NCBI GenBank assembly: GCA_963813155.1
Contig: CAWEYG010000004.1
Span: forward strand, 64,001-128,000
DNA length: 64,000 bases
DNA from: an uncultured Acidobacteriota bacterium
GTDB lineage: Bacteria; Acidobacteriota; Thermoanaerobaculia; UBA5066; DATFVB01
Reading direction: 5' to 3'
Shown here in pieces: positions 1 to 64,000 of the stretch (position 1 is the stretch's first letter; the number at the start of each line of letters is the position of its first letter). The notes beneath the pieces are model-generated. The model did not search any database. It worked only from the letters and a program-made list of their open reading frames with translations, and was not told where the DNA came from. The position numbers and the translations under genes were made by a program.

Positions 1-733
1 CGGGTCCTCATCTCCGAGCAGGGCGACGCGACGAAGGTGGATTACATTCTCTTTCTTCGCCCGACCGATGGATCGTCCGGCATCGAGGTCGGCCTCGGTC
101 TCGGCTCGACGATCTCGCCCGATGGCAGGTACGTCGTATCGGTGCGCCGCGCGGGCGACGAGTACCTGATGGTTTATCCAACCGGCATCGGTCAGCCGAA
201 GGAGATCGCGTTTCCCGGCCTCAAGCCGATCTGGGCCTGCTGGTTTCCCGACGGCCGCCGCCTCCTCGTGAGCGCGGATTCGACCGAAGCGTCCGGCCGG
301 CTTCTACGAGAAAGACCTTCAAAGCGGAGCCCTCCGTCCGGTAGCGTCGCCGCCGCTCAATCCCTTCCATTTCCGCGTCTCTCCGAATGGCGAGACCGTG
401 GCGGGCATGTCGCCGGACGAAAAGATCACGCTCGTGTCGCTTCGGACGGGCGTATCGCGAACTTTTCCCGACGACCTGCTGGCCGGCGACGTGCTCGCCT
501 GGAGCGCCGACGGCCGCTCGCTGTATTTCTCGGACCGAATGCCGATGCCCGCGAGCGTCTATCGCCTCGACATCGCTACGGGCCGGCGGGAGCTCGTCCG
601 GGAAGTCGTGCCGCAGGATCGCGCCGGCGTTCAGGCGATCGCGCCCGTGTTCACGACGCCCGACGGCGGGACGATCGCATTTTCGTTTCGGCGAATTCTC
701 GACGACCTGTTTCTCGTCGACGGATTAAAGTAG
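1..733 (+). CDS. 3' part of a beta-propeller (TolB/PD40-like) protein, probably the C-terminus of a Ser/Thr kinase-propeller fusion; frameshifted, 5'-truncated by window
   Basis: Repeated SPDG/FPDG/SADG/TPDG blade motifs across ORFs 37..786 and 398..733; ends ...DLFLVDGLK*. Confidence 0.65.
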
Positions 734-1816
734 TTACATCCGGACGAGGCCGGCGCCCCAGTGAAGCCCCGCGCCGAGCGCGGTGAAGCAAACGAGGTCG
801 CCGGCCTTCACTTTGCCAGCCTCCTTCGCCTCGTGGAAGACGAGCGGGAGCGTCGCGGCCGTCGTGTTGCCGTACTTCTGGATGTTGTTGAAGACTTTCT
901 CGTCCGGAAGGCCAAGCGCCTTCTGAACCGCTTCGTTGATGCGGAGGTTCGCCTGGTGCATCAGGAGGAGCGAGATGTCTTCCACGGCGAGCCCGTGCTT
1001 CGCGGCGATCTCGCGAACGATCGCGGGCATCGCGGTCGTCGCGAGCTTGAAGACCTGCCGGCCTTCGACGATCGGGATTTCCCGGTGGGCGTCGAGGGCG
1101 TCCTTCGTCACGTAGGGAAAGGAGGCCGAGCCGAGCGAGGGAACGTAGAGCTTGTCCCAGTGGTGGCCGTCCGTCCGCATCTCGAATCCGAGGAAGCCCC
1201 GGCCGTCGCCGGAGTCGTTCGCTTCGAGCAGAAACGCGCCGGCGGCGTCGCCGAAGATCACGGCGCGGTCGCGGATGGAAGTGCCGAACGCGTAGGTTTC
1301 GGGGGAAGGCGCCTCCTCCGTCTCCCCGAACAGGATCCGCCATTCGGTATCGCTCCAGGGATAGAAGGCGGCGTGGCATTCGGCGCCGACCAGGAGAACC
1401 CGGCGATACGTTCCCGAACGGATGAACGCGTCGCTGACCTGCAACCCGGAGAGAAATCCGGCGCATTGCATGCGGATGTCGAGAGCGGGCGTGCCCGAGA
1501 GTCCGAGTCTCGCGGCGACGATTCCTCCGTTTCCCGGAAAATAGTGGGCCGGCGTCATCGTCGCGAAGACGATCAGGTCGACGTCGGACGCCGCCAGCCC
1601 GGCGGATTCGAGCGCCCGCTTCGCCGCCTCGTAGCCCAGGTCCGCGGAGGAGGTCCCCTTCCGGGCGTAGTGGCGCTCGCGGATTCCCGTCCGCTGCTGG
1701 ATCCACTCGTCGTTCGTGTCCATCAGGCGGGAGAGGCGCTCGTTGGTGACCACGCCGTCGGGCACGAAGAGCCCCGAGCCCCGGATCACGGATTGGACGG
1801 ACGGGGAAGGAATCAT
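734..1816 (-). CDS. fabH: beta-ketoacyl-ACP synthase III
   Basis: DTNDEWIQQRTGIRER N-terminus, catalytic Cys (MQCAGF), HQAN and GNT motifs, GAGLHWG C-terminus. Confidence 0.92.
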   Translation of the reverse strand: MIPSPSVQSVIRGSGLFVPDGVVTNERLSRLMDTNDEWIQQRTGIRERHYARKGTSSADLGYEAAKRALESAGLAASDVDLIVFATMTPAHYFPGNGGIVAARLGLSGTPALDIRMQCAGFLSGLQVSDAFIRSGTYRRVLLVGAECHAAFYPWSDTEWRILFGETEEAPSPETYAFGTSIRDRAVIFGDAAGAFLLEANDSGDGRGFLGFEMRTDGHHWDKLYVPSLGSASFPYVTKDALDAHREIPIVEGRQVFKLATTAMPAIVREIAAKHGLAVEDISLLLMHQANLRINEAVQKALGLPDEKVFNNIQKYGNTTAATLPLVFHEAKEAGKVKAGDLVCFTALGAGLHWGAGLVRM

Positions 1817-1820
1817 CGGC

Positions 1821-2324
1821 TCAGGCGTCGAGTGCCATTCGGATCTCCGGGCTCCGGCGCAGTGTCTGGTAGACGACGCAGTAGCGTTCGGTGAGCTCGA
1901 TCAACCTGCGCTGCTCTTCGGGGGACGCGTCGGAGTCCAGCTCGATGAAGAGGCGGATCTCGCGGAAGCCGACGGGCGCGTCCTTCGAGACCGCGAGGGT
2001 TCCCCGAAAGTCGAGATCGCCCTCGGCTCGGAGCTTCCCGCCGCGAACCGAAAGACCGAGCGAGGTCGCGACGGCCGAAAGCGTCACGCCGGCGCACGCG
2101 ACGAGCGCCTGCAGGAGCATGTCTCCGGAGCAGGCCTGGAGGCCCGTTCCTCCCGTCGCGGGATGCAGGCCGGCTTCGACGAGCGCGCGGCCCGTCGCGA
2201 CACTGCACGAAACGTTTTCTCCGAGAGTGCCCTCGGCTCGCAGCGTCACGAGGGCGCCATCGGGCTCCTCCCTGTAACGCGCTTTGAGCGGCGCCTGCAG
2301 TCCTTGAAGCTCTTCGCGGTTCAT
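1821..2324 (-). CDS. OsmC/Ohr family protein
   Basis: ALVACAGVT and TERYCVVYQTL cysteine motifs. Confidence 0.88.
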   Translation of the reverse strand: MNREELQGLQAPLKARYREEPDGALVTLRAEGTLGENVSCSVATGRALVEAGLHPATGGTGLQACSGDMLLQALVACAGVTLSAVATSLGLSVRGGKLRAEGDLDFRGTLAVSKDAPVGFREIRLFIELDSDASPEEQRRLIELTERYCVVYQTLRRSPEIRMALDA

Positions 2325-2359
2325 GCGAAAGAAGAATTTAGCACGGCTAGAATAAGGAT

Positions 2360-5300
2360 ATGAGTTTGACGACCGGCGCTCGCCTGGGTCCCTACGAAAT
2401 CGTCGCTCCTCTCGGCGCCGGAGGCATGGGAGAAGTGTACCGGGCGAGGGACGTGCGCCTCGGCCGCGAAGTGGCGGTCAAGGTATTGCCCGAAGAGTTC
2501 GGGCGGGATCCCGAGCGCCGGCAGCGATTCGAGCGGGAAGCTCGCGCCGCTTCCGCCCTGTCCAGCCCTCATATCGTGACGGTCTTCGACGTCGGCCAGG
2601 AGGCCGAGGTCTGTTTCCTCGTGACCGAGCTCGTCGAGGGCGGTGACCTGCGCTCCCTCATCGGCAGTTCCGGTCTCACGGTCGAAAGAGATCGTCGCTC
2701 TCGCGCACCAGATCGCCGTCGGCCTTTCCGAAGCGCACGAGAAGGGAATCGTCCATCGCGACCTGAAACCGGAGAACGTTCTCGTCTCGAAATCGGGGGC
2801 GGCGAAGATCGCCGATTTCGGTCTTGCGAAAGTGTCGGCGAACGACGGAGACGACCTGTCTCAAATGTTGACGACCGACCGGGAGATGACCAGCCAGGGG
2901 GTCATCCTGGGGACGCTGCCCTACATGTCCCCCGAACAGGCGCGCGGAGAGAGAGTCGACTTCCGGTCGGACCAGTTCGCGCTCGGCGCGATCATCTACG
3001 AGCTCTTGACGGGGTCTCGCCGTTCAAGCGCCCGACGGCGGTGCTGACTCTCTCCGCGGTGATGGACCACGATCCACCGGCGCTGGGGGAGCATCGCAGC
3101 GGGCTGCCGGCTCGGTTCGAGAGAATCGTCCGTCGCTGCCTGGCAAAGGACAGGGAAGCGCGGTACCACTCGACGAAGGACCTCGCGCGGGACCTTCTCG
3201 ACGCGTCCCGGCCCACGGTCGCGCCGTCGAAATCCGCGGCCTTGCCGCCCAGCCCGACTTTCGGGCGGACCCGCGAGCTCGAGGGGCTTCGGGCCCTTCT
3301 CGAACGAAGGGACGTTCGCCTGCTGACGCTGACGGGCCCGGCCGGGATCGGAAAGACACGCCTCGCTCGCCAGGTCGCCTACGAGCTCGCGTCCGATTTC
3401 CCGGGCGGTGTGGAGTTCGTGTCTCTCGCGACTCTCAGCAATCCTTCGCTGCTGATTTCGGCCATCGCGAAATCGCTCGGGGTCGGCGAGCAGCCGGGCC
3501 GGCCGCTCGACGAGTCCCTTCGGGAGCATCTGGCCGGCCGGGCCGGGGGCGCGACGCTCCTCGTTCTGGACAACTTCGAGCATCTCGTCTCGGAGGCCGG
3601 AGCGCTTCCGCCCATTCTCGACGCGGCGCCCGGGGTCAAGATTCTCGCGACGAGCCGCTCGGTGCTTCGCCTCTACGGCGAGCAGGAATTCCCGGTTCCG
3701 CCGCTCGAAACTCCGCGAGCGGGTGGCCGCGCCACGCCGGAGGCTCTCGAGACCATCGCTTCGGTCGAGCTCTTTCTCCAGAGGGCGCGCGCCGTGGCGC
3801 CGGATTTCTCGCTGACCGCCGAGAATGCGTCCGAAATCGCCGAGATCTGCCGGCGCCTGGAAGGAGTGCCCCTCGCGTTGGAGCTCGCCGCCGCGCGGGT
3901 CAAATTGTTCGCTCCCCGGACCCTGCTGGGACGCCTGGAGAAACGGCTCGATCTTCTGACGGGCGGTCCGCGGGACTCGCCCGGCCGCCTTCAGACGCTG
4001 CGGGCGGCGATCGATTGGAGCCACGATCTGCTCGACGATTCGGAGAGGACGCTCTTTCGCCGGATCGCGGTCTTCCGGGGCGGTTTCACGCTGGAGGGCG
4101 TCGAGGCGGTGTGCAACGCGCGCGAGGACCTGAGCCTCGACGTTCTGGAAGGAGTTGCTTCGCTCCGGGACAAGAGTCTCCTTCTCCGAATCGAGGGTGA
4201 GGAGGAGGAGCCGCGTTTCGCCCAGCTGGAGACGATTCGCGAGTACGGGTCGGAGCAGTTGACGAAGAGCGCGGAGCAGGAGTCGGTCTGCCGCTGTCAT
4301 GCGGCGTATTTCCTGGTTCTCGCCGAGGAGGCCGACGCGAAGCTGACGGGCCCCGAGGGCCCGGCGTGGTACACGCGCCTGAAGCAGGAGGAGGCCAACC
4401 TGCGGGCAGCCGTGGATTGGTTGACGCTCGGGAACGAGCCGGTCTGGGGCCTGCGTCTCGGCGCGGCCCTGCTTCGGTACTGGGAGAGGCAGGAGTATTT
4501 CTCCGAGGGACGCGCGCAGCTCGAGGGCCTGCTCGCCGTGGCGGGCGCGCAGGTCCGGACGCGGGAGCGCGCGAGAGCCCTGCTCGCGGCGGGCATCCTG
4601 TCCTTCGCCCAGGGCAACCTTGCCGCGGGAACCGCCCGCGCTCAGGAGAGTCTCGAGATCTTTCGCGAAGTCGGCGATCGCCGAGGATGGGTCGCGGCCT
4701 TGAACGATCTGGCGGTCGGCGCGTTTTCCCGGGGCGAGTACGCGACGGCGGCTCCTCTGTTCGAGGAAGCGATCCCGATTCTGGAAGAGATCGGCGACCG
4801 CCTCGCCGCGGAGCGCACGCGGATGAACCTTGCGGACACACTGCGGGCTTCGGGAGACGAGGAACGCGCCCGCGCGCTATTCGAGCGGTGTGTTCAGGCA
4901 TTCACCGATCTCGCGGACTTCGACGGCCTGGCGTGGACGATGAGTCATCTCGCCAGGATGGAGAGCGACCGCGGGGGCCGCGTCGAGGCAAGACAACTGC
5001 TGACCCACAGCCTTTCCCTTTTCGAGAAGACGGGGGATTTCGTCGGGGTCGCCAATTGCCGGAGCGACTTGAGCAGGATTGCGGGAGGGGAGGGCGATTT
5101 TCCGGCCGCCCGCGAGCACCTTCGCAGCGGTATTCTCGTGGCGAGACGCGAGGGACTGCGGAGAAGCCTTGCGCGCCTCGCCGACGACGCCTGCGCGATG
5201 GCCGTCGCCGAGGGGCGATCCGAGGCAGCGCGTCCGCCTGGCCGCATCGGTCGAATCGTTTCGGAGGAGCAGCGGCTTTCCCGCGCCCGCAGGTGGAACG

Positions 5301-5445
5301 GACCGATTTCGACGGGACTCTTTCGAGGGCGAGGGCGGCCCTGAGTGAATCGCGCGCGGAAAGCGCTTGGCGCGACGGCGCGTCGATGTCGATCGACGAC
5401 GCGCTCGAGGAAACCCTGGCTATTCCGCCGTCGTCGGATCGATGA
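2360..5445 (+). CDS. Ser/Thr protein kinase + NB-ARC/STAND ATPase + TPR protein; frameshifts near 2680, 3020 and 5240
   Basis: [35 protein letters not shown]; Walker A GPAGIGKT, Walker [22 protein letters not shown]; TPR-like helical repeats. Confidence 0.88.
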
Positions 5446-5694
5446 GGTTGCGAACGAGCGAGATTCGGCTTGCCGGAAAGCCGGATCTCGCGCGGCGTGC
5501 TGCTTGATGAGGTCTTCGTCGGGCGCGAGATAGACGCAGTAGAGCCTGTCGTCGGTCACGAAACTCTGCAGCCACTGGATGTTGGGTCCCAGCTCTTTCA
5601 GGGTCGCGAGCGATTTCTGGGCCGCGGCCTGCAACTCCGAGGGGGACATCTTTCCGGCTCCGGGGATTTCCCGTTCGATGACGAATTTCGGCAT
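5420..5694 (-). CDS. DUF4242-type small protein (one frameshift near 5485)
   Basis: MPKFVIEREIPGAG...QWLQSFVTDDRLYCVYLAPDEDLIKQHA joined to ...[21 protein letters not shown]; GGAGG RBS upstream. Confidence 0.8.
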
Positions 5695-5743
5695 CCTGAC
5701 CTCCGGCTTTCCGCCCAATTGTAGCAGGCTGGGCGGAACCTCC

Positions 5744-5772
5744 TTGACAGGGGACGGGGGCTCGACTAGAGT
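5744..5772 (+). promoter_or_regulatory. sigma70 promoter of the aro-trp operon
   Basis: TTGACA (5744-5749), 17-bp spacer, TAGAGT (5767-5772). Confidence 0.8.
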
Positions 5773-5781
5773 TCCGGCTCG

Positions 5782-5835
5782 ATGAAGATCGGCTTTTCGC
5801 CCAGCTGGTATTGGTATAACGAGGCAACTCGGTAG
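5782..5835 (+). CDS. attenuator leader peptide MKIGFSPSWYWYNEATR
   Basis: 17-codon ORF directly after the promoter with TGG TAT TGG TAT control codons (5806-5817), upstream of aromatic biosynthesis genes. Confidence 0.8.
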   Translation: MKIGFSPSWYWYNEATR

Positions 5836-5895
5836 GGCGAAGCTCGCCCTGCCGGAGAAATTCGGGCGGGGCGATCGAGAGAGCGGATTGAATCG

Positions 5896-5928
5896 AAACC
5901 CCCGGCCGAACCGGGGGTTTTGAATTTT
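5896..5928 (+). terminator. intrinsic terminator (attenuator) before the aro-trp operon
   Basis: AAACCCCCGG-CCGAA-CCGGGGGTTT followed by TGAATTTT. Confidence 0.8.
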
Positions 5929-7443
5929 GGAACGGCCGCTTCCCCATCCCGCGTTCATCGCGTCGATCGCGCCGGCGGATTTCGACGACGCGAAACGGCT
6001 CGTGTCGCTCGTTCCCGAGGGGGCGAACGCGATCGAGTACCGTCTGGATCTCGCGGCGGGGCGCATCTCCTCGAGGGCGCTCCTGGAGCTCGACCCGCGG
6101 TGCGCGATCGTGACCTACCGCACCGAGCGGGAAGGGGGAAAGTTCGGCGGGACCCTCGACGAGTACCGGCGATCCGTTCAATCGGCCTACGAAGCCGGGG
6201 CCGCCGTCGACGTCGAGCTGGAGAGCGCGACACTGGAAGATCGCGCCTTTCTTCCGGACCGGCGGCGCGTCATCGGCTCGCGGCACGCCGCGGGCGAGGG
6301 CGGCTGGCCGGACGCGGAGGTGTCCCGCTACCTGTCGGCGGACGTCGGCGCGGTCAAGCTCGTGCGCACGAACGTGAGCTCGATTTCCGACGGGTCGGCC
6401 TGCCTCGCCGCCCTGAGACGCCATTCCGGATCGCGGCCGTTCTCCTGCTTCGCGACCGGAACGCGCGGCACGTTCACCCGGATCGTCGGCGCCCGGTTCG
6501 GGTCGGCGCTGACGTACGGGAGCGTCGGAGCGCCGACGGCGGACGGGCAGGTTTCCGTCGCCGACCTCCGGGACGTCTATGGCGTCGGCCGGCCGGATCC
6601 GCCGACGAGAATCTTCGGCATCTACGGCGCCGACGTGTCGCGGTCGCTCTCGCCCGTCATCCACAACGCCCTCTTCGCCCGGCGCGGCCTTCCTTCGCTC
6701 TACCTTCCCCTGTCCGCGTCGGACGGAGCTCCGGGCGGGGACGTCCTGCGGCGCGATCTCGAAGCTCTCGCGTCGGCGGATCTCCTTCCCGCCGGGTTGT
6801 CCGTCACGAACCCGTTCAAGTCGGCGTTCGAGTCGATCGTGGAGGCGATCGACGAGGACGACGCGGTCGCGCGCACGGGCGCCGCGAACACGCTCGTCCG
6901 GATCGACGTCCCGGAGGACGGGCCGCGATATCTCGCGCGGAACACCGATGCGGAAGCGGTCCTCGAGGTCCTCTCCGGCCTGCGGCTCGCGGGACGCACG
7001 GTCGTCGTCCTCGGCAACGGCGGAGCGGCGCGCGCCGCGGCCTACGCTGCCGGCCTGGCCGGGTGCGCGGTCTTCCTGGCCGGGCGCGACCTTCGGAAGG
7101 TCAAGCCGGTCGCCGACCGGTTCGGCGCGAACGCGATCGCCGTGGGCGATCTCTCGGGCCTGGAGGCGGACGTGCTCGTCAACGCGACTCCGCTCGGGAC
7201 GGATCGAGGACGACCCGATCCCTTTCCCGCGCTCGTTGCTCGGCCCGGAAGCCGGCCGTCATCGATTTCGTGTACCGGCTCTCGGGAGAGACACCGCTCG
7301 TCCGCGAGGCCCGGGAGCGCGGCTGCGACACGGCGGACGGCCGCGAGCTCCTCGCGCGCCAGGCCGTCGGGCAGGCGAAGCTCTTCGGCGCGGAGGGAGT
7401 TTCGTACGAGGAGATCGACGCGATCCTCCGGGAGCACCGGTGA
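5927..7443 (+). CDS. aroDE: bifunctional type I 3-dehydroquinate dehydratase / shikimate dehydrogenase (frameshift near 7200-7250)
   Basis: N-half IEYRLD, TYRTEREGG, AVDVEL, AVKLV; C-half SLSPVIHN, SVTNPFK, GAANT, NTD, GNGGAARA, VNATPLG; tail DGRELLARQA in the other frame. Confidence 0.85.
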
Positions 7444-8847
7444 CGCGCGTCGTCACGCGGACGCTGCTCGCGGACACGACGACGCCCGTCGCCGTCATGC
7501 GAAAGCTGCTCGCCTCGGGCGGGGAGTCCTTTCTGCTCGAGAGCGTCGAGGGAGGCCGAAACGTCGCCCGCTACTCGTTTCTCGGCACGGCGCCGAAGGC
7601 GCGCATCGTGTTCCGGGACCGGGAGATCTCCGTCGAGGGAGACGGGGCGGAGCAGCCGGCGTTCGACGGCCGCGATCCCCTCGGGGTCGTCAGCCGGCGC
7701 GTGGTGCGGCCGGGCTTTCGCCGGGAGGAAGGGCAGCCGCCGTTTTCGGGTGGCGCCGTCGGTTACCTCTCGTACGACGCGGTCCGGATGTTCGAGCGGA
7801 TTCCCTCCCGGCACCCGCGCGTCTCCCGCATGCCGGACGCCCTGTTCCTCGTGTTCGATTCGACGATCGCGTTCGACCACGCGAAGGGGATCATGGTCCT
7901 CCAGTCGCTGGCCGAGGACTCGGAGGCCGACGCGGCCGCGGAATCGCGGCTCGACGTTCTCGAGAGGATCGTCGGGGCGCCCGCTCCGCCGGAAGACGGG
8001 CCGGCCGCGGCTCCTCCGGACTTCACGGAACGAACCTCGCGGGAGGGGTTCCTCGCGTCCGTCGACCTCGCGAAGGAACGGATTTCCGCGGGCGACATCT
8101 ACCAGATCCAGATCTCCCGGAGGTGGTCCGGCCGGCTCGAGAGCGATCCGTTCGAGGTCTATCGCGCCCTCCGGAGGGTGAACCCTTCGCCTTACCAGTT
8201 CTTCCTGCGCACTCGCGAAGCCGATATTCTCGGAGCGTCGCCGGAGATGCTCGTCCGGATCCGGGCCGGACGGATCGAGACCCGTCCGATCGCCGGAACG
8301 TATCCCCGCGGAGCCACTCCGGCGGAAGACCGGGAGCTCGAGGAGCGGTTTCTCTCCGACCCGAAGGAGAAAGCGGAGCACATCATGCTCGTCGACCTCG
8401 CGCGAAACGATCTCGGCCGGGTGTGCGAGAGCGGCAGCGTCTCGGTGCCGGAGTTCTTCCAGGTCGAGAAATACTCGCACGTGCAGCACCTCGTCTCCTC
8501 CGTCGTCGGGCCGCCTCAAGCCGGGCGTCACGGCTCTCGAGGCTCTCGCCGCGTCGTTTCCCGCGGGAACTCTGACCGGCGCGCCGAAGATCCGCGCGAT
8601 GGAGCTGATCGACGAGCTCGAGACGAGCCGACGCGGGATCTACGGAGGCGCGATCGGATACCTGGACGCGTCGGGCGATCTCGACTCGGCGATCGCGATC
8701 CGCACGATGGCCGTCGAGGACGGGGAAGCCCGAATCCAGGCGGCCGCCGGGATCGTCGCCGACTCGGTGCCGGAGCGTGAGGCGCGGGAGACGGAGATCA
8801 AGTCCGGCGCGTTGTTCCGCGCGGCGCGGGAGGCGTGCGGCCGATGA
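7440..8847 (+). CDS. trpE: anthranilate synthase component I (frameshift near 8515)
   Basis: FLLESVEGG..ARYSF, GDIYQ, NPSPY, GASPE, RPIAGT, KEKAEHIMLVDLARND, GAPKIRAMELI, RGIYGG, IAIRT. Confidence 0.93.
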
Positions 8848-9419
8848 TCCTGATGGTCGACAACTACGACTCGTTCACGTTCAACCTCGTGCAGGCGATC
8901 GCGGTGCTCGATCCCGACGTTCGAGTCGTCCGGAACGACGAGTTCGACGTCGCCGAGGAAATCTCCCGGAAGCCGGCGAGGATCGTGATTTCGCCGGGGC
9001 CGGGCAGGCCCGAGGACGCGGGCAGGACGATCGAGACGATCCGGGCCGCGGAGCGGGAGCGGATTCCGCTGCTCGGGGTCTGCCTCGGGCACCAGGCCAT
9101 CGCGGTCGCGCACGGCGCGACGGTTTCGCGCGCTCCGGTGCCCGTGCACGGAAAGACTTCGCGGATCTCGCACGCCGGGATCGGCATCTTCGCCGGTCTC
9201 TCGAACCCGTTCGAGGCCACGCGTTACCATTCCCTCGCGGTCGCGGAGCGGACGCTTCCGGAGGAGCTCGTGACGACCGCGCGTTCCGAGGACGGGCTCG
9301 TGATGGGAATTCGCCATGCGTCGCTGCCGGTCTTCGGCGTCCAGTTCCACCCCGAGTCGATTCTTTCGATCGAGGGACCGAAGCTGATCGCGAACTTCCT
9401 GCGCGGGAGCTTCGAGTGA
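8844..9419 (+). CDS. trpG: anthranilate synthase component II (glutamine amidotransferase)
   Basis: DNYDSFTFNL, SPGPG, GVCLGHQ, RYHSL, QFHPES. Confidence 0.93.
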   Translation: MILMVDNYDSFTFNLVQAIAVLDPDVRVVRNDEFDVAEEISRKPARIVISPGPGRPEDAGRTIETIRAAERERIPLLGVCLGHQAIAVAHGATVSRAPVPVHGKTSRISHAGIGIFAGLSNPFEATRYHSLAVAERTLPEELVTTARSEDGLVMGIRHASLPVFGVQFHPESILSIEGPKLIANFLRGSFE

Positions 9420-10426
9420 GCCTCCCGGACGCGCTCCGTCTGCTCGCGGAACGCCGGCCGATGAGCGGGGAGACGGCAAAGGGGGCGTTCCTCGACCTGA
9501 TGGAGGGCCGGGCGACGGACGCGCAGAAGGGCGCGCTCCTGCTGGGGCTCGCGGCGCGGGGCGAAACGCCGGAGGAGGTCGCGGGAGCGGTTTCCGCGTT
9601 GCGGGAAAAGATGACGGCGGTGGTTTCGCGCCGGTCGCCGCTCGTGGACACGTGCGGAACCGGCGGCGACGGCGCGGCGACGTTCAACGTCTCCACGGCG
9701 GCGGCGCTCGTCTGCGCCGGGGCCGGAGCGGCCGTCGCGAAGCACGGCAACCGCGCGGTGTCGTCGCGCTGCGGATCGGCGGACGTTCTCGAGGCGCTCG
9801 GCGTTCCTCTGGAAACGACGGCCGAGGAGGTCGCGAGGGACCTCGAGTCCCGGGGATTCGCGTTCCTCTTCGCGCCCGCGTTCCATCCCGCGATGAAGGA
9901 AGCCGCCGCCGTCCGCCGACAGCTGGGCGTGCGCACGATATTCAACCTGATCGGTCCTCTCGCGAACCCGGCGCGACCGTCGCGGCAGCTGATCGGCGTC
10001 GGACGATTCGAGGTCGCGGACCTGCTGGCCCGGGCGATGGCGCTCCTCGAAAGCGAGCGGACGATCATCTTCCATTCCGAAAACGGCCTCGACGAGCTGA
10101 CCCCGGGAGTTCCCGCGATCGGTTTCGAGATCCGCGGGCCGCGCGTCGACCCCTGGAAATTCGATCCCGGCGTGCTGGCGCAGCGCGCCGTCGCCCGCGA
10201 GGAGCTGGCGGGAGGCGACGCCCGCGAGAACGCCGCCGCGCTCGTTCGCCTCCTCGGGGGCGAGCGGGGCCCCTTGCGGGAAACCGTTCTCCTGAACTCC
10301 GCCGCGGGACTCTGGGTCGCGGGGACGGCGGCGACGCTGCACGACGGGTATGACCTCGCGTGCGATTCGATCGACGGCGGCCGCGCGGGCGCGGTTCTCG
10401 AGGCGGCGCAGCGGAGCGCGGCATGA
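9416..10426 (+). CDS. trpD: anthranilate phosphoribosyltransferase
   Basis: DTCGTGGDG, NVST, KHGNRAVSSRCGSADVLEALG, RTIFNLIGPLANP. Confidence 0.94.
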   Translation: MSLPDALRLLAERRPMSGETAKGAFLDLMEGRATDAQKGALLLGLAARGETPEEVAGAVSALREKMTAVVSRRSPLVDTCGTGGDGAATFNVSTAAALVCAGAGAAVAKHGNRAVSSRCGSADVLEALGVPLETTAEEVARDLESRGFAFLFAPAFHPAMKEAAAVRRQLGVRTIFNLIGPLANPARPSRQLIGVGRFEVADLLARAMALLESERTIIFHSENGLDELTPGVPAIGFEIRGPRVDPWKFDPGVLAQRAVAREELAGGDARENAAALVRLLGGERGPLRETVLLNSAAGLWVAGTAATLHDGYDLACDSIDGGRAGAVLEAAQRSAA

Positions 10427-11199
10427 GCGCCGGGGTGCTCGACGCGATCGTCTCCGCGACGCGACGCCGCGTTCGGGAGGGCGGGTATTCTCCCGCGGCG
10501 AAGGCCGGACCCTCGCCGCGCGGGGATCTGTTCCTCGCGTCTCTGCGGGAGCCGGGGACCCGGATCATCGCCGAAATCAAGGCGAAGTCCCCGTCGGCCG
10601 GGGAGATCGTGCGGGACTGCGGCCGAAAAGTCGAAACCCTCGCGCTCGCGTACCGGCGAGGCCACGCGGCCGCGATCTCGGTCGTCACGGAACGGGAGTA
10701 TTTCGGCGGGGATCCGGACTGGATCGCGAGGGCGAAAAAGATCTCCGGCCTGCCCGTGTTGATGAAGGACTTTGTGGTCGAGGAGGCCCAGCTGGACTTC
10801 GCGGCTTCGCACGGAGCCGACGCCGTGCTCCTGATCGCCTCGATTCTCGACGAGTCGGAACTGAGACGGCTGCGGGAGGCGGCGGAAGCCCGGGGATTGG
10901 CGGCCCTCGTGGAGACGCATTCGGAAATCGAAATTGAGAGAGCGATCGCCGCCGGGGCGACGATCGTCGGGGTCAACGCGCGCAATCTTCAGTCCTTCGC
11001 CGTCGGGCTCGAAGACCTCGTTTCCCTCGCCCCGCGAATCCCTTCTCCGAGGGTTCGGGTTGCCGAGAGCGGAATCCGGACCCGCGGGGACGTCGAGACG
11101 CTCGCCGCCGCCGGATACGGCGCGTTTCTCGTCGGCGAGACGCTGCTGCGCTCGCACGAGCCCGAAGTCGTCCTCCGAGGCCTGCGGGGCGAGCCGTGA
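10423..11199 (+). CDS. trpC: indole-3-glycerol phosphate synthase
   Basis: [47 protein letters not shown]. Confidence 0.93.
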
Positions 11200-11803
11200 C
11201 CGGCGTCAAGATCTGCGGGTTGACGCGGCCCGGGGACGTCGCGCTGGCGGCGGCCCTCGGCGCGAGCCACGTGGGCTTCAATTGTTCCCCGCGGAGCCCG
11301 AGGCGCGCCGATCTCCGGATCGCGGCCGAGCTCGCGCGGGAATCGGGAAACGCGAAGCGCGTCGGCGTGTTCGTCGACGAGACGGCGGAAGAGATTCGCC
11401 GGGCGGTCGACGCCCTCCGGCTGGACTTCCTTCAGATCCATCGCGCCCTTCGAGCTTCGGACCTGGATCACGGCCTGCCGGTCGTCGCCGTCGCCCGGGT
11501 CGACGGCGAAGCGGCGGAGGTGCCCGAGACGGCGCTTCTGCGCCGGTGCCGGGCGATTCTTTTCGATACCGCCGATCCCGGGAGGCCGGGCGGCACCGGG
11601 AATTCCTTCGACTGGAGGCTCCTCGAACGGATGACCTTCCCCGTGCCGATGTGGCTGGCAGGCGGCCTGCGCGCCGACAACGTGGGGGAGGCGATCCTTC
11701 GCGGGCGGCCCGAGGTCGTCGACGTCGCGTCCGGAGTCGAATCGTCTCCCGGCGTCAAAGACAAGGCGAAGCTCGAAGCTTTCTTTCTCGCGGCGAGGCG
11801 GGC

Positions 11804-11807
<4 letters not shown>
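11196..11807 (+). CDS. trpF: phosphoribosylanthranilate isomerase
   Basis: [32 protein letters not shown]. Confidence 0.93.
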
Positions 11808-12978
<1,171 letters not shown>

Positions 12979-12982
<4 letters not shown>

Positions 12983-13788
12983 CGGCGTCGCGCCTCGCCG
13001 GGAAGTTCGAGGCCGCGCGGCTGGACGGCCGCGCCTGCTTCATTCCTTACCTGACGGCCGGCGACCCGGATCTCGCGACGACCGTCGCGCTCGCGCGGGA
13101 GCTCGATCGGTCCGGCGCGGACGTGCTCGAGCTCGGCGTTCCGTTCTCCGACCCGATCGCCGACGGACCGACTCTCCAGCGGGCCGCCGCCCGCGCGCTG
13201 GCCGGCGGAACGACGCTCGCGGGCGTGCTCGAATGCGCGGCCGAGATTCGCCGCTCCACCCGTCTCGCGCTCGTGCTCTTTTCGTACGCGAACCCGCTCT
13301 TCGCGCCGGGGTTCGCGCGCGCGATGGACAGGTCGGCCGCGGCCGGTTTCGACGGCGTCCTGCTGACCGACGTTCCGGCGGAAGAGGCGGACGATTTCCT
13401 GCCCGCGATCGCGGCCTCGGGCCTCGACCCGATCTTCCTCGTGTCGCCGACGTCACCCGAAGAGCGAATGCGAAGAGCCTCGCGCCTCTCGCGGGGTTTT
13501 CTGTACGTCATCTCGCGGACCGGGACGACGGGGGAGAAGAAGTCGCTCGCGAGGGATCTCGCGCCGACGGTCCGGCGCGCCCGCCGCTGCTCCCCGGAGC
13601 TGCCGGTCGCCGTCGGGTTCGGCATTTCGACGGCCGCCGATGCGGCGCGCGTGGCCGCCCTTGCGGACGGCGTCATCGTCGGCTCGGCGCTCGTCCGGCT
13701 CGTCGAGTCGAGCGGACGGGACGCCGTCCCGGCGGCGGGACGGTTCGTCCGCGAAATGAGCGCGGCCTGCCTTCGAGCGCGGCGATGA
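12979..13788 (+). CDS. trpA: tryptophan synthase alpha subunit
   Basis: [40 protein letters not shown]. Confidence 0.95.
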
Positions 13789-14078
13789 GCGTCAGCGAGT
13801 TGGAGCGCCTGAGGCAGGCGATCGACGAGCTCGATCGCGTGATCGTGAAGCTCCTGAACCAGCGCGCGAAATACGCGATCGAGATCGGCCACGCGAAGAA
13901 GACTGTCGCGCTGCCGGTGTATTCGCCCGAGCGGGAGCGCGAAGTTCTTCGCAACGTCGAGGACGAGAACCGCGGCCCGCTCTCCGCCGACGGAATCCGC
14001 CGGCTCTACGAACGCATCATCGACGAGTCGCGGCGAATCGAGCGCCAGGCGAAAGAAGAAGAACGGGAAGAGGAGTGA
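13785..14078 (+). CDS. chorismate mutase (AroQ class)
   Basis: LERLRQAIDELDRVIVKLLNQRA...IGHAK...PEREREVL. Confidence 0.88.
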   Translation: MSVSELERLRQAIDELDRVIVKLLNQRAKYAIEIGHAKKTVALPVYSPEREREVLRNVEDENRGPLSADGIRRLYERIIDESRRIERQAKEEEREEE

Positions 14079-14085
14079 GGAACCC

Positions 14086-15099
14086 ATGTTGATCGTGATG
14101 AAGCCGAACGCGGGCGAAGCCGAAGTCGACGCGGTGATCGCGCGGCTCGTCGAAAAGGGGTTCGACGTCCACCGGTCGACGGGAGCGGAGCGGACCGTGC
14201 TCGGCGCGGTCGGACACGTCCAGAACAGCGACCCGCGGTTCTTCGAGGACATGGCCGGCGTGTTCGAGGTCGTCCGGATCAGCGAGCCGTACAAGCTTGC
14301 CGGGCGCACGTTCCAGCCGCGCGACAGCGTCGTGTCGGTTCGCGGGGTGCCGGTCGGCGGCGACGAGGTCGTCGTGATGGCGGGGCCGTGCACGATCGAG
14401 ACGCGCGAGCAGGTGTACGAGAGCGCGAAGGCGATCGCCCGGGCGGGCGCGAAGATCCTGCGCGGGGGCGCGTACAAGCCGCGCACGTCCCCGTATTCCT
14501 ACCAGGGGATGGGCGTCGATGGCTGGAAGATCCAGAGGGAAGTCGCCGACGAGTTCGGCCTCGCGACCGTGTCGGAGGTCATGGACTCCTCGCAGATCGA
14601 GGACGCGCTGGAGTACGTGGATCTCCTGCAGGTCGGCGCGAGGAACATGCAGAACTTCACGTTCCTGAAAGAGCTCGGCAAGATCCGCAAGCCGGTTCTC
14701 CTGAAACGCGGTCTCTCCGCGACGATCGAAGAATGGCTGTTGTCCGCCGAATACATCATGGCGGGCGGCAACCGCGACGTCATCCTGTGCGAGCGGGGAA
14801 TCCGCACGTTCGAGCGCTACACGCGCAACACGCTGGACATCTCCGCGATCCCGGTCATCGAGAAGCTCTCGCACCTGCCCGTCGTCGCCGACCCGTCGCA
14901 CGGCACGGGGCACCGCGAGCAGGTCGCGCCGATGGCGCTCGCCGCGGCGGCCGCGGGCGCGGACGGCCTGATCATCGAGGTGCATCCCGATCCGGACAAC
15001 GCGCTGTGCGACGGCCCGCAGTCGCTGCTGCCGGAGCAGTTCACGAGGCTGATGGATCAGCTCAGAATCATCGCCCCGGCCGTGGGGAAGCGGATTTGA
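14086..15099 (+). CDS. aroF: 3-deoxy-7-phosphoheptulonate (DAHP) synthase, type I-beta with N-terminal regulatory domain
   Basis: [50 protein letters not shown]. Confidence 0.94.
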
Positions 15100-15105
15100 G
15101 CTACT

Positions 15106-15126
15106 CCCTCTCCCGGCGGGAGAGGG
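15106..15126. repeat. REP-like palindrome (CCCTCTCCC...GGGAGAGGG family)
   Basis: CCCTCTCCC-GGC-GGGAGAGGG just after the aroF stop; related copies at 17046-17091 and 43180-43257. Confidence 0.6.
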
Positions 15127-15143
15127 GTGGGGACCGGGGGGAT

Positions 15144-15165
15144 GTCATTCCCGCGAAAGCGGGAA
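15144..15165. repeat. REP-like palindrome GTCATTCCCGCGAAAGCGGGAA(TC), interrupted by the IS30
   Basis: TTCCCGC-GAAA-GCGGGAA hairpin; the continuation GAATC is found at 16203-16207 beyond the IS. Confidence 0.65.
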
Positions 15166-16155
15166 GGTGGATTCACATTTGAAGTGCAACAGATGAGAGA
15201 AGACCTCGGCCGGGGTTTGGAAGTCAAGGCATTTCCTAGGTGTGTGATTGTAGAGTTGGGCAAGGCGGAGGATTTGGCTCGTGGGAAGGACTGCCAGGTC
15301 GGTTTTTCGGGGGAGGAAGCGACGAAGCCGGCCGATGGCATTTTCGACTCCGCCCTTCTGCCAAGGAGACCGTGGATCGCAAAAGAATGTTTCGACTCCG
15401 AGGGTTTTTCCCAGGCGGTGATGGAAAGCGAACTCGGTTCCGTTGTCGAAGGTCACGGTGCGGCGCAGGGACGGGGGAAGAGGTCGCAGAAGATTTTCGA
15501 TGGTAGAGACAAGAGGTGCGGCGGCCTTGCTTTGTTGACGCAGGATAACCGTCAGTCGAGAAGTACGTTCGTGAAGGGCCAAGACGGCCTGCCCATAGGT
15601 GGCAAAGAGCATGAGATCGGCCTCCCAATGGCCAGGGTTGGTTCGGTCACTGGCTTCTGGGGGTCGCAGAGCAATGGGGACACGGTTTTGGATGTGCACG
15701 GTCGAGTTGCCGTGTTTTGGGGAGCGTCGGCCGCGCTTGCTCTTGCCGCGGGGGAGGTAGAGCCGCCAGGAGTAATCCTTGGTGCGAGCGATCTGAGCGG
15801 CGATGAAGCGATAAATGGTTTCATGACTGACAACCGGCCGGCCTTCTTCGCGCGCGAGCCTGCCGGCGACCTCCTGCGGCGACCATCCCTGACTGAGGCG
15901 GTCCAAGACCAGAGCCTGGAGGTCGGGCCGACGCAACAGTTTGCTGCCGGTCCAGCGCCGTGCCTTGGCCTGTTGACCGGCGTAAACGGGCTGATACCCG
16001 CCCGACGTCGTGCTGTTGCGCTTCAGCTCCCGAGCAACGCTCGATGGCGCGCGATCCAGACCTGCCGCGATTTGCCGGATCGATTGCCCGGCGCAGCGAC
16101 GCCGGGCAATCTCACACCGTTCCTGGATCCCAAGCTGCCCGTATTGGCGCCCCAT
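15145..16155 (-). CDS. IS30-family DDE transposase
   Basis: HTH (SIRQIAAGLDRAPSSVARELKRN), WSPQEV, SHETIY, GHWEADL, TFDNGTEF, FCDPRSPWQKGGVEN, NHTPRKCLDFQTP. Confidence 0.95.
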   Translation of the reverse strand: MGRQYGQLGIQERCEIARRRCAGQSIRQIAAGLDRAPSSVARELKRNSTTSGGYQPVYAGQQAKARRWTGSKLLRRPDLQALVLDRLSQGWSPQEVAGRLAREEGRPVVSHETIYRFIAAQIARTKDYSWRLYLPRGKSKRGRRSPKHGNSTVHIQNRVPIALRPPEASDRTNPGHWEADLMLFATYGQAVLALHERTSRLTVILRQQSKAAAPLVSTIENLLRPLPPSLRRTVTFDNGTEFAFHHRLGKTLGVETFFCDPRSPWQKGGVENAIGRLRRFLPRKTDLAVLPTSQILRLAQLYNHTPRKCLDFQTPAEVFSHLLHFKCESTFPLSRE

Positions 16156-16202
16156 CGCAGCACCCCCATCAGAAGGTGTTGCACTTCGTTTGTGAAATCA
16201 AA
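15166..16202 (-). mobile_element. IS30-family insertion sequence (1037 bp), 26-bp imperfect terminal inverted repeats, putative 3-bp GAA target duplication
   Basis: IR GGTGGATTCACATTTGAAGTGCAACA (15166-15191) vs reverse complement of 16177-16202 TTTGATTTCACAAACGAAGTGCAACA (19/26 identical); GAA at 15163-15165 and 16203-16205. Confidence 0.82.
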
Positions 16203-16236
16203 GAATCGCTCTGGCGTGCCCGTGTAAAATCTCCCG

Positions 16237-17358
16237 ATGTCATCCCCCCTCCCTCCCGTCGCGATCGTCGGAGCCGGGCCGACCGGAATCGCGTGCGCGA
16301 TCGAGCTCCAGCGTGTCGGCCGCGAGGCGATTTGCTACGACCGCGGCGGGATCCTCGATTCGATCTACCGCTTTCCGGAGGAAATGGTCTGGTTTTCCAC
16401 GCGCGACCTGCTGGACATCGGCGGAATCCCATTCGCGACGCCGCACGCCCACCCGACGCGCCTCGAGACGCTCGCGTATTACCGGGGTGTCGCCGAGAAG
16501 TTCGGCGTGAAGATCGAGGCGGAAACCGAAATCGAAAGGATCGAAAAATCGAGCGGAGGGAACTTCCGCTTCCTCGCGCGTCGTCGCGGCGAGACGGTTT
16601 CGTTCGAGGCCTCCGCGGCCGTGCTCGCGACCGGGTTCTTCCATAACCCGAAAAAGCTCGACGTGCCGGGATGCGACCAGGCTCACGTTCATTCTCGGTA
16701 CGTTTCGGCGTATCCGTACCACGGCCGTGACGTCGTCGTCGTGGGTGCGAAGAACGGGGCCGCGGAAGCGGCGCTGGACCTGTACCGCCACGGCGCCCGT
16801 GTGACGCTCGTCGCGCGAGCGGGCGAGATCTCCGACCGCGTGAAGTACTGGGTGAAGCCCGACATCGAGAACCGCATCCGAGAGGGGGCGATCCACGCGT
16901 TGTTCCACGCCTCGATCGTCGAGATCGGCTCTGATTCCGTTGTCGTCCGGGCGCGGTCCGGCGGGCAGACCTCGCGGCCGCGTGCTTCGCACACCGAGCT
17001 GAGCGGCCGCTCACTTCCAACCGAGGGGAAGGTTCCCCTCGATCTCCCCTCTCCAACTGGAGAGGGGTGGCCGTCAGGCCGGGGTGAGGTCAAGATCCCC
17101 GCGGACGCGGTTTTCGCCCTGATCGGCTACGAACCGGATTTTTCTCTCCTGGAGAGATGCGGTGTTCGGCTGGAAGGGGAGAAGAGAGTCCCCGCGCACG
17201 ACCCGGAGACGTTGGAGTCGAACGTGCTCGGGCTCTATCTCGCGGGCGCGCTCCTCACGGGCACCGAGACGGGCCGCATTTTCATCGAGAACAGCCGCCA
17301 CCACGCCGCCCAGATCGCCCGCGCGATCGCGCACCGGATCCCCGCGGCTCATGCCTGA
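16237..17358 (+). CDS. ypdA: YpdA-family FAD-dependent (bacillithiol-type) disulfide reductase with an internal ~40-aa insertion
   Basis: GAGPTG, SIYRFPEEMVWFST, TRLETLAYY, KYWVKPDIENRI, FIENSRHH. Confidence 0.85.
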   Translation: MSSPLPPVAIVGAGPTGIACAIELQRVGREAICYDRGGILDSIYRFPEEMVWFSTRDLLDIGGIPFATPHAHPTRLETLAYYRGVAEKFGVKIEAETEIERIEKSSGGNFRFLARRRGETVSFEASAAVLATGFFHNPKKLDVPGCDQAHVHSRYVSAYPYHGRDVVVVGAKNGAAEAALDLYRHGARVTLVARAGEISDRVKYWVKPDIENRIREGAIHALFHASIVEIGSDSVVVRARSGGQTSRPRASHTELSGRSLPTEGKVPLDLPSPTGEGWPSGRGEVKIPADAVFALIGYEPDFSLLERCGVRLEGEKRVPAHDPETLESNVLGLYLAGALLTGTETGRIFIENSRHHAAQIARAIAHRIPAAHA

Positions 17359-18031
17359 GGCGACCGAGAGGGAGCTGCTCCGGCTGCTCGCCGGGATGGA
17401 CGTTTCCCCGGAACGGATCCGCCAGCTCCTGGGAGACCGCGATGCCCGGCGGCTCCACGTCGTTCGGCGCATTCTCGCCGCGCACCCGAAGACTCCCCGG
17501 GCCGACGCGCTCGCTCTCGTGCCGACGCTCTACTGGCGGGACCTCGCGTGGATTTCCTCCGAGGCGCGTGCCCATCCCGCGATCCGGCAGGCCGCCGACC
17601 GGGAGATCCTTCGCCGGGCGCCCGGGCTCGCGGTGGCCGAGCGATGCGCCGTCGCGCAGCTCTCCGGGCGCGGAGTGATCGCGGCGCTTCGCCGGGACGC
17701 CGACGGCGCGGTTCTGCGAGCGCTCCTCCGAAACCGGCTGACCGTCGAGTCGGACGTCGTTTTCATCGCGGGCACGTCCCGCGACCCGGACCTGCTCGTT
17801 TCTCTGCTTTCGGCGCCTGTGTGGGGCGTCCGCGTCGCCGTCCGGGCCGCGATCGCCCGGAATCCCTTCACGCCCGAAGACGAGGCGGTTCGGCTCTTTC
17901 CGTCCATCCCGCTCGCGGACCTGCGCGAGATCTGCGGGGAGGGCCGCCGCCCGGTCTCCTTCCTGTTTCGCGCCCGCCAGGCGCTGGCCGAGAGGGTCGA
18001 AGGGCGTGACAGCTGCACGCGAGTGGTCTAG
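17351..18031 (+). CDS. hypothetical helical-repeat (LRV/HEAT-like) protein
   Basis: ATG overlaps ypdA end; repeats VRRILAAHPKTP...L..RDL and VRAAIARNPFTP...DL. Confidence 0.65.
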   Translation: MPEATERELLRLLAGMDVSPERIRQLLGDRDARRLHVVRRILAAHPKTPRADALALVPTLYWRDLAWISSEARAHPAIRQAADREILRRAPGLAVAERCAVAQLSGRGVIAALRRDADGAVLRALLRNRLTVESDVVFIAGTSRDPDLLVSLLSAPVWGVRVAVRAAIARNPFTPEDEAVRLFPSIPLADLREICGEGRRPVSFLFRARQALAERVEGRDSCTRVV

Positions 18032-18047
18032 CATGTACCGAACATCA

Positions 18048-18826
18048 ATGGCCGATTCGGGCGAGGTCGGGTTCGGCGAAGAATTGCGGCGCAACCGCCT
18101 GGTGCGCGAAGTGTCCCTGGAAAGCATCGCGAGCGCAACGAAGATCTCGAAACGGCATCTCGAGGCGCTCGAGAGGGGCGATTTTTCGCGTCTTCCGGCG
18201 CCGGTCTTCACGCGGGGCTTCATTCGCGCCTACGCGGGATACCTCGGGCTCGACCCCGAAGAAATGGTGAATGCCTATCTTTCCGACACGGTGAATGCGT
18301 CCCCGCGGGCAGATGCGAGATCCGAGGCGTCGATCTCCCGTCGTCCGCGTTCCGTCGCGATCCTGCCCGTTGCGGCAGCTGTTCTCGGCATCGGATCGTC
18401 CTGGCGGGCGTCGCCTGGCGGGCGGCGCATCGCGCTCGCCCGGCGTCGGCGAAGACGACCGTTCTGCCGCCCGTGTCGGCTTCTCCTTTCATTCGTGAAA
18501 TTCCGAAGTCCACCTCCGCGCCCGCGCCGGGGATCTCCGGCGGCGCGCCGGCCGCTCCCCTGGCCCTGACTCTGAGGTTTCAGGAGGACTGCTGGATCGA
18601 GCTCTTCGGCGACGAGAGGCTCCTCTTCTCGGGGATGTTGAAGAAGGGCGAAGACCGGACCTTCGAAGCGCAGAGCGACTTCCGCCTCACCCTGGGAAAC
18701 GCGCGCGCGGTGGCCGTCGCCGTCAACGGCCGGTTGCTGCCGCCGCTCGGCGGAGCGGGGCAGGTCGTCCGCGATCTTCGCATCGACGCCGCCCATCTGG
18801 ACGAGCTCGTTTCCCGCCGGAGCTAG
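18048..18826 (+). CDS. rodZ: RodZ-like protein (HTH + TM + DUF4115); frameshift near 18400-18420
   Basis: FGEELRRNR..SLESIASATKI..HLEALERG..LPAPVFTRGFIRAYAGYLGLD; C-terminal CWIEL...LTLGNARAV..VNG..LGG.GQV. Confidence 0.8.
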
Positions 18827-18827
18827 C

Positions 18828-19886
18828 CTGGCAGGGGGGCCGATCTCGCCGGATCGCGATTTTACCGTCGCGTCTCTTCTCGACGGCTCGGCCGACCGAG
18901 TCCTTCGCCTGTTCGGCGCAAAGGCCCTTCTTCCGCTCGGGATCGAGGACCGGCTTCGAATTCTGCTGAGCTGCCGGAACGATACCGACGCGGAAATCGC
19001 GGGAGAGGCGGCCGCCTCGATCGCGAAAGTGCCTCCGGAGGAGTGGCTGAGCTTTCTGGACTTCGGCGAGCTCTCGGGAGGAGAGATTGGAGTCCTCGCG
19101 ACCTCCACCGACGATCCTTCGGTCCTGGAGCGGCTGGTGCGCCACCGGGCGACGCCCGACGCGGTGCTCGTCCGCCTCGCGCGCGAGGCTCCGGCGGCCG
19201 TTCTGGAGGCGCTCGTCGTGAACCAGAAGAGACTTCTGGCGCATCCGGCGATCATCGACGCCGCGGAAGCCAATCGCGCCCTTCCCCCCGATTGCCGCAG
19301 GCTCCTTCGGGAGATCCGCGAAGAATTCTTCGAGAAGGAATCCCGGCGGCGGGACGCCGCGGAGGCCGCGGCGCCGCTCGAGTCCGCACCCGAGGAAGCC
19401 GCGGGCCCGGCCGACCCCGAGACGCCGGCGTCCGGGGAGGTCGAGGCGGGCGAGACCGAGGAAGAGCACGAGCGCCGGATGGCGATCAACCAGCGAATCG
19501 CTTACATGAACGCGGCGGAGAAAATCGAGACGGCGCTCAAGGGGACGCGCGAGGAGAGGCGGATCCTGGTCACCGACGTGAACAAATCCGTGTGGGAGTC
19601 GGTTCTCAAATGCCCTTACCTCACGGACGTCGAGCTCGAGGCCTTCGCCTCGATGCGCAACGTGGACCCGGGGGTCTTTCGGCTGATGGCGCTGAAACCC
19701 GACTGGATGCGCAAGTACGGCGTCGTGCACAAGCTCGTGAACAACCCGATCGTTCCCAACGAGATCAGCATGGGACTGGTGAAATTCCTGCGGATGCGGG
19801 ACCTCCGGCTCGCCATGAACGACAAGAATCTCCCGGAACCCGTCCGAATCACGGCGCGGAAGATCTACCTCATCCGGCGCGCCTAA
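18828..19886 (+). CDS. conserved hypothetical helical-repeat protein (start uncertain; frame open from 18828)
   Basis: Open frame with protein-like sequence upstream of the annotated GTG at 19029; C-terminal KIETALKGTREERRILVTD.NK.V..SVL, VVHKLVNNPIVP. Confidence 0.65.
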   Translation: MAGGPISPDRDFTVASLLDGSADRVLRLFGAKALLPLGIEDRLRILLSCRNDTDAEIAGEAAASIAKVPPEEWLSFLDFGELSGGEIGVLATSTDDPSVLERLVRHRATPDAVLVRLAREAPAAVLEALVVNQKRLLAHPAIIDAAEANRALPPDCRRLLREIREEFFEKESRRRDAAEAAAPLESAPEEAAGPADPETPASGEVEAGETEEEHERRMAINQRIAYMNAAEKIETALKGTREERRILVTDVNKSVWESVLKCPYLTDVELEAFASMRNVDPGVFRLMALKPDWMRKYGVVHKLVNNPIVPNEISMGLVKFLRMRDLRLAMNDKNLPEPVRITARKIYLIRRA

Positions 19887-19953
19887 GCTCTCTCCTTCGA
19901 GGGTCTTGCGCAATCCATCGGAATTGCCGGATAATTGTCGAAGAAACCGAAGA

Positions 19954-20577
19954 ATGGCAGAGACGGTCAACCAATACGATGTGCTCGGCGTCCCGCGGAG
20001 CGCGACGACGGAGGAAATCCGAAAGCGATTTCGCGACCTCGCGCGCGAGCGCCATCCCGACCGGAGTTTGCCGGGCGAGAAGTCGCGCGCCGAAGCGGAG
20101 TTCCAGGCGCTCACGGCCGCCTACAACGTGCTGATGAGCCCGGTGAGGCGGGCGGCGCTGGATTTCGACCTCGACAACAAGGTCGTCTCCGAATCCGACC
20201 CGAAGGCGATCGCCCAGGCGTACCTCGCCAAGGGAGTGGAGGAATACCGGGAGGGGAGGCTGGACTCGGCGTTTTCCAATTTCGAGCTCGCCCTCCATCA
20301 CGACGCGGAAAACGCCGTGATCCAGCACCACTACGCGCTTTCCGCCGCGCGATCTCCGAACCGGCTTCGCCATGCGATCGCGGCGATCGAGAAATCGATC
20401 CGGATCGACCCCCACAACGCGGGCTTCCTCCGGGACGCCGGGACGATCTTTCGTCAGGCAGGGCTTTGGACTCGCGCCGAAAAGTGTTACCTTGAGGCAT
20501 TGAGGTGGATGCCCGACTCGCCGGAGATCCGGCGAGGCCTGGAAGACGCGCGGAACCATCGGGCTCCGCAACAGTGA
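19954..20577 (+). CDS. DnaJ-domain + TPR protein
   Basis: YDVLGV..ATTEEIRKRFRDLARERHPD..AEFQALTAAYNVL; TPR-like repeats. Confidence 0.85.
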   Translation: MAETVNQYDVLGVPRSATTEEIRKRFRDLARERHPDRSLPGEKSRAEAEFQALTAAYNVLMSPVRRAALDFDLDNKVVSESDPKAIAQAYLAKGVEEYREGRLDSAFSNFELALHHDAENAVIQHHYALSAARSPNRLRHAIAAIEKSIRIDPHNAGFLRDAGTIFRQAGLWTRAEKCYLEALRWMPDSPEIRRGLEDARNHRAPQQ

Positions 20578-20584
20578 ATTTCGA

Positions 20585-21367
20585 ATGACGATGACGTTTC
20601 GCGCATTCGGTTTGACCGATATCGGCCGGAAGCGAAAGCACAACGAAGATTCCTTCGTGATCGACCTCGGCGAGGGACTGTTCGTCGTCGCGGACGGAAT
20701 GGGCGGCCACGCCGCCGGCGAGGTCGCCGCCAAGATCGCCGTCGACACCATCGAAGAATTCATCAGCGACACGAGCCAGAAGTTCGAAAGCACGTGGCCT
20801 TTCCAGTACAACCACCAGTGGCGGTTCAACAGCAACCGTCTCGCGGTCGCCGTCGAGAAAGCCAACGAGAGGGTGATCTCCGCGGTCGCGAAGCAGCCCG
20901 CGCTGAAAGGCATGGGGACGACCCTCGTCGGCGCCATCCTCAACGGCTCGGGCATGTCGCTCGCCCACGTCGGAGACAGCCGCGCCTACCGCTTCCGGGG
21001 CCGCGAGCTGCGCCGCCTGACCGACGACCATTCGTGGGTTCACGAGCAGATCGTGACGGGCATCCTCACCGAGGAGGAGGCGAAATCGCACCCCCTGAAG
21101 AACGTCGTGACCCGGGCTCTCGGCGGCGGTCCGACCGTCATGCCGGAGCTTCAGGAGCTCGACCTGCAGCCCGGCGACCAGTACCTCTTCTGTTCCGACG
21201 GTCTGACGACGATGCTTTCCGACGAGGAGGTCGGGCAGGTGCTCGTCGCCGAGGGCGATCCGGAAGCCTCCTGCCGGGAGTTGATCGAGAAAGCCAACGA
21301 AAAGGGCGGGCTCGACAACATCACGGTGATCATCGTCGAGGTCCGCGAGAACTCGCAGCCCGCCTGA
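20585..21367 (+). CDS. PP2C-family Ser/Thr phosphatase (Stp1/PrpC type)
   Basis: TDIGRKRKHNED, VADGMGGHAAGEVA, GMGTT, HVGDSRAY, CSDGL, GGLDNIT. Confidence 0.93.
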   Translation: MTMTFRAFGLTDIGRKRKHNEDSFVIDLGEGLFVVADGMGGHAAGEVAAKIAVDTIEEFISDTSQKFESTWPFQYNHQWRFNSNRLAVAVEKANERVISAVAKQPALKGMGTTLVGAILNGSGMSLAHVGDSRAYRFRGRELRRLTDDHSWVHEQIVTGILTEEEAKSHPLKNVVTRALGGGPTVMPELQELDLQPGDQYLFCSDGLTTMLSDEEVGQVLVAEGDPEASCRELIEKANEKGGLDNITVIIVEVRENSQPA

Positions 21368-21478
21368 GTCTCCCGGCGGAATGAAACGCCGGAGCCCGGT
21401 GTTCCGTAAACGTAACAGCGCATTGGTCTCGACTGCGAGAAAGGCTATCGTCGCGCATGGTCCTGTAGATTCAGACAT

Positions 21479-22942
21479 TTGCCTGTCGCGGCAGTGCTGC
21501 TGATGACGGCGTTTGTGCCGCCGTCGTCTCTCCGGGCTTCTCCCTGGCAGCGGCGCGAGCTGCTGCGCTCTCCTCTGGCGATCAACCTGCACCATCCGGA
21601 CCTGCGATTTCTCGACGACGCGGGGCCGGGCGACCTCTCGCTGTGGGGAGGCAAGCTGCGCGTCCGCGCCCCCGGTGTCAGCGCGGAGACGGTCGCGTCG
21701 ATCGCTCCGGCCATCGAGGCGAGACTCCGCGGCTCGCTCGATTCGTGGGACGTTCCGTTCTCGGCGAGCGACCCGATCCGCCTGCTGATCGTCGCCTCCG
21801 GCGAATCCCCCTTCTCGGAGGTTTTCAGCCTCGCCGGAGAAGGCGGCGCCGACCGCGAGCCGGTGATCGCGTTGAACGTCACGGGGCAGACGGACGTCGA
21901 GATCGCGGCCGAGGTGGTCCGCGACGTGGGGTCTTTCGTGCTTCGGCGCCTGGCTCCCGGCGCGGACGAGGCGCTCGTCTTCGCGGCCGCCCGCGCCGTG
22001 TCGATTTCCGGCGACCTTCTCGACTCGGATCGACAGGAGATCCGCGAGGCGGGATCTTCGCCGGTCAACAGCCTCGAGCGACGCGAAGGAGAGATCTTCG
22101 CCGCGGCCTGGATCGACGAGATGGCGGCCGGGGCGGGGTCGAGCTTCGTTTCCTCCGTCTGGACCAGCCGCGTCGCCACGGGCGAGAGCACGCTGCTCGC
22201 GTTCGCCCGGGCCTACGCGGAAGCGACGCACCAGTCGCCGTGGGACGCGCTCCAGCGTTCACTGGAGCGAGATTACAGCCGGACGGAAGTTTTCGGCGAT
22301 CTCTCCCGCCTCACCGATCGCGATCGGGAGGCGGGCGTTCTCGACGCGTCCAGCCCGGCCCCGCTTTCCTGGAGGTTCTTCAGCGCCGACATCGACCCCG
22401 CCGCCGGAGCGTCGGCCGGCCTGAACGTCTCCTGGCCCGGCGACGCGGCGCGAGGGTTCGCCGTGCTCCACTACGAAGACTCCCTTCCGAGCGACGTCAT
22501 TCGTTTCGCGCCCGGAGAGTCGAAGACGCTGCCCCTCTCGGGCGTCTCGAGGATCGACTGGATCGTCGCGGGAGGCGACCGCGCGGGTTCCGCGCTGGCG
22601 TCGCCGGTGCCGATTTCTCCCCTCGAGAATTTTCCGCTTTCCGGGCTTTCGGCCCGCGCCGTCGCCGAGCCCGGCCAGGGTGTCTCGCTCGAATGGAGCA
22701 CGGCCCGCCAGCTCGACGTCGGCGGATGGGCGATCTTTCGGGCGGAAGTGGACGAGTCCGGCAGGATCGCGAAGTCCGCTCCGCAGTGGCTTCCTTCTTC
22801 GAGCGGGCCGCAGCAGCACTCGCTGTATTCGTTCGTCGATTCCACGGCCGTTCCCGGCCGTTACTATCGCTACGATGTCTGGGCCGTCACGGAAGACGGC
22901 GCCCTCTCCCGTTCGTTCCGGGAGACCGTTCAGGCGCGGTAA
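21479..22942 (+). CDS. hypothetical secreted protein with C-terminal FN3/Ig-like domain (start uncertain)
   Basis: Signal-like N-terminus; VSLEWST...WAIFR...YSFVDSTAVPGRYYRYDVWAV. Confidence 0.6.
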   Translation: MPVAAVLLMTAFVPPSSLRASPWQRRELLRSPLAINLHHPDLRFLDDAGPGDLSLWGGKLRVRAPGVSAETVASIAPAIEARLRGSLDSWDVPFSASDPIRLLIVASGESPFSEVFSLAGEGGADREPVIALNVTGQTDVEIAAEVVRDVGSFVLRRLAPGADEALVFAAARAVSISGDLLDSDRQEIREAGSSPVNSLERREGEIFAAAWIDEMAAGAGSSFVSSVWTSRVATGESTLLAFARAYAEATHQSPWDALQRSLERDYSRTEVFGDLSRLTDRDREAGVLDASSPAPLSWRFFSADIDPAAGASAGLNVSWPGDAARGFAVLHYEDSLPSDVIRFAPGESKTLPLSGVSRIDWIVAGGDRAGSALASPVPISPLENFPLSGLSARAVAEPGQGVSLEWSTARQLDVGGWAIFRAEVDESGRIAKSAPQWLPSSSGPQQHSLYSFVDSTAVPGRYYRYDVWAVTEDGALSRSFRETVQAR

Positions 22943-22972
22943 TCCGGATCTCGCTTTCGACGGCGATCGCCG

Positions 22973-24253
22973 TCAGATCGCCTCGACGACGACCGCTCCG
23001 CCCTGTCCCCCTCCGATGCACATCGTGGCGACGCCGAGCGCGACGTTTCGCCGCCGCATCTCCTTCAGGAGCGTCAGCACGAGCCGTGTGCCGCTCGACC
23101 CGACCGGGTGTCCGAGCGCGATCGCTCCGCCGTTGACGTTCGTCCGGTCGAAGTCGATCTCGCCGATCGGGCCGTCGAGCCCGTTCTTCTTCGCCCAGTC
23201 GGCAGAGCTCCACACTTTCGCGCACGCGAGCACCTGCGCGGCAAACGCCTCGTTGATTTCGAGCAGGCCGACGTCCTTCCACGCGACGCCGGCGCGCTTC
23301 AGGGCCAGCGGAGTCGCGACGACGGGCCCGAGGCCCATCCGAGCGGGGTCGGTGCCGGCGAAACCGAAGGACAGGATTCGGCCGATCGGCTTGAGCCCGA
23401 GGCCCCGGGCTGCTTCTTCGGACATCACGAGCGTGGCAGCTCCGCCGTCGGTGATCTGGGAGGAGTTCCCGGCGGTCACGGTTCCGAATTTCCGGTCGAA
23501 GTAGGGCTTCAGCTTCGCGAGCGCTTCCAGGGTCTGATTTTCGCGGATGCCGTTGTCCTGGACGGCGAGCCGGCCGTAGTCGGGCGGAATCGGGACGGGA
23601 ACGATTTCCTCGGCGAGCTTCGAGCGGGCAGCGGCCGCGCGCTGATGCGATCGCAGGGCGAAGGCGTCCTGTTCCTCCCGCGTGATGTGGAATTCCTTCG
23701 CGAGGATTTCCGCGGTCTGTCCCATGTTGAGATCGCAGATCGGGTCGGTCAGGCCCAGCTCGAGTCCGACGACCGGCCGGAAATCGGACGGGCGAAACCG
23801 AAGGAGCGCGCCGAGCCGCGCGCCCGCGCTCTTCGCGCCGAACAGGGCGAAGAACTTCCGCTTCGCCGCCTCCGAAAAGAGCAAAGGGATCTGCGACATC
23901 GATTCGACTCCGCCCGCGGCGACCGCTTCGTTGAGTCCCGCCTGGATCCGCAGAAAACCGTCCGCGATCGACTCCGCGCCGGAGCCGCAATTCCTCCCGA
24001 CGGTGAACGCGGCCACCGAGCGAGGAACCCCCGAGCGCAGCGCGATCACCCTTGCGATGTTCGCCGAATCCGCGGGAGTCGCGATGTTCCCGAAGATGAC
24101 CTCGTCGAGGTGCGCGGGGTCGAATCCGGTCCGGGCGAAGAGCTCCACGAGCGCGGCCCGTCCCAGGTCCGCCGCCGAGAGGTCGCGAAGGTCGGTGTTC
24201 GCGCGGCAATACGGTGTTCGCACGCCGTCGACGAGAACGACGCTACGCGGCAT
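22973..24253 (-). CDS. acetyl-CoA C-acyltransferase (thiolase)
   Basis: RNCGSG, TAGNSSQITDG, NEAFAAQ, NGGAIALGHPVG, MCIGGGQG. Confidence 0.93.
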   Translation of the reverse strand: MPRSVVLVDGVRTPYCRANTDLRDLSAADLGRAALVELFARTGFDPAHLDEVIFGNIATPADSANIARVIALRSGVPRSVAAFTVGRNCGSGAESIADGFLRIQAGLNEAVAAGGVESMSQIPLLFSEAAKRKFFALFGAKSAGARLGALLRFRPSDFRPVVGLELGLTDPICDLNMGQTAEILAKEFHITREEQDAFALRSHQRAAAARSKLAEEIVPVPIPPDYGRLAVQDNGIRENQTLEALAKLKPYFDRKFGTVTAGNSSQITDGGAATLVMSEEAARGLGLKPIGRILSFGFAGTDPARMGLGPVVATPLALKRAGVAWKDVGLLEINEAFAAQVLACAKVWSSADWAKKNGLDGPIGEIDFDRTNVNGGAIALGHPVGSSGTRLVLTLLKEMRRRNVALGVATMCIGGGQGGAVVVEAI

Positions 24254-26018
24254 GCGCCTTCTCTTCGTACATTCGGTCGATGAGGGTCTTGTATCTCTCG
24301 TCGATGACCTTGCGCTTGATTTTGAGCGTCGGCGTGATCTCGCCGGCTTCGATCGTCAGCTCGCGCGGGAGCAACGCGAACGCGCGGATCTGCTCGTGGT
24401 GGGCCTTGCCCGCGTTGTAACGGTCGATCTCGCTCTGGATTCCGGCGCGGAGCGAGGCGTCCCGATCGAGAGCGGCGGCATCGCCGGGCGCGGCGGAGGT
24501 CTTTCCGAAGTTCGGCACGATCAGCGCGGAGAGGAACTTTCGCCGGTTTCCGATGACGATCGGGAGGGAAATCCAATCCGATTGCTTCAGGGCGTTTTCG
24601 ATCGGCTGCGGGGCCGCTTTCTTGCCGCCGGAAAGCACGATCAACTCCTTCTTCCGGTCGGTGATCCGGAGAAAACCCTCCGAATCGAGCTCGCCGATGT
24701 CGCCGGTCGCGAACCATCCGTCGGCGTCGATGACCTTCGCGGTTTCTTCCGGCTTGCCGTAGTAGCCTTTCATGATGTGCGGCCCGCGCGTGAGGATCTC
24801 CCCGTCCTCCGCGATCTTCACCTCGACGCCGGGGACAGGTTTCCCGACCGTCCCGAGCCTCCACCGCCCCGGGCCGTTGACCGCGATCACGGGAGACGTC
24901 TCGGTCAAACCGTATCCCTCGTAGATCGTGACGCCCGCGCCCCAGAAAAATTCCGCGAGCTCCTGCGAAAGGGGGGCTCCGCCCGAAATCGCGAACTGGA
25001 AATTCGGTCCGAGGCGCGCCCGGAGCTTCGAAAAGACGAGCCGGTCGGCGATGCGGATCCCGAGGGAGGTCGGATCGGTCTCGCCGCCTTCGAGGCGGCG
25101 AAGGCGTTCGCGGCCCTTCCCGGCAGCCCAGCCGAAGATCGCGCGCTTGAGCGGCGATTTCGCCGCCTTCTCCCGGACGGCCGCGTAGATCTTCTCGTAG
25201 ACGCGCGGGACTGCCCCGAAGACGCCGGGCTTCACGATGGCGAGGGCGTCGCGGACCTTGTTGACGTCGTCGAGATAGGCGATGCGGCTTCCCTTGTACA
25301 GGTACGCGTAGTCGATCATCCGCTCGAAGACGTGCGACAGGGGAAGGAAAGAGAGGGCGACCGTGTCGCTGGGAAACGGAACGACTTCGCAGCAGGCAAG
25401 CACGTTGGACGCGAAGTTTCCGTGCGTCAGCACGGCGCCCTTCGGTTCGCCAGTTGTGCCCGAGGTATAGATGATCGTCGCGGGGTCTCCGGCGCGGATC
25501 CGTTTTGCGCGCGTCTCGAAGACGGTCGAGCCCATCTCGAGATTTCCGCGCCCCCGGTCCACCGTGCGCAGCCAGCTGTCGTATCCCGCCTCGGCCGGAG
25601 GTTCGGGGTCGATGGAAAGGACGTGCTCCAGCGAGGGACACTTTTCCCGGATCGACACCAGTTTCTCGAGCTGTTCCGACGTCGAGACGACGGCGATGCG
25701 CGCGCCGGAATCGTTCAGGATCTGGACGATCGGCTCCGCCGGGAGCGTGGGGTAGATGGGAACGGTCAGAGCGCCGCCGCACACGATCGCGTAGTCGGTC
25801 ATCGCCCACTCCGGCCGGTTTTCCGAGAGGATCGCGACCCGGTCTCCCGGCTGCATCCCGAGCGCGTTCAAGCCCAGGGAGAGGGCGCGGACCGTGAAGG
25901 AGAAGTCGCGCGACGCGATCGGTTTCCACTTCTCGCCGTCGCGGGCGAAGAGAAGATCCGGCCGGTCGGACCGCGCGGCAATCTCGAAGATGTCGTACAG
26001 CGTTTCGATCTCGGGCAT
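24243..26018 (-). CDS. long-chain fatty acid-CoA ligase
   Basis: IIYTSGTTGEPKG, LPLSHVFER, SGGAPL, GYGLTET, TGDIG, ITDRKK; likely start MPEIETL. Confidence 0.92.
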   Translation of the reverse strand: MPEIETLYDIFEIAARSDRPDLLFARDGEKWKPIASRDFSFTVRALSLGLNALGMQPGDRVAILSENRPEWAMTDYAIVCGGALTVPIYPTLPAEPIVQILNDSGARIAVVSTSEQLEKLVSIREKCPSLEHVLSIDPEPPAEAGYDSWLRTVDRGRGNLEMGSTVFETRAKRIRAGDPATIIYTSGTTGEPKGAVLTHGNFASNVLACCEVVPFPSDTVALSFLPLSHVFERMIDYAYLYKGSRIAYLDDVNKVRDALAIVKPGVFGAVPRVYEKIYAAVREKAAKSPLKRAIFGWAAGKGRERLRRLEGGETDPTSLGIRIADRLVFSKLRARLGPNFQFAISGGAPLSQELAEFFWGAGVTIYEGYGLTETSPVIAVNGPGRWRLGTVGKPVPGVEVKIAEDGEILTRGPHIMKGYYGKPEETAKVIDADGWFATGDIGELDSEGFLRITDRKKELIVLSGGKKAAPQPIENALKQSDWISLPIVIGNRRKFLSALIVPNFGKTSAAPGDAAALDRDASLRAGIQSEIDRYNAGKAHHEQIRAFALLPRELTIEAGEITPTLKIKRKVIDERYKTLIDRMYEEKAHAA

Positions 26019-26069
26019 CGCGCCTCCGGTTCGAACGATTGTAGCAGGGTGGGTTATTCTCTCGGACCG

Positions 26070-26611
26070 ATGGCGATCGCGCTTCTCCTCGTGACCGGCG
26101 CCGCGGCGGCCGGCTTCCTCGTGTCGTCGTATTTCGGCTTCGTGCTCGCAGCTCACGGGGCCCACGATCCGATGGTGAGGGCGCTCGTGACGCGCCACGT
26201 GCTGTATTCGATTCCGGCGGTGATGCTCTCTCTCTTCTCGCAGTCGATGGTGATCTTCTATTTCATCGGGACCGGCAGGCTCGTGAAGGACGAAGTGGAG
26301 AACTTCCCGGAGGCGAAGAAGCTGCCGGTGCTGCGAGCCCTCCGCCGATTCAAGGCCCGTACCTCGCCGCCCGCGACGTTTTCGATGCTCGCGGCGATCT
26401 TCGTCTTCGTCGTCGGGGGATGGGTGCACACGGCCCCGCCGGGAACGCGCGCCGTCGCGCACTGGACGCACCTGGGAGCGAGCGTGCTTGCGGTCGTCCT
26501 TCACCTCTGGGCCCTTTTCGCCGAGTACCCCGTGTTCGTCGAGAACAACGAACTGATGGCCGATCCGACGGCGTATGCAGCCGCGGGGGCAGGCGTCTCC
26601 CGTGGCCGTGA
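26070..26611 (+). CDS. hypothetical membrane protein (about 4 TM, His-containing); stop inferred via an indel in the G-run near 26590
   Basis: MAIALLLVTG... hydrophobic segments, SMVIFYFIGTG; TGA at 26609-26611 overlaps the next GTG. Confidence 0.6.
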
Positions 26612-27003
26612 AAAAGGGCGTCGTCGTCGCGGCGGCGATTTCCGTGCCGTTCCTCGCGATCGCCGCCCGGGAGGCCTCGAAGCTCCTGGCGGGGCTCTCG
26701 GACCCCGCGAAGTCGAGCCCCGCGTCGATTCTCTGGATCTTCGCGATCTTCGTCGTCCTCGCGCTGCTCTGGGTTTCGGTGTACGCGATCTCGCGGCGCG
26801 CGCAGCCGGCGTCGGACAGGCTTCCGTTCGCCGCGGCCGCCGCGATCGCGATGCGCGAGGCGAAGAAGCGCCCGCCGGCGGCAAAATGCCCGCGCTGCGG
26901 CCGCGCGCGGATCAGCGACAGCGTTTCGAAATGCCTCTATTGCGGGGCGGAGTTCGGTGGGCCACCGACGCCGGTGACCGGGCACGAAGCTCCTCGGGCA
27001 TGA
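26608..27003 (+). CDS. membrane protein with C-terminal zinc ribbon
   Basis: Two hydrophobic segments, then CPRCG...CLYCG. Confidence 0.6.
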   Translation: MKKGVVVAAAISVPFLAIAAREASKLLAGLSDPAKSSPASILWIFAIFVVLALLWVSVYAISRRAQPASDRLPFAAAAAIAMREAKKRPPAAKCPRCGRARISDSVSKCLYCGAEFGGPPTPVTGHEAPRA

Positions 27004-27014
27004 AGCGATAAAAC

Positions 27015-27048
27015 TTCCTTACTTGTGGTAAGGAATCTGTGGTAAGAT
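27015..27048 (+). promoter_or_regulatory. likely autoregulatory operator and extended -10 of the TA operon
   Basis: Inverted repeat TTCCTTAC-N5-GTAAGGAA (27015-27035), direct repeat TGTGGTAAG x2, TG-n-TAAGAT. Confidence 0.6.
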
Positions 27049-27055
27049 CGCGGCC

Positions 27056-27304
27056 ATGTCGAGCGCGAAGATGACGAGCAAAGGCCAGATCACTGTCCCC
27101 AAGAGGATCCGCGAAACGCTGCGGCTCGAGCCCGGAGACAGGATCGAGTTCAGCGCGAGTGCTTCGGGCGAGGTCGTGGTGCGGGCGAAGACTCGCTCGA
27201 TCACAGAGCTCTATGGCGCGCTGAGGCGCCCCGGCCGGCGGCCGGTGTCTCTCGCGGAAATGGAGCGGGCGATCCTCGCGGCGCACGGCAAATCGTCCAC
27301 GTGA
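27056..27304 (+). CDS. AbrB/MazE/SpoVT-family antitoxin
   Basis: AKMTSKGQITVPKRIRETLRLEPGDRIEF. Confidence 0.9.
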   Translation: MSSAKMTSKGQITVPKRIRETLRLEPGDRIEFSASASGEVVVRAKTRSITELYGALRRPGRRPVSLAEMERAILAAHGKSST

Positions 27305-27727
27305 TTGGTCTCGACACGAATGTCGCTGATCCGGCTGCTCGTCGAGGATGACGCGCGCCAGGCGAGGGCCGCGAAAGAACTGATCTCGAGCGCAGTGGCC
27401 CGCGGAGAACTACTGCGAGTCGATCCGGTCGTGCTGTGCGAGGTCGTGTGGGTTCTTCGGAGCGCGTATCGCGTGCCGAAAGCTCGGATCGCCGACGTTC
27501 TGGAAGGGTTGCTTTCGGCCGGCGAGCTCGAGATCGGAGACGCGGACCCGGTGCGCGACGCGCTCGAGGACTTTCGAGTGGGGAAGGGCGACTTCGCCGA
27601 CTACGTCATCGCTCGCCGCAACCAGGCTGCGGGCTGCGGGGTCACGGCAACCTTCGACCGCTCGCATTCCGGCGATTCGTCTTTTCGCGTGATCTCGCCG
27701 GGTCACCGAAAGCGCGGTGGAGGCTGA
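27301..27727 (+). CDS. vapC: PIN-domain (VapC) toxin; 1-nt indel near 27325
   Basis: GTG ATT GGT CTC GAC ACG AAT GTC = MIGLDTNV, continuing LIRLLVEDD...VLCEVVWVL...DFADYVI...TATFD. Confidence 0.85.
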
Positions 27728-27789
27728 GGTCGTTGCGGGCCTGGCGCGACGTCCCCGTGATCCGCGCCCGAAGCCCTCGGGCGTTTCGC

Positions 27790-28109
27790 TTACGTCCGGA
27801 GCGGCTGGAACCCGGTGATCGAGACCTTGTCCGCTACGCGGTCCTTGCCGTCGAGGTGGTACGTCACCGTAACTTCGTCTCCCACCTTCAGGTCTGACCA
27901 GGTCGCCTTTTTCTCGCCAATCAGGTAGGTCGTCTCAGCGGAGGTCTTGTAGCTCGATTCCTTGGTCTTCCATTTCAACGTGAAGGTCTTGGACGCATCG
28001 TTGACCGCGCTCACTTTACCGCCCTGCGGGGGCTCGAACGCTGCAACGACCCGCTGACCGCGAACAGGCAGAGGCAGACGAGAAGTCCCCAGGTCATGAT
28101 CTTTCGCAT
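27790..28109 (-). CDS. small secreted OB-fold-like (DUF5666-like) protein; one frameshift
   Basis: GAGGAGG RBS, signal-like MRKIMTWGLLVCLCLFAV, then GKVSAVND..KTFTL...DLKVGDEVTVTY. Confidence 0.6.
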
Positions 28110-28475
28110 ACGAGCCTCCTCTCTGAAAATCATCATCGCCAGTATACCCGCCGGGTGCGCGGTCACGGTCGAGGTGGTACTCGGACGACCCGCCGCGCAA
28201 AGTCTCGGTCAGGTACTCAAGCGTTGAAGGCGTTCGGTATGAGCTGACGCTGTCCGTCGTCAAGTCCGAACACGACCACCGGCCGTATTTGCTCATCCAG
28301 GATTGGCAGACCAGGGAGCTTGGAGGGCAACTCAGACGTCTCTCGCGCGCGGTGACGGCGCGGTGACCGACTACCTGACCTCCTCGCGTGCGCGCCGGTT
28401 TCCGTTTGACCGTAGTTTGACCCGGACACACGTCAAACTGGGGTCAACGGGGGCCGTGTTCACACGGTGCACGCA

Positions 28476-28510
28476 GAAGAAAAGAGGCGGGCCGTTAGTT
28501 TCGGCCCGCC
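28476..28510 (-). terminator. intrinsic terminator downstream of tRNA-Met
   Basis: GGCGGGCCG-N7-CGGCCCGCC stem with TCTTTTCTTC tail on the minus strand. Confidence 0.65.
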
Positions 28511-28539
28511 GATATTGGCGTAAAACCCTTGTCTTGAGG

Positions 28540-28616
28540 TGGTGGCGGCGGGGGGAATCGAACCTCCGACATGGCGCTTATGAGACGCCCGCTCTAACCA
28601 TCTGAGCTACGCCGCC
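28540..28616 (-). tRNA. tRNA-Met(CAT), elongator type
   Basis: GGCGGCGTAGCTCAGATGGTTAGAGCGGGCGTCTCATAAGCGCCATGTCGGAGGTTCGATTCCCCCCGCCGCCACCA; cloverleaf, G1-C72 paired, encoded CCA. Confidence 0.93.
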
Positions 28617-28695
28617 CGGAGCGCCTTTTATCACAGGCACGGACCATCCTCTCCCGCGACGCGCTGCCGGCCTCATACCCCAGCGACGTGCTTGC

Positions 28696-29022
28696 TCAGT
28701 ACGCCTCGGGCCCGTTGGGCTCGGGCGCTCGTCGCGCCGTCCGCGCAGTTGAAGTCAGTGAAGTGCTGGCGGCCGCGCGCCGGCGGACGAGGACGATGTT
28801 TCGGATGTAGACGAAGAAGCCGAATGCCTGCCCCGAGATGAAGACGGGATCTCTCCGCTCGATCGAGTAGGCGAGAAGGAGCGCGGCCCCCGCGAGAGAG
28901 AAATACCAGAAGACCATCGGTATGTGGCTTTCGCCTTTCCGTTCGGAGGAGATCCACTGGACGAAGAAGCGTAGGAAAAATGCGATCTGGCCGGCGAACC
29001 CCACGACAATCCACGCGCTCAT
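28696..29022 (-). CDS. lipid-A-disaccharide synthase N-terminal (LAB_N) domain membrane protein
   Basis: GFAGQIAFFLRFFVQWISSERKGESHIPMVFWYFSL...RRDPVFISGQ...YIRN. Confidence 0.85.
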   Translation of the reverse strand: MSAWIVVGFAGQIAFFLRFFVQWISSERKGESHIPMVFWYFSLAGAALLLAYSIERRDPVFISGQAFGFFVYIRNIVLVRRRAAASTSLTSTARTARRAPEPNGPEAY

Positions 29023-29750
29023 AGTTCCTCCCACTCGGAATGGACACGCCGCCGCAAGAGCCATCTCAAGCCCGCCAGGTCCGCGGCGGGCGAGAGGAGG
29101 CGATTGAAGAGCCCGTACTTCGCGCGCCCGTGGATGCGGGGGCGGTGGCGAATCGGAACTTCCTCGACGCGCCCGCCTTCCCGTCGAACGAGCGCCGCGA
29201 TGAATCGATGCATTCCGTTGAAGCGAACGATCCGCCGGGCCATTTCCGCCCGGATCGCCCAGAGGCACGTCCCGCCGTCGTGCGCGCCATCCCGCAGAAC
29301 CGTGCGCCTCACGGCGTTGGCAAGGCGTGAGCTGAGCCGCCTCACGAGAGGGTCGTTTCGCGCGGTTCGAACGCCGAGTGCCGCATCGGCCCTCGCCAGA
29401 GCCGCCAAAAGAAGCTTGATGTCCGCGGGGTCGCTCTGGAGGTCTGCGTCCATCACGACGATTCGATCTCCCCGTGCCGCATCGATGCCGGTGACGGCGG
29501 CGGCGGACTTTCCCTCGCGTCTCTCCCGGCGGAGCACTCGAAGCGCAACACCGGGCCTGCGGGTACGCCAGGCGAGAGCGCGGCGCGCGGTTGCGTCCGT
29601 CGAACCGTCGTCGACCAGGAGGATTTCGGCACTGGTCCCGCCCGCGCTCAATTCAGCGGTGAGCTCATCGAGGAGCGGCTCGAGGTTATCCTCCTCGTCG
29701 TAGGCCGGAAGCACGATCGAGACCTCGGGAGCCCGGAGGTCGGTGTTCAC
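29019..29750 (-). CDS. GT2 polyprenol-phosphate glycosyltransferase (ArnC/DPM1-like)
   Basis: SIVLPAYDEEDNL, VDDGSTD, MDADLQSDP, MHRFI, HRPR.HG.AKY. Confidence 0.9.
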   Translation of the reverse strand: MNTDLRAPEVSIVLPAYDEEDNLEPLLDELTAELSAGGTSAEILLVDDGSTDATARRALAWRTRRPGVALRVLRRERREGKSAAAVTGIDAARGDRIVVMDADLQSDPADIKLLLAALARADAALGVRTARNDPLVRRLSSRLANAVRRTVLRDGAHDGGTCLWAIRAEMARRIVRFNGMHRFIAALVRREGGRVEEVPIRHRPRIHGRAKYGLFNRLLSPAADLAGLRWLLRRRVHSEWEEL

Positions 29751-31450
29751 TGTTCCCCCGGAAGTCCGACGAGCGCGACACTGGCATTCCAGATCCGGAA
29801 GTCTTGCTCATCCCGATGTGACGGGATCCTGTCGACGACGTCTTTCCCCGTCAACACGAGCGTCGGTTGCTGCGGGCGGACGAGCGATTCCGGCAGAGCA
29901 GTCTCGCTGGCGAGGTTGTAAATCCTGACGCCATGCAGTCCCTGAAGGTACCATCGCGCCTCACACCAGACTCCGGGGACTTCGCCGGTGGGAGCGAGAG
30001 ACGGGAAATTCCAGAACGTCACCGCGTTTCCATAGGAGGGCGCGATCGCTTCGATTCGCCTGGCCAGAAGCTCGGAATTCAAGACTTCTCCGCCCAGGCG
30101 AAGCGGCGCCAGCGCGAAGGCTGCGGAAACCGCCGTCAGCTCGGCGACGAGAAGCGTTCGCCCCCAGCGGGGCCGCAGGAGGATCAGGCACACCAGTAGC
30201 ACTCCGAGCGCGATCGGCAGGATCAGTACGGCTCCCGTTGACACGAACCGGATGCTTGCGCCCGTCCAAAGCCAGAGGAAACAGTCGCTGCTCCATCGCG
30301 GTCGGAAGAGGAGCGCCCCTGCGGCGAGCGCGCCCGCTGCCGTCGTCAGAGCGACGCTGTGGCGCCCGGCCGCAAGAAGCCTCTGGACGAAGACGCCGAT
30401 CAGAATCGCGACGGCGGGGTAGAAAGGGTAGCCGTACCAGGCCGTCGGGTTGGTGGCGGCGAGCATGCCGGCCGCGTACAGGCCGATCCAGCCCGCGCTC
30501 AGGGCCCGGTCATCGTGTCTCCACTCCGGCAGCCTCCGCAAGACCCACGCGATGATCAGCGGCGCAAGGAGGCTCCAGGGGAAGAACCCGTCAAAGAGCG
30601 TTCGCGCCAGAACGCCGACCCGGCCGGACAACGGCCGCGGGGTCTTCCATGGCAGAGGTCTCCCGCCGCCCAAATTGAACCGTCCCAGGTTCTCCCGCAA
30701 GAGGAACACTTCCGCGAACGCCCGGCCATGCAGGATCAGCATCGCCGCCGGCCAGGCCACGGAAAGCGCGAGGAGCATCGCCGTGGCGCCCCAGATCAGG
30801 CGGGGGGGAATTGGAGGATTCGCCCTGCGCGTCGCAAAGAGATGGATTCCAACGAGGGCGGCCGCCGGGAGGCCCAGGAAGTTCTTCGTCAGACTGGCGA
30901 GCCCGAATGCGATGCCCGCGAGTATCAGAAGCCGCGGGTGCGCTCTGCGAGAAACGACACACAGCATTCCGAGCGCGATCCAGAACGTCGCCGTCGGATC
31001 GAGGCAGCAATTGCGAGCTCCATGGTAATAGACGAATCTTGCTGACGTCGCCAGGGCCAGCGCCGCGAAAACTCCCGCCCGGGCCCCGAAGAGACGACGC
31101 CCGATCAGCCCGGTCAACAGCACGGTCCCGGCGCCGGCGGCACCCGACCAGAAGCGCAGAGCGAGGTCCGTTTGCCCGACGACGAGGAACGTACCGGCAG
31201 TAAGCCAGAAATAGAGCGGCGGCTTCGTGTAACGGAAACCGCCATTCAGACGGGGCGTGAGCCAGTCTCCGGTCTGAAGCATTTCCCGTGAGGTGAGCGC
31301 TTCGATCGCTTCGTCGCTGTCCTTCAGGCTGGGCGCGCCCAGACGATAGAAATTGAGCGCGAGCGACAGGACGGCGACCGCGAGCATGCCGATTACGAAA
31401 AAGCGGCGGTCGCGCCGGGCCGAATCGAGCGTCTCGGCCACGTCCGTCAC
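29747..31450 (-). CDS. ArnT/PMT-family (GT83/GT39) membrane glycosyltransferase
   Basis: DSDEA..A..SREMLQTGDWLTPRLNG..RYTKPPLYFW, many TM helices, LTKN. Confidence 0.88.
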   Translation of the reverse strand: MTDVAETLDSARRDRRFFVIGMLAVAVLSLALNFYRLGAPSLKDSDEAIEALTSREMLQTGDWLTPRLNGGFRYTKPPLYFWLTAGTFLVVGQTDLALRFWSGAAGAGTVLLTGLIGRRLFGARAGVFAALALATSARFVYYHGARNCCLDPTATFWIALGMLCVVSRRAHPRLLILAGIAFGLASLTKNFLGLPAAALVGIHLFATRRANPPIPPRLIWGATAMLLALSVAWPAAMLILHGRAFAEVFLLRENLGRFNLGGGRPLPWKTPRPLSGRVGVLARTLFDGFFPWSLLAPLIIAWVLRRLPEWRHDDRALSAGWIGLYAAGMLAATNPTAWYGYPFYPAVAILIGVFVQRLLAAGRHSVALTTAAGALAAGALLFRPRWSSDCFLWLWTGASIRFVSTGAVLILPIALGVLLVCLILLRPRWGRTLLVAELTAVSAAFALAPLRLGGEVLNSELLARRIEAIAPSYGNAVTFWNFPSLAPTGEVPGVWCEARWYLQGLHGVRIYNLASETALPESLVRPQQPTLVLTGKDVVDRIPSHRDEQDFRIWNASVALVGLPGEQ

Positions 31451-31503
31451 AGAGGGAGATTAGCACCTTGGGGTCCGCTCGCGCGACTCGCGGGCAACGC
31501 GGA

Positions 31504-31914
31504 TTATTTCTTGTAGAACGCCTCGACGACCTTCTTGATCTCGTCGTCGGCCGAGCCCTCGGCCTTCATCTTCCCGGCGAGCTCCGCTTCGCCGCGGCAG
31601 ATTTCGCACCCCGTCGCGTGGAGCGACGTGTAGCAGGTGAGAAGCGACCTATGGTGCAGGTTCGGGCTCTCCTCGCAGCCGCAATAGCAGTGGATCTTGT
31701 CGATCGTTTCCGGATATTTCTTCGCGGCCGCGTAAGCCGGGCGCGATTCCGCGTCCTCATCGCCCAGCTCCGCCGGGTCGAGGAGCGGCTTGGTTTCGCG
31801 GCACGCCGCGCATCCGTTGGATTTCGGCGATTCCTTCTTTGGCGCGGTTTTGTCGGCGAAGGCGATGGCGCCGGCGAGGAGCAGCGCGCCTCCGGCCGCG
31901 AGAATGAGTTTCAT
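31504..31914 (-). CDS. PCYCGC-motif secreted metal-binding protein
   Basis: Signal peptide MKLILAAGGALLLAGAIAFA; HCYCGC...HRSLLTCY...HATGCEIC. Confidence 0.8.
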   Translation of the reverse strand: MKLILAAGGALLLAGAIAFADKTAPKKESPKSNGCAACRETKPLLDPAELGDEDAESRPAYAAAKKYPETIDKIHCYCGCEESPNLHHRSLLTCYTSLHATGCEICRGEAELAGKMKAEGSADDEIKKVVEAFYKK

Positions 31915-33044
31915 GATTTCTCCATCAACGGAAGGGTAACGTTTCCCCGCTTTCGATTGTTCCAGAATTCGAGCGCTTCGGCGTAGAAAGAAGAGGCTTC
32001 CGCCGCGAACGGCTTCGCTGAAAACCTCTCCGAAGCCGCCCTCGCGTGACGCGACATCGAGGCTCGCTGGTCGGGATGGCTGTGGAGGAACGCGAGCGAC
32101 GCCGCGGCCTCCTCTTCGGTCCGGCAGACGAGCCCGGATCCGGCGGGAAGGCGCGCGTCTTCGATGCCGGGGACTGAGAGCGACACGGCCGGCAACCCGC
32201 TCGCCATCGCCTCGAGGACCGCGCGGTGGCCCTGATCGGCGCCGGAGGCGGTGAAGAGGAATGCGTCCATCGACCGATAGAGGTCCGGAAGGAGGTCCTC
32301 CTGGTAGCCGGTCCCGAAGCTCCGGCCGCCGACGCCGAGCGAGCCGGCGAGCCGGCGGATCTCGTCTTCCCGTTCCCCCTTCCCGATCTGGAGGAGAACG
32401 ATCGAAGGCTCGCCGATTCGGGCGAGGATTCGAACCGCCGCGTCCTGCCCCCGTCCCGGGGCGATTTTCCCGATCGTGCCGACGACGAACGAGCCCCCGG
32501 GGACGCCGAACGACCGCAGGAGAGCCTCGTCGCGCGCGCCGGGAAGGAATCGATCGCGGTCGACAACCGGAGAGAGGACGCGGGAGGGCGCCGCGGAAGG
32601 GAATCGCTCGCGGAACTGCGACCCGATCGCGCTGTTGGAGAAAGCGTGTCCCGCGGATCGCCGGATCATCCAGCCCATACCGGCTCCCGTGCGAAGCGAA
32701 CGCGCGTGGTGAAAGGAGCGGACGATCGGAAATCCGCGTCGCGGAGCCGCCGCGAGGGCCACGAGGTGGTCGTGGGAGGCATGGGAATGGAGAAGATCGA
32801 ACGGCTCTGTCCCCAGGATCTCGGCGACGCGCCCGACGTCGCGAAGGAACGCCCGCGGTCCGGCCCCCGGCGAGAGCATCGGCCGGGCCCATCCCGCGGA
32901 TTCGAACCGGCGCGCGAGGGGGCTCTCCGCGGTGAAGCCGATCTCCGCTTCGACTCCGGCCGAGCGGAGGGCGCGGACCTGATCGAGAGCGACGGCCGCG
33001 GGTCCGGTCCATTTCGCGCCGGCGACCAGATGGAGAACGCGCAT
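31911..33044 (-). CDS. GT4-family glycosyltransferase
   Basis: MRVLHL, HSH, GTIGKIAPGRG, AVLEAMASGLP. Confidence 0.88.
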   Translation of the reverse strand: MRVLHLVAGAKWTGPAAVALDQVRALRSAGVEAEIGFTAESPLARRFESAGWARPMLSPGAGPRAFLRDVGRVAEILGTEPFDLLHSHASHDHLVALAAAPRRGFPIVRSFHHARSLRTGAGMGWMIRRSAGHAFSNSAIGSQFRERFPSAAPSRVLSPVVDRDRFLPGARDEALLRSFGVPGGSFVVGTIGKIAPGRGQDAAVRILARIGEPSIVLLQIGKGEREDEIRRLAGSLGVGGRSFGTGYQEDLLPDLYRSMDAFLFTASGADQGHRAVLEAMASGLPAVSLSVPGIEDARLPAGSGLVCRTEEEAAASLAFLHSHPDQRASMSRHARAASERFSAKPFAAEASSFYAEALEFWNNRKRGNVTLPLMEKS

Positions 33045-33107
33045 CGCGCGGATCGTAACTCAGAGCCGGTCCCGACGCTGATAGACTCCCTCGCGGAGGA
33101 AACGCGG

Positions 33108-33359
33108 ATGGCCGTCGACCCGGAATTGCTCGCGATCCTGGTCTGCCCGAAGACGAAGGGCCCGCTCGAGCAGGTTTCGCTTCCTTCCGACGTTCGCAAG
33201 ATGCTCGTGGACCGGTACCGCGAGAAGTTTCGCGACGAGGAGCCGGTCGTGGAGGTGGGGCTGTTTTCCCCCGAGGCCTCGCTCGTGTACCCGATCGTGT
33301 CGGACATCCCCGTGATGCTGATCGACGAGGCGCTTCCGGCTTCCTCCATCGGAAGGTGA
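33108..33359 (+). CDS. Trm112/YcaR-like protein with an internal insertion
   Basis: GGAGGA RBS; MAVDPELLAILVCPKTKGPL...YPIVSDIPVMLIDEA. Confidence 0.82.
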   Translation: MAVDPELLAILVCPKTKGPLEQVSLPSDVRKMLVDRYREKFRDEEPVVEVGLFSPEASLVYPIVSDIPVMLIDEALPASSIGR

Positions 33360-33360
33360 T

Positions 33361-34599
33361 TTGAGCCTTTCGTCGCTTCTCGGGCGGCGAGAACCTCTTT
33401 CCCGGGCATTGCTGGTGCTTTGCCTGGCGCTCGCCGCGTCCACCTCGGCCGTCGCCGTCGCGAACATCCTTCTGGGCTTCACGGGCCTCGCCTGGCTCGC
33501 CGAGCTGCGCCGCGGCGGACGGTCGCGCGGGGCGGAGGCGTTCGGCTCGCCGGTCGTCCTCGCTCTCGCGATCTTCGTGCTCCTCCTCGTCGGTTCCGCC
33601 GTGTTTTCGATTCATCCCGGGCGAAGCCTGTTCGCGCTCAAGGGCATCTTCACGCTGCTGCTCCTTCCGCTGTTCGCCGACGTCCTGGAGACGGGCGACG
33701 ATCTCGCCGCCGTCGCGAACGCGCTCGGGGTCGCGGCGCTCGTCCTCGCCGCGATCGGCGTCTGGCAGTACGCGCACGGAGCGAACCGGCTCTCGGACCG
33801 CATCGAGGCGACGCTTTCGCACTACATGACGTTTTCCGGCCTCCTGCTCGTCGTGTGCCTGCTGTTTCTGGGGCGCACCGTCGAGGATCGGTCGGTGCGG
33901 GCGGCCGCGCTGGCCGTGACGATCTGCCTGGGCGCCGCCCTGCTGATGACGTTCACGCGAAACGCGTATGTGGGCTTCATCGCGGCGAGCCTGGTCTTCC
34001 TCGCGATTCGCCGGCCTCGATGGATCTGGACGGCGGCGCCGGTCGCGTTTCTCGTCTATTTTCTCGCTCCCGCCGGAATCCGGCTGCGGATGCTTTCGAC
34101 GTTCGACCCCTCCGATCCGACGAATCGGGACCGGCTCGACATGGCGGTGGCCGGTCTTCGAATGATTCGCGATCATCCGGTCTTCGGGCTCGGTCTGACG
34201 CTCGTCAAACCGTACTATCCGCTCTACCGCGTGCCGAGCTCTCTCCGATTCCGCGTTCCGCATCTCCACGACAACGTTCTGCAGATCGCGGCGGAGTCGG
34301 GCCTCTTCGCGGCGGGCGCTTATCTCGCCCTGCTGGCGTGCTTTTTCGTCGCCTGTCTCCGGCGCCTCCGTTCCGAGCGGGATCCGCGCCTCCGCGGGCT
34401 CCTGGCAGGCTCGTTCCTCGCGGTCGCGGGCATCTCGGTGGCCGGCCTCTTCGAATACAATTTTGGAGACGTCGAAGTCCTGATGACCACCCTCATCGTC
34501 ATGTCGTTTCCCTTTCTCGCGCGCGTTCCGGCGGCGCGCCGACTCGGAGGCCGATGTTTCCCGCTGATTCGCTCTTTCCCCGGCCGATCTACCGGGTGA
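33361..34599 (+). CDS. O-antigen ligase family protein
   Basis: Multi-TM, TFTRNAY, DHPVFGLG, HLHDNVLQIAAESGLF. Confidence 0.87.
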   Translation: MSLSSLLGRREPLSRALLVLCLALAASTSAVAVANILLGFTGLAWLAELRRGGRSRGAEAFGSPVVLALAIFVLLLVGSAVFSIHPGRSLFALKGIFTLLLLPLFADVLETGDDLAAVANALGVAALVLAAIGVWQYAHGANRLSDRIEATLSHYMTFSGLLLVVCLLFLGRTVEDRSVRAAALAVTICLGAALLMTFTRNAYVGFIAASLVFLAIRRPRWIWTAAPVAFLVYFLAPAGIRLRMLSTFDPSDPTNRDRLDMAVAGLRMIRDHPVFGLGLTLVKPYYPLYRVPSSLRFRVPHLHDNVLQIAAESGLFAAGAYLALLACFFVACLRRLRSERDPRLRGLLAGSFLAVAGISVAGLFEYNFGDVEVLMTTLIVMSFPFLARVPAARRLGGRCFPLIRSFPGRSTG

Positions 34600-35784
34600 G
34601 CCAGCTCCTCGCCGAGGTGAACACGGCTCTCTCGGTCGGCTGGCGGCGGGTCGCGGTGTCGGGCGAAGCCTGCGAGGTCCGGCCGTATCCGAGCGGGCAC
34701 ATCTACTTCGCGCTCAAGGACGAGGCCGCAAAGGTCAATGCCGGTGCTGTGGCGATCGGACGCCGTCCGGCTTCCGTTTCGCCTCGAGGAAGGGATGCAG
34801 ATCGTCGCGACCGGCACTCTCGGCATCTATTCCGCGCGCGGCCAGTTCCAGATCCAGGTTTCGGACATCCAGCCGATCGGCGCCGGGGCTCTCGCGATCG
34901 CCTTCGAGCAGCTCCGGAAGAAGCTGGCCGAAGAGGGCCTTTTCGACGAAGCCCGGAAGCGGGCGCTTCCTTCTCTTCCGAAGAGGATCGGCATGGTCAC
35001 TTCCCCCGATGGCGCCGCAGTTCGCGACATCCTTTCCATCCTGAAGCGGCGGCACCCGAATCTGCACATCACGATCTTCCCCGCCCGCGTGCAGGGGGAG
35101 GGCGCGGCGGCGGAGGTCGCGGAAGGCGTCCGGGTCCTCAACCGGCTCGCCCGGTTCGACGTGATCATCGTCGCGCGCGGGGGAGGGTCGGCCGAAGACC
35201 TGGCGGCGTTCAACGACGAGCGGCTCGTCCGCGTCCTCGCGGCCTCCGCGATCCCGACGATTTCCGCGATCGGACACGAGACAGACTGGACCCTGTGCGA
35301 TTACGTCGCCGATCTCCGAGCTCCGACTCCGTCGGCCGCGGCCGAGCTCGTCATCGGAGTCCAGGAGGAGATCTCCCGTCGGCTCGCGCTGGCCCGCCGC
35401 TCGCTCTTCCAGACCGCTCGGCGCCGAACCTCGGAGCTTCGCGCGAGGGTCTCCCAGGCGCGCCGCGCCGAAGCGCTCGTGCGCTTTCCCTACGTGCTCA
35501 TGCGGCGACGGGACCGGGTCGAATCCGCGTCCGAGCGGCTCGAAGAGAGGATGCGGGCGCGGATGGAGCGCTCGCGGTCGCGGCTGTCGAACTCGGCGGA
35601 CCGGATGGGTGCGCTGGACCCGCTCGCGGTCCTGCGCCGGGGCTATGCCGTCGTCTACCGGGAGGGCTCGGATTCGCCGCTGCGAAGCTCGCGGGGCGTC
35701 GCGCCGGGGACGCCGCTGCGCGTTCGCCTCGCGGACGGAGACCTTCGCGCGTCGGTGACCGAAAACCGGGAGGAGAAATCGTGA
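34554..35784 (+). CDS. xseA: exodeoxyribonuclease VII large subunit (frameshift near 34740)
   Basis: SGHIYFALKD, GMVTSPDGAA.RD, VARGGGSAEDL..FNDE, AIGHETD, RAPTPSAAAE. Confidence 0.92.
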
Positions 35785-36053
35785 AACCGAAGAAGGATTC
35801 GCTCCAGAGCTTCGAGAAATCGCTCGAGCGGCTCGAGGCGATCGTCGAAAAGCTCGAATCGGAAGATCTCGGGCTGGACGCGTCGCTCGCACTGTTCGAG
35901 GAGGGGATCGGCCTTTCGCGGGTCTGCCGCGAAAAGCTTTCCGATGTCGAGCGGCGCGTCGAGCTGGTGCTGAAGGAGGCCGACGGCGGGTACAAGTCGG
36001 CGCCGTTTCCGGCCGGGGACGAGGGCGAGGCGGAAGGGGAAGACCCCGATTGA
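35781..36053 (+). CDS. xseB: exodeoxyribonuclease VII small subunit
   Basis: SFEKSLERLEAIVEKLE...LDASLALFEEGIGL...C. Confidence 0.92.
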   Translation: MKPKKDSLQSFEKSLERLEAIVEKLESEDLGLDASLALFEEGIGLSRVCREKLSDVERRVELVLKEADGGYKSAPFPAGDEGEAEGEDPD

Positions 36054-36967
36054 GCCCGGATTTTCTGGTCCACTGGCGCGAGAGGATCGACGTCTCGCTC
36101 TCCGAAATGCTCGCGCCCGAATCGGACTGGCCGCGGAACCTGCACGCGGCGATGCGCTATTCGGTTCTCGCCGGAGGAAAACGCCTGCGCCCGATCCTCG
36201 CGCTCGCCGCCGCCCGTGCGTGCGGCGGGGACCTCGAGGCCGTCCTTCCCGCCGCCTGCGGACTGGAGCTGATCCACACCTATTCGCTCATCCACGACGA
36301 CCTGCCGGCGCTGGACGACGACGAATGGCGGCGCGGCGTGCCGACCTGCCATAAGAAGTTCGGGGAGGCGACGGCGATTCTCGCGGGCGACGCGCTCCTG
36401 ACCGACGGTCTCCGTTGCTTCACGCTCTTTCCGGCGGACGCGAGGTTCGACTCCGCGAAGATCCGGGCGGCCAATGCGGTGGCCGAGGCGATCGGCACAC
36501 GGGGCATGATCGGGGGGCAGGTCGAAGACATCGAGGCGGAGCGGGAGAGCCCAGCCGGCGAGAGGTCGCTGGCACGGCTGGAGAGAATTCACGCGAACAA
36601 GACGGGAAAGCTCATTCGCGCCGCGCTCGCCGTCGGGGGGATCCTCTCGTTCGCGTCGGAGGAGATTCTCGCGCTGCTGGACCGATACGGGGAGAACCTC
36701 GGCCTCGCGTTTCAGATCAAGGACGATCTCCTCGACGTGGAATCGACACGCGAGGAGCTCGGGAAGGCGACCGGGAAAGACGAGGCCCACGGAAAGATGA
36801 CCTTTCCGGGACTGCTCGGCCTCGAAGAGTCCCGGCAGGCCCTGGCGAAAACGGTCCTGGAAGCCCACGCTCTCGCCCGGATGCTCGAGTCGGGCGCGGG
36901 TCCTCTCGGGTCGGGCGAAGGCCCGCTTGGACAGCTCGCGGAATTCGTTTCGGCGCGGAAGAGTTGA
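36050..36967 (+). CDS. ispA: farnesyl/geranyl diphosphate synthase
   Basis: GGKRLRP, SLIHDDLPALDDD..RRG.PTCH, GQVED, FQIKDDLLD. Confidence 0.93.
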   Translation: MSPDFLVHWRERIDVSLSEMLAPESDWPRNLHAAMRYSVLAGGKRLRPILALAAARACGGDLEAVLPAACGLELIHTYSLIHDDLPALDDDEWRRGVPTCHKKFGEATAILAGDALLTDGLRCFTLFPADARFDSAKIRAANAVAEAIGTRGMIGGQVEDIEAERESPAGERSLARLERIHANKTGKLIRAALAVGGILSFASEEILALLDRYGENLGLAFQIKDDLLDVESTREELGKATGKDEAHGKMTFPGLLGLEESRQALAKTVLEAHALARMLESGAGPLGSGEGPLGQLAEFVSARKS

Positions 36968-36987
36968 GGTCCTCGGGAGAGTGTTCC

Positions 36988-37728
36988 ATGGCCGCATTCT
37001 TTCTCCCGGCGCTTCTTTTCTTCGCCCCGGCCGCTTCCGCTCCCGCGGCGGCCCGAAATGCCCCGGTGAGCGACGACGCGGCTCTCGCCGTGCGGATCGA
37101 GTCCGCCTGGCGCGTCCAGCAGCGTTGGGCGAGCATCGTGAAGAACGGAAACTACGACTATGCGTTCGAGCTGAAGACCTGGAGCTCGGAGCGCTTGAAG
37201 GAACAGATCGAGCGCTCCGCGCGCGTGGAATCGCGCGACGGGGTCTCCCGGACCGAAATTCTCTCCGCGCGAAAAGACGGCCGCGACGATCTTGCGAGCG
37301 CGCGGGAGCAGCAGCGCGAGGCGGAAGGAAAGCGGGCCCGGGGGGACGGAAAATCGAGGGAGTTTCCGTCCCCTTTCGACCCGAAATACCGGGCGGAATA
37401 CGCACTTGCGGCCGAGATCTCGAGGGACGGTCGCCCGGCCGTTTCGTTCCGGCCGCGCCGCCGTCTCGACGGGGCGATCGCGGGAACGGTCGAGTTCGAC
37501 GGCGAGGGACGGCCCCGCCGGGTCGCGTTTACGCTCGCCCATGCGCCGATCTTCACGCGGAACCTCCGTTTCACGGTCTCGCTCGACGAGAAGGGAAATC
37601 CGGAGCGAGTCGAGTCGAGCGGCGAGGTCTCCCTGATCGTCTGGAAACGCAGATTCGAGTCGACGCTCGTCGTTCGGAATGTCGTCCCGGCTACTTCCCC
37701 TGCTCCGCCTTCCACCGCATCGCCATGA
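36988..37728 (+). CDS. hypothetical secreted protein
   Basis: Signal peptide MAAFFLPALLFFAPAASA; beta-rich mature part. Confidence 0.6.
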   Translation: MAAFFLPALLFFAPAASAPAAARNAPVSDDAALAVRIESAWRVQQRWASIVKNGNYDYAFELKTWSSERLKEQIERSARVESRDGVSRTEILSARKDGRDDLASAREQQREAEGKRARGDGKSREFPSPFDPKYRAEYALAAEISRDGRPAVSFRPRRRLDGAIAGTVEFDGEGRPRRVAFTLAHAPIFTRNLRFTVSLDEKGNPERVESSGEVSLIVWKRRFESTLVVRNVVPATSPAPPSTASP

Positions 37729-38969
37729 GGATCCGGCTGCGGCCGCTCGGGTGGTCGAAGAAGAGGAACTCCTCCAGCTTGCCGGGATCGAGCTTCCGGT
37801 ACTCGCCGAGCATCAGGTCGACTTTCGCCTCGGCGTCGGGCTCGCGTGCGGCGTTCAGCCCGAAGAGGTCCGCCTCGGCCTCCTGGGTGCGGATGTAGGT
37901 GTTCGTCAGGGGGGTGAGAAGGAAGAAGTAGATCGAGATCAACAGGACGAAGAGCGGGAGGCCCGCGACGTCCCCGACGCCCGACACTCCCCACGCCGCT
38001 CCTTTTGCGGCGACGATCCGATCGAACGCCCACCGGACGGCCGCGAAGCCAACGACGATCAGAACGCCGAAAAAGAGAATCCCCTCGTAGACGTGGTGGA
38101 GCACGTAGTGCCCCATCTCGTGGCCCATGACGGCTTCGATCTCCGGAAGGGTGCAGCGGTTGAGAAGGTTGTCGTTCAAGGTGATTCGCTCCGTACCCAG
38201 GAAACCGTTGACGAACGCCGAGACGCGTTTCGACTGGCGCGAAGCATCCTGCTCGTAGACATCGCGCGCGGTGATTCCGTTCGCGCGGGCGAGCGAAAGG
38301 ATCGGCTCTCTCACCCTCGCGTCCTCGAGTTTCTTGTACGTGTTGAAGAGCGGCGCAACGTAGATCGGCGCCACGATCTCTCCGAGGACGAGCAGCAGCA
38401 TGGCGGTGAGGGAGCCCCAGAGCCACCAGGTCTTCGGCGCCCGCCGAAGGACGCCGTACAGAACCATGACCGCGAGACCCCCGAACACGACGGCGATCGC
38501 GAGTCCCTTGAGCTGGTCGCCCATCCAGGGCCCGAAGGTCTGATTTGCGAGGCCGTACCGGTGCTCGCGGAAATAGCCTTCGTAGACGGTCAGCGGAAAC
38601 AGGACGGCGCTCGTGAGAAGGAGATAGAACACCCAGTAGATTCCCGTCTGCAGCGGCTTTGGCTTAGCGATTCTTTGCCGCGAGGTCGCGCAGGCGCGCG
38701 GACAGCCGCGTCTTCAGGAGCAGGAATGAGACGAGAGCGCCGGCGAGAAAATCCCAGAGGAGAAGCCAGTACCCGCCTTCGAAATAGGCGTCGGACCTGG
38801 CTTTCTGCGCCGGCGGAACCGAGGCGAGGTACGCGGCCGTCGCGGCCGCCGGGTCCATGCGCGAATCGGCGGCCGAAGCCGCTCCCGGAGCGGAGGACTG
38901 CGCTCGTGCCGCGCCGCAGACGGCGAGCGATGCCGCGAGGGACAGGAAGAGGGTGGCCGCGGTTTTCAT
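37691..38969 (-). CDS. M48-family (Ste24/HtpX-like) zinc metalloprotease; frameshift near 38665
   Basis: HEMGH, QEAEAD, FDHPS..SRI; N-terminus in ORF 38664..38969. Confidence 0.88.
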
Positions 38970-39028
38970 TCAGGTCTCCCTGCCCGCATTGTACGATTGA
39001 GAAGAAGAAAGGTTCGTGAACCCCGAAC

Positions 39029-40018
39029 ATGCGCGCAGCCGTTCAATCCGCTCTCGGCATGATGGAGATCCGCGAAATCGAAGCCCCGGTCGCCGGGCCG
39101 GGGGAGCTCGTCGTGCGCGTGCGGGCCGCTTTGACCTGCGGCACCGACCGCAAGATCCTCGACCGGGGGCACGAGAAGTTCTCGCCCCCGCTCGTGATGG
39201 GACACGAGTTTTCGGGAGACGTCGTGGACGCGGGGGCGGGCGCGCCGTTTCGCGTCGGCGACGCCGTGATGGGCGGCATTTCGGGGCCCTGCGGGGAATG
39301 CGGGGAATGCCGCGGGGGAGCCTCGAACCGCTGCGATTCGCCGAAAAGGGAGATCGCCTGGGGCGCCTTCGCGGAGCTCGTGCGGATCCCCGCCCGGGTC
39401 GCGGCCCAAAACACGTTTCGAAAGCCGGTCGCGCTGTCGTATGAGTCGGCCGCGATCGTGGATCCGCTCGCCTGCGTCGTGCGGGGGATTTCCCGGCTCG
39501 GGTCCGGCGCCCTCGACGATCTCCTCGTCGTGGGAGCCGGGGCCGTCGGCCTGTTGTGGGTCGCCGCCGCGCGGGCGGAGGGTGCGAAAAGGGTGTCGGT
39601 GATCGGAAAGGGCCGGGAGCGGCTCGAAATTGCGCGCGGGCTCGGGGCGAGCGTCTTCGAGCTCGGCTCGGCGGAGCCGCCGCCCGCGAAGACCGTCGTC
39701 GAATGCGTGGGAACGCCGGAAGCCTGGACCGGCGCCTTCGCCCGGGCCGCGCCGGGCGGAACGACGCTGTTTTTTGGCGGGTGCGCGCCGGAGACCCTGG
39801 TCGCGCTCCCGGCGGCGAGGCTGCACTACGGCGAAGTGACGGCGGCCGGGTCGTTTCATTACCGCCCCGAGGACGCGCGGAAAGCGGCCGATTGGCTCGT
39901 CTCCGGCGCGGTCGATCCGAGGCCCCTGTTCTCGGGCTCGGGCCCGCTTTCGAATCTGCCGCTGTTTTTTGACAGAATGCGCAGAGGAGAAGGCATCAAG
40001 TTCGTGGTGAATCCGTGA
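39029..40018 (+). CDS. zinc-dependent alcohol/sugar dehydrogenase (MDR family)
   Basis: CGTD, GHEFSG, CGECGEC...C, GAGAVG. Confidence 0.9.
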   Translation: MRAAVQSALGMMEIREIEAPVAGPGELVVRVRAALTCGTDRKILDRGHEKFSPPLVMGHEFSGDVVDAGAGAPFRVGDAVMGGISGPCGECGECRGGASNRCDSPKREIAWGAFAELVRIPARVAAQNTFRKPVALSYESAAIVDPLACVVRGISRLGSGALDDLLVVGAGAVGLLWVAAARAEGAKRVSVIGKGRERLEIARGLGASVFELGSAEPPPAKTVVECVGTPEAWTGAFARAAPGGTTLFFGGCAPETLVALPAARLHYGEVTAAGSFHYRPEDARKAADWLVSGAVDPRPLFSGSGPLSNLPLFFDRMRRGEGIKFVVNP

Positions 40019-41148
40019 TCGTTTATGCGACCGACGACAAGGGCGTCGCTTCGCTCCAGGAGGCCGACGTTCCGCCGATCGGCCCGGGGGAGGCGCTCGT
40101 CAAGGTCGCCGCGTGCGGCGTGTGCAGCTCCGACACGCTCGAGTGGTATGTCCGCCAGAAATCTCCCGTCGTCCTCGGCCACGAGCCGGCCGGCACCGTC
40201 GTCGAAACGGGTCCGGGCGTCACGCATCTGGCCGCCGGCGACCGGGTGTTCTTTCACCACCACGCGCCGTGCCTCGGGTGCGTTTTCTGCCGCCGCGGCC
40301 GGTACGTGCACTGCGAGACCTGGAAGAACACGCGCCTGGATCCGGGCGGCCTGGCCGAGTTCGTGCGTGTCCCCGAGACGAACCTCTCGCGCGACACCCT
40401 GAAGATTCCGGAAGGGCTTCCGATCGAAGCGGGATGCCTGGTGGAGCCGCTCGGAACCGTGATCAAGGCGTTCTCGCGGGGACGATTCCTGCCGGGAATG
40501 TCCGTCCTCGTGGTCGGGCTCGGAATCATGGGGCAGATGGCGGTCGCGATCGCGCGCCGTTTCGGAGCGTCGCGCGTGTTCGGGGCGGACAAGATTCGCG
40601 AGAGGCTGGAAGCGGCGTCGCAGTTCGGCGCCGAGGAGCAGATCGACGTCAACCGGCGGTCCATGTCGGCGATGATCACGCTCTCCACGGGCGGCCGGGG
40701 CGTCGATTTCGTCTTCGTCGGTCCGGGAACGACCCAGGCGATGGAGGAAGGAATTCTCTGCGCCGGAGCGGGCTCGACCGTCGTGTTCTTCACGATGGCG
40801 GAGCCGGGCAAGAAACTCGTCGTGGAGCCGAATGCCCTCTATTTCAAGGAAATCGACCTCGTTTCGTCCTATTCGTGCGGCCCCGAAGATACCCGCGAGG
40901 CGATGCGCCTGATCGCCGAGGGGGAGATCCCGTGGCGGCAGTTCATCACGCACCGTTTCCCGATCGCCGAGGCGCCGGCCGCGTTCCGCAAGGTCAAGGA
41001 AGCGCGGGACGCGCTGAAGGTGATCGTGGAGTTTCCCGGCTTAACGAGCCCCTACAGCCCGATTTCGTCGGCGATCGGCTTGAGCGCCTCGATCAGGAAC
41101 GCGATGTGCTCCTCCAGCGGACGGCCCACCGCGTCCGCCCCGCCGTAG
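40015..41148 (+). CDS. zinc-dependent alcohol/sugar dehydrogenase (MDR family); true end may be near 41044
   Basis: CSSD, GHEPAG, CLGCVFC...C, GLGIMG, ITHRFP. Confidence 0.88.
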   Translation: MIVYATDDKGVASLQEADVPPIGPGEALVKVAACGVCSSDTLEWYVRQKSPVVLGHEPAGTVVETGPGVTHLAAGDRVFFHHHAPCLGCVFCRRGRYVHCETWKNTRLDPGGLAEFVRVPETNLSRDTLKIPEGLPIEAGCLVEPLGTVIKAFSRGRFLPGMSVLVVGLGIMGQMAVAIARRFGASRVFGADKIRERLEAASQFGAEEQIDVNRRSMSAMITLSTGGRGVDFVFVGPGTTQAMEEGILCAGAGSTVVFFTMAEPGKKLVVEPNALYFKEIDLVSSYSCGPEDTREAMRLIAEGEIPWRQFITHRFPIAEAPAAFRKVKEARDALKVIVEFPGLTSPYSPISSAIGLSASIRNAMCSSSGRPTASAPP

Positions 41149-41624
41149 ACGTAGGAGCGGTCCACGGATCGCGCGAAAGCCTTGTCCTTGAGCTTCTTGA
41201 CGACGGATTCGACCGGCAGGTCCGCGATCTTCTTCGTCGGCCGGACCTTGACGCACGCCCCGATGAAGCCGACGGCCTCGTCGCAGGCGTAGATCGACTT
41301 CTTGATCGGCGTGTCGCGCGGGATCTTCATGTAATCCGCGTGCGAGCAGATCGCTTCGACGATCTCTTCCGGGAATCCCCGCTCGCGGAGAATTCCGCCG
41401 CCGACGTGGAGATGGGTGTCTTCGGTCGGGTTCTGCTCGTAATCGAAATCGTGCAGGAGGCCGACGATTCCCCACGTTTCGATGCGCGCGGCCTCGGTCT
41501 CCCCGAACCAGCGGGCGTAAGCACGCATCGCTTCTTCCACGGCGCGTCCGTGCTTGCGCAGCGCGTCGGCCTTCGTGAATTCGAAGAGGAGGGCCTCCGC
41601 GTCGGGCCGGGCGGGAAACGGCAT
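41052..41624 (-). CDS. HD/HDIG-domain phosphohydrolase
   Basis: LRKH..AVE..MR, GLLHDFDYE, ACDE, KKLKDKAFARSVDR. Confidence 0.87.
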   Translation of the reverse strand: MPFPARPDAEALLFEFTKADALRKHGRAVEEAMRAYARWFGETEAARIETWGIVGLLHDFDYEQNPTEDTHLHVGGGILRERGFPEEIVEAICSHADYMKIPRDTPIKKSIYACDEAVGFIGACVKVRPTKKIADLPVESVVKKLKDKAFARSVDRSYVYGGADAVGRPLEEHIAFLIEALKPIADEIGL

Positions 41625-41785
41625 GCGCCCATCATAGGCCAGGTTCCGGGGGCGCGTTTTCAGCCCGACTGCACTGGAATCTGTGCAATTCTGCACGATT
41701 TTGATGCCAATTGACGAATTTGGCCGTTGACTTTTACGATAGTGGCTTTAATATCTTGCTTTCAATGCAGAAAAAGGAGGGCAAG

Positions 41786-43168
<1,383 letters not shown>

Positions 43169-43179
43169 GTCTCACTCTT

Positions 43180-43257
43180 CGCCCCCTCCCGCGGTGACCA
43201 GTCTTCTGAAGGCTGCCACTCCGGAGAGGGGGCGGCCGGAGGCCCGGGGGTGAGGTC
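43180..43257. repeat. REP-like palindromic element between convergent genes
   Basis: CGCCCCCTCC...GGAGAGGGGGCG followed by GCCGGAGGCCCGGGGGTGAGGTC, similar to 17046-17091. Confidence 0.55.
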
Positions 43258-44693
43258 TACGATTTTCCGGTGAGGTGAGGGGGGCGGGTCTCCGCCTCGC
43301 GTTCGAGCGCCTGGATCCGTTTCTGGCGCTCGCGTTCCTTTGAGTCGTCCACGGATTTCTGCTTCTCCTTCACTCCGGAAAACATCGACGAGATCGTGAA
43401 GAGCAGGCTCACGTTTCCGGGGAGCTTGGCTTTCTTCGCCGACGCGCCCCAGATCTTCGCTTTCTTGAACTTCGCCTCCGAGAGGTCGGCCTTCCCGAAG
43501 TCCGCCCCTCGGAGGCTCGCTTCCGAGAAGTCGGCGCCGATCGCCCGCGCAAACCGAAAGTCCGACTCGGCCAGGTTTGCGCCGCGGAACGAGGCGGAAA
43601 TGAGCAACGCCCCGGAAAAATTCGCGTCTCCCGCGGTGGAATTCGAAAAGTCCGCCCGCTTGAGGTTCGCCTGCCGGAAACTCGCCTTCGAGAAGGTCGC
43701 CCGGGAGAAGTTCACTTCGTCTGCGACGCACTCGGCGGCATCCGTGTCGATGAACTTCGCGGCCGCAAAGGAATGGCCTTTCAGGTTCGCGCGGCGCAGG
43801 ATCGCGCGGGAAAAATCGGCTCCCGCGAAATTGCATCGGGACAGTTTGTGCGTGCGGAAATCGACTTCCTGCAGCTTCGCTTCGCCGAAGCTCGCCGCTT
43901 CGCCCGTGGCGTCGAGGAGTCCCACGCGGCGCAGGTCGGCCTTCGTCCAGCGCGAGCCGCCCAGCTTCGCGCGCGTGAAATTCGCGGACGCGGCGACGCA
44001 CTGGTCGGCGTCGACGCCCTCGAGGTTCGCGCCTTCGAAGTCGGCCCCGGCGATCGTGGCCTGTCGGAGCATCGCGCCGGTCAGCTTCGCGCCGCGAAAA
44101 TCGGATTCCGAGAGGTCGGAGAGGCGCAGGTTGCATTTTTCGAGATTCGCGCCGGCAAAAGAGCCGCGCTGGCACTTGACCGTCTCCAGCGACGCCTCGG
44201 AGAGATTCGCTTCCTCGAAAATCGTGCCGACGACTTTTGCGCCTCGCAGGTTGGCGCCCACGAGCCTGGCCTTTCGAAAGACCGCCCCGGAGATGTCGCT
44301 TCCTTCGATCCGCCAGCCGTCGAGCTCCGCGCCGGTGAAATCGCTGCCCGCAAAAGAGGTGTTGCGGGCGCTGACGTTCGTGAAGCGGGCGCCGGGAAAA
44401 CTGCAGTTCGAAAGGTCCAGGTAGTCGAGCGTCACGTGGTCGAAAATCGCGCCGCCCGCCTGAACCCGCTGCATGACGGTGTCCTTGCAGGTCGCCCGGG
44501 TGAAGTTCGTGCGCTCGATCTTCGTCCCCTCGAACCGCGCGCGCGTGAGGTCCGTCCGGGAAAGGTCTTTTCCGGAAAGGTCCTGGGCCGAAAAGTCGGC
44601 GCCGGTGAAATCCGGAGTCACGGAAGCGTTCGTCCTGCGCCAGGCGTCCCAGTCGGGCGACATCAGCGCTTTCAGGTGTTCCGCGTTCGCCAT
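43257..44693 (-). CDS. pentapeptide-repeat protein
   Basis: About 400 aa of A(D/N)(F/L)xx repeats after an N-terminal W..WR motif. Confidence 0.92.
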   Translation of the reverse strand: MANAEHLKALMSPDWDAWRRTNASVTPDFTGADFSAQDLSGKDLSRTDLTRARFEGTKIERTNFTRATCKDTVMQRVQAGGAIFDHVTLDYLDLSNCSFPGARFTNVSARNTSFAGSDFTGAELDGWRIEGSDISGAVFRKARLVGANLRGAKVVGTIFEEANLSEASLETVKCQRGSFAGANLEKCNLRLSDLSESDFRGAKLTGAMLRQATIAGADFEGANLEGVDADQCVAASANFTRAKLGGSRWTKADLRRVGLLDATGEAASFGEAKLQEVDFRTHKLSRCNFAGADFSRAILRRANLKGHSFAAAKFIDTDAAECVADEVNFSRATFSKASFRQANLKRADFSNSTAGDANFSGALLISASFRGANLAESDFRFARAIGADFSEASLRGADFGKADLSEAKFKKAKIWGASAKKAKLPGNVSLLFTISSMFSGVKEKQKSVDDSKERERQKRIQALEREAETRPPHLTGKS

Positions 44694-44764
44694 TGCGGGG
44701 ATTCTATCCCGGGCGCGCGCGCTCCTCCGCTCCCCGAGGGAAGTGCGATTAGAATGAGGCTCGA

Positions 44765-46234
44765 ATGAAGGGCATCGAGAAGATTCGGCGGGCGCTCGTC
44801 GGCGGCCATCCCGTCCTCTACATTCAGACCTGGGAAGAGGGCCGCGTGGAAAGGCTCGTCGCGCACCTCGCGAAGACGTTCTACAAGCAACCCTCCTCTT
44901 ACGGAGTCTGGACGATCGTGGACGGCCTGCAGGAAGACGGCCGCCCGGTGCCCGAGACGCGGGACCCCCTTCAGGCGCTCTCGGCGATCATGGCCGGGAA
45001 AGGGCCCGGCTTCTATCTCCTGAAGGACTTTCCGGCGTCGATGGACGGGCGTCCGGAGCTCACGCGCCGCCTGCGCGACACCTATCGGGCGCTCAAGGAC
45101 AAGGGGCGGTTCGTCTTCCTCGTGTCGCCGAGGATCGTGATCCCGGAGGACGCGAAGAAGGAAATTTTCTACATCGACTACGAGCTTCCGGACGAAGCCG
45201 AAATCGGCAAGATCCTCGAAGCGACCTTCAAGGCGCGTCCGGCGAACAGCCCCATGTCGGACGCGGACACGAAGAAGCTATCGCTCGCTCTCAAGGGCCT
45301 CACCGCGGACGAGATCGGCCACCTCCTGCAGAAGGTCTTCGCGGCGCGCACCGCGTTCGACGACGCCGCGCTGAACGAGGTTCTGGCCGAGAAGGAGCAG
45401 ATGTCGAAGAAGGACGGCATCCTCGAATTCGTCCCGCCCCGGTTCACGATCGACGACCTCGGCGGCTATCAGAACCTGAAGGAATGGCTGATCCGGCGCA
45501 AATCACTGTTCAGCCGGGAAGCGCTGGAGGCGGGAATCCCGATCCCGAAGGGAATCCTTCTCATGGGGATGTCCGGCTGCGGAAAGAGCCTCGGCATCAA
45601 GGTGATCTCGACCCTGTGGAACCTGCCGCTCTTCCGGCTCGACATGAACACCGTCTTCTCCGGCCAGGCCGGCAACGCGGAAATGACGTTCCTGAAAGCC
45701 CTGAAAACCGTCGAAGCCGCTTCGCCCGCCGTGCTCTGGATCGACGAAATCGAGATGGGGGTCGGGTCGACGGGAACGGGAGACTCCTCGATGTCGCGAA
45801 TCTTCGCCGGGTTCCTCACCTGGATGCAGGAGAAGGACCCGTTCGTGTTCGTCGCCGCGACGGCGAACAGGATCCAGCTCCTTCCGGCCGAGATCATCCG
45901 GAAGGGCCGGTTCGACCAGGTGTTCTTCGTGGATCTCCCCAACGAGGAAGAGAGAAAGCAGATTTTCGGGATTCACCTCGCCCGCAACCGGCAGGACCCG
46001 TCGAAATTCGACCTCGTCTTCCTGGCGAAGGCGACGAAGGGATGGAACGGCGCCGAGATCGAGCAGTCGGTCGTGTCGGCGGTCGTCGACGCCTATGCCG
46101 ACAAGCGCTCGATCACCGAGCAGGACCTGTATCGGATGATCTCGGCGACGGTGCCGCTGTCCGTCACGATGGAAGACCAGATCAAGGCGATCAAGTCGTG
46201 GGCGCACGACCGCGCCATTTCCGCCAGCAAGTAG
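44765..46234 (+). CDS. AAA+ ATPase (Ycf46-like)
   Basis: TWEEGRV, LKDF, PKGILL.GMSGCGKS, LWIDEIE, ATAN, RKGRFD..FFVDLP. Confidence 0.88.
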   Translation: MKGIEKIRRALVGGHPVLYIQTWEEGRVERLVAHLAKTFYKQPSSYGVWTIVDGLQEDGRPVPETRDPLQALSAIMAGKGPGFYLLKDFPASMDGRPELTRRLRDTYRALKDKGRFVFLVSPRIVIPEDAKKEIFYIDYELPDEAEIGKILEATFKARPANSPMSDADTKKLSLALKGLTADEIGHLLQKVFAARTAFDDAALNEVLAEKEQMSKKDGILEFVPPRFTIDDLGGYQNLKEWLIRRKSLFSREALEAGIPIPKGILLMGMSGCGKSLGIKVISTLWNLPLFRLDMNTVFSGQAGNAEMTFLKALKTVEAASPAVLWIDEIEMGVGSTGTGDSSMSRIFAGFLTWMQEKDPFVFVAATANRIQLLPAEIIRKGRFDQVFFVDLPNEEERKQIFGIHLARNRQDPSKFDLVFLAKATKGWNGAEIEQSVVSAVVDAYADKRSITEQDLYRMISATVPLSVTMEDQIKAIKSWAHDRAISASK

Positions 46235-46376
46235 AAGGCTCGGCCCACTCGGGTCAAGCCCCAGCGCCGGTCTCGGCAAGTCTCTTCGACCCTCGGCCGC
46301 AGTTCGCTTTCCCTCGGGATCTCAGAGACCAGCCTGCGCCGGCGCGTTGGCCCCGACCCTCGCGGGCCGAGCGAGC

Positions 46377-46934
46377 CTAGCCGACGGTGAGCAGGTTGTG
46401 CACGCGCGCGACGCCTCCCGTCTTCCGCGCGGTGTCGACGGCCGTCTTGCGGATCTCCGCGCTCGGCACGGCGCCTTTCAGGCTGACGACGCTGCCGGAA
46501 GCCTCCACCTCGATCTTCATCGCGTTGCCCCCGACCTGATCGAACAGGCGCGCCTTGACCTTCGCTTCCAGGAGCGCGTTCTTGAATTTCGTCTTCGTGC
46601 GGTCGGCGGACGTCTTCGCCTTCGTGGCCGGGCCGCTCCCGACCTCGATACGGTTTTCCACCTTCTCGACGCCCTTCACGGAGCTCGCGGCCTGCGGGGC
46701 GAGCTCCTGCGTATTGGCCTTTTCGACCGAGCCGGAGAGCACGATGTTGCCGCCGTTGACCTGGATTGCGACGCCGAGAGCGTCGGTGCCGAAGTGCTCC
46801 AGCAGGACGGCTCGGACTTTGACGTGGGTCGCGGCTTCGTCGAGGCTCTCGGCCGCGAGCGGCCTCGAAATTGCGATCGCCGCCGCCACGAGGGTCAGTA
46901 TCCCGAGGGTGAGGCCCCATTTCGCTTTTTTCAT
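46377..46934 (-). CDS. secreted dual-BON-domain (OsmY-like) protein
   Basis: Signal peptide; two V.LSG/LKG...V.GV..V.N.(I/L) units. Confidence 0.87.
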   Translation of the reverse strand: MKKAKWGLTLGILTLVAAAIAISRPLAAESLDEAATHVKVRAVLLEHFGTDALGVAIQVNGGNIVLSGSVEKANTQELAPQAASSVKGVEKVENRIEVGSGPATKAKTSADRTKTKFKNALLEAKVKARLFDQVGGNAMKIEVEASGSVVSLKGAVPSAEIRKTAVDTARKTGGVARVHNLLTVG

Positions 46935-46977
46935 CTTTCGCTCCTCTGGCGAGGGGAGAGCGAACCGCATGCCAAGG

Positions 46978-47619
46978 CTAATTCGACAGGGGATCGACCG
47001 ATTCGGCGCGATAAGGCTTCAGGAAATCCGACATTTCCTTCCATTCCGCGAGCCGCGCCGAAATCGCGCCGAACCGTTCCGGAAGCGATCCCGCCTCGAG
47101 GATCTTCTGAAGGGTCTCGGGGGGCCACCTCAAGCGGAGCGCCAGCTCGCCCGACAGCCTCTCCGGGGAGAGGGACTCCGACGGGAGGGGGGGCAGATCG
47201 AGCTGCGGCTGAAGGCCGGTGAAGAGCTCGCGGACTCCGGTTACGGTCGCCTGTTCTTCGACGTCCGAGCGAAACGGCTCGGTCGGAGCCTCTTCGACCG
47301 TCGCCGTCCGGTAGGGGCGCGTCGGTTCCTCGTGGACGATCCGGAACCGGAAGGTTCCTTCGAGGATGATGTTGTACCGGCCGTCCTCCAGGATCTCGTG
47401 CTCGACGATCCGGCCCGCTCCTCCGAAGTCGTGGATGGCGGGAAGGCCGGGGACGAGCTCCGGTTCGGAGGTGGAAATCATGGCCATCCCGATGACCCGG
47501 TCCGATTCCAGGGCATGCGCGACCAGGGCGCGATACCTCGGCTCGAAGACGTGGAGCGGCAGGAGGGTTCCCGGGAAGAGAACGACTCCCGGCAGCGGAA
47601 AGAGCGGGATCGTTCTCAC
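46978..47619 (-). CDS. LON peptidase N-terminal substrate-binding domain protein
   Basis: IPLFPLPGVVLFPG..LPLHVFEPRYR, DGRYNI. Confidence 0.87.
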   Translation of the reverse strand: MRTIPLFPLPGVVLFPGTLLPLHVFEPRYRALVAHALESDRVIGMAMISTSEPELVPGLPAIHDFGGAGRIVEHEILEDGRYNIILEGTFRFRIVHEEPTRPYRTATVEEAPTEPFRSDVEEQATVTGVRELFTGLQPQLDLPPLPSESLSPERLSGELALRLRWPPETLQKILEAGSLPERFGAISARLAEWKEMSDFLKPYRAESVDPLSN

Positions 47620-47846
47620 CCGTCGTTGCCGATCGCTTCCACCGGGCACGAGTCCATAGCCTCCTGGCAGGCCGCCTCTTCCTCGGCGTTCTCCGCCTGC
47701 TTGAACACGTACGAATATCCCTTGTCTTCCTCGCGGCGGAAGTTCGCCGGGGCCGTGACTCGGCACACGTCGCAGTCGATGCACTGCGTGTCCACGTAGT
47801 GCTTTCCGGGCGCGTTCTCCGCGAGCTTGTCGTTCTTTTCGGCCAT
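47616..47846 (-). CDS. ferredoxin
   Basis: YVDTQCIDCDVCR..AP.NF...CPVEAIG. Confidence 0.88.
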   Translation of the reverse strand: MAEKNDKLAENAPGKHYVDTQCIDCDVCRVTAPANFRREEDKGYSYVFKQAENAEEEAACQEAMDSCPVEAIGNDG

Positions 47847-47927
47847 CCGGAAACCACACGATACAACGCCCGCGACGGTTCGCTGACAAAGCTCGCTCGC
47901 GGCCGCCGCTGAAGCTAAAATCGCCTC

Positions 47928-49922
47928 GTGCTCTATCGTTTCGAGAACGCCGTCAAGAGCTATGGGCCCAAGAGCGTCCTGCAGGGGGCTTCGTGGCAGC
48001 ACAACCCCGGCGAGAAGGTCGGTTTGATCGGGCGCAACGGCGCCGGCAAGACGACTCTCCTGAGGCTGGTGCTGGGAAGCGAGGAAACCGACGCGGGCCG
48101 CGTCGTCCGCGCGACGAATATCCGGATCGGATCCGTGGATCAGACGCTCGCTTCCGATCCGGGCGAGCCCCTCGAGGAGTTTGCCGCGGGCGCGTTCGGG
48201 CACCTGCAGCAGGTCGAGGCCGAGATGCGGCGGCTCGAGCACGAGCTCGCCGAGGGGGGCGCCGACCACGATTCGCCCGCGTATCACGCGATCGCGGACC
48301 GTTACGACAAGCTCCAGCACCGGTTCGAGACCGAGGGCGGGTACGCGATGCAGGCGGACGTGGAGCGGATCCTGTCGGGGCTGGGCTTCTCGCGGGCCGA
48401 CCTTCGCCGGCCGATGGCGGAGCTGTCCGGCGGCCAGAAGAACCGGGCGATGCTGGCCCGGGCCCTGCTCGGCCAGCCGGATGTCCTGCTGCTCGACGAG
48501 CCCACGAATCACCTCGATTTCGCCGGGATGGAATTCCTCGAGGAGAATCTGCAGCAGAGCAAGAAAGCCTTCCTGGCGGTGTCGCACGACCGCCGGTTCC
48601 TGAACCGGGTCTGCACGAAAATTCTGGAGCTCGAATTCGGCCGTCTGACGGAGTATCCCGGAAACTACGAGGCCTACCGGAGCCAGAAGGCCGGGCGCCT
48701 CCTGACGGCCGTGCGCGCGTACGAAAAGCAGCGGGATCACATCGAGAAAACGGAAGACTTCATCCGCCGCAACATCGCGGGGCAGAAGACGAAGCAGGCG
48801 AGGGGACGCAGAACGCATCTCGCGAAGATGGACCGCCTCGAGAATCCCGTCGAAGACGCCACCGAGGTGCTCTTTCGCTTCGAGCCGGACAAGAAGGGGG
48901 GCCGGAGCTTCGTTCGCGCGCGGGATCTCGACGTGGGCTACGAGCCCGGGAAACCGGTCGTCCGGAGGGTCTCGTTCGAGCTTCTCCGCGGAGAGCGCAT
49001 GGCGATCCTGGGGGAGAACGGCAGCGGCAAGTCGACGCTCCTGAAGACGCTCTCCGGAAGGCTCGAGCCCCTCTCCGGAGGCGCCGATCTGGGTTACGAG
49101 GTCTCGATCGGCTACTACGATCAGGAGCTTCGCGACCTCGATCCGAAGAAGCGCGTCATCGACGCCGTCTGGGACCTCCACCGCACGGAGACGGAGCTCG
49201 AAGTGCGCTCGTACCTCGCCCTGTTCGATTTTCGCGAGGACGAGGTGTTTGCGCCGATTTCCGGCCTCTCCGGCGGCGAAAAGGGACGGCTCACGCTCGC
49301 GGTCGTCATGAAGCAGAACCACAACCTGCTGCTGCTCGACGAGCCCACGAATCATCTCGACCTCGATTCCCGCGAGGCGCTGGAGCAGGCGCTGCAGCAG
49401 TTCCCCGGGTCGATTCTCTTCGTCTCGCACGACCGGACGTTCGTCGACCGGCTCGCGACCGAGGTCCTCGACATCGACCGCGGGTTCGCGCGGAAAATGC
49501 CGGGAAATTATTCCGAGACGGCGGCCGAGCGGCGCGAGCGCCGGGAAAGGCCGGTCCCCGCGCTCCCCGCCGAGCCGCGAAAGCTCCCCGATCCGGGAAC
49601 GCGGGCGCAGGAATCGGCGGAGGAAGCTCGGCGCGCCGAACCGGCGCCGAAGAGCGCTCGGCGGGAACGCGCGGCCGAAAGGGCGGAGGACCCGGCGCGC
49701 TCGGCGCGAAAGCAGGAGCAGAAGATTCAGCGGCTCGAGAAGCGCATTGCCGAGCTCGAGGCCGAGGTCGCTTCACGGGAGACGCTCCTGTACGACGAAG
49801 GCGACCGGCTCGACGCGCTTTCGGCGGCGAGGATCTGGAAAGAGAAGGAAGAGGCCAAACGAAAGCTGGAGGACCTCTTCGAGGAATGGAGCGAGCTTTC
49901 CGCGGCCGCGGGAGCTCCGTGA
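47928..49922 (+). CDS. ABC-F family ATPase
   Basis: Two ABC cassettes (GRNGAGKT, LSGGQ, LDEPTNHLD; GENGSGKS, LSGGE, LDEPTNHLD), no TM, C-terminal coiled coil. Confidence 0.92.
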   Translation: MLYRFENAVKSYGPKSVLQGASWQHNPGEKVGLIGRNGAGKTTLLRLVLGSEETDAGRVVRATNIRIGSVDQTLASDPGEPLEEFAAGAFGHLQQVEAEMRRLEHELAEGGADHDSPAYHAIADRYDKLQHRFETEGGYAMQADVERILSGLGFSRADLRRPMAELSGGQKNRAMLARALLGQPDVLLLDEPTNHLDFAGMEFLEENLQQSKKAFLAVSHDRRFLNRVCTKILELEFGRLTEYPGNYEAYRSQKAGRLLTAVRAYEKQRDHIEKTEDFIRRNIAGQKTKQARGRRTHLAKMDRLENPVEDATEVLFRFEPDKKGGRSFVRARDLDVGYEPGKPVVRRVSFELLRGERMAILGENGSGKSTLLKTLSGRLEPLSGGADLGYEVSIGYYDQELRDLDPKKRVIDAVWDLHRTETELEVRSYLALFDFREDEVFAPISGLSGGEKGRLTLAVVMKQNHNLLLLDEPTNHLDLDSREALEQALQQFPGSILFVSHDRTFVDRLATEVLDIDRGFARKMPGNYSETAAERRERRERPVPALPAEPRKLPDPGTRAQESAEEARRAEPAPKSARRERAAERAEDPARSARKQEQKIQRLEKRIAELEAEVASRETLLYDEGDRLDALSAARIWKEKEEAKRKLEDLFEEWSELSAAAGAP

Positions 49923-51157
49923 AGGCCGCGATCATCGCCGTCGGAAGCGAGCTTCTCGGGACCACGCGGCTCGACACGAATTCGCTCTGGCTCACGGAAA
50001 GGCTCGAATCGATCGGGATTCCGGTCGTTCGGAAGGCGAGCGTCATCGACGACGCCGGAGAGATCCATGCAGAGCTCGCGACCGCGCTCTCTCGCGCGGG
50101 AATCGTCGTCGCGACGGGCGGCCTCGGCCCGACGGCGGACGACCTGACGAAAGAGGCCGTGGCCGAATACTTCGGCCGGCCTCTCCGACTCGACCCGGAG
50201 CAGCTCGAGACGCTTCGCGCGCGCTTTGCGCTTCGAGGGATCGAGATGCCGGCGATCAACGAGAAGCAGGCGTACGCGGTGGAAGGGGCTCGCGTTCTCA
50301 AGAATCCCCGGGGATCCGCGCCGGGCGTCTGGCTCGAGGAAGGCGACTCGGTGGTCGTGCTTCTTCCCGGCGTTCCCAAAGAGATGCGCGGAATGTTCGA
50401 AGAGGAGGTTCTTCCGGACCTCTCGCGGCGGTTCGGCGCCGGCCCCCGCCATCGGCGCGTCCTGAAAATCGCCGCGATGGGCGAATCGGCGATCGAGGAC
50501 CGCGTGAAGCCGGTCTACGACAAGTGGCCGGATCACGCGTTCACGATTCTCGGATCGCCGGGGGAGGTGCAGCTGCACCTTTCGGCGGCGGGAGCGGAAC
50601 CGGAAGCCCGTCGCGTTCTCGACGCGCAGAGCCTCGACTTCGAAGGCGCGCTCCCGGGCAGGATCTACGGCCGGGACGGAGAAACCCTCGAGCAGGTGGT
50701 GGGCGAGCGCCTTCGGCGGGCGGGGAAGACGCTTTCCCTGGCCGAATCCTGCACGGGCGGCCTCGTCGCGGAACGACTGACGGAGGTTCCGGGGTCGAGC
50801 GACTATTTTCTCGGCGGGGTCGTTTCCTACTCGGACGGAGCAAAAGTCGATCTGCTCGGGGTTTCCCCCTCGACGATCGAGAGCCACGGCGCCGTTTCCG
50901 AAGAGACCGCCCGCGAAATGGCACAGGGAGCGAGACGGCGGTTCGGGAGCGACTGCGCCCTCGCGATCACGGGGATCGCCGGCCCGGCGGGAGGGACTCC
51001 GGAGAAACCGGTGGGAACGGTGTGGCTCGCGCTCGCCGGGATCGACGCCGGGGTGGAGACGAAACGGCTTCGCGTCCCGGGCGACCGGCAGACGATCCGC
51101 GCCTGGACGTGCGCGGCGGCGCTCGAGATGCTGCGAAGCCGGCTCGGCGGATCGTGA
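49919..51157 (+). CDS. cinA: competence/damage-inducible protein CinA (NMN deamidase fusion)
   Basis: VGSELL...DTN, TGGLGPTADDLT, LPGVPKEM, AESCTGG, GAVS, TGIAGP.GG..EKPVGTV. Confidence 0.92.
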   Translation: MKAAIIAVGSELLGTTRLDTNSLWLTERLESIGIPVVRKASVIDDAGEIHAELATALSRAGIVVATGGLGPTADDLTKEAVAEYFGRPLRLDPEQLETLRARFALRGIEMPAINEKQAYAVEGARVLKNPRGSAPGVWLEEGDSVVVLLPGVPKEMRGMFEEEVLPDLSRRFGAGPRHRRVLKIAAMGESAIEDRVKPVYDKWPDHAFTILGSPGEVQLHLSAAGAEPEARRVLDAQSLDFEGALPGRIYGRDGETLEQVVGERLRRAGKTLSLAESCTGGLVAERLTEVPGSSDYFLGGVVSYSDGAKVDLLGVSPSTIESHGAVSEETAREMAQGARRRFGSDCALAITGIAGPAGGTPEKPVGTVWLALAGIDAGVETKRLRVPGDRQTIRAWTCAAALEMLRSRLGGS

Positions 51158-51744
51158 TGGCGAACCTGCTGCTCCTCGCGTCTTATCTTCTCGGCTCGGT
51201 CTCGTTTTCGATCGTCGTCGTCCGTCTCATCGCCCACAAGGACATCCGCGAAGAAGGCTCGGGGAATGCGGGAGCGACGAACGTGCTGCGCAATCACGGC
51301 GCGGCCGCGGGAATCGTGGTCGCGCTTCTCGACGTGGCGAAGGGGGCCGCGGCCGTGATCGCCATGCGCGCCGTGACGGCGAATCCCGCCTACGTCGCGG
51401 GCGCCGCGTTTGCGGTGATCCTCGGGCACGTCTTTCCGCTCTTCTTTCGATTTCGCGGGGGCAAGGGGGTCGCGACGACCCTCGGGGCTTTCGCCGCCGC
51501 GGCCTGGGCGCCGACCCTCGTCGCGGCCGGGATCTTTCTCGCTGTCGTCGCGGTCACCCGGTACGTCTCTCTGGGGTCGATCCTCGCGACCGTCGCCCTG
51601 CCTCCCGTCTCGATTCTGCTGTTTCGAGTACCGGACGCGATCGTTCTCGCCGAATGCGCGGTCGCCCTGCTCGTGCTCTTCAAACACCTCGAGAATCTGA
51701 AGCGCCTGGCCGCCGGAACCGAGCGGAAGCTGGGCTCGAAGTGA
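51157..51744 (+). CDS. plsY: glycerol-3-phosphate acyltransferase
   Basis: YLLGS, GSGNAGATNVLR, DVAKG, GH.FP.F..FRGGKGVAT, KH.EN..RL..GTE. Confidence 0.92.
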   Translation: MANLLLLASYLLGSVSFSIVVVRLIAHKDIREEGSGNAGATNVLRNHGAAAGIVVALLDVAKGAAAVIAMRAVTANPAYVAGAAFAVILGHVFPLFFRFRGGKGVATTLGAFAAAAWAPTLVAAGIFLAVVAVTRYVSLGSILATVALPPVSILLFRVPDAIVLAECAVALLVLFKHLENLKRLAAGTERKLGSK

Positions 51745-52723
51745 GAATCGTCGTCCTCGGCGCCGGCTCGTGGGGAACGGCGCTGGCCGTTCAGGCGGCG
51801 CGGCGCGGGACACGAATCGGTGCTCTGGACGCGGGATGCGGAGACCGCCGCTTCGATCCGTCGCGAGCGCCGGCATCCCCGCCGGCTCGCCGGCTTCGTG
51901 CTTCCGGACGGAGCTCGCCGTCGAGTCCGACCCCGGGTGCGTCCGCGGCGCGGAGCTGGCGGTTCTCGCCGTGCCGTCCGCGGCCGTGCGGGAAACGCTG
52001 GAGACGCTCCGGGGAGGGAGCCCGGAGTCGATCTGGGTCTCGGCCGTGAAGGGTTTCGAGATCGAGACGGGAAGGACGATCTCCCGCGTCCTCGCGGAAA
52101 GGGTGCCCGCCGAGCGCATCGCCGTCGTTTCCGGCCCGACGTTCGCCGACGAAGTGATGCGGGGCGATCCGACGGCCGCGGTCGTGGCGTCGGAACGGGC
52201 CGAAACCGCGCAGGTCGTGCAGCAGGCCCTTTCGTCTCCCGTGTTCCGGCTCTACGGCAGCGAGGACGTCGTCGGGGTGGAGCTCTGCGGGGGCCTGAAG
52301 AACGTGATCGCCATCGCGAGCGGAATCGTGTCCGGCCTCGGCCTCGGCCACAACACGATCGCGGCGCTGATGACCCGCGGCCTGGCGGAAATCCTCCGGC
52401 TCGTGCTGGCTCGCGGCGGGAGGGAAAAGACCCTGCTCGGCCTTGCGGGGGCGGGCGACCTGATGCTCACCTGCACGGGATCGCAGTCCCGGAACCGCCG
52501 GGTCGGCGAGGAGATCGGCCGGGGAACTCCGCCGGCCGAGGCGATCGCGAGGACCCCCGAGGTCGCGGAAGGAACGAGGGCCTGCGTGGCGGCGGTCGCG
52601 ATGGCGGCCGCGTCGAGGGTCGAAATGCCGATCGCGGCGGCGGTTCGGGAAGTCCTCTACGAGGGGGTCGCGCCGAAGGACGCGATCCGCGCATTGATGA
52701 CCCGCGACCTCCGCTCGGAATGA
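51741..52723 (+). CDS. gpsA: NAD(P)H-dependent glycerol-3-phosphate dehydrogenase (frameshifts near the 5' end)
   Basis: GAGSWGTALA, AVPS, SGPTFA, GVELCGGLKNVIAI, GLAGAGDL.LTC...SRNRR. Confidence 0.9.
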
Positions 52724-52760
52724 GAGGTTCACGTATAATCGCGGCAAGAGGTCGAACGAC

Positions 52761-53566
52761 ATGAGACGAGCGATTGCAGGGATCGTCGCCGCAGGTGCGG
52801 CGTTTGCGATTGGCGCGGCCGGTTTCGCCGCTCCCACGGCGCGGCGGTTTCCGAATCGGCGTCTGCCGCACCCGCGGCTCTGACTGCCGACGCCAACCTA
52901 CTCGTGGAGCAGGAAGTGGGTGTCGGCACGCGGATTGACGGGATCATCGACTCCATCCAGGCAGAGCGGGGACAGGCGGTGAAGAAGGGGCAGGCGCTCG
53001 CGACACTCGACCAACGGGAGTTCGAGCTCGACCGCCGGGCGGCCGAGGCCGCTTTCTCGGCTGCGGATGCCGATTTCAAACGCTACCAGGAGCTCTTCGG
53101 GCAGAAGCTCGCGAGCAAGGCGGAGCTCGAGCAGCGGCGCGCGCATTTCGAGCAGGCAAAGGTCGACCTCGAGAAGGCGAAGCTCGTGATCGACCGGTCC
53201 GTCATTCGGGCGCCCTTCGACGGCATCGTCGTCGACCGCACGGTTCGGGCCGGTCAGAAGGTGCAGACCTCCGACGCTCTGCCACTCTTCAAGGTCAGCG
53301 CCCTCGATCCCCTGTTCGCGCGGGTGTACCTGAACGAGAGCTGGCTCGATCGGCTTCGCGTCGGGGAGCCGGTGACGGTCATTTCTTCGAAGTTTCCCAA
53401 GGCTCGTTCCGTGGGCAAGATCTCGTTTCTCGCGCCCGTCATCGATTCGGCGAGCGGCACCTTCCAGGTGATCGTGACGGTCCCGCGGGACCACGACAGG
53501 ATCTTCCGCCCGGGAAGCTCGGTGAAGATCAGCTTCAATCCCCGGCGGACGGCAATCCGGGAGTGA
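52761..53566 (+). CDS. membrane fusion protein (HlyD/RND periplasmic adaptor); frameshift near 52840
   Basis: Signal-like MRRAIAGIVAAGAAFAIG; G...V.KGQ.LATLD, hairpin, IRAPFDGIV, IDSASGTF. Confidence 0.85.
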
Positions 53567-54282
53567 CCGCCCCGCGCCGGTCGCGCCGGCGAATGCGCTC
53601 GACGATGGACTCGGTTTTTCTTCACGACATGAAGAATCTCGAGTTCCGGCTGAACCTGCTCCTCTCCAATCTCGAAGAGCACTACGGCGATCCCGATTTC
53701 AAGCGCAGCGTCGTCGAGCTGCTCCAATCCTCGCTGCAGAAGGTGGATACGGTCGTGGAGCGATGGTCGGCGCACAAGGACGCCGTGATGATCAAGGTTC
53801 CCGTCGACGTCAACGAATTGCTCGCCGACGCGACGAACCGGGTCCGGCCCCGCGATTCCTACCGCGGCGACGGCGCGCTCGCCCCGCGAGTGGAATTCTC
53901 GGCGGAGCCGCTCCCTCCGGTCTGGGCAGACCCGCACTACCTGAGCGACGCGTTCGCGAGCATTCTTCAAAACGCCCTCGAGGCTGCGGGACCGGGAGGA
54001 GTGGTGTCCGTCGAGAGCCGCCCGGAGGACCGCCGCGGCGCGCCGTGGGTCGCCGTGGACATCGCCGACAACGGCCCCGGCATGAGTCGCGAATTCGTTC
54101 GAACTCGCCTCTTTCGCCCGTTTCAGACGTTGAAGAGCTACGGGATCGGGCTCGGTCTCTACACGGCGCGCGAGATCATCCGCTCCCACCGCGGGCGCCG
54201 TTTCCGTCAAGAGCCGGCTCGGCCAGGGGACGCTCGTGACCGTGAGACTGCGCGCGGAGCGGGAGAAAGCCTCCCGGCTTGA
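53563..54282 (+). CDS. histidine kinase core (HisKA + HATPase), PrsK-like, no sensor/TM domain; 3' frameshift
   Basis: FLHDMKN (phospho-His), QNALEA, DIADNGPGM, LFRPFQT.K..GIGLGLY. Confidence 0.82.
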   Translation: MTAPRRSRRRMRSTMDSVFLHDMKNLEFRLNLLLSNLEEHYGDPDFKRSVVELLQSSLQKVDTVVERWSAHKDAVMIKVPVDVNELLADATNRVRPRDSYRGDGALAPRVEFSAEPLPPVWADPHYLSDAFASILQNALEAAGPGGVVSVESRPEDRRGAPWVAVDIADNGPGMSREFVRTRLFRPFQTLKSYGIGLGLYTAREIIRSHRGRRFRQEPARPGDARDRETARGAGESLPA

Positions 54283-55658
54283 CGGTGGATGGCCGGCTCG
54301 CGATCGTCGAAGACGACGAATTCTGCTCGATCAGCTCCGCTGGGCGCTCAAGGGAAAGTTCGAAGTCCTCGACGGCCGGCAATGCGATCGACGGAATCGC
54401 GCTCGTCGACTCCGCGCCCGACTGTTTCCTGATCGACCTGCGGCTTCCGCCGTCCAACGAACCACAGGAGGGCCTCGATCTGCTTCGGCGCCATTCGCCG
54501 AAGGCGCCCGGGCATCCCGGTCATCGTCATGACCGGAGAGAAGGAACGCCGGTTCGCGCTGAAGGCGATCGAGAACGGGGCCTACGACTTCTTCCGAAAG
54601 CCGGTCGACCCCGTCGGAGCTCGCGCTGATCGTCGGGCGCGCGCTGGAGCGGCAGCGGATTCTTCCAGGAGAACCGGGCCCTCAAGGACGATCTCCTCGG
54701 CGCGCAGAGCCTGGGAAGCCTCGTCGGCGCGAGCCCCCCGATGCGGGCGCTCTTTCGCTCGATCGAGAAGGTGGCCCCGTCCGACGCGACCGTCCTGATC
54801 GTCGGGGAGAGCGGCACCGGCAAGGAGCTCGTCGCCCAGGCGATCCACCGGGGGAGCCCGCGCGCCTCCGGGCCCTTCATCGCCGTCAACAGCTCCGCGC
54901 TGCCCGAGACGCTCGCCGAGTCGGAGCTGTTCGGGCACGAGAAGGGCGCGTTCACGGGCGCCGTCGCCGCCCGGCCGGGAAAGTTCGAGCTCGCGCACGG
55001 CGGGACGCTTTTCCTCGACGAAGCCGCGACCCTGTAGCGCTGCCGTTCAGGCCAAGCTGCTCCGCGTCCTCGAATCGCGAAAATTCGAGCGGGTGGGGGG
55101 ATCGAGGACGATCTCGGTCGACATCCGCCTCCTCGTCGCGACGAACGAAGACCTCGAAACGAGAGTCGCGGCGGGAACGTTTCGAGAGGACCTCTTCTAT
55201 CGGCTGAACACGGTGGTCCTGAAGATTCCGCCGTTGCGGGATCGGGGCGAGGACGTGCTCGCTGCTGGCGGACGCGTTCGCCGTCCGCTGGGCGACGCAC
55301 CACCGCAAGAAGCCGAAGGTGTTCTCGCCGGAAGTCCGGCAGGCCTTTCGGACCCACCGCTGGCCGGGCAACGTCCGGGAGCTGGAGCACCTGGTCGAGA
55401 TGCTCACCCTCATGGCCGACGAGGAGGAGATCCTGCTGGATCATTTGCCGGGGATCCGGTTCGGGCGGATTCAGCCCCCGGCCGGGCAGCCGCGGCCGCG
55501 CCCGCGGACGCCCTTCCTGAGATCCGTCGAGCGGTTCGAGAGAGACCTCGCTCGCCTCCGCAATCGCCGCGTTCGCGGGAGTAAGAGCGAAAGCGGCCCG
55601 GTCCCTGGGGCTCGAGCCGAATCAGATGAACTATCTCTGCCGGAAGCATCGCCTCTGA
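54279..55658 (+). CDS. sigma54-dependent response regulator (REC-AAA+-HTH, PrsR/NtrC-like); several frameshifts
   Basis: [62 protein letters not shown]-terminal HTH. Confidence 0.88.
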
Positions 55659-55685
55659 GACCGGGGCATAGAGTTGTTCAACTGT

Positions 55686-55713
55686 GTGAAAATTTGACGG
55701 ATGAATTTTTCAC
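55686..55713. promoter_or_regulatory. candidate upstream activator site for the sigma54 activator
   Basis: AT-rich imperfect inverted repeat GTGAAAATT-N10-ATTTTTCAC about 85-110 bp upstream of the -24 box. Confidence 0.5.
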
Positions 55714-55795
55714 CGGCCGATCGTCGCTGACTCTTGTGCTACTCGTAAGTTGCTGGATTATAGATGCTTGAGTCCGGTCGGGAACACCCGCAAAG

Positions 55796-55812
55796 CTGGC
55801 CTCCACCTTGCG
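55796..55812 (+). promoter_or_regulatory. sigma54 (-24/-12) promoter
   Basis: CTGGCCTCCACCTTGCG: GG(55798-9)-N10-GC(55810-11) with TGGC and TTGC cores; GGGAGGA RBS and ATG 55843 follow. Confidence 0.75.
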
Positions 55813-55842
55813 ATGTGACGATGACACGAAAGGGAGGACAAA

Positions 55843-56546
55843 ATGGGAAACGATGTGAGGATCAAACTGACGGAGGAACAGATGGCAAAGATCAAGGCAG
55901 GAACTGGCAAGGAAATGGGAGAGATTCGGGTCGGAAACATCGGAAACGCCCCCGGCGCCGACCGCGTCGCTCTCGTTCGGCTCGAAGCCTGGCCTTGGCG
56001 GGCAAGCCTGGCCTTGGGTCGAAGCCTGGCCTTGGCTCGCAAGCCTGGCCTCGGGCAAGCCTGGCCTCGGGCAAGCCTGGCCTTGCGGTAAGCCTGGCCT
56101 CGGCTCGCAAGCCTGGCCTCGGTTCGAAGCCTGGCCTCTCGGCCAAGCCTGGCCTGTCGGCTGCAAGCCTGGCCTCGGCTCCAAGCCTGGTCTCGGCCAA
56201 GCCTGGTCTCGGGTCCAAGCCTGGCCTCTCCAAGCCTGGCTCTCGGTTCCAAGCCTGGCCTCGGTTCCAAGCCTGGCCTGTCGGCTCAAGCCTGGCCGTC
56301 GGGCAAGCCTGGTCTCGGGCAAGCCTGGTCTCGGCCAAGCCTGGCCTGTCGGCCCAAGCCTGGCTCTCGGTTCCAAGCCTGGCTCTCGGTTCCAAGCCTG
56401 GCCTCTCGGGCAAGCCTGGCCTGTCGGTTCCAAGCCTGGCCTCTCGGTTCCAAGCCTGGGCTGTCGGCCAAGCCTGGCTCTCGGTGCAAACCGGGGCTGT
56501 TCGGAAGCCGGGACTCAGCGGAAGCCGGGATTGGCGGACAAATTGA
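55843..56546 (+). CDS. putative repeat precursor peptide: ~45-aa leader + ~31 KPGL(G/S)x repeats (frame disrupted by indels; end approximate)
   Basis: Strong RBS; MGNDVRIKLTEEQMAKIKAGTGKEMGEIRVGNIG, then an array of AAG CCT GGC CTC/CTG units. Confidence 0.7.
55985..56533 (+). repeat. tandem ~18-bp coding repeat array
   Basis: 28 exact AAGCCTGG cores counted by eye plus three synonymous variants; mean spacing about 17.9 bp. Confidence 0.9.
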
Positions 56547-56651
56547 AATTCATGGCCTCTCAGGGGCCAGGGCGCTCTCGGGCAGACCTGCACTCTGAGG
56601 CTCACCGACGGTACGAATTCGACTCATCGCGAAAGCGGGGCGTTTTCAGTT

Positions 56652-58846
56652 CTACCAGATAACGCGGCGGGCCCAGTGGTAGATGACGTTCCACCACTGA
56701 ACGGCGAAGGGGGATCGCGCCCCAATGAGCTTGGCGTCCGCCTCCATGCCCGACGCGAGCTCGCCGTCTCCGTTTTCGACGAGAGCGACCGCGATGAACC
56801 GTTCGGGCCTTCCCCGAGCCGGAGGGGTGCCTCGAGAGCGCTCGAGGTGGCGGGGAGCTTCTCCGCCGCCGGAGCGATCTCCGTGATTTTCACCCGGAAC
56901 CGGCGGAAGGGGAGCGCTCGAACGTGCAGCGAGACCGGCTCGCCCACCCGGATCGACTGGAGGAGGCGCTCCGTGACGGGGATCTCGACTCGCATCGTCC
57001 GGGTGTCGCCGAGCTCGAAGAGCGGCGCGCCGGCGGCGACCGACGAGCCCAGGAGATCCTGGGGCCGGTGGGTGAGGATCGTCCCCGCGACGGGAGCGCG
57101 CACGACGAGGGCGCTTCGCACGGCTTCGGTCGCACGGAGGGCGGATGCCGCGGCCCCGGCGCGCGATTCGAATTCCGTGGAGCCCGCGGCCGATGCTTCC
57201 GCGCGGCTCAGGCTGGCCGCGCCCTCGAATCCGCCTTTCCGGGCGGTGAGCTCCCGAATGCGGCTCTCGACGGAGCGGCTCGTCAGAACGGCGAGCGTGC
57301 TCCCAGGCATGACCTGATCGCCCTCGCCGACGGCCACCGACGCAACGGTTGCGTCGGCGGGAGCCGACACCTGAAGGGTGGCCGCCGGTTTCAGGATCAC
57401 CGGGAGCTCGAAGGTTTCGTGCGGCCACGGGAGAATCAGAATCAGAAGGAAGACCGCGGCCCCGACGGCGAGCCGCCTCAGGATTTTGGGGGACATGAGG
57501 TACTCCTTCTTGTCGAGGTAGACCATTCGCAGGACGTCGGTGAACTTTCGCATTTTCTTTCGGAAGAGGCGAAGGAAGGTCAACAGCGTGAGCGGCGTGG
57601 TCAGCTCCCCCGCGAATCGGCCGTAGATGGCCGCGATCAGCGCGCCGATCGCGAGCATGATGGAGCCCATGTAGAAGGCCGCCAGAGGCCCATAGATGAG
57701 GAAAATCCGCCGTTTCCGCTTCGAGAGGACGGGGACTTCGACGGGCAGTCGAAGAATGTGTTTTTGAATGAGCGCGCCCATGTACGCGTACGATTCGGCC
57801 GGAGATTGGGAATCTCGATGATGTCTTCGAGCGCGTGGTAGCCGTCGTTGGGCGTCATCGGGTTCAAGTTGAAAAAAATCGTCGAGATGCCCGTGTAGAT
57901 CATTCCCATGTACGCGAAATGGTGAATGAAAGTATCGGGATAGCTCACGAGCCAGATCCCGGTGGCCAGGACGCACATGAGGAGCTCGATGTAGATTCCC
58001 GAGAGGTTGACCCAGAGCCGATGCCACTTGCTGTCGAAGAGCTCTGAGTCGAGCGTGTCGGTGAAATAGGCGGGCAGGAAGAAGACCAGCGCGAATCCGA
58101 TGCTGTGAACCTCTCCGCCGTACATTTTCATCGTGTAGGCGTGTCCCAGTTCGTGGAACGTGGAAATGAACGTGACGATGACGTAGAACTCGAGGATCTC
58201 GATCAGGGGCTTGTTGAGGAAGGAGAACAGCCGGAGCGTCTCCTCCCAGATTGCGAGTCCAGTGCTGAATGAAGACGGCGGTCATCAGGGAGAACAAAAC
58301 GAGCGACACGGCAACGACTTCGGGGCTCCAGATCCAGCGGACGTATTTGACCGTCTTGTTGAGGAATTCGTTCGGGTCCGCGATCGGGAAGAGCATGAGG
58401 AGGATGTTGAACCTCTTCTCCTTCTCCTCCGCCTTGAGCTTGCGGGCGTCTCGCAGCCGCTGCATGACGGCCAGGCCCCGCTCGCTTCCGGACTGGGCCA
58501 GGAGGTTCATGCTCTGCAGGTTCTCGGCGAAATCCATGACGAGAGTCGTTTCGATGCGATCGGTCGGATTCGCCGCGATGTAGGCGTCCCGGATCTCGGC
58601 GTGCGTTCGCTTGCCGTCGAACAGCTCGATCAGGCCCCATTCGGCGTCCGTAAACGTGTAAATCAACAGGGTTTCCGGGTTCTTGACGACCCACTTCGAT
58701 TCGCCCATCTGGACGAGGTGCCGGATGACGAGATCCGGTCGAAGCGCCGGACATTCGTTCGCGGGGGCGAGCTTGTGGGAGAGAGCCTCCGCGACCTGGC
58801 TGCTCGGGGTGGTCGAGAGGAGCGTTGCGCGAGAAGTGATGCTCAC
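56652..58846 (-). CDS. PqqD/RRE-like domain + M50 (site-2) zinc metallopeptidase + HlyD-like fusion; frameshifts
   Basis: N-terminal WVVKNPE..IYTF...ELFDGKRTHAEI; FHELGH; FNLNPMTPNDGY; C-terminal V.VGEGDQV..G, VRAPVAGTI. Confidence 0.8.
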
Positions 58847-61265
58847 GGCATCAGGGGCCAGAGCTTCGCCCAGAACCATCGCGCGGGCTTGCGGAAGAAG
58901 GCGTAACCGAGCCGCCGCGTCTCGGCGGAGATCTTCGCTTTGCCGAGCATTCCGGGATGGATCGCTCCGTCGCCGTTGTCGAGCAAGGCTTCCGCGAGGA
59001 CGAAACGGTCCTCGCCTTCTTCGCGGACGACCGGCGAGACTCGCCCGATCTTTCCGCGGAAGACGCGGGAGGGGTAGGTATTGAGTTTGACGGACACGTC
59101 CTCGCCGGCGCAAGAGGGCGGAATCGGCCTCCGCGACGGCCACCTCGACTTCGGCGGACCGCGTGTCGGCGATCACGGCAAGCTCCGCGCCGCTTGCGAC
59201 GGTCTGTCCGATCCGTTGCTTCCAGGTGGGGGGTGATCAGGACTCCGGAAGAGGGCGCGCGAACCTTCGTCTGGGCGAGGTTGTCCTCCGCCACGGCGTC
59301 GCGAGCGCGCGCATTTCGTCGAGCCGGGACATCGCCCGACCGAGCGCGGCTGTGTCTCCCGCCGCCTGGCTCCGCGCGACCTCGTTCCGGGCGATTTCGA
59401 GTCGGACGCGGGCCTGCGCCGCCGCGGCCTGATAGTCCTGGTCGTAGAGCGTCGCGACGACGTCGCCCTCCTTGACGGCGTCTCCTTCCCGGTGGAGGAC
59501 GGACGCGATCGTTCCCGGAACGGCGGCGGTGAGGGCCATGCGTCGGCCCGGTAGAACGCGCGCGGTTCCCGTCAGGCGGATGTTCCAGGGAAGGATCACG
59601 AGCGCGAGGAGGATCGACGGCGCCGATCGCCACGCGCCGGCGGAGCTTGTACTTCGGAAGGGCCGAGAGCTGCCGCTTCTTCTCGAGGAGCGGCTTCCAG
59701 AAGCCCGCGAGCGGCACCTGCTGGTACAGCTGGGCGTTTCGAATCGCGACGGTCGCCTGGTTGACGAGGATCTGGAGGAGATCTCGCCCTTCCTCGTCGA
59801 ACACGCGCGGCTCCGCGCTCTCGAAGGCGATCGCTCCGAGCTTGCCCTCTTCGTCCTGCAGGATGATCGCGAGGTAGGAGCGCATGCCGCTCTCCTCGAA
59901 GAAGATGCGGAATTTCTCGGTCGTCTCCGCGCGGTCGGTCACGATCTTGCCGTCGTCCTGTTGGGTGACCGAGACGTTGTTGCCGCCGTGGTAGACCCAC
60001 TCGAGGAGGTCGGCCGTCCGGGCGATCGAGGGATCGGACCGGTTGACTTCGTCGACGCCGGAGACCGCTCCCAGCCGAAGCTTTCCCCGCTGGACGATCG
60101 AGACGGAGCAGCGGTCGATGTCGACGAGGGCGGCGCTCGCGTTCGCGACGGTCTTCATGACGCGGTCGAGGTCGAGCGTCGACGTGATTTCGCGGCTGAC
60201 GGCGAGCAGTGCGTCGAGCTCCTCGACCCGGCGCTCGGCGCCGTAGCGCCGGGCGTTGTGCAGCGACCGAACCGCCTGGTGGCCGAGATCGGTCAGGAGA
60301 AGGGCGTCGGTCTCGTGAATCGGGGGCGCCTCCCGCGTCTTGTTGACGATGATCATGAAGCCGACCGTTTCTTCGTCTTCGAGCAGCGGCAGCGTCAGAA
60401 CGGACGAGACCGGAAACGGGCTTTCCTGCCGGAGGAAATGCTCGGGGAAGCTCGTTCTCGTACGTCGCCTCCCGCGCGCCGATCGCGTCGCCACGATCGA
60501 GGCGCCGATCGAGTCGGGCGGATGGATCTCGTAGTTCTCGTTGATGGCCGTCGCGGCGAGCGCGACCTCGCCCTCGCTTCCCTGGAGGACCCAGAGCGAC
60601 GCGATTTCGGCGTTTGCGAAGTCGACCGCCTTCCGCGCGATCATCGCCGTGAGCTCGTCCCAGTCCAGCGTCGAACCGAACGCCTTCGAAAGGTCGTAAA
60701 GGTTCGTCAGCCGCTCGATCGCGTGGAGCATTCCGGAGGTCTTCTTGTCCTGTTTCAGGCGCGGCCGACCGCCAGCGCCGCATCCGGCACGAACGTCGAG
60801 AGATCGCGCGAGCGCGGCTTTGAGGTTGGCGCCCTTCTCCGGAAGAGGACCGCGGCGACGCCGATGACTCCTTCGTCGGCGGCGAGGGGGAGGGCCAGGC
60901 AGACGCCGAAGTTCCGGGCGCCGGGCGGGAGCCACGGATCGTCGGAGACGAGAAGCTCCGCCGACGTCAGCGAGAAGGATTCGCGGTCGCGAATCAGTCG
61001 CCAGACGAATCCGTCACCGCGCGGAACCGATTGCTGGAGGATCCGTCCGATGGCTTCGCCGGTCGCCCCGGTGCAGGTGAAAACGGGATGGATCGGGTCC
61101 TGCGTCCAGACAAGGGCCGCGTCGGCTCCGGCGATCGCCGCGAGCCAGCGAGCCGCCCAGGCGGACGTCTGGGCCAGCGTCTCGCAGGCGAGTAGTTCGG
61201 CGAGAGCGGCCGCAAAATCGCCCTCGGTGGGCGTCGGCGGCGGTGCTTTCCGGCTCGTCCGACAT
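58843..61265 (-). CDS. multi-GAF-domain + HlyD-like membrane fusion protein; frameshifts
   Basis: GAF motifs (LALPL..DEGVIGV; LTLPLLEDEETVG...AVRSLHNAR; AIILQDEEGKLG...ATVAIRNAQLY), TM, then REGDAVKEGD, VRAPSSGV, HPGMLGKAKI. Confidence 0.8.
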
Positions 61266-61295
61266 CGAGTCGTTCTTTCCGGCTTCGGTGCGGGT

Positions 61296-61633
61296 TCAGA
61301 AGCTCGCGACCGCTTCCTCCAGGTCCTGATGAATCTCGAAGACGGAGTCGAGCTGCGTCATTTCCAGGAGCTTCTTCAGATTCGGTCCCGGCGCGAGCAG
61401 CTTGGTCTGGCCGCCCTTCCTTCTGCGAGTTCGTCAGCGTTCGCACGAGGGCGCCGAGCCCCGTGGAGTCGACGAGGCCGAGCGCCCCGCAGTCGATGAG
61501 GAGGTCTGACCTTGCCCTCTTCGAGGAGGCGCGTCACCGAGCGCTTGAAAGAAGCTTCGGACTCGCCGATCACCAGATCTCCCGAGAGAGAGACGATGCT
61601 CACCCGGCCATCTTCGCGAATTGAGATTTCCAT
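61296..61633 (-). CDS. STAS-domain anti-sigma-factor antagonist; frameshifts
   Basis: MEISIRE...LSGDLVIG...VDSTGLGALV...LLEMTQLDSVFEIHQDLEEAVASF*. Confidence 0.85.
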
Positions 61634-61703
61634 GTTCTGGCGGGATCATCTCAAAAAGAAACCGGAAATGCTAGAGTCGAGGCCGGGGGAGGAACAACCT
61701 CAG

Positions 61704-62642
61704 TTGGCGCAAGAGAAACCGGGGATTCTGGTCACCGGGGGTGCGGGGTTCATCGGAAGCCATGTCGCCCGCGCCTACGTGGAGGCGGGGCGCCGGGTCG
61801 TCGTCCTCGACAATTTCTCGACCGGTTCGCCGAGCGGGGTTCCCCCGGGGGCTGCCCTCGTCGAAGGCGACCTGAACGAGCTCGATCTCGAAGCCGTCTT
61901 CGCCGATCACGGCATCGGCGTCGTGAACCATCACGCGGCCCACATCGATCTGCGGGAATCCGTGCGGGACCCCGTTTTCGACGCGCAGGTGAACGTGATC
62001 TCGACGCTGAGGCTCCTGGAGTCCGCCCGCCGCGCGGGCGTCCGGAAAGTGATTTTCGCGTCGACCGGCGGGGCGATCTACGGCGAGCCCCGCGGCGCGA
62101 TGGCAGCGGAAGACCATCCGACCGACCCGCTCTCGCCGTACGGCGTCGCGAAACTGGCGGTCGAGAAATACCTCCACTTCTACCGCACGGAACACGGATT
62201 CGAGACCGTCGTTCTCCGCTACGCGAACGTCTACGGGCCGGGCCAGAACGGCAAGGGGGAGGCGGGTGCGGTCGCGATCTTTCTGGAGCGAATGCTCGCG
62301 GGCCTTCCGGCGATCATCCACGGCGACGGTGAGCAGACCCGCGATTTCGTTTTCGTGGGCGACTGCGTCGAGGCGAACCGGCGCGTCCTCGAGGCCGGCC
62401 GGAGCGGAATCTGGAACGTCGGCACCGGCGTCGAGACTTCCGTCAACGCGCTGGCGGAGCTGATCCGGACGGCCACGGGATCCCGCGCGCCGATCGAGCA
62501 CGATGCGGCCGCCCCCGGGGAGCAGCGGCGAAGCGTGCTGGACGGCCGGAAGCTGCTGGCGGACTTCGGAATCGGAAGCTACGTGCCCTTGCGTGAAGGA
62601 CTTGCCGCGACCGCGGCGGCTTTTCGCTCGTCCGGAGCCTGA
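61704..62642 (+). CDS. NAD-dependent epimerase/dehydratase (UDP-glucose 4-epimerase-like)
   Basis: GGAGFIGSH, DNFSTG, STGGAIYG, YGVAK, RYANVYGP, GDGEQTRDF. Confidence 0.92.
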   Translation: MAQEKPGILVTGGAGFIGSHVARAYVEAGRRVVVLDNFSTGSPSGVPPGAALVEGDLNELDLEAVFADHGIGVVNHHAAHIDLRESVRDPVFDAQVNVISTLRLLESARRAGVRKVIFASTGGAIYGEPRGAMAAEDHPTDPLSPYGVAKLAVEKYLHFYRTEHGFETVVLRYANVYGPGQNGKGEAGAVAIFLERMLAGLPAIIHGDGEQTRDFVFVGDCVEANRRVLEAGRSGIWNVGTGVETSVNALAELIRTATGSRAPIEHDAAAPGEQRRSVLDGRKLLADFGIGSYVPLREGLAATAAAFRSSGA

Positions 62643-62773
62643 CGGGGCTCGATCTCCTTCAGGGTCACTGAGGCCAGCGCGGTTGGCGAAATGCGATTCG
62701 ATCCGGCGAGGGTAGCAGAGCGGGCGCGTCGCGCCGAAGACTCGGTGGCCCCGGCCTTGCTGTTGGAGAGACC

Positions 62774-63785
62774 GTGACCAGAGTCGAAAGGCTTCTCGCG
62801 ATCGGACTTCGAAGGGTCGCGGCAGGCTCGGGCCGATTTCGCTACGAGAACGCCGACGGCTCGGCTCCGTCGTCCGAGGACGAGGTCCGCGCCCGCCGCC
62901 TCGGGTTGCCGCCCGCCTGGTCCGACGTGCGGATCGAGCTCCGTCGGCGACGGCGAGCCTGCAGGCGATCGGAAAGGACGCCGCAGGCCGCTGGCAATAC
63001 CGTTACCACGATTCCCGGGTTGCGAGCCGGGAGCGGGAGAAGGCCGCGAGGTTGAGAAAATTCGCGGCTCGGTTCCCGGCTCTGAGGGCGGCCGTCGCGA
63101 GAGACTTGCGCCGGCCCGGCCTGCCGCGGGAAAGGGTTCTGGCCGCGATGACGCGGATCCTCGCGACGCGGTTACACTCCGGCCGGGAAGCCGCGCCTAT
63201 GCCGTGGAAAACGAGAGTTATGGAATTACGACTCTTCGCAAGAAGCACGTTTCGTTTCGAAACGGGGGCGCGGAGCTGCGATTCCGCGGGAAATCCGGCA
63301 AACAACGGTGTGTCGACACCGACGACCGCGGCGCCGTCGCCGTTCTGCGGCTTTGCGCGAAGCTGCCCGGCCGCGCGCTCTTCCAGTCACGCGATGCCGA
63401 CGGGTCGGTCGCCGCGGTCCGTCGACGGCAGCTCAACGCCTACATTCGGGAGGGCATGGGCGAGGGCTTTTCCGCGAAGGACTTTCGCACATGGGCCGCG
63501 ACGTTGATTTGCGCCAACGAGCTCGCCCGGTCGTCCGACGGCGGCGTCGACTCGAAGACCACCCGGCGGAGACGGATCGTCGCGGCCGTCGCCGAGACCG
63601 CGCGGCGTCTCGGGAACACTCCCGCCGTGTGCCGAAGCTCTTACATCTCGCCTCGCGTGATTTCGAGCTTCGAACGAGGTGTGACGCTGCGGGTGACCGT
63701 TCCGTCGGTTGAGCGGCTCGGGCGCCGCGTCGCGCCCCACCCGATCGAGCGGGAACTCGGGAAATTGCTCGGGGAGGGCGGCTAA
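62774..63785 (+). CDS. DNA topoisomerase IB (frameshifts)
   Basis: LPPAWSDV, GRWQYRYH, SYGITTLRKKH, FRGKSGK, KDFRTW, LGNTPAVCRSSY (catalytic Tyr). Confidence 0.9.
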
Positions 63786-63861
63786 TGGTATTCGGAAGGG
63801 GGTAGCTCCCCAACCGGTTGGGGCATTTTCTGGCACGGTTCTGGCTGCTATCCTCTCTGTC

Positions 63862-64000
63862 ATGAGAACGATCTGGAAAGGCCATTTGAGCTTCGGTTTG
63901 ATCTCGGTGCCCGTCGGACTCTACGCGGCCCTGGAGGCGTCCGAGCGCGTGTCGTTCCGCCTTCTTCATCGAAAGGACCTGTCGCCCATCGAGTACAAGA
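63862..64000 (+). CDS. ku: Ku protein (NHEJ), 5' part
   Basis: MRTIWKGHLSFGLISVPVGLYAA...VSFRLLH.KD.SPIEYK. Confidence 0.9.
   Translation, partial: MRTIWKGHLSFGLISVPVGLYAALEASERVSFRLLHRKDLSPIEYK

What the first reader, a model, noticed from the sequence alone, without database searches (positions are those of the whole stretch)
52761..61633. Candidate new repeat-peptide maturation/secretion system: sigma54-driven (KPGLxx)n precursor flanked by RRE-M50-HlyD and GAF-HlyD genes
Seen: two gene blocks converge. On the + strand are an MFP, a histidine kinase, a sigma54 activator, a -24/-12 promoter and a leader-plus-repeat gene. On the - strand are STAS, multi-GAF/HlyD and PqqD-like/M50/HlyD genes. 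That makes three membrane-fusion modules within 9 kb. Established: PqqD-fold RiPP recognition elements bind precursor leaders; M50/site-2 family membrane proteases can process peptides (B. subtilis YydH/EpeP is assigned this role); HlyD adaptors form type I-like export conduits. Inference: the peptide is induced by the adjacent activator, captured through its leader by the RRE, cleaved by the M50 domain and exported through an MFP conduit. I know of no described system with this product.
Basis: partly seen in the sequence, partly recalled or inferred. Interest (0 to 1): 0.9.

Follow-up and report, generated by a model that had tools for sequence, protein, structure and literature searches.

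The report
Leader-plus-repeat peptide processing and export locus
A soil acidobacterium carries a conserved, undescribed gene cluster in which a small gene with a fixed leader and a species-specific repeat tail sits beside a membrane protease fused to a leader-binding domain and a pump-adaptor domain.

Summary
Only 8 of 27 repeat spacings are 18 nt.

These breaks look like assembly errors. A second copy in the same assembly (C3:1-10245) has the six larger genes in one frame each, and its repeat gene has a single frame change. The closest clean ortholog, L004, is intact. Short-read soil contigs carry 1-nt differences that rejoin the frames.

The real gene encodes a ~38-aa leader plus (KPGLSG)n. 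Across 75 assessable related loci, 73 have a small convergent gene right after the M50-HlyD gene. The leader is conserved and the repeat differs in almost every genome. A TGG-N9-[TC]GC sigma54-type element precedes 44 of 45 such genes.

The fusion protein's N-terminus folds as a RiPP recognition element; its top structural matches are TbiB1 and CteB. Its core has the M50 motifs and aligns end to end with the daptide RRE-site-2 protease model. Its C-terminus resembles MacA and AcrA. No pump, outer-membrane channel or tailoring enzyme is conserved in the cluster.

Leader binding, cleavage and export remain inferred. I found no description in print. I rate it a new variant of a known kind, interest 0.8.

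The parts
52761..53566 (+). Free membrane-fusion (HlyD/RND-adaptor) protein; one frame break near 52884-52900
   Evidence: Pfam HlyD_3 6.9e-23 and HlyD_D23 1.3e-22. NCBIfam RND_mfp 1e-49. Residues 44-266 of the L004 ortholog align to 52895-53563 at 80% identity.
53563..54282 (+). Small histidine kinase with no recognisable sensor domain; frame change near 54195
   Evidence: HATPase_c 9.1e-13. The best NCBIfam match is the C-terminal part of PrsK, TIGR02916, 9.3e-35, below its cut-off. Frames.
54279..55658 (+). Sigma54-dependent response regulator (REC-AAA+-HTH); at least two frame changes (about 55034 and 55250)
   Evidence: The window pieces hit Sigma54_activat 2.6e-40 and AAA_lid_14. The intact L004 ortholog has Response_reg, Sigma54_activat and HTH_8. 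Frames; the stop was read.
55797..55811 (+). -24/-12 (sigma54-type) promoter element, TGGC-N7-TTGC
   Evidence: An equivalent element precedes 44 of 45 orthologous small ORFs. rpoN is present in the genome.
55843..56546 (+). Precursor gene: conserved ~38-codon leader followed by the repeat core. The frame is broken from about codon 38 onward and the 3' end is uncertain.
   Evidence: ATG with a GGGAGG Shine-Dalgarno. Two paralogs in the same genome and the L004 ortholog encode the leader plus (KPGLSG)n. In leaders the third codon position varies about twice as much as the first two.
55985..56482 (+). Tandem array with an 18-nt consensus unit, which would encode KPGL-x-x; unit spacings in the window are 15-20 nt
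   Evidence: TRF: period 18, 27.5 copies, 9% indels. Spacings. Short-read contigs carry 1-2-nt indel differences from the window at three places in the array.
56652..58879 (-). RRE - M50 (site-2-type) metalloprotease - HlyD adaptor fusion, about 742 aa. Frame breaks flank the M50 core, and another lies near 56803.
   Evidence: Homologs are 714-742 aa. All 18 aligned homologs hit Peptidase_M50 and the HlyD families. The daptide HExxH protease model matches all 18, best 1.3e-50. Frames.
58505..58747 (-). RiPP-recognition-element (PqqD-like) domain of the fusion protein; coordinates are mapped from L004 residues 45-125
   Evidence: AlphaFold2 model with pLDDT above 90 over residues 50-125: three strands plus three helices. 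Top Foldseek hits are TbiB1 with its leader (5v1v, TM by target 0.72, probability 1.00), CteB and a lasso B1 protein. A profile search of PDB sequences puts PqqD 3g2b first, at E 0.47.
58843..61267 (-). GAF-repeat - TM - HlyD adaptor protein, about 809 aa; frame breaks near 59107, 59615 and 60750
   Evidence: GAF, GAF_2 and GAF_3 hits on the window piece. The L004 ortholog has two matched GAF stretches plus HlyD_D23 and HlyD_3. Frames. Its end overlaps the M50 gene start by 37 nt, as in L004.
61296..61633 (-). STAS (anti-sigma-antagonist-like) protein, 111 aa; two frame changes
   Evidence: The L004 ortholog hits STAS 5e-19 and TIGR00377 4e-18. The window aligns in three frames at 75-95% identity.

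Best explanation
The window holds an error-ridden copy of a conserved acidobacterial gene cluster for leader-guided processing, and probably export, of small repeat peptides.

**Proposed mechanism**
- A sigma54 promoter drives a small gene. The adjacent REC-AAA+-HTH activator and its sensor-less kinase presumably fire that promoter.
- The gene product has a conserved leader of about 38 residues and a species-specific tandem-repeat core, here (KPGLSG) about 27 times.
- The convergent gene encodes one polypeptide with three parts: a cytoplasmic RiPP recognition element, a site-2-type M50 zinc protease (seven membrane helices inferred), and a periplasmic MacA/AcrA-like adaptor domain.
- I propose that the RRE captures the leader and the M50 site removes it at the membrane.
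- The repeat peptide would then leave through a periplasmic conduit built from three adaptor modules: the fusion protein, the GAF-TM-adaptor protein and the free adaptor. This conduit would dock on a TolC-type channel encoded elsewhere in the genome.
- The GAF and STAS parts would gate or report on this process.

**Shown here:** gene content and order, their conservation across genomes, the RRE fold, the catalytic motifs, homology to RiPP leader peptidases, the adaptor fold, promoter conservation, and the coding nature of the small gene.

**Inferred:** binding, cleavage site, export, and the regulatory wiring.
For: **Co-occurrence**
- 73 of 75 assessable loci carry a small convergent ORF of leader type A (35 loci), B (12) or C (26) within 3.5 kb after the M50-HlyD gene.
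- A GAF-HlyD gene lies upstream on the same strand in 78 of 80 loci. A sigma54 activator lies beyond the small ORF in 71 of 80; the nine misses all have under 1.7 kb of sequence after the M50 gene, mostly contig ends.

**The small gene is coding**
- Across 34 type-A leaders, entropy per codon position is 0.58, 0.49 and 1.13 bits.
- In L004, 18 different 18-mers encode only two hexapeptides. In the orphan copy on C3, 11 DNA variants encode 23 identical hexapeptides.

**Conserved leader, hypervariable core**
- Ten leader columns are invariant across 33 leaders, while repeat units differ in nearly every genome.
- A leader profile finds 183 cluster representatives at E <= 1e-3 and 81 at <= 1e-10 among 1.84 billion proteins.

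**Promoter**
- TGG-N9-[TC]GC precedes 44 of 45 small ORFs. rpoN is present in the genome.

**RRE domain**
- The model has pLDDT above 90 with a beta3-alpha3 layout. Nine of the ten best PDB matches are RREs, three of the entries solved with a bound leader peptide.

**Protease**
- H242, E243, H246, N339, P340, D345 and G346 are invariant in 76 sequences.
- L004 residues 54-443 align to positions 10-373 of the 379-position daptide RRE-site-2 protease model.
- That protease class is described as an RRE-dependent leader peptidase (bioRxiv 10.1101/2023.03.08.531785, passages read).

**Adaptor domain**
- Foldseek matches MacA, AcrA, MexA, ZneB and EmrA at E down to 1.6e-14.
- Helix pattern and positive-inside charges give seven membrane helices, which puts the RRE inside and the adaptor outside (my inference).

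**Outer-membrane channel**
- Eight TolC-family genes (16 OEP repeats) lie elsewhere in the genome.
Against: - No inner-membrane pump (ABC, RND or MFS), no outer-membrane factor and no tailoring enzyme belongs to the conserved gene set. M50 proteases are not established translocases, so export is the weakest step.
- Sequence support for PqqD is weak. The Pfam PqqD model hits 1 of 18 homologs at E 0.14, the PDB profile hit is E 0.47, and Foldseek E-values are only 2.6e-3 to 4.7e-2.
- GAF, STAS, kinase and activator are signalling parts, so the cluster could be a signalling device rather than an exporter.
- The match between RRE clade and leader type follows phylogeny and is not independent evidence.
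- Leader type C peptides (26 loci) have no tandem repeats, so repeats are not universal.
- Related fusions occur in a second phylum, but a crude screen of 14 such loci found no tandem-repeat small ORF within 1.5 kb.
- In the window itself every gene is frame-broken. I cannot fully exclude that this particular copy is decaying.
Confidence: 0.6

Rival explanations
1. Regulated-proteolysis signalling module. The small repeat proteins are cytoplasmic regulatory substrates or decoys. The RRE-M50 protease destroys them in response to an envelope or metabolic signal sensed through the GAF, STAS and periplasmic adaptor domains. Nothing is exported.
For: Site-2 proteases classically act in signalling (established knowledge). 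The cluster is rich in signalling parts: STAS, GAF repeats, a kinase and a sigma54 activator. No pump or outer-membrane factor is conserved in it.
Against: The small proteins have no membrane segment. The nearest curated relatives of the protease are RiPP leader peptidases, not RseP or SpoIVFB types. Three MacA/AcrA-like adaptor modules with hairpins are conserved, which is hard to explain without a conduit. A hypervariable core behind a conserved leader is the pattern of secreted peptides.
Confidence: 0.2
2. The repeat gene encodes a bacterial collagen-like (Gly-X-Y) structural or adhesive protein, and the flanking genes are an unrelated efflux and regulatory cluster.
For: (G-K-P)(G-L-S) places glycine at every third residue. 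There are weak NCBIfam hits to the Scl2/SclB, Scl1 and Lcl collagen-like adhesins, best 1.1e-19.
Against: The Scl2 score of 70.7 bits is far under the 325-bit cut-off, and the translation shows no signal peptide, anchor or separate trimerisation domain. At the same genomic position other genomes have the same leader with repeats of period 3 to 22 that are not Gly-X-Y. The gene's linkage to the M50-HlyD gene is conserved.
Confidence: 0.05
3. The window's copy is a dead duplicate, a pseudogenised locus, or the repeat is simply non-coding satellite DNA.
For: 19 of 27 repeat spacings are not multiples of 3. All seven genes show frame changes. The indel density against the C3 copy is higher in the locus (252 gaps in 10,375 columns) than in the flanks (32-33 gaps in 3,525-5,084 columns).
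Against: Independent short-read contigs that are 97-99% identical to the window lack the frameshifts at 56803, 59612/59614, 60806 and 60858, and those differences rejoin the frames. They also carry 1-2-nt indel differences at three places in the repeat array. The C3 copy and L004 are intact. The tail of contig C4 and the head of contig C3 overlap as two versions of one region, a setting where consensus errors pile up.
Confidence: 0.08

Closest known systems
Daptide leader peptidase DapP/MpaP (an RRE fused to an intramembrane site-2 protease)
   Same: An N-terminal RRE is followed by an M50 core. L004 residues 54-443 align to positions 10-373 of the 379-position model NF041824, and all 18 homologs match it. 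Its described role is RRE-dependent removal of a leader peptide (bioRxiv 10.1101/2023.03.08.531785, passages read).
   Different: The scores are far under the model's cut-off (122 against 300 bits for L004). The acidobacterial protein has about 260 extra C-terminal residues: a membrane helix plus a MacA-like adaptor. No daptide tailoring genes (DUF-RRE, oxidative decarboxylase, aminotransferase, methyltransferase) are conserved nearby. The precursors are repeat proteins, not short peptides ending in Thr. Control is by sigma54.
Epipeptide protease EpeP/YydH (YydH/LiaK family, M50)
   Same: It is an M50 intramembrane protease that matures a small ribosomal peptide. All 18 homologs match NF058609, best 5.7e-15. 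EpeP is proposed to both cut and export its peptide (PMC10885120, passage read).
   Different: The scores are below the cut-off. No radical-SAM epimerase and no ABC transporter is conserved here. The host is a diderm, and the protein carries a fused adaptor domain.
Tripartite pump and type I secretion adaptors (MacA, AcrA, MexA, EmrA, HlyD)
   Same: The C-terminal 250 residues have the lipoyl / alpha-hairpin / beta-barrel build. Three such modules lie in one cluster.
   Different: The adaptor is fused to a protease or to GAF domains rather than standing beside an ABC, RND or MFS pump. No pump or outer-membrane factor is conserved in the cluster.
Peptidase-containing ABC exporters of bacteriocins, with their HlyD-type accessory proteins (recalled from general knowledge, not from a call)
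   Same: The logic is the same: a leader-cutting protease is physically joined to the export machinery, and conserved leaders sit on variable cores.
   Different: Those systems use a C39 cysteine protease on an ABC pump and cut after Gly-Gly. Here it is a zinc M50 protease with an RRE and no ATPase.
PrsK/PrsR, the sigma54 two-component pair of the PEP-CTERM/exosortase system
   Same: They are the best NCBIfam matches for the activator (TIGR02915, 430 bits) and the kinase (TIGR02916, 141 bits).
   Different: Both scores are under their cut-offs of 502.6 and 300. The kinase lacks the large PrsK membrane sensor, and no PEP-CTERM motif is visible in the precursor translations.
Bacterial collagen-like proteins (Scl1/Scl2, Lcl)
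   Same: The (KPGLSG)n variant has Gly-X-Y periodicity.
   Different: It has no signal peptide, anchor or trimerisation domain. Gly-X-Y periodicity is not conserved among orthologs.

Membership tests
RiPP recognition element (PqqD-like fold) | Three-stranded sheet followed by a three-helix winged-helix bundle | tested here: met
   The AlphaFold2 model has strands 51-57, 60-66 and 73-77 and helices 78-85, 93-103 and 111-123, with pLDDT above 90. Nine of the ten best Foldseek PDB hits are RREs, with TM by target 0.69-0.73 for the stand-alone ones.
RiPP recognition element (PqqD-like fold) | Significant match to the Pfam PqqD model or to PqqD sequences | tested here: not met
   PF05402 matches 1 of 18 homologs at E 0.14. 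A profile search of PDB sequences puts 3g2b PqqD first, but at E 0.47.
RiPP recognition element (PqqD-like fold) | Binds the precursor's leader peptide | not testable with these tools
   This needs a binding assay.
Peptidase M50 / site-2 protease | HExxH and NxxPxxxxDG motifs in membrane helices | tested here: met
   H242, E243, H246, N339, P340, D345 and G346 are invariant in 76 sequences. PF02163 matches 18 of 18 homologs. In the window itself this stretch lies partly out of frame.
Daptide system (DapP, NF041824) | Score over the curated cut-off, plus daptide tailoring genes and precursors ending in Thr | tested here: not met
   L004 scores 122 bits against a cut-off of 300. No tailoring gene is in the conserved set. 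Precursors are repeat proteins.
Epipeptide system (YydH/LiaK, NF058609) | Score over the cut-off, plus a radical-SAM epimerase and an ABC exporter nearby | tested here: not met
   L004 scores 43 bits against a cut-off of 225. Neither partner is in the conserved set.
Tripartite-pump membrane fusion protein | Lipoyl / hairpin / barrel fold and matches to the HlyD families | tested here: met
   HlyD_D23 and HlyD_3 match in all three proteins. Foldseek gives MacA at E 1.6e-14.
Tripartite-pump membrane fusion protein | Adjacent inner-membrane pump and outer-membrane factor | tested here: not met
   Neither is among the genes shared by at least 15 of 80 loci. TolC-type genes exist elsewhere in the genome.
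Sigma54-dependent gene | GG at -24 and GC at -12 with 10 bases between, conserved among orthologs, with an activator and rpoN present | tested here: met
   The element lies at 55797-55811. It precedes 44 of 45 orthologous ORFs. The activator is adjacent and rpoN is at C3:248370-248843. Transcription itself was not tested.
PrsK/PrsR (PEP-CTERM regulators) | Scores over the curated cut-offs | tested here: not met
   430 against 502.6 bits and 141 against 300 bits.
Collagen-like adhesins (Scl2/SclB) | Score over the cut-off, with a signal peptide, a trimerisation domain and an anchor | tested here: not met
   70.7 against 325 bits. None of these parts is visible in the 201-aa translation.

The most novel reading that the evidence does not exclude
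This would be a new kind of envelope-spanning secretion machine. A site-2-type protease with its own leader-recognition domain would take the place of the ABC, RND or MFS pump at the base of an adaptor-TolC conduit. Three different adaptor modules would build the tube. The machine would release unmodified, species-specific oligopeptide repeats, perhaps cut into dozens of copies of one short peptide that acts as a strain-specific signal fed back through the GAF, STAS, kinase and sigma54 circuit.
Probability: 0.25. Interest if true: 0.9.

Novelty: new variant of a known kind. Interest (0 to 1): 0.8.

Why it matters
Acidobacteriota are among the commonest soil bacteria, and very little of their peptide biology is known. 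This cluster is frequent: 49 of 401 sampled genomes of the phylum match at E <= 1e-60 (the tally includes the unpublished genomes G024 and G152). In the window's own order, 6 of the 7 other sampled genomes match.

**What is unusual**
- The cluster combines parts not seen together before: an RRE, a site-2 protease and a pump adaptor in one protein.
- It has a second adaptor fused to GAF domains.
- It has sigma54-driven precursors whose conserved leader carries a different tandem repeat in almost every genome.

**What it would mean if the reading holds**
- It would add a protease-based route of peptide export in diderm bacteria.
- It would reveal a large, fast-evolving family of repeat peptides with unknown roles, such as signals, antimicrobials or matrix components.
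- The question is directly testable, because every part is small and clonable.

Tried and rejected
**Results that gave no answer or led nowhere**
- Co-folding the RRE domain (residues 38-160 of alignment A2) with the 45-residue leader (alignment A3) gave no verdict: score 0.00 against a mark of 0.32. I draw nothing from it.
- No RNA holder was listed among the public runs, so expression could not be examined.
- All eight listed runs hold only small shares of the stretch, 0.06-0.20. I used their contigs only for local indel comparison. Parts without cover, such as 56313-56608, say nothing.
- No intrinsic terminator or sigma70 promoter was found in 55500-56800 by the simple scan.

**Literature**
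- Seven searches found no paper describing an RRE/PqqD-M50-HlyD fusion, these leaders, or sigma54-driven repeat precursors in Acidobacteriota. That is the basis for 'not found in print'.
- Subscription journals are not covered.
The daptide paper's lists of RRE families may include this family, and I could not check.
- PMC8277102 was opened for 'M50', but the single hit was a residue number.

**Ideas considered and rejected**
- Collagen-like adhesin: rejected, see rivals.
- Classification as a daptide or epipeptide system: rejected, see the membership tests.
- PEP-CTERM regulation: the scores are below the cut-offs.

**Limits on scope**
- A second phylum also has the fusion protein: 53 of 201 genomes match at E <= 1e-40. 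A crude screen of 14 loci with 1.5-kb flanks found no tandem-repeat small ORF, so I do not extend the repeat-precursor claim beyond Acidobacteriota.
- The search for related loci reported 580 relatives. Its search patterns are M50 motifs, so I count only the 80 loci that I examined as members.
- ESM Atlas rows are treated as leads only.

Full report
**What is in the window**

On the + strand:
- A free HlyD/RND-type adaptor lies at 52761-53566.
- A small histidine kinase lies at 53563-54282. Only its catalytic half is recognisable, and its best match is the C-terminal part of PrsK.
- A sigma54 activator lies at 54279-55658.
- A TGGC-N7-TTGC element lies at 55797-55811.
- A GGGAGG ribosome-binding site and an ATG at 55843 follow.
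- An 18-nt tandem array lies at 55985-56482.

On the - strand:
- A STAS gene lies at 61296-61633.
- A GAF-repeat/HlyD gene lies at 58843-61267.
- An M50/HlyD gene lies at 56652-58879, converging on the repeat gene.

Homolog names place the organism in the Thermoanaerobaculia, phylum Acidobacteriota.

**The window copy is frame-broken, most likely by assembly error**

- The frame that starts at 55843 stops at 56091.
- Spacings between repeat anchors are 15-20 nt, and only 8 of 27 are 18 nt.
- All seven genes align to their clean orthologs in two or more frames.

Three findings argue that this is not biology.

- First, the last 20 kb of contig C4 and the first 20 kb of contig C3 are two versions of the same region, 83-91% identical. 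In the C3 version the adaptor, kinase, activator, M50-HlyD, GAF-HlyD and STAS genes each align in a single frame over their full length. Its repeat gene has one frame change.
- Second, the closest public relative (locus L004, a Thermoanaerobaculia MAG) has the whole cluster intact in the same order, between gpsA and the same epimerase and Ku genes.
- Third, contigs from four public soil or rhizosphere runs match pieces of the window at about 97-99% identity. They differ by 1-2-nt indels at 56003 (three runs), 56107/56108, 56196, 56803 (two runs), 59612/59614, 60806 and 60858. Applying the differences at 56803, 59612 or 59614, and 60806+60858 merges the split alignments of the M50-HlyD and GAF-HlyD proteins into single frames. 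The three differences inside the array fall in units that are not 18 nt long in the window, which is consistent with length errors there.

**The real gene**

- The C3 copy, an orphan third copy (C3:354684-355289, 201 aa, intact) and L004 all encode a conserved N-terminal segment followed by (KPGLSG)n, with occasional KPGMSG.
- The repeat is under protein-level constraint. In L004, 22 units use 18 different 18-mers but encode only two hexapeptides. In the orphan copy, 11 DNA variants encode 23 identical units.
- Across 34 leaders, the third codon position carries about twice the entropy of the first two.
- All three copies in this genome have the TGGC-N7-TTGC element and the same ribosome-binding site.

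**Comparative genomics**

I aligned 18 intact homologs of the M50-HlyD protein (714-742 aa) and used the alignment to fetch 80 loci from species-representative genomes.

- Gene order is strikingly constant. A GAF-HlyD gene lies upstream on the same strand in 78 of 80 loci. A sigma54 activator lies convergent downstream in 71 of 80; the nine misses all have under 1.7 kb of sequence after the M50 gene. A STAS gene is nearby in 65 of 80. The small kinase stands next to the activator in 29, all of them loci with leader type A.
- A third, free adaptor gene is also conserved. It sits beside the kinase in one clade and between the GAF and M50 genes in the other.
- No pump, outer-membrane factor or tailoring enzyme is among the genes shared by 15 or more loci.
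- Between the M50-HlyD gene and the activator lie small convergent ORFs in 73 of the 75 loci that have at least 400 nt of sequence there.

The small ORFs fall into three leader families:
- Type A (35 loci) includes the window's.
- Type B (12 loci) is found in Terriglobia-type loci.
- Type C (26 loci) consists of 25-40-residue lysine-rich peptides in one to four copies, without tandem repeats.

In types A and B the leader is followed by tandem repeats that differ in almost every genome. Periods run from 3 to 22 residues or more. The cores range from strongly basic (for example KAT, KTAAKYAG, RKPTAKVAL) to acidic (EEGLR, DTSIESA, SADLAN). Several loci carry two or three precursor genes in a row.

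A TGG-N9-[TC]GC element lies within 130 nt upstream of 44 of the 45 small ORFs found by a first motif screen.

A profile of 33 type-A leaders finds 183 cluster representatives at E <= 1e-3, and 81 at <= 1e-10, among 1.84 billion proteins. I read all 150 that were listed. Most are a leader plus a novel repeat. Weaker hits show the same N-terminal motif on other repeat types, and on a few peptides that have a Gly-Gly motif. Neither Pfam nor NCBIfam has a model for any of these leaders.

**The fusion protein**

- N-terminal domain. From a 40-sequence alignment, AlphaFold2 predicts three strands and three helices for residues 50-125, with pLDDT above 90. Nine of its ten best PDB matches are RiPP recognition elements: TbiB1 and a lasso B1 protein solved with their leader peptides, and the RRE of the sactipeptide enzyme CteB. 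Sequence methods only hint at this. PqqD is the top PDB profile hit at E 0.47, and the Pfam PqqD model hits 1 of 18 homologs at E 0.14.
- Core. The core carries the invariant HExxH and NxxPxxxxDG motifs of M50 proteases.
- Homology to known leader peptidases. NCBIfam places residues 54-443 on positions 10-373 of the 379-position daptide RRE-site-2 protease model, in 18 of 18 homologs, though far below the family cut-off. The epipeptide protease family YydH/LiaK comes second. The daptide paper describes exactly such an RRE fused N-terminally to a site-2 protease that removes the leader (bioRxiv 10.1101/2023.03.08.531785, passages read). A review notes that the M50 enzyme EpeP is thought to both cut and export its peptide (PMC10885120, passage read).
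- C-terminal domain. A full-length model (pLDDT 82) shows a helix pattern that I read as seven membrane helices with lysine/arginine-rich cytoplasmic loops. This puts the RRE in the cytoplasm and the last 250 residues in the periplasm (my inference). That C-terminal part matches MacA, AcrA, MexA, ZneB and EmrA at Foldseek E-values down to 1.6e-14.

**How it most likely works**

- I commit to a leader-guided processing system: the sigma54-induced precursor is captured by the RRE and its leader is removed by the M50 site. I put this at about 0.7.
- I think it more likely than not that the three adaptor modules form a periplasmic conduit to one of the eight TolC-type proteins encoded elsewhere, so that the repeat peptide leaves the cell.
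- Export is the weakest link, because no pump is present and M50 enzymes are not proven translocases.
- The GAF repeats, STAS protein, sensor-less kinase and activator look like a feedback or gating circuit. Its wiring is unknown.
- The main rival is a pure signalling device in which the small proteins are degraded rather than exported.
- The collagen-like reading of KPGLSG is very unlikely, because the Gly-X-Y pattern is not conserved at this position in other genomes.

**Comparison with known systems, and novelty**

- The protein works like DapP/MpaP and EpeP but is not a member of either curated family (see the membership tests).
- The fused adaptor, the GAF-adaptor partner, the absence of tailoring enzymes and of a pump, the sigma54 control and the repeat precursors set it apart.
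- Seven literature searches found no description. Supplements were closed, so RRE family lists there could not be checked.
- The cluster is common. It is found in 49 of 401 evenly sampled genomes of the phylum at E <= 1e-60, and in 6 of the 7 other sampled genomes of the window's order (the tally includes the unpublished genomes G024 and G152).
- Related fusion proteins occur in a second phylum, in 53 of 201 genomes at E <= 1e-40. ESM Atlas clusters give leads to Planctomycetota and Pseudomonadota, some members carrying a Pfam PqqD hit. I did not find repeat precursors beside 14 of the second-phylum genes in a crude screen.

**Verdict**

- It remains unproven for binding, cleavage and export.
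- I rate it a new variant of a known kind, interest 0.8.

Noticed in passing
window 52416-64000 (C4:116416-135225) versus G000 C3:1-20566: The tail of contig C4 and the head of contig C3 are two versions of the same 20-kb region, 83-91% identical. They include housekeeping genes such as gpsA, an epimerase and Ku. The C3 version is clean and the C4 version is indel-rich. This looks like two strains or haplotypes in one bin rather than a true duplication.
   Followed up: partly
G000 C3:354684-355289 (- strand); L003:1010-1615: This is an orphan third precursor gene: 201 aa, intact, a leader plus about 24 GKPGLS units, with its own TGGC-N7-TTGC element. It lies between an amino-acid permease and an SDR/Tgt region, far from any M50-HlyD gene.
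   Followed up: partly
proteins P0121-P0187: The same N-terminal leader motif also occurs on other peptide families. Some have repeats built around a DRANP-like unit. Some are short peptides with a conserved acidic stretch ending in IAP. A few have a Gly-Gly cleavage-type motif. This suggests a wider leader superfamily used by several systems.
   Followed up: no
L024, L025, L027, L032, L036, L041: These loci carry two or three tandem precursor genes with related but distinct repeat units. In five of the six loci I found a -24/-12 element before each of two of the genes.
   Followed up: partly
window 62746-62760 (+): A second exact TGGC-N7-TTGC match lies 14 nt before the GTG ORF at 62774. It may be chance: the window has 3 matches against 1.05 expected.
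   Followed up: no
window 51654-52723 (+): gpsA, just upstream of the locus, also shows a frame change between its N-terminal part (the frame of the ORF at 51654) and the rest (the ORF at 51770). This fits the rising error density towards the contig end.
   Followed up: no
L084-L097 (genomes of a second phylum): RRE-M50-adaptor-type fusion proteins of 650-750 aa are frequent there: 53 of 201 genomes, often with several copies per genome. What their substrates are is open.
   Followed up: partly
P0038, P0039: Two very long repeat proteins (1425 and 3346 aa) top the leader-profile hit list through many short partial matches. These are probably low-complexity noise unrelated to the system.
   Followed up: no
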